Origin: Acidobacteriota bacterium
GTDB taxonomy: Bacteria; Acidobacteriota; UBA6911; JACQSX01
NCBI GenBank assembly: GCA_036507075.1
Contig: DASXQR010000098.1
Span: 1-27,677 of the forward strand
Direction: 5' to 3'
Length of the DNA stretch: 27,677 nt
Numbering within the stretch: position 1 is the stretch's first letter; every line of letters starts with the position of its first letter. Both the position numbers and the translations under genes were made by a program. The notes below the pieces were generated by a model. The model did not search any database, was not told where the DNA came from, and saw only the letters and a list, made by a program, of their open reading frames with translations. Positions 1-27,677 of the stretch are shown one piece after another.

Positions 1-636
1 CACCAAGGGCCAGGGAGATGCTCACACAAACACAAGACGGTTTGGAAAAATTCAAGTCAGAACTTTGCGTATGAGGGCCTGTGGAAATCAGTTCGGATTT
101 TCGCTATAGGCGCTTATATTCGGGATCGCTGGGTAGCCCTCGCAGGTCGGTTTGTGCTCAGCAATGAACATCCGAAGCCCAAGAAAATACAAGTTCAACC
201 CGTCCCTGATGTTCTTGCCTATCATGTTGAAGTCGCGTACCAGCAGTTTTCTGACTTGCTTGCTTCAGTGGTTGAAAAAAATGTTATTCCTGATCCTCTC
301 AATACAACCGCGACTAACAAATCTGATTTCCGCCTCGAGTGGGAAGCCACCCCGTGGGAAGACCCGCGACGACGGGAACGCGCAGTATCGAATGCTTACG
401 GACTTAACCGGCCGATGATTACCTTCCAGCGCCAAGCTGGTCCGCTCCAGGAGCTCATCCATGGAGATCTCCTTGAAAGGGCCGATCGGAGGCTCACGCT
501 CAAAAAACCTGCTTACAAGGATCTAAGCGACCTGCTCTCACGGCTGATGCCCGGACACTCGTTTTCGATGGTCACAAATCAGAATCAGGTAGTCCAATTT
601 CTCGCACCGCTTCCTTTCGACATAGATGTGAATTGA
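1..636 (+). CDS. Hypothetical protein, 5'-partial (cargo of the upstream element)
   Basis: The frame of ORF 154..636 is open back to base 1 (HQGPGRCSH...YEGLWKSVRIFAIGAY...) and stops at TGA 634-636; no recognisable motif. Confidence 0.6.
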   Translation, partial: HQGPGRCSHKHKTVWKNSSQNFAYEGLWKSVRIFAIGAYIRDRWVALAGRFVLSNEHPKPKKIQVQPVPDVLAYHVEVAYQQFSDLLASVVEKNVIPDPLNTTATNKSDFRLEWEATPWEDPRRRERAVSNAYGLNRPMITFQRQAGPLQELIHGDLLERADRRLTLKKPAYKDLSDLLSRLMPGHSFSMVTNQNQVVQFLAPLPFDIDVN

Positions 637-736
637 ACGCCTGACACATTAAGGGGAAGAATTGAAAATTTGACGCGTTGCTGAGGTCTAATTGAAAGTC
701 GAACAGATCGATGAGATCTGACGTGCTCTAAAAATG

Positions 737-757
737 TTGCCAAAAATTTGCCAAAAA
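737..757 (+). repeat. Tandem TTGCCAAAAA repeat, probable integrase arm-type sites of the upstream element
   Basis: TTGCCAAAAA at 737-746 and 748-757 (11-bp period), about 120 bp before the tRNA-derived core; same geometry as the repeat before the 18354 core. Confidence 0.55.
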
Positions 758-874
758 ACCTATGTTTTTGGCCCTAAATGACTTAGTCGAGAAATTGTCG
801 AAGATCCCTCGAACCTGCAAAAGACCAATCAATTACAGTGAAATTGACGAATCAATCCAACATGGTGGCCCGGA

Positions 875-922
875 CTCATAACCCAAAGGTCGCGGGTTCA
901 AATCCCGCCCCCGCTACCAACC
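875..922 (+). repeat. att core: 3' half of tRNA-fMet (attL of this element, probable attR of an upstream one)
   Basis: CTCATAACCCAAAGGTCGCGGGTTCAAATCCCGCCCCCGCTACCAACC contains the CAT anticodon loop, T-arm and acceptor 3' end with CCA; no tRNA 5' half upstream; repeated at 18354-18401. Confidence 0.92.
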
Positions 923-936
923 ACTTTGAACTCGAC

Positions 937-959
937 AGCCACCGCAAGGTGGCTTTTTT
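937..959 (+). terminator. Rho-independent terminator after the tRNA 3' fragment
   Basis: AGCCACC-GCAA-GGTGGCT stem-loop followed by a T run. Confidence 0.85.
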
Positions 960-1003
960 GTTGGCGTTGCGGTGATGAGGCTGGTGTTATTCTTTTTTAC
1001 AAC

Positions 1004-2197
1004 CTACTGAATTCGATTGCTTCCAGGCCGCAAGTTGGGAGCAACTGGTGAGCAAGTCTCAAAGACCTTTTTCGCGATTGCTTCGGTTGCTTCCTTGGTT
1101 CCCTTGCCGTCTGAATGCAAGTAGATGTCGCTCGTCGTCGACATCCTCGAATGACCCAGCAGATCCTGAGTCCCCTTGAGGTTCTGCGTTTCGGCATGCG
1201 CGATTGTCGCCGCGGAATGCCGGAACAGGTGAAAACCGTATGCTCGCGATGATCGTTTGATTCCTGCGGTATCCATCGCCGGATACAGGACCTCTTTTCG
1301 GAGGTAGTTCGGGTCGCACGGACTACCATCGGCCTTGCAGAACACATAATCGTCCAGGTCGGTGAAGCCGGAAGATGCATAGTGCGCTTCCAACAACCGG
1401 CGCAGTGCGTCGGGCATATGAAGCGTCCGGATGCTCTTTTTCGTCTTCGGGGTGACAAGCTGGCTGCGCCAGAGACTGTGTGTGACACTGAGCGTCTCGG
1501 CGTGCCAGTCGATGTTCTTCCACCTAAGCCCGAGAGCCTCTCCGCTGCGCAGACCCGTGACGGCGACGCAGGCAAAGAGTGTGCGCCACGGCGCCGGTAT
1601 CTGATCAAGCGTGGCTTGGATTTCCTCCGCCGTCAGGACCGCCTTTTCGGCCGGCTCTGACTTCGGTCGGTGAATCTTTCGCCTGATCGGACTCGACTCA
1701 ATCAAGTCGTATTCGACTGCGACATCAAACATTGTGCGAAGCATCGAATACAGATTGAGCTGATAATGCGTTGCCATCCCGTTTTCCCTATGCTTCTGGA
1801 AAAAGCTGGTCAAATGAATCGGCCTGATCTGGTCCAACGTCAAATCTCCTAACGCCGGTTCGACATGCTTTCGCAGCATGGAATCGTACGAATACTGCGT
1901 TGAGGGTTTGATGCCTTTATTCTCGAGGTACTGCGTCCACAAACCACGAGTGAAGTCGCGAAACACGACGGGAGCCGGCCGGCCAGGACCGTTGTTGCGT
2001 TTGTTGATCTCGGCCATCGTTTTGCTGAGCTCCGCCAGCGCCTGCTTCTTCGTCTGACACCAATCAAGCCTCTGCGATTCAATTTTCCATCCACCGTTGC
2101 TCTCTGGGTCTCTGACTCTGTAGCGCACAAACCAGACTGCGCGCCCATTCTGCTTTCGTTCCTCGACCCATCCACGTTGAAAACTGGTGCGAGTCAT
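1004..2197 (-). CDS. int: Site-specific tyrosine integrase (phage/ICE type)
   Basis: Catalytic set TGLRSGE (R), TPKTKKS (K), FHLFRH (HxxR), LLGHS (H), SDIY (Y); N-terminal arm-binding-like segment; lies next to the att core. Confidence 0.95.
   Translation of the reverse strand: MTRTSFQRGWVEERKQNGRAVWFVRYRVRDPESNGGWKIESQRLDWCQTKKQALAELSKTMAEINKRNNGPGRPAPVVFRDFTRGLWTQYLENKGIKPSTQYSYDSMLRKHVEPALGDLTLDQIRPIHLTSFFQKHRENGMATHYQLNLYSMLRTMFDVAVEYDLIESSPIRRKIHRPKSEPAEKAVLTAEEIQATLDQIPAPWRTLFACVAVTGLRSGEALGLRWKNIDWHAETLSVTHSLWRSQLVTPKTKKSIRTLHMPDALRRLLEAHYASSGFTDLDDYVFCKADGSPCDPNYLRKEVLYPAMDTAGIKRSSRAYGFHLFRHSAATIAHAETQNLKGTQDLLGHSRMSTTSDIYLHSDGKGTKEATEAIAKKVFETCSPVAPNLRPGSNRIQ
1037..1055 (+). repeat. 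Arm-type tandem repeat, attL copy
   Basis: GGGAGCAA-CTG-GTGAGCAA; related copies at 2440, 7868, 9341 and 18252. Confidence 0.6.
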
Positions 2198-2400
2198 TTT
2201 CTCTCCTTTCTTTTTGACTCGCCCTGTCGCTCAAGCTTTGCAAGGTAGAGCTCCAGCCCCCGCCGAACCAGATCAGAAGCAGGCATTCCGAATCGCCTGG
2301 AAGCTGCCTTCAGATTCTGCAGCTCCTCGTCCTTAAGGCGGATGGGAAAGGTTTTTCCTCTCCTGATATGGTCGGGAAGTGGTGGCTTACCCGCAGGCAT
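2194..2400 (-). CDS. Ribbon-helix-helix (CopG-like) DNA-binding protein
   Basis: TFPIRLKDEELQNLKAASRRFGMPASDLVRRGL fits the RHH pattern; stop overlaps the int start (ATGA). Confidence 0.8.
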   Translation of the reverse strand: MPAGKPPLPDHIRRGKTFPIRLKDEELQNLKAASRRFGMPASDLVRRGLELYLAKLERQGESKRKERK

Positions 2401-2426
2401 AAGCGTATGTACCGTATTTCATCCTG

Positions 2427-2699
2427 TCAACGTTTTGTGTTGCTCACAAACTGCTCACGTGCATCTTTTTTCGGCGCGTTTTCAGCCGTTTGCGAATCAT
2501 GTTGGGTGGGAGACCCAACCTTATGATTCTCCAGCCACTGGCGGAAGCTCTCAGACTCCGGATCGAACCTCACGTACTTCCCGAGTCTGATGTGCGGAAT
2601 GGCGTCGGAACTGCACTTGCGCGTCCGGTGGTATATCCACGACCGCGCAACCTGAAGATGTGCGGCAAGATCTGAAATTGTCCAAAAGTATTTGTTCAT
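2427..2699 (-). CDS. Excisionase-like helix-turn-helix protein
   Basis: WTISDLAAHLQVARSWIY...IPHIRLGKYVRFD is a typical HTH_17/Xis pattern; AAGGGAG RBS. Confidence 0.85.
   Translation of the reverse strand: MNKYFWTISDLAAHLQVARSWIYHRTRKCSSDAIPHIRLGKYVRFDPESESFRQWLENHKVGSPTQHDSQTAENAPKKDAREQFVSNTKR
2440..2458 (-). repeat. Arm-type tandem repeat inside the xis 3' end, upstream of RHH-int
   Basis: The minus strand reads GTGAGCAG-TTT-GTGAGCAA. Confidence 0.6.
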
Positions 2700-2756
2700 A
2701 GGTATCTCCCTTGCGTGCTCAATTAGTCTGAGAGTTAGATTTTGGAGAAAATTGTT

Positions 2757-2833
2757 CGTCCCAACCGTCCCACTTGCGTCCCGCCGTTCGACGCTCAGTG
2801 TGCACTTGGGACGAAAACGGGACGGTCGGGACG
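2757..2833. repeat. Symmetric iteron-like palindrome, putative replication origin
   Basis: CGTCCC at 2757, 2766, 2777 and GGGACG at 2808, 2819, 2828 (spacing 9/11 mirrored as 11/9), immediately downstream of the ATPase stop. Confidence 0.65.
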
Positions 2834-2838
2834 CAGAT

Positions 2839-3552
2839 TTAGGCGTCCCTTCTAAGCGCGATGTATCTCGTGCGGTTGCCGCCAGCCTCTCTTTCGAAGT
2901 TCACTTGAACTCCAACAAACCGAAAATTGCTTGCGATCCGACGAAGGTGGTTTGACAGAGAGCGAGGTGTCCTCGGCCACTCTCTCTGATTCACCACGTC
3001 CTCTGAAGCAAATTTGTTCAACACGATGAGAAGATCCGAGGCCGTTCCCCGCCAATTTCGCCTCGACGCGCTTGTAACGAAGCTCATGATCACGCCACCA
3101 ATGGGACTGGCGTCGAGCGCCAATTCGTTCGCGGCTTCGCGATTGCCTCTATAAATCTTCAAAAAGGAACCGGCTTCCAGCCCGAGTTCGCGCTCGACAG
3201 CGCTGATCCACCGCGCGAAATCTGCCATCCTCGGAAGCCGTTCGAGACTTACGGTCGGCTCCTCGCGGAGTGCTGCTGAGGTCATGTCTAAGAGTGCGCC
3301 GAGGATGCGCGGACGGGCGGTCTCAAAGCTCGAAAGGAAGTGTTTCTCGTCCCTCCGATTTACGTCGTCAATTCGCGGCAGATAAATGATGATGGCACGA
3401 TCAAGCAGGTCGCTTCGGTTCACAATCTCCTCGATGCCGGTGAGAATCACGGGACGTTGTGCAGTCAGGAGAGTCTCATCAGCATCCGAATAGAGTTCTC
3501 GTGTTGAGAAGCCGCCACCACTGGCCAGACGGCAAAGTGCGTCAGGAGTCAA
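2839..3552 (-). pseudogene. C-terminal part of a primase-associated ATPase/helicase, N-terminus lost
   Basis: DALCRLASGGGFSTRELYSD...RPVILTGI...RSDLLDR...RMADFARW resembles MGE ATP-binding proteins; no Walker A/B before it and no convincing start. Confidence 0.75.
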
Positions 3553-3583
3553 CTTCTCCGAGTGGTCTGTTGAGGTTCAGTTT

Positions 3584-4273
3584 TTGGAGGCAGTCCGCCA
3601 GAATCTTGATACTTGCCGAAAAGACGTGCGAGCTGCAAGGGACCGAATTACAGCACTGAAGTCAGGCAAGACGCCGATCACCACGAGCATCCTGCTGGAT
3701 CTTCACCACACGCTCTGGGACGCCGTTGCGACGGCTAGTGATTTTGCAAGTCTTAATAACGACTACAACAGAAGGAGTGCTCTCGGTGGAGAGTTGATGC
3801 GGGTTTCCACAGCGGCGCGTAAGGCCCTGGTCCAATTCTATGGCCTGTTTTCAAGACTGCTCATGGCACAGGAACAGGAGATCTTCGAATTTCAGGCCGC
3901 AGCTCGCCCTACGCAGGAATCTGGTGCGCAGCAGAAAAGGAAGGGTTGGGGATATGGGTCACCCGAGGAATTAGCAGGAATTGACGAGATTTTTGTAACC
4001 AAAAAATTGGACACCGAGACCTATGAACTTGTTGTTAACAAGCTAGGTGGGGCCCTCCCGCAGCTACGGATACTGCCTGATATTGCACGAGCGAAAGTTC
4101 TCTTCGGAATAATGCCAAGAGCAGACGGTAATTTTCAGTGTTACGTTCTGAAGTTCGACGATACTGTTCCTAAAGGAGCGCGGATACTGATGGAGTCTCG
4201 CCAGCCTCTGCCCTGCAATGCCTGCATCGATCGTTTCATCAGTGCGTACAAAGCCGCAAACAAGTTGCCATAA
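3584..4273 (+). CDS. Hypothetical protein (helical N-terminus, C-terminal CxxC); may be 5'-truncated
   Basis: 229-aa ORF with a TTG start close to the junction with the truncated ATPase. Confidence 0.6.
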   Translation: MEAVRQNLDTCRKDVRAARDRITALKSGKTPITTSILLDLHHTLWDAVATASDFASLNNDYNRRSALGGELMRVSTAARKALVQFYGLFSRLLMAQEQEIFEFQAAARPTQESGAQQKRKGWGYGSPEELAGIDEIFVTKKLDTETYELVVNKLGGALPQLRILPDIARAKVLFGIMPRADGNFQCYVLKFDDTVPKGARILMESRQPLPCNACIDRFISAYKAANKLP

Positions 4274-4303
4274 CGTGGGATGGTCAAGTAACGTTCTAAC
4301 CTC

Positions 4304-5158
4304 ATGCGAGTTCCAACCAGTAGGCGCGCGATTCTGATCCAATTTCTGTACAGCTTAGGTTGCGCTTCGGCCGGGTACCAGGAAACACCGAGGTGGACGA
4401 TAGGAAAAACCAAACTGCGCGAGCCTGCTGGGAGTCTGATGGCTGAAGTAGAGCAACTCTATGGCGAACCTGTCAGAATCGAGACAGTTAACAATCTAAA
4501 GACAACTCGCAAAATATATGCGGAGGCAACAGTTACACCGAATGGAAACCCCGTTGTCAGTGTCGATCCGATTGTTCAGTCAGACCAAACCGAGTTGATC
4601 CATGAGTTGCTTCATTTGAAACTCTGGAAATTTGGTTTTCCAGACAAAGTGTTGTTCTTACCGATCGACGGAAATCGCATTCTCTTGAGTGCAGTTGACG
4701 TTTGGACGGTGAGCGTTCATAGCGTGATCTATCGCGAGATGCGAAAGATCGGTTTGGATCCTACTTCTCGGGACAGAGAAGAATTAGATGAGCTGATTAA
4801 AGGAGGTGTTGATCCGGCTGAATGGTTGCCTTCACCAGTTCGCTCGGCCGCAGCAAAACGAGCGATTCGTGCGTTCGTTTACATGAGAATCTACGTCGAA
4901 TGTGACGATCAATCCTCACTATCAAAGCTTGATAAATGGTTTGAGCGTCGAGGCTGGAATGAGGAGATTCGTGTCGGTAGAACCGCGGGCAAGGTGATGA
5001 TGCAAATGGATAAAGGACCAAACGGCCGGCTTGATGCGACGATAAAGGCATTAAACATCCTTCATGATGGTCGGACTTTATTCTTCGTTGAATCTTTTGT
5101 CCCCGATATCAGGGGTAAATTTGTGAATCGGAAACCGAAGATCGTACCAAGGACGTGA
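4304..5158 (+). CDS. Putative zincin-like metallopeptidase, possibly exported
   Basis: HExxH motif (LIHELLH) with a downstream His (VHSVIY); basic/hydrophobic N-terminus (SRRAILIQFLYSLGCASA). Confidence 0.6.
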   Translation: MRVPTSRRAILIQFLYSLGCASAGYQETPRWTIGKTKLREPAGSLMAEVEQLYGEPVRIETVNNLKTTRKIYAEATVTPNGNPVVSVDPIVQSDQTELIHELLHLKLWKFGFPDKVLFLPIDGNRILLSAVDVWTVSVHSVIYREMRKIGLDPTSRDREELDELIKGGVDPAEWLPSPVRSAAAKRAIRAFVYMRIYVECDDQSSLSKLDKWFERRGWNEEIRVGRTAGKVMMQMDKGPNGRLDATIKALNILHDGRTLFFVESFVPDIRGKFVNRKPKIVPRT

Positions 5159-5467
5159 CCTGAGTCTCAAACGCGTCGTGGGCGTCGACCGCATTTCCCA
5201 ACTCGATTCGGTCGGTGGCGAGAAGGGCACGAGCTGGTGACTGGGTAAGCGCTCAGGTGTCCGGTCACTGGCGTACTCCGCCTAAATGTTGGGAGTTAAC
5301 CAAACGGCAGCATCGATGGCTGCGGTGAAACTCCCGGCAGCCATAGAGGAAAGCTAGTCTGCAAAGGAATGACTCATCTGTCTTTGTAAAAAGGCGACAC
5401 TGATAATAATTAGTTTTGGCAACCATTTAGCACCCGATGGCGTAACTGTTCTAGAACAGACACTCGC

Positions 5468-6286
5468 TTGCTTGATACCCTAAAGGAGTGTTGCACTCAG
5501 GTGAACGCGTTGATTGAGGAAATGGAATCGCCCGTCCCGGACAACCGCTGGCAAGCTGATTCTTTGCGCTTCACGCTCTTTCCGACAATCGGCCTCGCGC
5601 CACCACAATCCTCTTGGTGGGCGAGAATAGTTGGAGACGAGCCAGAGACAAGCGTTTCACAGCCTCGACAGGGAACATTGATTGAATCTGGCGCCTATGC
5701 CGGCCAACAGTTAACTCTCGCCATACAAGCCAATCGGTTGGATTGGACAGTTACGCCATCCGAAGAGTCGCAACAATCCGAAGGGCCACCTTCCATAGGT
5801 CCCTTTGCGGAACGGTTGGAAGGTTTTGTGCGCCTTATCCACACCTGGTTTAGTTCCCCTAGCTGTCCAAAAGCCAAAAGGCTCGCATTTGGGGCAGGAC
5901 TTATACAGAATGTGCCAGATAGGGCGACAGGTTACAGACGACTCCAGCCGTTCCTTAAAGCTGTTAGTCTCGATCCTGATCGATCATCAGATTTTGTTTA
6001 CCAAATCAACCGACCAAGAAACTCCAAACGCATGGCTTCAGGTCTCAAGCTTAATAGGCTGTCCAAGTGGATGGTCGCGATTTGGTCGAGAGCGTTAGTG
6101 CTTGAGCCAGCGCTAACGTCTAATCCAATAATCAGGACCCAAAAGCATTTTTCCCAGAGGCTCGAACTCGATATCAGTACCGATCAAGAGTTTCAAGCGG
6201 AGTTTGCACCTTCAGATGCTGCCCAAATCTTTAGTGAATTGGTCGATCTGGGTATCGAGATTTCGATAAACGGAGACATTCCGTGA
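5468..6286 (+). CDS. TIGR04255-like hypothetical protein (gene 1 of a three-gene operon)
   Basis: RLDW, RLAFGA, YQINRPR and LELDIST pattern recalls TIGR04255-like proteins; the true start may be 5501 or 5522; stop overlaps the next GTG. Confidence 0.6.
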   Translation: MLDTLKECCTQVNALIEEMESPVPDNRWQADSLRFTLFPTIGLAPPQSSWWARIVGDEPETSVSQPRQGTLIESGAYAGQQLTLAIQANRLDWTVTPSEESQQSEGPPSIGPFAERLEGFVRLIHTWFSSPSCPKAKRLAFGAGLIQNVPDRATGYRRLQPFLKAVSLDPDRSSDFVYQINRPRNSKRMASGLKLNRLSKWMVAIWSRALVLEPALTSNPIIRTQKHFSQRLELDISTDQEFQAEFAPSDAAQIFSELVDLGIEISINGDIP

Positions 6287-7110
6287 ACGAGCGCATTTTG
6301 ACATTGACTACATTGAGGAGTCAGGAGGCTCAATTCGGGTGCTTTGCTGAGGACGAGGCTGGGACAAATCTTTCTGTAGCTATTGAGCGCTGGATCCTCG
6401 GGAATGCTGTCGATCCTTTGAGGGGCGTTGCGCTGGTTTACCCCGGGCTCGTCCTAATAGAAGCGCCGGATACGGTGGATGTTTATCCCGCAGCCACGGT
6501 TCGAACATCTGAGTACAGATCCGAGCATGCGTATTTGTTCGATTTTTGGGTTCACGATCTCAACTTTGCAACTAGCCGGAGCTCAGAGCAGGGGTGGGTA
6601 ATTACTTCAGAGGAATCCAGCAAACCCAAGCACCTCCAGCCGACAATCACGATGCGCGTGGAACCAATACCGGCCACTCAGACCGATTTTTACATCGTAC
6701 ATCAGCAGGCCCAGAATTTGTTTCGCAACTCCTCTGATGACATTTCTGAAGACGGTATCGAAACCGACTTCTCGAAAAATCTTACTAAATTGATAACCAC
6801 TTATGGGGATTTGGCAATTAAATCCATTAGCCGAATCATTCTAGGAAGCAAATGTGGCCAGGTGCTGGCTGGAGAAGCCTTGCGGTGGATCGGTCGAATC
6901 AAGGATCCGGCTACACACACACAGAGAAGGTGGCTTCTTGAGAAGAGCCTCAACTCACCGTCAGCCTATGTGAGAGACGGCGCCAGCCTCGGCCTTGTCG
7001 CTCTAAATGACGCCGATGCCATCCCCGCCTTACGGGTCGCAATTGAAATTGAAAACCTGCCTCTAATTAAAAAGGCTTTGCAACAGGCACTTCAAGAACT
7101 GGAGCATTAA
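6283..7110 (+). CDS. Protein with C-terminal HEAT-like repeats (gene 2)
   Basis: LEKSLNSPSAYVRDGASLGLVALNDADAIPALRVAIEIE is HEAT-like; GTGA overlap with gene 1. Confidence 0.7.
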   Translation: MNERILTLTTLRSQEAQFGCFAEDEAGTNLSVAIERWILGNAVDPLRGVALVYPGLVLIEAPDTVDVYPAATVRTSEYRSEHAYLFDFWVHDLNFATSRSSEQGWVITSEESSKPKHLQPTITMRVEPIPATQTDFYIVHQQAQNLFRNSSDDISEDGIETDFSKNLTKLITTYGDLAIKSISRIILGSKCGQVLAGEALRWIGRIKDPATHTQRRWLLEKSLNSPSAYVRDGASLGLVALNDADAIPALRVAIEIENLPLIKKALQQALQELEH

Positions 7111-7115
7111 GGCCA

Positions 7116-7622
7116 GTGTCCTTTGTTCTGAGAATCATCAAACTACCGAGATGGAGTGACATGGCTCCAGACTGGGTTGCTCCGGGAGATATCGCTGCAG
7201 ACCCACTTTCTGATCTATGTACGAATGGTCATCAACTTTCGTTTTACGAAATAGATGACAGCATGTCCAACTTGGATCTCGTAGTGGCCGCACATGCTGC
7301 GACCAGGGACACATTCAGTAATTTTGACTATGTCCTGCTGGAACGCCAGATCGTGGAGAAGGACTTCGTGATTCAACCCTCTCCGGGCACAACTCCAAGT
7401 GACACTGCGAACTCGTTCCATCTGAACTTTTCGAGGATGACCGGAAAGGGTGTGGCGAAATTGGCATGGTTGATGAAGGAGCATGGCAGAATAGAAAGAA
7501 TCCAGGAGCCTTCTGTACGAAGTCTTGTTCTGGTGGCGGTGAAAGCAGGGAATGTGATCCTAGATAGAATGAAGCCGGGATTTGCAGAAAAGGTCAGGAC
7601 TTTGTTAGGTGATGCGAGTTAG
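7116..7622 (+). CDS. Hypothetical protein, tentative ADP-ribosyltransferase/RES-like fold (gene 3)
   Basis: N-terminal strand Arg (VLRII), DLCTNGHQLSFY and GTTP...ANSFH; starts 5 bp after gene 2. The fold call is an inference. Confidence 0.5.
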   Translation: MSFVLRIIKLPRWSDMAPDWVAPGDIAADPLSDLCTNGHQLSFYEIDDSMSNLDLVVAAHAATRDTFSNFDYVLLERQIVEKDFVIQPSPGTTPSDTANSFHLNFSRMTGKGVAKLAWLMKEHGRIERIQEPSVRSLVLVAVKAGNVILDRMKPGFAEKVRTLLGDAS

Positions 7623-7867
7623 GAAAACCGGCTGTGAGCCGCCGTTCGATAATTCACATCCCTGGATGTAACCTCTCTTCAGGTTTTGTCTTGCTGCCAC
7701 AGGCCGTGCAGTGAAGAACCATCGGCGTTCGGTTTGAAAGTCCAGGCATGAATCGAACTCTTGATGTTTGAATCCACCCGGGTCGAGCGGTTCCCGAGGC
7801 ATCAATTTTGGCGGCTAAACCCAACAACAATTGTAACTGCCTGCCAGATTTACGTTATTGCTCGTTC

Positions 7868-7886
7868 GTGGGCAGTTGGTGGGCAA
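7868..7886 (+). repeat. Internal arm-type tandem repeat
   Basis: GTGGGCAG-TTG-GTGGGCAA in intergenic DNA. Confidence 0.5.
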
Positions 7887-8151
7887 TTCTGATTTAAAAT
7901 TCCAATTGCCGCCAGCGAGATTTCGTGGAATGAACATCCCTTAGGCGTACAACAGAACGATTTGACGAGGTCGTAAAGTGAGAAAATCCTTCAAACCTAC
8001 CAGTGTCTGAATGCCTGCGCCGATGCCGACGAGAAGAATGGCTGCGTCAGTTCGTGATTCCAAGGTTGCAATGTTGTTTGACCCACTGTCCAGTCGAGTT
8101 GATGATTTCTGCACAGGTCGCGCAGACGATTTTCGTACGACCGAGGGCCGA

Positions 8152-8616
8152 TTAAGTAGAGAACGATTCGTCCCTTAACCGATATTCTCGTAGTATCGCC
8201 GTGTAAACCTCGTCGAACTTTCTCATTACAAAATCATTCACTCTGCGCGGAATTCCATTTTCAGACCGAAAGTTGTACAGAGATTGGTGGACGGAATATC
8301 CTGGCACCCGGCGATGATCGCCAAACCGATCCAAGAGGAAGGCTGGCCAGTTCCAGTCATTGGCGGCGAAATAAGGCAGAATCTCTTCGAGTTCATCGAT
8401 AGAGAGGACAGTAAGGGGCCAAACTCTCGGGTTCGCCTCTCGCAGCTCACTTTGGAAAAGCCGGTTGAGATATTCGTTTATCCCGAATGATTCCAGGATT
8501 GGTTCATAGGCGATTAGGACCGGATAAATATTCGATCCGCGACTTACTGGCAACCTTCCGTTCAGTGCTGAGAATACCGCTCGAGACGCAGTCCTGATAA
8601 GCTCATACTGATCCAT
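8152..8616 (-). pseudogene. C-terminal fragment of an unknown protein fused in frame to the first 12 codons of istA
   Basis: [12 protein letters not shown] (istA start) continues without a stop into AVFSALNG...IYPVLIAYE...PLTVLSIDELE. Confidence 0.7.
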
Positions 8617-8741
8617 CCCAATCATCCTTCTCCTCTGTCTCTGCTGACTTCTTCGCAAAAGCCAGACAGTTGTGACAGAGGTCGATTGGGGTGGGTCACT
8701 TTTCGGTATCACTGCCGCCTCAGGTGGGTCATTTTTAGATT
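8580..8741 (-). mobile_element. Isolated IS21-family left end (inverted copy of 10128-10289)
   Basis: ~162 bp near-identical reverse complement of the IS21 left end, lacking the terminal ~12 bp. Confidence 0.88.
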
Positions 8742-8750
8742 GGGTTCGTC

Positions 8751-9329
8751 ATGCGAAGAGATGTGATGGTGAAGGGCTGTAGGGCGGTAGATCGTCTCCC
8801 TTCTGGAATACGTGCGCTTGTCAAGCACTATATCATCCACTTTCGCCCTCGTGCCCATGAAGAACTCAATCAATTCCGGAGAGAATCCGAGTTGGTTGAG
8901 GTCATTAACGCGGCGGCTTTGGCGCGACAGAAAAACGGAAAACGCTTCAGGCACCAATGTCGCATCCCGTCGCGGGCGCTTCACAAATGCGCCACGCGCC
9001 TGCTGAGGATCCAACCCCAGATAGCCTCGTGCCACTCGTTTGCGGAGCTGTTCACAATTGTTGAAAGCGCTATTGGAGATATTGAAGGAATCGGAGAGCT
9101 AACCATCTATGACACCGCGTTACGAATTGGGGCTCACCTGCGCCTCAAGCCTCGTGAGGTCTATCTCCACGCGGGAACGCGGGAAGGTGCAAGGTGCCTC
9201 GACTTGCCTGTGCACAGACGTTCAATTCGAGTCAGCGAAATGCCCGTGGCAGTTCGACGTTTGCAACCGCACGAAATTGAGGATTGGCTCTGCATTTACC
9301 GCGATCGCTTTTTGAATCTCCGCACGTGA
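8751..9329 (+). CDS. Helix-hairpin-helix DNA glycosylase-like protein
   Basis: HhH motif IEGIGELTIYD, then VYLHAGTREGA and a C-terminal EIEDWLCIY. Confidence 0.65.
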   Translation: MRRDVMVKGCRAVDRLPSGIRALVKHYIIHFRPRAHEELNQFRRESELVEVINAAALARQKNGKRFRHQCRIPSRALHKCATRLLRIQPQIASCHSFAELFTIVESAIGDIEGIGELTIYDTALRIGAHLRLKPREVYLHAGTREGARCLDLPVHRRSIRVSEMPVAVRRLQPHEIEDWLCIYRDRFLNLRT

Positions 9330-9340
9330 CCCAAATCGAA

Positions 9341-9359
9341 TTGCTCGCAGGCTGCTCAC
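9341..9359 (-). repeat. Internal arm-type tandem repeat (inverted)
   Basis: The minus strand reads GTGAGCAG-CCT-GCGAGCAA. Confidence 0.45.
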
Positions 9360-9840
9360 ACTCTCCAATCTGCGCTGGAATTCCAATAACTTACAGACAG
9401 CGTTGGGCAGTGAACCCAAAGTTTACGCTACAGCGACAATCTTCATCTGGACTCAAATGAAGCAGCCAACGCCGCATACTCATCACGCATCGGACCAGTG
9501 GTTACCGAGAGACCGAAAGGGAGTTAGTCCAGGATTCGCTCACACGTGCTGCGGTCCTCTTGCCCTCGGGGTGATTGGCGTGGTACTTGCGATTCAGTGC
9601 GCGAATATTGCCGGCTTGCAGCTGGCGCGGACGTCGAACCATCGAAACCGAAATCGGTGGCGAGACTGTTGTCCGAGTAGCCGACTTCACGGCCAAGTGA
9701 CCGCCGACATCAGAGGAGGAGCCGCATGGTGCTGGGATAGTTTCCGAGTGGCCGACGATGTGGACGGAACGATGGTGGACGCCGCGACGTTTATCGTGCT
9801 AAGTCTTGCGACCTTCGCCGGACCATGCCATTTTCGAACG

Positions 9841-10042
9841 TCACGGTCGCGCCCCGCGAAGCATGAAGATCATTCCTACCATGGCCGCGCCGAAGCACAC
9901 ACCGGAGCCGAGAAGCTGAACGATGTCCACAGCGCGATACATCTCGAAGCTTGGGCTTTGCGTCACCCGGTAAAAATCCGACGAAACCAATCAGCAGTGG
10001 GATAATCCAGACCACGATCGGCCGCCGTTTGCCATCAACCAT
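9841..10042 (-). pseudogene. Small membrane protein with a 1-nt frameshift
   Basis: AAGGAGG RBS and ATG at 10042; removing one base of the A run near 9972-9976 gives MVDGKRRPIVVWIIPLLIGFVGFYRVTQSPSFEMYRAVDIVQLLGSGVCFGAAMVGMIFMLRGARP* with two hydrophobic segments. Confidence 0.6.
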
Positions 10043-10115
10043 ATGCCTCCTTGGGGACAATCGGCCCGGCACTCCGCGGGCTTACTCTAGGCTGTTGTAT
10101 TGTATACAAGAAACT

Positions 10116-11063
<948 letters not shown>

Positions 11064-11363
11064 GGATTGTGAATGGCGCCATGCAGATCACCGCGAACTG
11101 CCAGTCCATCCCTTGTGGACCATGTGCGCTTGTGGATGTCAGCCGAGATCGGGTAATTCCAGATGTGTAATGCGCGAGCTGGAGCTCGGTGCGTTTGTCG
11201 GCTGCGCTGCTGCTCTTGATCGAGGGGTTTCAGACTGATATTGACGCCGACAAAAGGTGGCGTCGTCGTCAGACTGAAGTCGAACTTCAACCGGCGCCAC
11301 AGTGGGCCAGCCTTACCACAATCGAGCCGGCACGGCGGCGAGAACCAGCCCCTTGAGCATCAC

Positions 11364-11891
11364 CTACTGCCTCTCAAGGCGTTCCGCCAACAACTCGAGC
11401 AGGAAACTGTAGACCGCAATTACCACGATCGCGAGGCACTCCAACAGGACGACGATGATGTTCGGGGGCGTGGCGTCAAGCAGCCGCCCGACCAGATTCG
11501 CAGCCAATACCGCCACGAGCAACCCTGCTCCGAGCGCTTTTACCGTCAACAGCTCCGCTTTGGCCTTGTGCCCTGCCTGCCCTTCTTTCCGTCGTGACGC
11601 GTACCGTGCCAGACTCAGCAAAAGGAAGTACCCGAGTGGCGCAAGCAAAAGGAATTCGAACCCGCTGATCGCCTCCCGCAAGGCCTCTTCGGTGGCAGAC
11701 GTCGATCCTGCTGGCCAAAATACTAAACCGGCGTGAAGGAGCTTCCAGAGTCCAACTGATAGCAAACCTGCCATAGCCACGGCTGCACCCCACGCGGCGA
11801 CGTTCAGCAGCAGCAGTACGAGCGTTTCAAGCCAGGCGTACAAAAGCCCTGGAGCATTTTTCTTTGCCTCTTCCTGGACGTCATTCGGCAT
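11364..11891 (-). CDS. Hypothetical membrane protein (about 4 TM)
   Basis: Four hydrophobic segments; start overlaps the upstream ORF and follows a GGAGGGG RBS. Confidence 0.7.
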   Translation of the reverse strand: MPNDVQEEAKKNAPGLLYAWLETLVLLLLNVAAWGAAVAMAGLLSVGLWKLLHAGLVFWPAGSTSATEEALREAISGFEFLLLAPLGYFLLLSLARYASRRKEGQAGHKAKAELLTVKALGAGLLVAVLAANLVGRLLDATPPNIIVVLLECLAIVVIAVYSFLLELLAERLERQ

Positions 11892-12373
11892 CGCTGTCCC
11901 CTCCAGGGTCCGCCAAATTCCGAAGTTTATCTACTAACGTCCGAGGACGCACCGGAGTGTATTCGAACCAAGACCGCTGAAGCGCCTCGGCTAGATCGCG
12001 AAGCTCAGGAAAGTCACGCGGAATAACAACGCAGGTCCGACCCGTTCCCTTGAGGAGAATTTTTACGGCCCCGATGAATCTTTGCGGTGCCAATGCGATC
12101 ACCAACGGATTCGGCAGATGCTTGAGAACATCCTGCATTACCCACTCGGGAACCAATCGGTCCTCACTGGAATTCGGATCAATCAACTGATCGGGCCGTG
12201 TCGCCGGATCCGCAAGAGAAAAATCGAGAAGGACCGCGCTCGAGGAACTTGGTCTTCCACTTTCCCGATTTTGCTTTGTCGATAATCTCGATTCGAAAAA
12301 GTGGCGAACAGCGACGCTGCGGGTATTCCCGATAGGCGTATTCTTCACCCGCAGAAATGGCTTCGTGGTTCAT
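11881..12373 (-). pseudogene. Chimeric or frameshifted ORF pair (12373-12179 N-terminus; 12348-11881 C-terminus)
   Basis: MNHEAISAGEEYAYRE...GKWKTKFLE starts 6 nt after an attC-like core; the plausible reading switches frame near 12240 into AVLLDFSLADP... Confidence 0.45.
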
Positions 12374-12379
12374 GATTTC

Positions 12380-12397
12380 GTCTTAACGATGTTAGGC
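12380..12397 (-). other. Collapsed attC-like site
   Basis: The minus strand reads GCCTAAC-ATC-GTTAAGAC, with a stop codon in the first box and an ATG 6 nt after the second. Confidence 0.4.
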
Positions 12398-13123
12398 ATT
12401 GTCATTCCAGCGCAAGACCCGGTCCTGCCGCCGCAGCTCGTCAAGCGATCTACGAGCTGTCTCGCGGGCGGTTATGGGATTTTAGAATCCCTTCGAGGCG
12501 GCAGTTCAACAGTGCCGCGTACCGGGGTCGATTCGAGATTCGAACGGGATTCTTAAAACAGGACTTGTCGGCCCCTCGACCAGGACGTGGGCACTGACCT
12601 AGAATCGTCGTGCCGCCGGATTGTTCACAGATCGCCCACGTGCCGCAGGATCACACGCAATTTGTTGGGGGTTCAATCCAACTTGGACGAGTTTTCAAGA
12701 CGCGGTAGACTTGAGGCGGCCTACAGGCTTGCCAGCAGCCGCTCTAGCCCAATATCCGGCGGCTTGGTCGTGGGATCCGGAGGCGCAGGCAGACCTTTGC
12801 TATACCACATCCGACATTTCGTACTTCTTTGCGAGTTTCTGCATCGGCTTGTGACCAGACCTGGTCATAGGGCCGCTGACGATCATACCGGGGTTGTCAG
12901 ATAATATGATGGCTGCTCCCGTCGGACGAGATTTGTTCTCCTTCTTCCGCGGTGCGTGTTGATCTCCCCTGAGACCATGCCTCGCCGACTTTCCAGCATC
13001 TCAGGTCGACTCTATGGTAGAAGGTTGTAGGCGCACTGATCCATTCGATCGCTGCTCGGCCGATACCGGGCCGCTTCAATGAAGCGGTCTAGACTTCCAA
13101 GCTCTTAATGGGAACGCACGTAG

Positions 13124-15589
13124 TTGGAACCTAGTTTGGGAGTAATGGAAAGAGAGATCCAGTTTCACTCGAGACCGATACGCACAGCCTTTCTGGTCGA
13201 CCCAGATTCGACAGCTGTTGAATCGGAACTCGATGCGGCCGTCGATTTTAGCCTACGCCAGTGGGGAGGGTTATACAACCCCATCATTCCAGTAGTAAGG
13301 GGCAGCATTCCAGATCCCTTCTTCCGCCTCATGAGAATGGCAGATCCCGATCTTGTGTACAGCTATACAGATCTGTCCCCTGGAATAGTTGACAGAATTG
13401 ATCGTCTCGTTGGACCGCTTCACTTGGTCCGCCATACCGAAAATGGTGGAAGCACCGACTTTGAAAAGAAGCGCATTCTACAAGGGGCACATTTTTGTCC
13501 ATTCGATATCCAGTACTGCATTCCGAAACAGGTTATCCCTAGTAGGCCCCGCAGGATACCGATCATCCAGAACGACTGCGCCCAAACCCTAATCAGAATC
13601 CTAAAGCGCAACTTTGGAGTCTGTCCGGAGCATTATCCCGGACAACTTCCTCCCTTTGTGGAGGTCTTCGAAATCGATCGTACGGCGAATCTGGCATCCG
13701 TAATGGAAGCTGTGAGATCTCCGGAAATCCTTTTTCCGATCACGTTATCATCTGTCGACTTTGAACCTCCAGAAACGAACCAATCTTATAAGTTCGCAGA
13801 GTTCACTGTAATCGTTGGGGATTCCTGCTGGAACACCATTTGGGGCTGGGATCGAATTAATCTGTTGCCCGCATGGAGGAAGAGCCACCTTAACCAGTTG
13901 ATTTTACCAAGAGCGATCTTTGATAGTCCGGAGCATATCAACGTATTAGCTGCATTCTTGGAAAGCATTGCACAACGAAATTTTGGGAGCCTGCCCCGCC
14001 TTGGTTTTGAATCTTACGATCTAACCAATGCAGAACTTCAGGAATGTATTGACCGTTTGCCGAAAGGAGTTGGCCATACTTTCAGGTCGATGGAACCACA
14101 AGCGTTAACCAAGGGAGACTTACCCGAATTCACGGTTAGAGACTGGGGGTTGTTTCGAGAACCCCCTTACACCAAGCGGGACTGGTTCCGAGACGTGGCT
14201 CGACTTCGAGTTTCGCCTCCACCTATGCTTTCGCTGTCTGCTAGCCCCGTGGAGTGGATGGTGGAAACAAGAATTGAGCAACGCCCGGGCAGGTATTCCA
14301 ACAGGAAGGACTGGTTGCAGGTGCCTAAGAGCATGGCTCTCGGCCAATTGTTTTCGACAGGGGGTATCGCGAGAATCAACCGTAACGGTCTCCCCACCTA
14401 TCTTGTATCCAATGGACCTGCAGTACTTGAAATTCATCCACCAAATGATCGAATGATCTTCCAGGTAATTTATTCTGGATCTAGCCATCCGCCATTCACA
14501 GATGACGTCCGTGCCGACAGGCCCGCTCCATTTCGCTATGTTGAACTATCGGATAAAGGCCGGCACATAGATGGTGTACTACAATTATTTCCAACGTTGT
14601 GGGAGGCCGGCGACATGGTCTCCAGTCCGTTCTGGAGATCAACTTTGGAGTGGCTCTGTCGGCGTAGGGCCTCCCTGGATGCGACTGTCCTCGATCAGAT
14701 AGAGAGGCGCCTTGCGAAGCAAGTTACATTGCCGATCGGCAACAGGAGTGAGTATCTGAAAGTTCTTAGCCGAATTGTCCTCAACACAGCGAAACACCTT
14801 CCCATACCTAAGCCCGAAGTCCAACTGGATCAACTAGCCAAACGGCTAGTTCATGAGCGAAAGATTTGTCCGGAACTCAAAGTGGAAGCTCCCGTGGGTA
14901 GTCGAATCGGGCGTGAAGAAATGAGACGGCTCATGGAAGTACTGGTAAAAATAATGGAAGCAAAAGCTCCGGCGGAAGCTCAGGACGATCTTAAGGAAGC
15001 ACTTGCAACTTATGTCAGCAACTCCATTTTTATTCAGGGAATAAACCCTTCATGTCCGAAATGTGGACTGAAACTGTGGTTTCCAGTTAATGAACTCGGT
15101 AGGATCCTCACGTGCCGAGGATGTCTATCAGAATTCAATCTACCAATTGAACCTACGTGGTCCTACCGCCTTAATGAGTTGATGGTGGCCGCTGTCGTCC
15201 ACGGAGGTTTGCCAGTGCTCTGGACACTGACCACACTGAGTCAACAGGCTCAGAAAAGTTTTTTGTTTTTTCCGAGCGTGAACTTATATAACAAAGAAGT
15301 CGCCGCAGAAGCAGAGGTCGACATTACCTATATCATCGACGGCAAGCTCGGCATCGCGGAGGTAAAGCTGTCAGCGGATGATTTCAAACCAGCGGATCTG
15401 GGAAGGATGGAAAGGGTCGCTCGAGAGATTGAGCCTGATCTAGTGTTATTCTCCGTTTTCAGCCCACGTGGCAAGGCTCGATTGGCGGAGCTTGCGAAGA
15501 CGTTTGAATCCCAAGTAAGCGATCTTAACGTCGCAATTCAACGCCTCCAAGCGCCAGAGGAGGCGTTCACTCCACGATTCTGGCTCTGA
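13124..15589 (+). CDS. Large protein with C-terminal Zn ribbon and PD-(D/E)XK-like nuclease domain
   Basis: CPKC...CRGC and EVDITYIIDGKLGIAEVK; N-terminal RPIRTAFLV...WGGLYNPIIP; possible start ATG 13145. Confidence 0.75.
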   Translation: MEPSLGVMEREIQFHSRPIRTAFLVDPDSTAVESELDAAVDFSLRQWGGLYNPIIPVVRGSIPDPFFRLMRMADPDLVYSYTDLSPGIVDRIDRLVGPLHLVRHTENGGSTDFEKKRILQGAHFCPFDIQYCIPKQVIPSRPRRIPIIQNDCAQTLIRILKRNFGVCPEHYPGQLPPFVEVFEIDRTANLASVMEAVRSPEILFPITLSSVDFEPPETNQSYKFAEFTVIVGDSCWNTIWGWDRINLLPAWRKSHLNQLILPRAIFDSPEHINVLAAFLESIAQRNFGSLPRLGFESYDLTNAELQECIDRLPKGVGHTFRSMEPQALTKGDLPEFTVRDWGLFREPPYTKRDWFRDVARLRVSPPPMLSLSASPVEWMVETRIEQRPGRYSNRKDWLQVPKSMALGQLFSTGGIARINRNGLPTYLVSNGPAVLEIHPPNDRMIFQVIYSGSSHPPFTDDVRADRPAPFRYVELSDKGRHIDGVLQLFPTLWEAGDMVSSPFWRSTLEWLCRRRASLDATVLDQIERRLAKQVTLPIGNRSEYLKVLSRIVLNTAKHLPIPKPEVQLDQLAKRLVHERKICPELKVEAPVGSRIGREEMRRLMEVLVKIMEAKAPAEAQDDLKEALATYVSNSIFIQGINPSCPKCGLKLWFPVNELGRILTCRGCLSEFNLPIEPTWSYRLNELMVAAVVHGGLPVLWTLTTLSQQAQKSFLFFPSVNLYNKEVAAEAEVDITYIIDGKLGIAEVKLSADDFKPADLGRMERVAREIEPDLVLFSVFSPRGKARLAELAKTFESQVSDLNVAIQRLQAPEEAFTPRFWL

Positions 15590-15713
15590 GAAAGTCAACA
15601 AGGAGTTTTTGGGAAAATTCATGCTAAGAGCCCACTGCGCCCCGATTGCATTACCTATCGATGTACCTGGCGTTCCGTGCCATATGGCAGTTCCGTTCAT
15701 GTGTTCCGGTGCC

Positions 15714-15803
15714 GTCTAACGTGGGCATCAGCCTCGCCCCGTACAATATGGCGATTTGTGGAACAGGTTGTGGCGCGTCGGCTAAATAGTTCCGGGGTTA
15801 GAC
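15714..15803 (-). other. attC-like site (best preserved, 90 bp)
   Basis: Minus strand GTCTAAC...AGCCGACGCGCC...GGGGCGAGGCTGATGCCCAC-GTTAGAC has complementary RYYYAAC/GTTRRRY boxes and an internal palindrome, 13 bp after the GIY-YIG stop. Confidence 0.8.
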
Positions 15804-15816
15804 CTCATCCCGTCAA

Positions 15817-16332
15817 CTACCCAAGCCTACCCTCGAACAGTGGTTGGAGTCTTGCCTGAATGAATGTTTCAAGAAACGATAAAGCCCGATCGTTCACAGC
15901 GAGATCTACGATCAGATTGCAGCGACTGGTTTTTTGTTTAATCCACTTGCCGACCGTTAACTCGTCAAGCCCGTCAACCTGTATCTGCATCTCCGGGTGT
16001 ATGACGGCCTTCAGTCGATCGCGATTACTGAGGATTGATTTGGCAAGGTTACTGGGGGAACTCCGGGGATTGTAATGCTGGCTGGTGTACCTTGCGGCAC
16101 TTTGGGGCCCCGACTTTCCCACCTTCAGACAGCGGTCTCCGACCGAAAACCAATAAATCGCGTGCTTCCGGAAAGGGAGTTTCGATGGCTTATGGGGAGC
16201 CGCAAGAAACTCTCCTCGAATGAGCTTGGCATGCACAGTCAGGCCAGTATGTGCCGAAGCTGCGATGAAGACCATAATGAGATCGTCAACGTCTTTCTTT
16301 GAACAAGGTACTGTTGATGCCATGGCGATCAC
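15817..16332 (-). CDS. GIY-YIG-like nuclease (gene cassette)
   Basis: AIYWF...LKVGKS...ARYTSQH...LETFIQARLQPLF; flanked by attC-like sites; start may be ATG 16323. Confidence 0.7.
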   Translation of the reverse strand: MIAMASTVPCSKKDVDDLIMVFIAASAHTGLTVHAKLIRGEFLAAPHKPSKLPFRKHAIYWFSVGDRCLKVGKSGPQSAARYTSQHYNPRSSPSNLAKSILSNRDRLKAVIHPEMQIQVDGLDELTVGKWIKQKTSRCNLIVDLAVNDRALSFLETFIQARLQPLFEGRLG

Positions 16333-16339
16333 ACCTGCG

Positions 16340-16397
16340 GTCTAAGCAATTGGCCATCAGCGGCGCGTTGCCATCGGTCGCGTGTCCGCGGTTAGGC
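16340..16397 (-). other. Degenerate attC-like site (58 bp)
   Basis: Minus strand GCCTAACCGCGG...GCGCCGCTGATGGCCAATT-GCTTAGAC lies between the NTase stop and the GIY-YIG start. Confidence 0.65.
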
Positions 16398-16402
16398 GGA
16401 CC

Positions 16403-16918
16403 TCAAGACTCCAGAAATGCAATATCTGCTTGTTCTTCTCTTCGTCGTTTCTCGTCTCTCGCCGCAGCGCTCCGTTTGATAAACAGCAGGTCCTCTTTTG
16501 AAACGACCGAGATCGGAATGCCGTTCTCGATGACTGATTCACGCTTCGAATGTGCAGTTTCGAAGTCCAGGCCGTCAACTGAGGTAAGGATATCCAGAGC
16601 AGGACCATGGGGGGCGAGCGATATCCTTTTACGCGGGAGCATCAACTCATCAGCTGTAAAGTTCGGAGTGTATCCCAACACTGTGCGGATGGTTTCAAAC
16701 AGTTTTCGGACATTCTCTGTGGAGTTATTTGCCAAAATATCCACGTCTTCCGCATAACGGCGACTACCATAAAATCTCATCGCATAGCCTCCAATGAGCA
16801 AGTAGTCAACTGCATTACGGCTAAGCACCTCCATGGCGACTAACTCGGCTTCAGGAATTCCAAGCATCTGCTCGTGGACCCTAGTTTCGTAAGTACTCTC
16901 TGTGTTGGTCTGGCTCAC
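16403..16918 (-). CDS. Nucleotidyltransferase-family protein (gene cassette)
   Basis: YLLIGGYAMRFYG...EDVDIL (GG...DxD), LDIL, EDLLFIKR...R...D; the GTG start coincides with the attC R' box, so the true start may be downstream. Confidence 0.8.
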   Translation of the reverse strand: MSQTNTESTYETRVHEQMLGIPEAELVAMEVLSRNAVDYLLIGGYAMRFYGSRRYAEDVDILANNSTENVRKLFETIRTVLGYTPNFTADELMLPRKRISLAPHGPALDILTSVDGLDFETAHSKRESVIENGIPISVVSKEDLLFIKRSAAARDEKRRREEQADIAFLES

Positions 16919-17000
16919 CTGGGGACCAGCCGCGCGCCCGACACGATCTTGCGATCCGCCGTAATCGCAGTGGCGTGTCGGCTGGATGTCGCGGCTACGC
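16912..17000 (-). other. Mutated full-length attC-like site (89 bp)
   Basis: GCGTAGC-CGCGACATCCAGCCGACACGCCAC...ATCGCAAGATCGT...GGGCGCGCGGCTGGTCCCCAG-GTGAGCC aligns end to end with 15714-15803; both R boxes are mutated. Confidence 0.7.
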
Positions 17001-17021
17001 CCAAGCTACATCTTAAATCTG
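17001..17021 (-). promoter_or_regulatory. 21-bp TAAGAT motif abutting attC (possible -10 element)
   Basis: CAGATTTAAGATGTAGCTTGG; related copies at 18065-18085 (-) and 18545-18565 (+). Confidence 0.4.
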
Positions 17022-17181
17022 GGGGGATCGTTTTTGGAATCTCTGAGTGACACCCATTCTGTTTAGGTTTCCGGAATGGTGTCGAGCGTTTTCGCCTTTT
17101 GCGGCAAGTGACATGCGCCTGGATGTCGTGAGGGCCGGGGAACCGCGTGGTCGGAGAGAGACGTAGGGGTAAGAGCTTTTG

Positions 17182-18009
17182 TCACCTAACGACACGCATC
17201 ACATCGGCGGTTGGTTGCCGGCTGCCGCATGCTCGCGTTAGGCGCCCGGCGGCTTCCGCCTGCTCGGGTTCCCGTCCTTCCCGAAGGTGTCGACCCTGCT
17301 CTGATGCATAGCCCCAAGCCTTTTCCACGACCTGATCCAGCGGTGCCGGAATCAGGCCCGGATGTCGCGACAGCAACTGACCAAGTGTAGGCCTCGCATC
17401 GCCACAGACATCGCGCGCAATACACTCCAAAGCCACCATCGCGTGTTGGATAGCGCCGGTGAGGTCAGGCACAGGTCGCCGTGATAAGTCTTGCAATGCC
17501 TGGTGAAGTTCGTTCCTTGCTGTCATACTGCCAGCATCTTCCAACCGTTCTATCGCTCTGTTGACAGGTTCCTGAAATGACTCCGGCCCTCGAGCCTGTA
17601 CCAGACCACCGACGAGCTGCCACCCTATGCCAGCCCCACGGAAGTACAGGTTGATCTCGTTTGCAAAGTAGTCCGGGCGCGGAGGTCGCTGGAAATCGGC
17701 CGACGAAGTGTTGCGTAGGAAATGATCCACTGCCTCGACAATGTCGTACACCTCATGCCACGCGCATTCACGGAGGCGCCGTCGCACTTCTTCGTCGACA
17801 TTCGGAAAGTCGGACCAGTTCCAAGACTCTTCCTCGACCCGAAGAACGCGGGAGACAATGCGCCTCAGCTGTGTCGGTTGGAGGCCGGCCTCGTACGCAA
17901 TATCGACGACAGCGATGCGGAGTCCAGTGGGCGCATCTTGCCTGACCGTTATCTCGGCGTCTTCCGGTTCGAAACCGAGTCTTCTGGAGAAGCGGTCACT
18001 AGAACTCAT
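17182..18009 (-). CDS. AbiJ N-terminal-domain-like protein, probably C-terminally deleted (gene cassette)
   Basis: RFSRRLG...ITVRQDAP...WHEVYDIVE...EINLYF...GIGWQL and TGAIQHAMVALE...GRH recall AbiJ-NTD4 proteins; the last ~20 codons read through the attC. Confidence 0.7.
   Translation of the reverse strand: MSSSDRFSRRLGFEPEDAEITVRQDAPTGLRIAVVDIAYEAGLQPTQLRRIVSRVLRVEEESWNWSDFPNVDEEVRRRLRECAWHEVYDIVEAVDHFLRNTSSADFQRPPRPDYFANEINLYFRGAGIGWQLVGGLVQARGPESFQEPVNRAIERLEDAGSMTARNELHQALQDLSRRPVPDLTGAIQHAMVALECIARDVCGDARPTLGQLLSRHPGLIPAPLDQVVEKAWGYASEQGRHLREGREPEQAEAAGRLTRACGSRQPTADVMRVVR
17184..17243 (-). other. attC-like site (60 bp)
   Basis: Minus strand GCCTAAC-GCGAGCATGC...GTGATGCGTGTC-GTTAGGT. 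Confidence 0.7.
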
Positions 18010-18028
18010 AGCGATCTGATAGAGACTT

Positions 18029-18060
18029 GCCTAACGACAGACTGCATTCCGATGTTAAGC
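18029..18060 (-). other. Internally deleted attC-like site (32 bp)
   Basis: Minus strand GCTTAAC-ATCGGAATGCAG-TCTGTC-GTTAGGC, 19 bp before the AbiJ-like ATG. Confidence 0.65.
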
Positions 18061-18251
18061 GGGACGAACCTACATCTTAGACCTGAATGGTTCGAATTGA
18101 TAACGGGGTAATCCGCTACCTCAGGCAAGTGCTGAATGCGAAGGATTCAGTCGGAGGACGCGTAGAGCCCGAGACGGGGACGCACGACATTTTGTCTATG
18201 CGGTGAAAAACTGTGAAACACTCATCTCAATCGTGCCCACCAGCCATTTCT

Positions 18252-18270
18252 GTGAGCAATTAGTGAGCAG
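18252..18270 (+). repeat. Arm-type tandem repeat, attR copy
   Basis: GTGAGCAA-TTA-GTGAGCAG about 84 bp before the attR core. Confidence 0.65.
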
Positions 18271-18353
18271 TTACTCGCAAACAGCATCAAAAACCAAGTA
18301 GTCAGCGCAACCTAAATGCTTGAGCGTACAGGACGAGCAACAACTGTGTTTTC

Positions 18354-18401
18354 CTCATAACCCAAAGGTCGCGGCTTCAAATCCCGCCCCCGCTACCAAC
18401 C
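18354..18401 (+). repeat. attR core: second copy of the tRNA-fMet 3' half
   Basis: 47/48 identical to 875-922, with one G>C change in the T-stem. Confidence 0.92.
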
Positions 18402-18943
18402 TGAAATCGGCCACCCACCCCACCACCGAGACACCAAGTCAGCATGTGACAGCGTCGGCGCCAACGTGGCAGCTAAAGAATTTTGTCAGGAAAGCAAAGT
18501 TCCGCCGATTAGCTGCGTCGCTTCTGTTTCTTAAATGCGGCGGGCAGATCTAAGATGTAGGTTGGCGGTGCTTCACGCCGGGCATTCAGCCCGGGCGTCG
18601 CAAAATTTCGAAGCACCGCAACATTGCCTTGAGCTGATGCCTGCAATGAAGCAATTAACTTGTGAACAATGCCTGGTTTGATGCCATTTACGGCCTGGCA
18701 AGCGGCCTCGGCCTGCCCGAACTGCTTTTCAAAAGGCTGGTTTAATAGTAGACGGCTGGCTCCAGGCGCAGCATTGTTGGAAGGACTTTGTCGACAGAAT
18801 TCGCCCGCTTGTGCCTGTGCCCGAACCCTCCGGGTGATCGAAAGGCATTCTCTCGATGGATAAGCGATTCGGATTGAACGAGCTTGCCCAGTCCCGGCAT
18901 AATGTGTGCAGAAACTTAGGTTTTTCCTAAGGTATTGCACACA

Positions 18944-19220
18944 ATGGGACACGCAGGTAAAAGAACCCCGGATCACGCCGCTCTTTATCATCTTGCCGAG
19001 CAGCAGGCCGAATACTTCACCGCCCGTCACGTGGCCAAGGCGGGTTTCTCCTGGGAGCGCCTGACCGAATACTCGAAAAATGGGCGCTTCCAAAGAGTCG
19101 CTCACGGAATTTATCGACTGGCCCAGGTTTCCTTCCTCACGTTTCGAGGATCTCTTCGTGGCCTGGCTGAAGTGTGGCCCGCGGTCTGCCATCTCACATG
19201 AAACCGCTCTTGCCCTCTCT
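18944..19220 (+). pseudogene. AbiEi-like type IV TA antitoxin, frameshifted and truncated
   Basis: LAEQQAEYFTARHV...FQRVAHGIYRL, then a frameshift into FPSSRFEDLFVAWL...AISHETALAL, then loss of similarity; no AbiEii follows. Confidence 0.8.
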
Positions 19221-19393
19221 TCCAGGGTCCAGGGCGGGATCGCTAAAAACCTGAACCACGAAGCCGGCTATCTCGTTCTCAATCCGGTGAGGTGAGTCAA
19301 CCGTCTCGGCGCAATCGATACGACGGAATTCAGGAGGTAGGCGGTAGACAGATCAAGAACCTTTCAGAGCAGACGAAGGAAAATTCATGCGGC

Positions 19394-19906
19394 TCAAACT
19401 GTCAGGTCGGAGGGATTATAGACGACGTAATCGGAGGCACGTTCAAGGTCTTTATCCGCGCTGGCGATTCCCTTAATTCCAAGTCTCAGAGCTGTCGCCA
19501 ATAATACTGCATCATTCGTCAAGAATCCGCACCGGCGACGAATGGAGAGGCTCTCCATAAGATCTGCTTGTTTCAGATCTTCGACATGAAGACGTAATGC
19601 GAAAATGCGTCGCAGTCGTTCTTCATAGCGAACGAGAGACTGAATCCGCTCGGGCCGCTCCAGTAGAGATCGAACCGGATTTGAGCCCTTTGCCCAATCA
19701 TTCTCCTTAGCCTCGAGCATCATCAGCCGGTGCGTCACCTCTACTAGGGAAAGAATTGAAACATATCCCTGAATATTACCTGCCGCGCAGCGTTGCATGA
19801 ACCGGCCGCAGTCGTCCGAGCGCTGCGTGAGCCAGTAGACAAAAATATTCGCGTCGATCAAGATCCGGGCGCCTTCTTGGACCTCACGCAGATTTACTGT
19901 TCCCAC
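19394..19906 (-). CDS. vapC: PIN-domain toxin (VapC family)
   Basis: ILIDANIFVY, EVTHRLM, LTNDAVLLA and IASADKDL; likely GTG start at 19906 overlapping the antitoxin end. Confidence 0.9.
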   Translation of the reverse strand: MGTVNLREVQEGARILIDANIFVYWLTQRSDDCGRFMQRCAAGNIQGYVSILSLVEVTHRLMMLEAKENDWAKGSNPVRSLLERPERIQSLVRYEERLRRIFALRLHVEDLKQADLMESLSIRRRCGFLTNDAVLLATALRLGIKGIASADKDLERASDYVVYNPSDLTV

Positions 19907-20133
19907 ATATCCATTCGCAAGACAGCTTGCAGGTCTTCGTCTGAGACCCGGATTGGATTGCTGTTGAGCCATTGCCAGGCTTGAAGGGATTCCTGCTTGC
20001 TTGGGTTTAGCTGGAGATAAGCGACTACGGCGTCATGCAAGATCTCGGCAAGGGGGCGTTGCTCATCGGCAGCGCGCTTCTTGAGCTCCTTGAATAGCCG
20101 CTCTTCTAGAACTGTTCCGATTTTGCGTTTCAT
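19894..20133 (-). CDS. RHH-type antitoxin
   Basis: MKRKIGTVLEERLFKELKKRAADEQRPLAEILHDAV fits RHH; directly upstream of the PIN gene. Confidence 0.85.
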   Translation of the reverse strand: MKRKIGTVLEERLFKELKKRAADEQRPLAEILHDAVVAYLQLNPSKQESLQAWQWLNSNPIRVSDEDLQAVLRMDMWEQ

Positions 20134-20187
20134 CCTCTGTTCCCGCTTCGATTGTAGGTGAATTGAATTAGAGACGTCAAATGATTA

Positions 20188-20251
20188 TCTAGATATCTAG
20201 AAGTAATCTAGACATGACGCAGAAATGCTGCCAATGTGCTACAATGTGCAC
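20188..20251. promoter_or_regulatory. Divergent TA promoter/operator region
   Basis: Three TCTAGA palindromes (20188, 20196, 20207); extended -10 TGCTACAAT (20237-20245) 6 nt before ATG 20252. Confidence 0.55.
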
Positions 20252-20536
20252 ATGTCAAAAAAGCAGAGTGTGGGTGTCCGGGAGCTGCGGCAAAATCTGA
20301 GTGTATACCTCAGGCGTGTAAAGCGCGGTGAGCCTATTGAGGTCACGGAACGCGGCCGGGCAGTCGCCATACTCGCGCCCCTACCCGAACCTGCCACGGC
20401 CATGGACCGACTGGTTGCTTCGGGCCGGGCTTCGGCGCCGGCCGGCGACCTGCTCGATCTGGCCCCAATTCCCTCCAGAGGACTGTCGAGACGACTCAGG
20501 CGCGCCCTCGATGACATCCGCGCCGAACGTCTGTAA
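20252..20536 (+). CDS. Phd/YefM-family antitoxin
   Basis: VGVRELRQNLSVYLRRVKRGEPIEVTERGRAVAILAP. Confidence 0.92.
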   Translation: MSKKQSVGVRELRQNLSVYLRRVKRGEPIEVTERGRAVAILAPLPEPATAMDRLVASGRASAPAGDLLDLAPIPSRGLSRRLRRALDDIRAERL

Positions 20537-20934
20537 TGACGAAACTGATTTATCTCGATTCCTCCTCAATCATAAAGCTGGTCATCCGGGAAGCCGAGAG
20601 CACGGCGTTGATTGAGTTTTTGCGTCATCGTCTGCAGCGGACCTCAAGCGCCGTCGCCCGGGTCGAAGTGCTGCGAGCGCTTCGTCGTGCAGGAGCGACA
20701 CAGGCCGAGAACGATCACGCTGTGGAAGTTCTCCGGCGTCTGGCCCTGATACGAATCAATGATGCGATCCTCGAGTCTGCAGCCGAGCTTGAGCCGTTCG
20801 ACTTGAGATCACTGGACGCGTTACACCTTGCCAGCGCGCTGTCGCTTCAACCAGATCTTGAGGGCATCGTCACTTATGACAGACGTCTCGCGGCTGCCGC
20901 GCGACCACTGATGACCGTATGGACCCCGCAATGA
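20536..20934 (+). CDS. vapC: PIN-domain toxin (VapC family)
   Basis: IYLDSSSIIKL, RVEVLRA, LRSLDALHLASA and VTYDRRL; TAATG overlap with the antitoxin. Confidence 0.93.
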   Translation: MTKLIYLDSSSIIKLVIREAESTALIEFLRHRLQRTSSAVARVEVLRALRRAGATQAENDHAVEVLRRLALIRINDAILESAAELEPFDLRSLDALHLASALSLQPDLEGIVTYDRRLAAAARPLMTVWTPQ

Positions 20935-21128
20935 ACTGCAGCTTCTGCCTCGCGGGATCGAAGTCGATATCGACATGCTCTTGGCGTATAATCCGCACCA
21001 TCGGGACTCATCCAGGACCGGGGACCACCCGCTAAGTTGACCTAAAGACCCCTCTCAGGTGAGTATCTCGACCTGGGTTGAAAACGCGGCTTTATTCCGG
21101 CTATCCGCCTTAGCACGGGAGGTGAGGC

Positions 21129-24100
21129 ATGTTTCAAAGAGCAAGATACCTACTCATGGCTTTCGCAGTGGCTCCGTTTCTTCTTCTACCTACGTTTCAA
21201 CGTTTGAATGCTCAGGTCCTTTACGGATCTGTTGTGGGAAGCGTGACGGACCAGAGCGGCGCGGTGGTGCCCGGGGCCACGGTCAGCATTACCAATGTCC
21301 AGACCGGACAGGCCCGAGAAGGCATGACCGACGACGCCGGCTACTACTCAATTCCCAACGTGCTTGAAGGCACCTACGACCTGGGCGTCAAGATGCCAGG
21401 GTTTCGCACTTACCTGGAAAAGGGGATCGTGGTCTCCATAAATACGGTCAGGCGCGTCAACATCACCCTGCAAGTGGGGGAAGTCGCCGAAACGGTCACC
21501 GTAGCGGCCAGTACGGCGGTCCTCCAGACGTCGAAGGCGGACATCAGTGTGAGTCTGGAATCGCGCGCGGTGGTGAATCTGCCCCTTTCCAACTACCGCA
21601 ACTATCAAACCCTCATTAATCTGGTTCCAGGCGTCACACCGGGGAATCTTCAAAACGCCGTCACCGACACGCCCGGCCGTTCCTTGACCAACAATGTCAA
21701 CGGAATGGACCGCGGCGCCAACAACACCCGCCTGGACGGTGCGGCCGATATTCTGGTCACGATGCCTCACCATGCCGTGTACGTCGCGCCGGTCGAAAGC
21801 GTCGAGACGGTCAACGTCTCCACTAACAACTTCGATGCCGAACAGGGCATAACGGGCGGCGCCGCCGTCACCGTGGTGACCAAATCCGGAACCAACGAGT
21901 TCCATGGCAGCCTTTTCGGCCTGCACGACAATAGCGCCTTGCGGGCCTTCCGCTGGGATGAGAATCGCGCCCAGCAAACCCGGAAGCCCAAGAGCATTCG
22001 AAACATCGACGGGGGCAGCGTCGGCGGACCCATCCTGAAAAACAAGCTGTTCTTTTTCGCCGATTGGGAAGGCACCTTCGAGCGGGTGGGCTTTTCCTCA
22101 CTCTTTTCCGTCCCGCCGGCTGATTTCCGCAGGGGGGATTTCAGCAGAAAGCTGGGGGCGCAGATCAGGGATAGGAATGGCAACCCCATTATGATTCCCA
22201 CTACCGAGGGCAGCTCCGTGCCCCTGCAGCAAGGGATGATCTTCGATCCCTTCACCGGCAACCTGAACGGCACAGGCCGTTCGGTCTTCTCTTCTAATGG
22301 AGCGCTCAACGTCATCTCTCCGGCTCGGTTGAACGGCCCCATGACAAAGCTGCTGGCTCTGGTTCCTGCACAGACCCTTCCCGGTGATACCGCCAACTAC
22401 TTCAACTCCGGCAACCAGCGCCTGAACCGCAACAACATCGACGCCAAGATCAACTGGAACCGGAATGAAAAGCACCAGCTCTGGTTCAAGTACAGCGTCA
22501 TGAATGCACTGGTCAGATGTGGTTTCAGCCTCGGCGAAGCCGGCGGCCCCGGCTTGTGCACCGGCGGCGGCCTCGGTGAAGGTTCCACCCTGACGCAGGT
22601 AGCCACAATCGGGCAGACGTACACCGCTTCGCCCAAATTCCTGATTGACGCGACGGTTGGTTGGACTCGATTTGGCCAGGTCGTGGAACCCCCTGACCTG
22701 GGCAAAAACTTCGGATCGGACGTGCTGGGGATTCCGGGGACCAACGGTCCCGACAGGCGGGAAAGCGGCCTGCCGGCTTTCAGCATCTCCGACTATACAA
22801 CGTTGGGCAATGCGGAAGGCTGGAACCCACTTTACCGCAATGACCAGTCCTACACGTTAAATGTCAACTTCAACAAGATTCAGGACAATCACGACATCCG
22901 GTTTGGCTTGGACCTCATGCACCACCTGATGAACCACTGGCAGCCGGAGCTGGGCGATGGCCCGCGCGGTGCGTTTAGCTTCGGTTCTGCCGTTACGGCC
23001 TTGAATCCCAGCGCGATCGGTGCCGCTGTGGGATTCCAGGGAGGCACTCCATCGTTCGAGAACAGTTGGAACAGCATGGCAGCGTTTCTGCTTGGAACGC
23101 CCTCGTCCTCCGGGAAGAGCAGCCAGTTCATCAAGATGGACAGCAAAGAGAACACGTGGGCTCTCTACGTCCGCGACCGCTGGCGCGTTGGTCCAAAGCT
23201 GACCCTCAACCTGGGATTGCGATGGGAGCTTTACCCCACTCGGACGCGCTCGCAGGGCCTGGGCATCGAATCGTATGATCCCACAACCAACGAGGTGTTG
23301 GTCGGTGGCAAAGGCGGCATCCCCCGGGACAACGGCGTAGGCTACAGCAAGAAGCTCTTTGCTCCCCGTATCGGATTTGCCTATCAAATGAAACAGAGCA
23401 CGGTGATCCGAGGCGGCTATGGCATTACCTACCATTCGCATCCCTGGGGCGCTCAGGCGTTGCGCGGATTCTATCCGCTGACGGTTGTCGGGTCTTTCAG
23501 TGGCGTCAATGGATTTCAGCCTGTTACGACGGATCCTAATTACGTGGCGGCAGGTATTCCCAACCAGCCGTTGGGCCCCAAGGTCGGAATACTGTCGATC
23601 TGCTGCCCGGACATCAGCAAGGGAAGGATTCCGCTGCCGTTGTCGGCCGAGATGGGCTACCCGGAGGCCAACAAGCAGTTGAAGCGGGGCTACATCGAGT
23701 CGTGGAATCTTACTATCGAGCAAAAGCTGCCGGCCGAGCTGGTAACGTCGATTGGGTACGTGGGGACCCAGTCTATAAATGGATTTGGGTTCATACAACT
23801 CAATGCGTCACAAACCCCGGGATCGGGCAACAACGGCCGACCGCTCTTTGCAAAGTTCGGACGCACCGCCAATACCAGACTGTGGGACGGCCGCAACCAC
23901 AGCATCTACCACGCGCTGCAGGCCACCATCAATCGGCCCTTCACAGGCGGCCTTTTCCTCAAGGGTGCTTACACCTACTCGCGGGCCATCAGTGAAGCCG
24001 AGTACGCTGACTGGACGACCCTCCCGTGGAACGCGCTCAGTCAGCTCTCTCGCAACCGCGCCCCGGCGGTGTTTAACATCCCCCACATGTTGCAGCTTGC

Positions 24101-24617
24101 CTATGTGTACGAACTTCCCTTCGGGCCCGACAAGACGTGGGCAACACATGGTGTCGGCAGGACGCTCCTGGGAGGCTGGCAGATCAACGGCATCTTCAGT
24201 GCCTATCAAGGGCGGCAGTATACGCTTAGCGCTTCCGGCGCCTCGTTGAACATGCCGGGCGGCAACATCCAGACCCCGGACCAGGTCAAGCCCACCGTCG
24301 AAAAGCTGGGCAACGTCGGCGATGGCACCTTCTTTGACACCTCTGCGTTTGCGCGGGTCACGGAGGTTCGGTTCGGCACTGTGGGTCGAAACACTATGCG
24401 CGGGCCCGGCGTGGTGAATATGGATGCCAGCCTGTTCCGCACCTTCAAACTCACCGAGGGGCTCAATATGCAATTCCGGGCCGAGGCATTCAACGTGAGC
24501 AATACGCCACACTTCACCAATCCGAATGGCAATGTCAACAGCTCGAACTTCGGGAAAGTCCTCGGCGTAGCGAACGACCCGAGGTCATTCCGGTTCGGCT
24601 TACGCCTCAGCTTCTAG
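21129..24617 (+). CDS. TonB-dependent receptor with carboxypeptidase-regulatory-like N-domain (acidobacterial/Oar type)
   Basis: Signal peptide; GSVTDQSGAVVPGATV, TKSGTNEFHGS, LTLNLGLRWE, FAPRIGFAY; C-terminal RFGLRLSF. Confidence 0.95.
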   Translation: MFQRARYLLMAFAVAPFLLLPTFQRLNAQVLYGSVVGSVTDQSGAVVPGATVSITNVQTGQAREGMTDDAGYYSIPNVLEGTYDLGVKMPGFRTYLEKGIVVSINTVRRVNITLQVGEVAETVTVAASTAVLQTSKADISVSLESRAVVNLPLSNYRNYQTLINLVPGVTPGNLQNAVTDTPGRSLTNNVNGMDRGANNTRLDGAADILVTMPHHAVYVAPVESVETVNVSTNNFDAEQGITGGAAVTVVTKSGTNEFHGSLFGLHDNSALRAFRWDENRAQQTRKPKSIRNIDGGSVGGPILKNKLFFFADWEGTFERVGFSSLFSVPPADFRRGDFSRKLGAQIRDRNGNPIMIPTTEGSSVPLQQGMIFDPFTGNLNGTGRSVFSSNGALNVISPARLNGPMTKLLALVPAQTLPGDTANYFNSGNQRLNRNNIDAKINWNRNEKHQLWFKYSVMNALVRCGFSLGEAGGPGLCTGGGLGEGSTLTQVATIGQTYTASPKFLIDATVGWTRFGQVVEPPDLGKNFGSDVLGIPGTNGPDRRESGLPAFSISDYTTLGNAEGWNPLYRNDQSYTLNVNFNKIQDNHDIRFGLDLMHHLMNHWQPELGDGPRGAFSFGSAVTALNPSAIGAAVGFQGGTPSFENSWNSMAAFLLGTPSSSGKSSQFIKMDSKENTWALYVRDRWRVGPKLTLNLGLRWELYPTRTRSQGLGIESYDPTTNEVLVGGKGGIPRDNGVGYSKKLFAPRIGFAYQMKQSTVIRGGYGITYHSHPWGAQALRGFYPLTVVGSFSGVNGFQPVTTDPNYVAAGIPNQPLGPKVGILSICCPDISKGRIPLPLSAEMGYPEANKQLKRGYIESWNLTIEQKLPAELVTSIGYVGTQSINGFGFIQLNASQTPGSGNNGRPLFAKFGRTANTRLWDGRNHSIYHALQATINRPFTGGLFLKGAYTYSRAISEAEYADWTTLPWNALSQLSRNRAPAVFNIPHMLQLAYVYELPFGPDKTWATHGVGRTLLGGWQINGIFSAYQGRQYTLSASGASLNMPGGNIQTPDQVKPTVEKLGNVGDGTFFDTSAFARVTEVRFGTVGRNTMRGPGVVNMDASLFRTFKLTEGLNMQFRAEAFNVSNTPHFTNPNGNVNSSNFGKVLGVANDPRSFRFGLRLSF

Positions 24618-24636
24618 ACTGGTTTGACCCATCATG

Positions 24637-24670
24637 CGGGCGCAGGCAACTGCTGCGCCCGGTTCTTTTT
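24637..24670 (+). terminator. Rho-independent terminator
   Basis: CGGGCGCAG/CTGCGCCCG stem followed by GTTCTTTTT. Confidence 0.7.
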
Positions 24671-24780
24671 CCGGCGGACGCGACCTGCTCCTGTCCGAGC
24701 CTCTTTGGGAGCGGCATTGATGTATTCGGTAATGCTTTTAGGCGGCGCTTTTCTTGACGTCATAGTCTTATTCTCACTGA

Positions 24781-25286
<506 letters not shown>

Positions 25287-25446
25287 CTAAGCCTCGGTGG
25301 ATATGGCGTGCCTGCGACCAATCCGATCGCACGACCAGATGTTTGGACTGCGATAATAGTAGAAGAGTTTCAGCAATTTACGACGCATGCTGACAACCGA
25401 TCGAATGGCCCGGGCATTGCTTGCGCAACCAATCGGGAGGCGCAGC

Positions 25447-27677
25447 ATGAAAATCCTCAATCAGCGGCGCGCTTACACTGATCGCACCGCGAGGGCCATG
25501 GTTCTAGCTGTAGCAACTGTCGGCCTGTTCGGCGTGTGCCGGCAGCTTGCAGATATACCCATTCGTGGGAAACTTCAGAAGCAAGCGGTCGGCATCGAAA
25601 CGGCGGCTCCGGTCCTATCAAAGGCCGATGCTCACCAGACCCTGCCGGAGCGAACCGGAAGAAAACCTTTCAACTCTTCAAGCGGTAGGTCCACACGCGC
25701 TGAGTTGCTGCGAGCCTGCGGCAGCCTTCCCCTGGGTTTTGAAGCCAATCGCGGGCAGACGGATCCTGAGGTCAAATTCCTGTCCCGCGCGCCTGCTTAC
25801 ACTCTGTTTCTAACGTCTACTGAAGTTGTCCTGGTCCTTCGCAAACCTCGGCAACCCGAGAGCACCGGTGGGGATGAAGTCGTGCTGCGTATGCAATTCC
25901 CCGGCTCAAATGCCGCGCCACATGTCAGAGGGCTTGACGAGCTGCCCGGCAAAGTCCACTACTTCATCGGCAATCGTCCGACGGATGCGCCGATAACCGC
26001 CCCCAGTTATCGGAAGGTCAAGTATGAGGAAGTATATCCGGGTGTGGACCTTATTTTTTACAGCAGGCACGGGGAATTGGAATATGACTTTGTTTTTGCT
26101 CCGGGTGTTGACACAAATAACGTCAGGCTCTCCTTCGAAGGTGCCGAACACTTCATGTTGGATGGAAAAGGGGATCTCATTCTGCAGATTGCCGGCGGCC
26201 AGGTCCGCATGGCGCGACCGGTCCTGTACCAGGAGAGCGGCGGGGTTAAACATGAGATCTCCGGTGGCTATGCGATCCGTGACAGGAGTGAGGTTGCTTT
26301 TCGAGTCGACGACTACGATGTTGCCAGCCCCCTGGTGGTTGATCCGGTGTTGAGCTACAGCACCTATGTGGGAGGCAGCGACAGCGATGTTGCCCATGCT
26401 ATCGCCCTGGACACTCAGGGCAACGCGTACATCGCAGGCGAGACGCGGTCAATAGACCTTCCGTCGCAAACCGGCATATCAACCGGCGCTTTTGGCAAGG
26501 TATTCATCGCGAAGATAAATGCAGCCGCTGATTTCATTGTGTACACCATCATTCTGGGTGGAACAAAAAACTTGGATCGGGCCTTCGGAGTCGCGGTGGA
26601 TGCCGAGGGTTACGTTTACGTAACGGGCGAAGCCGGTTCCGATAATTTCCCTACCCGGAATGCCTTCCAGTCCTTCTGCGTGCTCGGTTCTCTGGGTGGC
26701 TGCCAGGATGCTTTCGTGGCTAAAATCGATCCGACGGGCACCGAGTTGATTTACTCCACTTTTTATGGGACGCCCCGAAACGAATTCGGAAATGCTATCG
26801 CCGTGGACTCGCTTGGCAACGTCTACGTTGCGGCGAGTGGACGAGGTTCCGATTCGGATGTTTTCGTCCTGAAGCTGAATCCGTCCGGCATTCCGTTCTA
26901 TGCGAGGTCTTTCGTCGGTCGTGATCTTGACAGCGCCAATGGTATCGCTGTCGACTCAAGAGGAAATATTTACGTCACCGGCACGACACACTCGACCGAT
27001 TTCCCTGTCCGCAACGCTCTGCAACCGACCAATGGCGGCGGAACTCTGACTGCGATCGGGGGAGGAGGCCCGTTTCCCGTTGATGCCTTTGTGATGAAAC
27101 TGGATTCCAATGGATCAATCCTGTACTCCACTTACCTGGGTGGCAGCGGTGATGATACCGGAATGGCGGTTGCGGCCGACGCCGACGGCAACGCTTACAT
27201 AACAGGTATGACGTCCTCGAACAATTTCCCGACGTCGAGTCCCTTCCAGCCGAGTCTTGCGGGGGGCTCTCCCCCGGTTGTGGGCAATCTCGCGGGCGGA
27301 GACGCTTTCGTGGCCAAGTTGAATCCGATTGGTTCGGCGCTGGTGTACTCCACCTATCTCGGCGGAAGCGGGAACGATGCCGGCGCAGATATTGCCGTGG
27401 ATGCACAGGGATTCGCCTACGTGGCCGGTTCAACTGCTTCGACAGACTTTCCCACGGCGAGAGCTCTCCAGCAGCGCTCGGGCGGGAACGCCGACGCTTT
27501 CCTGATAAAGCTGAATGCCTCCGGTGCGTCGCTGGAATATGCCACGCACATTGGCGGGAGCGGGGATGATGTCGGCAACAGCGTCGCCGTCGATTCCGCC
27601 GGCAACGCTTACGTGGCGGGCGGTACATCCTCTGGAGACTTTCCGGTCACCAATCTTCAAGTGACTAAGGGGGGATT
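25447..27677 (+). CDS. SBBP (beta-propeller) repeat exported protein, 3'-partial
   Basis: GGGAGG RBS; LPLGFEANRGQTD...VKFLSR; repeated YSTYLGGSGxD...IAVD..GNAYV.G.T.S.DFP; frame open at the window end, hence absent from the ORF track. Confidence 0.92.
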   Translation, partial: MKILNQRRAYTDRTARAMVLAVATVGLFGVCRQLADIPIRGKLQKQAVGIETAAPVLSKADAHQTLPERTGRKPFNSSSGRSTRAELLRACGSLPLGFEANRGQTDPEVKFLSRAPAYTLFLTSTEVVLVLRKPRQPESTGGDEVVLRMQFPGSNAAPHVRGLDELPGKVHYFIGNRPTDAPITAPSYRKVKYEEVYPGVDLIFYSRHGELEYDFVFAPGVDTNNVRLSFEGAEHFMLDGKGDLILQIAGGQVRMARPVLYQESGGVKHEISGGYAIRDRSEVAFRVDDYDVASPLVVDPVLSYSTYVGGSDSDVAHAIALDTQGNAYIAGETRSIDLPSQTGISTGAFGKVFIAKINAAADFIVYTIILGGTKNLDRAFGVAVDAEGYVYVTGEAGSDNFPTRNAFQSFCVLGSLGGCQDAFVAKIDPTGTELIYSTFYGTPRNEFGNAIAVDSLGNVYVAASGRGSDSDVFVLKLNPSGIPFYARSFVGRDLDSANGIAVDSRGNIYVTGTTHSTDFPVRNALQPTNGGGTLTAIGGGGPFPVDAFVMKLDSNGSILYSTYLGGSGDDTGMAVAADADGNAYITGMTSSNNFPTSSPFQPSLAGGSPPVVGNLAGGDAFVAKLNPIGSALVYSTYLGGSGNDAGADIAVDAQGFAYVAGSTASTDFPTARALQQRSGGNADAFLIKLNASGASLEYATHIGGSGDDVGNSVAVDSAGNAYVAGGTSSGDFPVTNLQVTKGG

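Follow-up and report, generated by a model that had tools for sequence, protein, structure and literature searches.

A conserved, mobile three-gene cassette that likely encodes an undescribed toxin-antitoxin system under a new kind of helper protein

What do three tightly coupled genes in an Acidobacteriota genome encode, and do they belong together? The locus lies in a window of 27,677 nucleotides, by which we mean the whole stretch of DNA analysed here, and a first-pass annotation had singled it out as three intact genes joined by a GTGA overlap and a 5-bp gap. Three intact ORFs are indeed found on the + strand, in an order that is kept in other genomes, and both junctions are present in the sequence, the overlap at 6283-6286 (genes 1/2) and the gap at 7111-7115 (genes 2/3). 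The features of the operon are as follows.

5468..6286, + strand: gene 1 ORF, 272 aa; the constant "helper", a predicted chaperone/sensor
6283..7110, + strand: gene 2 ORF, consisting of an arm and a HEAT-like domain
6283..6700, + strand: N-terminal arm of gene 2, about residues 1-135, poorly conserved
6701..7110, + strand: C-terminal HEAT-like helical domain of gene 2, about residues 140-275, conserved; predicted antitoxin domain for gene 3
7116..7622, + strand: gene 3 ORF, 168 aa, ART-superfamily fold; predicted toxin

The true start of gene 1 is probably later than the TTG at 5468, at about 5501-5522, since the database call, of 261 aa, begins at residue 12 and homologues have a length of about 255 aa. 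The GTG start of gene 3 is supported by homologues whose alignment begins at residue 1; a start at Met16, as in the database call of this gene, would drop R6. A promoter and terminator scan of the window gave signals at chance level only, and no second copy of the trio was found in its own genome.

Co-occurrence of the three genes, as first supposed, is evident in other genomes. Among loci with at least 1.5 kb of sequence downstream of a gene-1 homologue (73 genome and 42 metagenome), genes 2 and 3 follow gene 1 in the same order at 77 of 115 (42/73 genome, 35/42 metagenome), and at none of the 115 does only one of the two lie behind it. Searches that started from gene 3 agree, with two coupled upstream genes at 10 of the 10 loci examined, one of them having already turned up via gene 1. 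Chance clustering of ORFs is rejected because the same gene order recurs far beyond chance in genome and metagenome loci, and a two-gene system with an unrelated neighbour because a slot-1 gene is present at every one of the 10 gene-3-first loci. Relatives of genes 1 and 3 surfaced only via profiles or intermediate queries: the window's gene 3 as a single query returned no relatives in genome contigs or the word-index database, and single-protein queries of genes 1 and 3 returned none in plasmids.

Gene 1 is the constant part of this arrangement, and the downstream pair is exchanged. At 31 of the 38 loci without cognate genes 2 and 3, a different coupled pair occupies both slots; the other seven show no clear coupled pair by the rule used. 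Among the proteins that then take the third slot are Fic (four loci, two above the Pfam cut-off), PIN (two loci, just below cut-off), HEPN (a cluster of five, one above cut-off) and PemK/MazF (three loci, the same protein in each). On a quick gene-1 tree the partner has to change 20 times, against a minimum of 7 and a shuffled mean of 28.5, and the starred clades of the tree contain mixed partners. Other slot-3 proteins that resemble an R-S-H ART are so labelled by eye only, the A2 profile giving no detection among them (E at least 1).

Gene 2 had been described as an ill-defined N-terminus followed by HEAT repeats, a description that fits what we find: residues 196-271 match HEAT_2 weakly (E 3.5e-5, below the curated cut-off) and stand behind an unconserved arm. 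Mean conservation across the gene 2 family is about 0.5 in the C-terminal domain and 0.05-0.23 in the arm, which is variable in length and rich in S, T and P. The generic HEAT-ARM model of PADLOC matches 14 of 62 gene-2 rows (best E 1e-4). Within the arms, an [SNA]-S-T motif occurs in 53 of 70 cognate sequences, compared with 16.4 in shuffles, and its position peaks 25-27 residues ahead of the domain's FEDG motif. Unrelated antitoxins behind gene 1 also bear it (8/17 arms vs 3.3, P=0.009), and it is not enriched in the gene-3-first arms (2/8, P=0.39). The window's own arm has no canonical [SNA]-S-T; its residues 130-132, close to the usual site, read P-A-T, a degenerate form.

For gene 3, the structure prediction is confident (pLDDT 96.8). 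Its conserved residues are R6, W13, D29, S42, T93 and H102, with Arg6 present in 91% and Ser42 and His102 each in 100% of 148 aligned sequences. An N-terminal Arg strand, an LS-aromatic strand and a late His had been read from the sequence as compatible with an ART- or RES-like toxin; Arg6, Ser42 and His102 are conserved, and each is placed within a predicted strand or where one begins. The ART-superfamily fold likewise finds support, as about 45 of the best 50 chains listed among solved structures belong to this superfamily by title, each match being weak (Z of 5.0 at best). The best is the RES toxin VPA0770 (Z 5.0, 103 aligned, rmsd 3.7), and further matches listed include CC0527 (4.6), Tse2 (4.3), DarT (4.2), MbcT (3.8), ParT (3.4) and 9ld3 (Z 4.6), titled 'K63A/2',3',5'-P-A/ADPR', which, going by this title, we take to be a tRNA 2'-phosphotransferase. 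All of these fall below the tool's Z 8 bar, and it is the consistency of the list alone that lends them weight. Structure neighbours in the Atlas are FRG and DUF952 domains; Foldseek gave no match at E<=0.001, a profile search of solved structures gave nothing meaningful for genes 1 or 3, and Pfam RES or DarT matched none of the 148 sequences. Of the residues that define the R-S-E clade, gene 3 has the Arg and the Ser; late in the sequence it is a His that is invariant, and Glu reaches 90% conservation at no position. The His stands at the place of the catalytic Glu as judged from strand order, not superposition. Gene 3 is predicted to be an NAD+-using ART-fold toxin.

Gene 1 is predicted to fold into a curved beta-sheet with two TBP-like repeats (pLDDT 92.8), where the two-repeat reading is based on the order of secondary structure, an internal repeat at the sequence level not being detected (E 0.87). 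Its alignment contains 8 invariant and 26 near-invariant columns, many of them polar, and the conserved polar residues are R34, R90, R138, N181, N196, R197, K200, E233 and D235. The best fold matches listed are arginine kinase (Z 7.5), AdoMetDC (6.9) and TBP (6.4), all below 8, and SecB is not among the best 50 listed. Gene 1 does not match the SecB/CmdC sequence models, nor any Pfam, NCBIfam or PADLOC model, and the 102-member alignment has no NCBIfam match. As modelled, the conserved charged residues and best folds would equally suit an enzyme, a nucleic-acid binder or a chaperone.

Whether the trio belongs to a named system had been left without a match, and it stays so: PADLOC 2.0 models are negative for the three genes and for distant trios. 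No description of the trio was found in the open-access papers and bioRxiv main texts searched, and the trio is unmatched in the available parts of PMC3710099, PMC13069673 and PMC9503650 and of bioRxiv 10.64898/2026.10.19.760177, 10.1101/2024.01.29.577857 and 10.1101/2025.01.08.631726.

The tripartite layout had been likened to toxin-antitoxin-chaperone (TAC) systems, and the analogy holds in that three genes are coupled and gene 3 has an ART fold. The trio shares with TAC (CmdTAC, HigBAC) the three coupled genes, a long and poorly conserved antitoxin extension, a constant third protein serving several toxin families and prophage carriage, and with CmdTAC also the ART-fold toxin. According to the available parts of PMC11618068, bioRxiv 10.1101/2024.02.24.581848 and PMC9519451, TAC systems combine a SecB-like tetramer with a C-terminal, aromatic-anchored ChAD and place the chaperone gene last. 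In the trio, by contrast, the gene order is reversed and the helper comes first. It is a predicted TBP-like sheet of about 255 aa, differs from SecB in size and is not matched by the SecB HMM. The arm, to which the Ser/Thr motif belongs, forms the N-terminus of gene 2, and the C-terminus is the conserved HEAT-like domain. We reject assignment to CmdTAC, given the lack of a SecB/CmdC model match, an extension that is not C-terminal and an R-S-H site in gene 3 in place of the H-Y-[EDQ] triad that the accessible text gives for CmdT. RES-Xre systems (ParST, MbcTA, VPA0770/0769) and DarTG have ART-superfamily toxins that are among gene 3's best structural matches listed, but unlike the trio they consist of two genes, with HTH or macrodomain antitoxins. 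RES toxins have Y and N where the R-S-E clade has S and E (PMC9503650, available part), whereas gene 3 retains the S and has H; with neither a Pfam RES match nor the Y/N replacement, assignment to RES-Xre is rejected as well.

The label "TIGR04255-like" initially given to gene 1 is not borne out by sequence: gene 1 and 101 homologues miss the HMM (curated cut-off 30 bits), a direct comparison of profiles gives no significant E (0.09-0.29), and assignment to the family is rejected. A weak bridge runs via a third clade, with E of 0.003 and 0.03, where the reversed controls give 0.24 and 0.73. The window's own genome has no TIGR04255 HMM match. TIGR04255 (NCBIfam sporadTIGR04255) proteins are similar in length to gene 1, and true members lead the same kind of trio (L165, L170, L171, L172, L184, L185), and one member, at L205, stands in the gene-1 slot ahead of a HEAT+ART pair with homology to genes 2-3. 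No mention of TIGR04255 was found in the main texts of the literature searched; the available supplements of DefensePredictor score TIGR04255 proteins as predicted defence genes (PMC13092281). The same source, in the parts available, presents the E. coli system DS-42 (PRO1), validated in the DefensePredictor work as weakly protective, with one row giving a -log EOP of 1.1 and smaller plaques for phage Bas1 (PMC13092281). As recorded there, DS-42 resembles the trio in having three genes, an uncharacterised first gene of 238 aa with a 4-nt overlap with the second, a 190-aa second gene whose N-terminal part is Ser/Thr-rich by eye, and an enzyme effector last; it differs in its effector, an MBL hydrolase in place of an ART, and in a second gene without HEAT annotation. 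The likeness of gene 1 to the first gene of DS-42 is a pattern seen by eye in this material, and the main text of PMC13092281 yielded no mechanism for DS-42.

The trio is likely an undescribed toxin-antitoxin system under a new kind of helper protein, and it probably serves in anti-virus defence. More specifically, we lean towards a conserved, mobile three-part cassette that is triggered by phage, with gene 3 as toxin, gene 2 as antitoxin and gene 1 as a helper that binds the arm. Its toxicity, neutralisation, arm binding, trigger and defence role we infer to work as follows. The HEAT-like domain of gene 2 would block the gene 3 toxin, and gene 1 would bind the variable, Ser/Thr-rich arm of gene 2 and so keep the antitoxin stable. 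During infection, a phage product would likely compete for gene 1, or host shut-off would deplete it; without gene 1 the arm would lie bare and the antitoxin would be lost, which would free the toxin to stop the cell. A bolder extension, possible though doubtful in our view, would unite gene 1, TIGR04255 and the first gene of DS-42 in one SecB-independent chaperone-sensor superfamily that grips grafted N-terminal Ser/Thr arms and makes a phage-triggered switch from almost any toxin-antitoxin pair, a second and independently evolved TAC architecture, with gene 3 as the first Arg-Ser-His ART toxin.

Gene 1 could instead bind nucleic acid through its TBP-like saddle, either as a regulator of the operon or as a sensor of phage DNA or RNA that signals to the antitoxin, which we judge unlikely. 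TBP provides the top Foldseek matches in the PDB (E 5e-5), albeit at TM-scores of only 0.2-0.3, TBP-like proteins or early transcription factors make up many of the viral matches, and several Arg, Lys and Asn residues of gene 1 are conserved. No DNA-binding Pfam domain was found in gene 2, so autoregulation would have to come from elsewhere or be absent. The invariant E233 and D235, however, alternate with basic residues on a strand, and by this alternation would share their face; moreover, nucleic-acid binding leaves unexplained why partner antitoxins bear an arm with a shared motif. Also improbable is that gene 1 is a kinase- or ligase-like enzyme that covalently modifies the Ser/Thr motif of the arm and thereby sets antitoxin stability. 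Its longest structural alignments are to sheets of arginine kinase/McsB and glutamine synthetase (158-190 residues, Z 5.7-7.5), yet all have Z below 8 and rmsd above 4 Å. The polar residues among its conserved columns, and a motif made up of Ser and Thr, would suit such an enzyme; against it, the guanidino-kinase and glutamine-synthetase signatures were not found by eye, other slot-1 families share barely more than a central Arg and a late Asp, and the canonical motif is missing from the window's arm.

The operon is carried on a 17.5-kb integrative element with these features.

875..922, + strand: left att-like direct repeat, 48 nt; 3' part of a tRNA-Met gene
1004..2197, - strand: tyrosine integrase of the element (Phage_integrase, E 4e-21); full-length ORF, 397 aa
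18354..18401, + strand: right att-like direct repeat, 48 nt; 98% identical to the left repeat

The surroundings had been called a decaying island, which suits the IS21-like remnants but not the full-length integrase ORF, the att-like repeats or the other long ORFs. Elsewhere the trio occurs in bacteria of many phyla, and also in temperate phages and on small plasmids: in Acinetobacter temperate phages it lies between the lysin and an integrase or IS, and on plasmids of 4-8 kb it is almost the sole cargo. Intact cassettes are present on the plasmid NZ_OW968434.1 and in the phage KT588074.1. A defence- or TA-type Pfam domain lies within the two nearest ORFs per side at 9 of 32 genome loci (our own count, without a baseline), and many chromosomal copies sit amid housekeeping genes. 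Such settings could mean that the parts are wired as proposed and act mainly as an addiction or stress module, stabilising the carrying element and playing no role against phage; to this we assign a low probability. The integrative element, the small plasmids and the lack of close defence neighbours at most chromosomal copies favour it. Repeated effector swapping, though, is typical of immune systems, and both such swapping and the place of the trio in an accessory slot of temperate phages argue against mere addiction. So do the lowered plating of phage Bas1 by DS-42, which has the same layout, and the scoring of TIGR04255 as defence (PMC13092281, available parts).

Five related phage records have near-identical genes 1-2, with identity stopping about 156 nt into gene 3; in the four readable records, the frame of gene 3 has 61 aa. 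Loss of the toxin first fits toxin-antitoxin logic, although the five records are close kin and may reflect one event. That gene 3 is not a host toxin at all, its His-for-Glu ART fold being a binding or repair module or acting on a phage target only, with gene 2 as scaffold, is very improbable: its triad is not canonical and its close-scoring folds include tRNA 2'-phosphotransferase, CC0527, DUF952 and FRG, none of them known as an established toxin, but the same slot is otherwise taken by the Fic, PIN, HEPN and MazF toxin families, each of the 10 gene-3 loci examined has two genes upstream of it, and in the phage copies it is gene 3 that is cut short.

If true, the phage-triggered cassette would give a function to a widespread unannotated family (gene 1, 531 proteins), probably also to TIGR04255, and a candidate mechanism to the unexplained DS-42 system; chaperone-controlled toxin release would have arisen on a second scaffold, with the arm at the opposite end. 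The family of gene 3, which comprises 1,199 clusters at the 50% identity level, suggests an ART clade whose Arg-Ser-His site is unusual. The DNA of the Klebsiella cassette has no match among complete E. coli genomes. Compact intact copies, on this Klebsiella plasmid of 4.4 kb and in Acinetobacter phages, ease experimental work in E. coli.

The first-pass annotation described three coupled open reading frames joined by a GTGA overlap and a 5-bp gap, and these are present in the window:

5468-6286, + strand: gene 1, the predicted helper
6283-7110, + strand: gene 2, an N-terminal arm and a HEAT-like domain
7116-7622, + strand: gene 3, the predicted toxin

NCBIfam and PADLOC gave no match for any of these genes, and the sole Pfam match in the trio is a sub-threshold HEAT_2 in gene 2. 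The true start of gene 1 probably lies 11-18 codons past the first TTG. Judged from the sequences, GTG is the correct start of gene 3, since the alignment to homologues begins at residue 1 and takes in a conserved Arg6.

Using a 102-row gene-1 alignment, we retrieved the best 80 of 105 genome loci, the best 80 of 345 metagenome loci, and 2 viral contigs. Requiring at least 1.5 kb downstream of gene 1 removed 7 genome and 38 metagenome loci. Among those with room, genes 2 and 3 both follow gene 1 in 42/73 genome and 35/42 metagenome loci, and none carries just one of them; the trio thus co-occurs in other genomes, as the proposed three-gene system would require. Of the 114 loci having a second gene, 96 show a 4-nt overlap between it and gene 1, a figure biased upward because non-cognate second genes were chosen partly by that spacing. 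Conversely, all 10 loci read among those found via gene 3 (six genomes, one of them already in the gene-1 set, one phage, and three plasmids) have two coupled genes upstream of it, with the gene-2 profile matching seven of the second genes (E ≤ 0.004). Chloroflexota, Cyanobacteriota, Acidobacteriota, Nitrospirota, and Planctomycetota are among the carriers. The cassette occurs sporadically: in three phylum samples, the gene-3 profile matched 5/401, 2/341, and 1/391 genomes, with the seed genome counted in each of the first two. Gene 1 is the best conserved (mean column identity 40%, versus 32% for gene 3 and 20% for full-length gene 2). In two Chloroflexota loci, DUF6941 genes directly adjoin the trio (L052:4313-4870, L067:7304-7705).

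Our key finding is that the pair behind gene 1 is swapped. Another coupled pair occupies this place in 31 of the 38 loci having neither gene 2 nor gene 3. Replacement third genes match Fic, PIN, HEPN, PemK/MazF, and DUF7689 in Pfam, some under the cut-off; further ones were recognized by eye as aspartyl-protease-like or as other ART-like groups. The aspartyl-protease-like family, seen by eye from its DTG motif and lacking a Pfam match, fills the toxin slot in loci L035, L036, L043, and L143 (e.g. Desulfonema) and, from its sequence, is possibly an undescribed protease toxin. In L026, L163, L170, L171, L184, and L185, the second gene is a second antitoxin-like domain that weakly matches the C-terminal part of the PADLOC candidate PDC-M32A (best E 2e-6), and its partner is, by eye, another ART-like third gene. 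A quick gene-1 tree (103 rows; unlabelled loci and two viral rows excluded) requires 20 partner changes, and its starred clades hold mixed partners.

Because the sole feature common to these unrelated pairs is an N-terminal arm on the second gene, we infer that gene 1 acts on this arm. Consistent with the earlier description of HEAT repeats behind an ill-defined N-terminus, gene 2 combines a conserved HEAT-like C-terminal domain with an unconserved, S/T/P-rich arm of variable length. The motif [SNA]-S-T occurs in 53/70 arms versus 16.4 in shuffles, mostly 25-27 residues ahead of the FEDG motif. As it was discovered on those 70 arms, independent arms were used for the test: behind the same gene-1 clade, it occurs in 8/17 arms of unrelated second genes versus 3.3 (P = 0.009; 19 were intended, two being lost in de-duplication). 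A cruder split using all 34 arms gave 11 versus 5.9. The motif is not enriched in gene-3-first arms (2/8), and the window's own arm lacks it, having only P-A-T close to the usual place. The motif may be confined to the clade.

We hold, with modest confidence, that the trio is most likely a switch resembling toxin-antitoxin-chaperone (TAC) systems. Gene 1 would hold the arm of gene 2, whose domain would keep hold of the toxin until a phage product or shut-off set it free. We infer every biochemical step here, the logic being taken over from the HigBAC and CmdTAC literature (PMC11618068, bioRxiv 10.1101/2024.02.24.581848, PMC9519451).

The predicted gene 1 model is confident (pLDDT 92.8), with a TBP-like element order. 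Its best structural matches are arginine kinase (Z 7.5), AdoMetDC (Z 6.9), McsB (Z 6.7), and TBP (Z 6.4); on the model, all are middling and point to no function. Many polar residues are invariant. Gene 1 might instead be a nucleic-acid binder, which we consider unlikely, or, next in order, an enzyme modifying the arm, which appears improbable. As for its TIGR04255-like label, family membership does not hold, and the label survives in spirit: the first gene of the 10 gene-3-first loci belongs to the window's clade in two, to a third clade in seven, and is a true TIGR04255 protein in one (136.6 bits). True TIGR04255 genes also lead similar trios. The third clade aligns weakly, in register, with both of the other first-gene groups (E 0.003 and 0.03; reversed controls 0.24 and 0.73), and by sequence gene 1 and TIGR04255 are possibly remote kin.

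In Acinetobacter temperate phages, distant trios sit with lysin on one side and integrase or IS on the other; on small plasmids of Klebsiella, Enterobacter, and Acinetobacter, they make up almost the whole cargo. Thirteen phage records have the first gene; comparing seven with the intact one gave one intact, five keeping genes 1-2 with gene 3 shortened, and one stopping inside gene 1. In those five, the Acinetobacter phage records L207-L210 and L212, genes 1-2 hardly differ from those of the intact cassette, and the shortened gene 3 has 61 aa in each of the four that were read. The link of chromosomal copies to defence islands is not strong: a defence- or TA-type neighbour is among the four nearest ORFs in 9/32 and a mobile-element gene in 3/32, by our own count without a baseline. 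That the trio is an addiction module with no defence role seems as improbable as an arm-modifying gene 1.

For gene 3, the predicted model is again confident (pLDDT 96.8). Foldseek returned no match with it at E ≤ 0.001. An exhaustive structural search gave a list in which nearly every chain is of the ART superfamily, a RES toxin (Z 5.0) ranking first and DarT, MbcT, ParT, Tse2, and tRNA 2′-phosphotransferase close below; every score lies under the tool's bar, so the weight rests on the consistency of the list. The Atlas structure neighbours, FRG and DUF952, agree, bearing out the suggested ART-like fold, albeit through individually weak scores. R6, W13, D29, S42, and H102 are retained in 7/7 distant homologues checked, R6 on the first strand and the invariant H102 matching the N-terminal Arg strand and late His noted originally. 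As in the R-S-E clade, the first strand bears Arg and the second Ser; the late invariant residue is His, equated with the R-S-E catalytic residue from strand order. Gene 3 is not RES-type. With 1,199 clusters, its family is large. Of the alternative readings, a gene 3 that is not toxic is the least probable.

The switch reading retains the proposed likeness to CmdTAC in predicted working, whereas the trio departs from TAC systems in sequence, arm polarity, and toxin triad. On fold, SecB is absent from the structural matches listed for gene 1, each of which lies below Z 8. CmdT has H-Y-[EDQ], and gene 3 is not CmdT-type. DS-42, an E. coli system that has an MBL effector and protects weakly against Bas1 (PMC13092281), shares the three-gene layout, any homology of the first genes being judged by eye only. 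We found no description of the trio or swapping pattern in the open-access papers and bioRxiv main texts searched. More tentatively, gene 1, TIGR04255, and the DS-42 first gene could form one superfamily of SecB-independent chaperone-sensors, a second, independent TAC architecture, with gene 3 the first Arg-Ser-His ART toxin.

The operon lies inside a 17.5-kb element ending in 48-nt repeats (875-922 and 18354-18401), with a tyrosine integrase next to the left one (1004-2197, - strand). The repeats correspond to the 3′ portion of a tRNA-Met gene located on a different contig (C7). Both att-like repeats contain this 3′ part only, and the window has no whole tRNA; the element may have inserted at an att site duplicated beforehand. 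Its other features are:

4304-5158, + strand: 284-aa ORF directly upstream of the operon, HELLH (HExxH) motif, no family match
8580-8741 and 10128-10289: inverted copies of an IS21-like end, 97% over 91 nt
8751-9329: 192-aa ORF between these ends, no family
10171-10788: istA/istB remnants following the IS21-like ends
13124-15589, + strand: intact 821-aa ORF, no Pfam, NCBIfam, or PADLOC family
16403-16918, - strand: nucleotidyltransferase-like ORF, weak DUF2204/AbiEii
17182-18009, - strand: AbiJ_NTD4 domain protein adjoining the right repeat, matches PADLOC candidate PDC-S32 (E 3.5e-20)

No conserved association of the HELLH ORF with the trio was seen. The 821-aa ORF is a candidate single-gene defence protein and has a possible CxxC pair at about residues 643-671. 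The C-terminus of the AbiJ_NTD4 protein appears altered. At the element's right end, the nucleotidyltransferase-like ORF forms a cluster with an AbiEi remnant and a pair of PIN-domain toxin-antitoxin modules (18935-20934).
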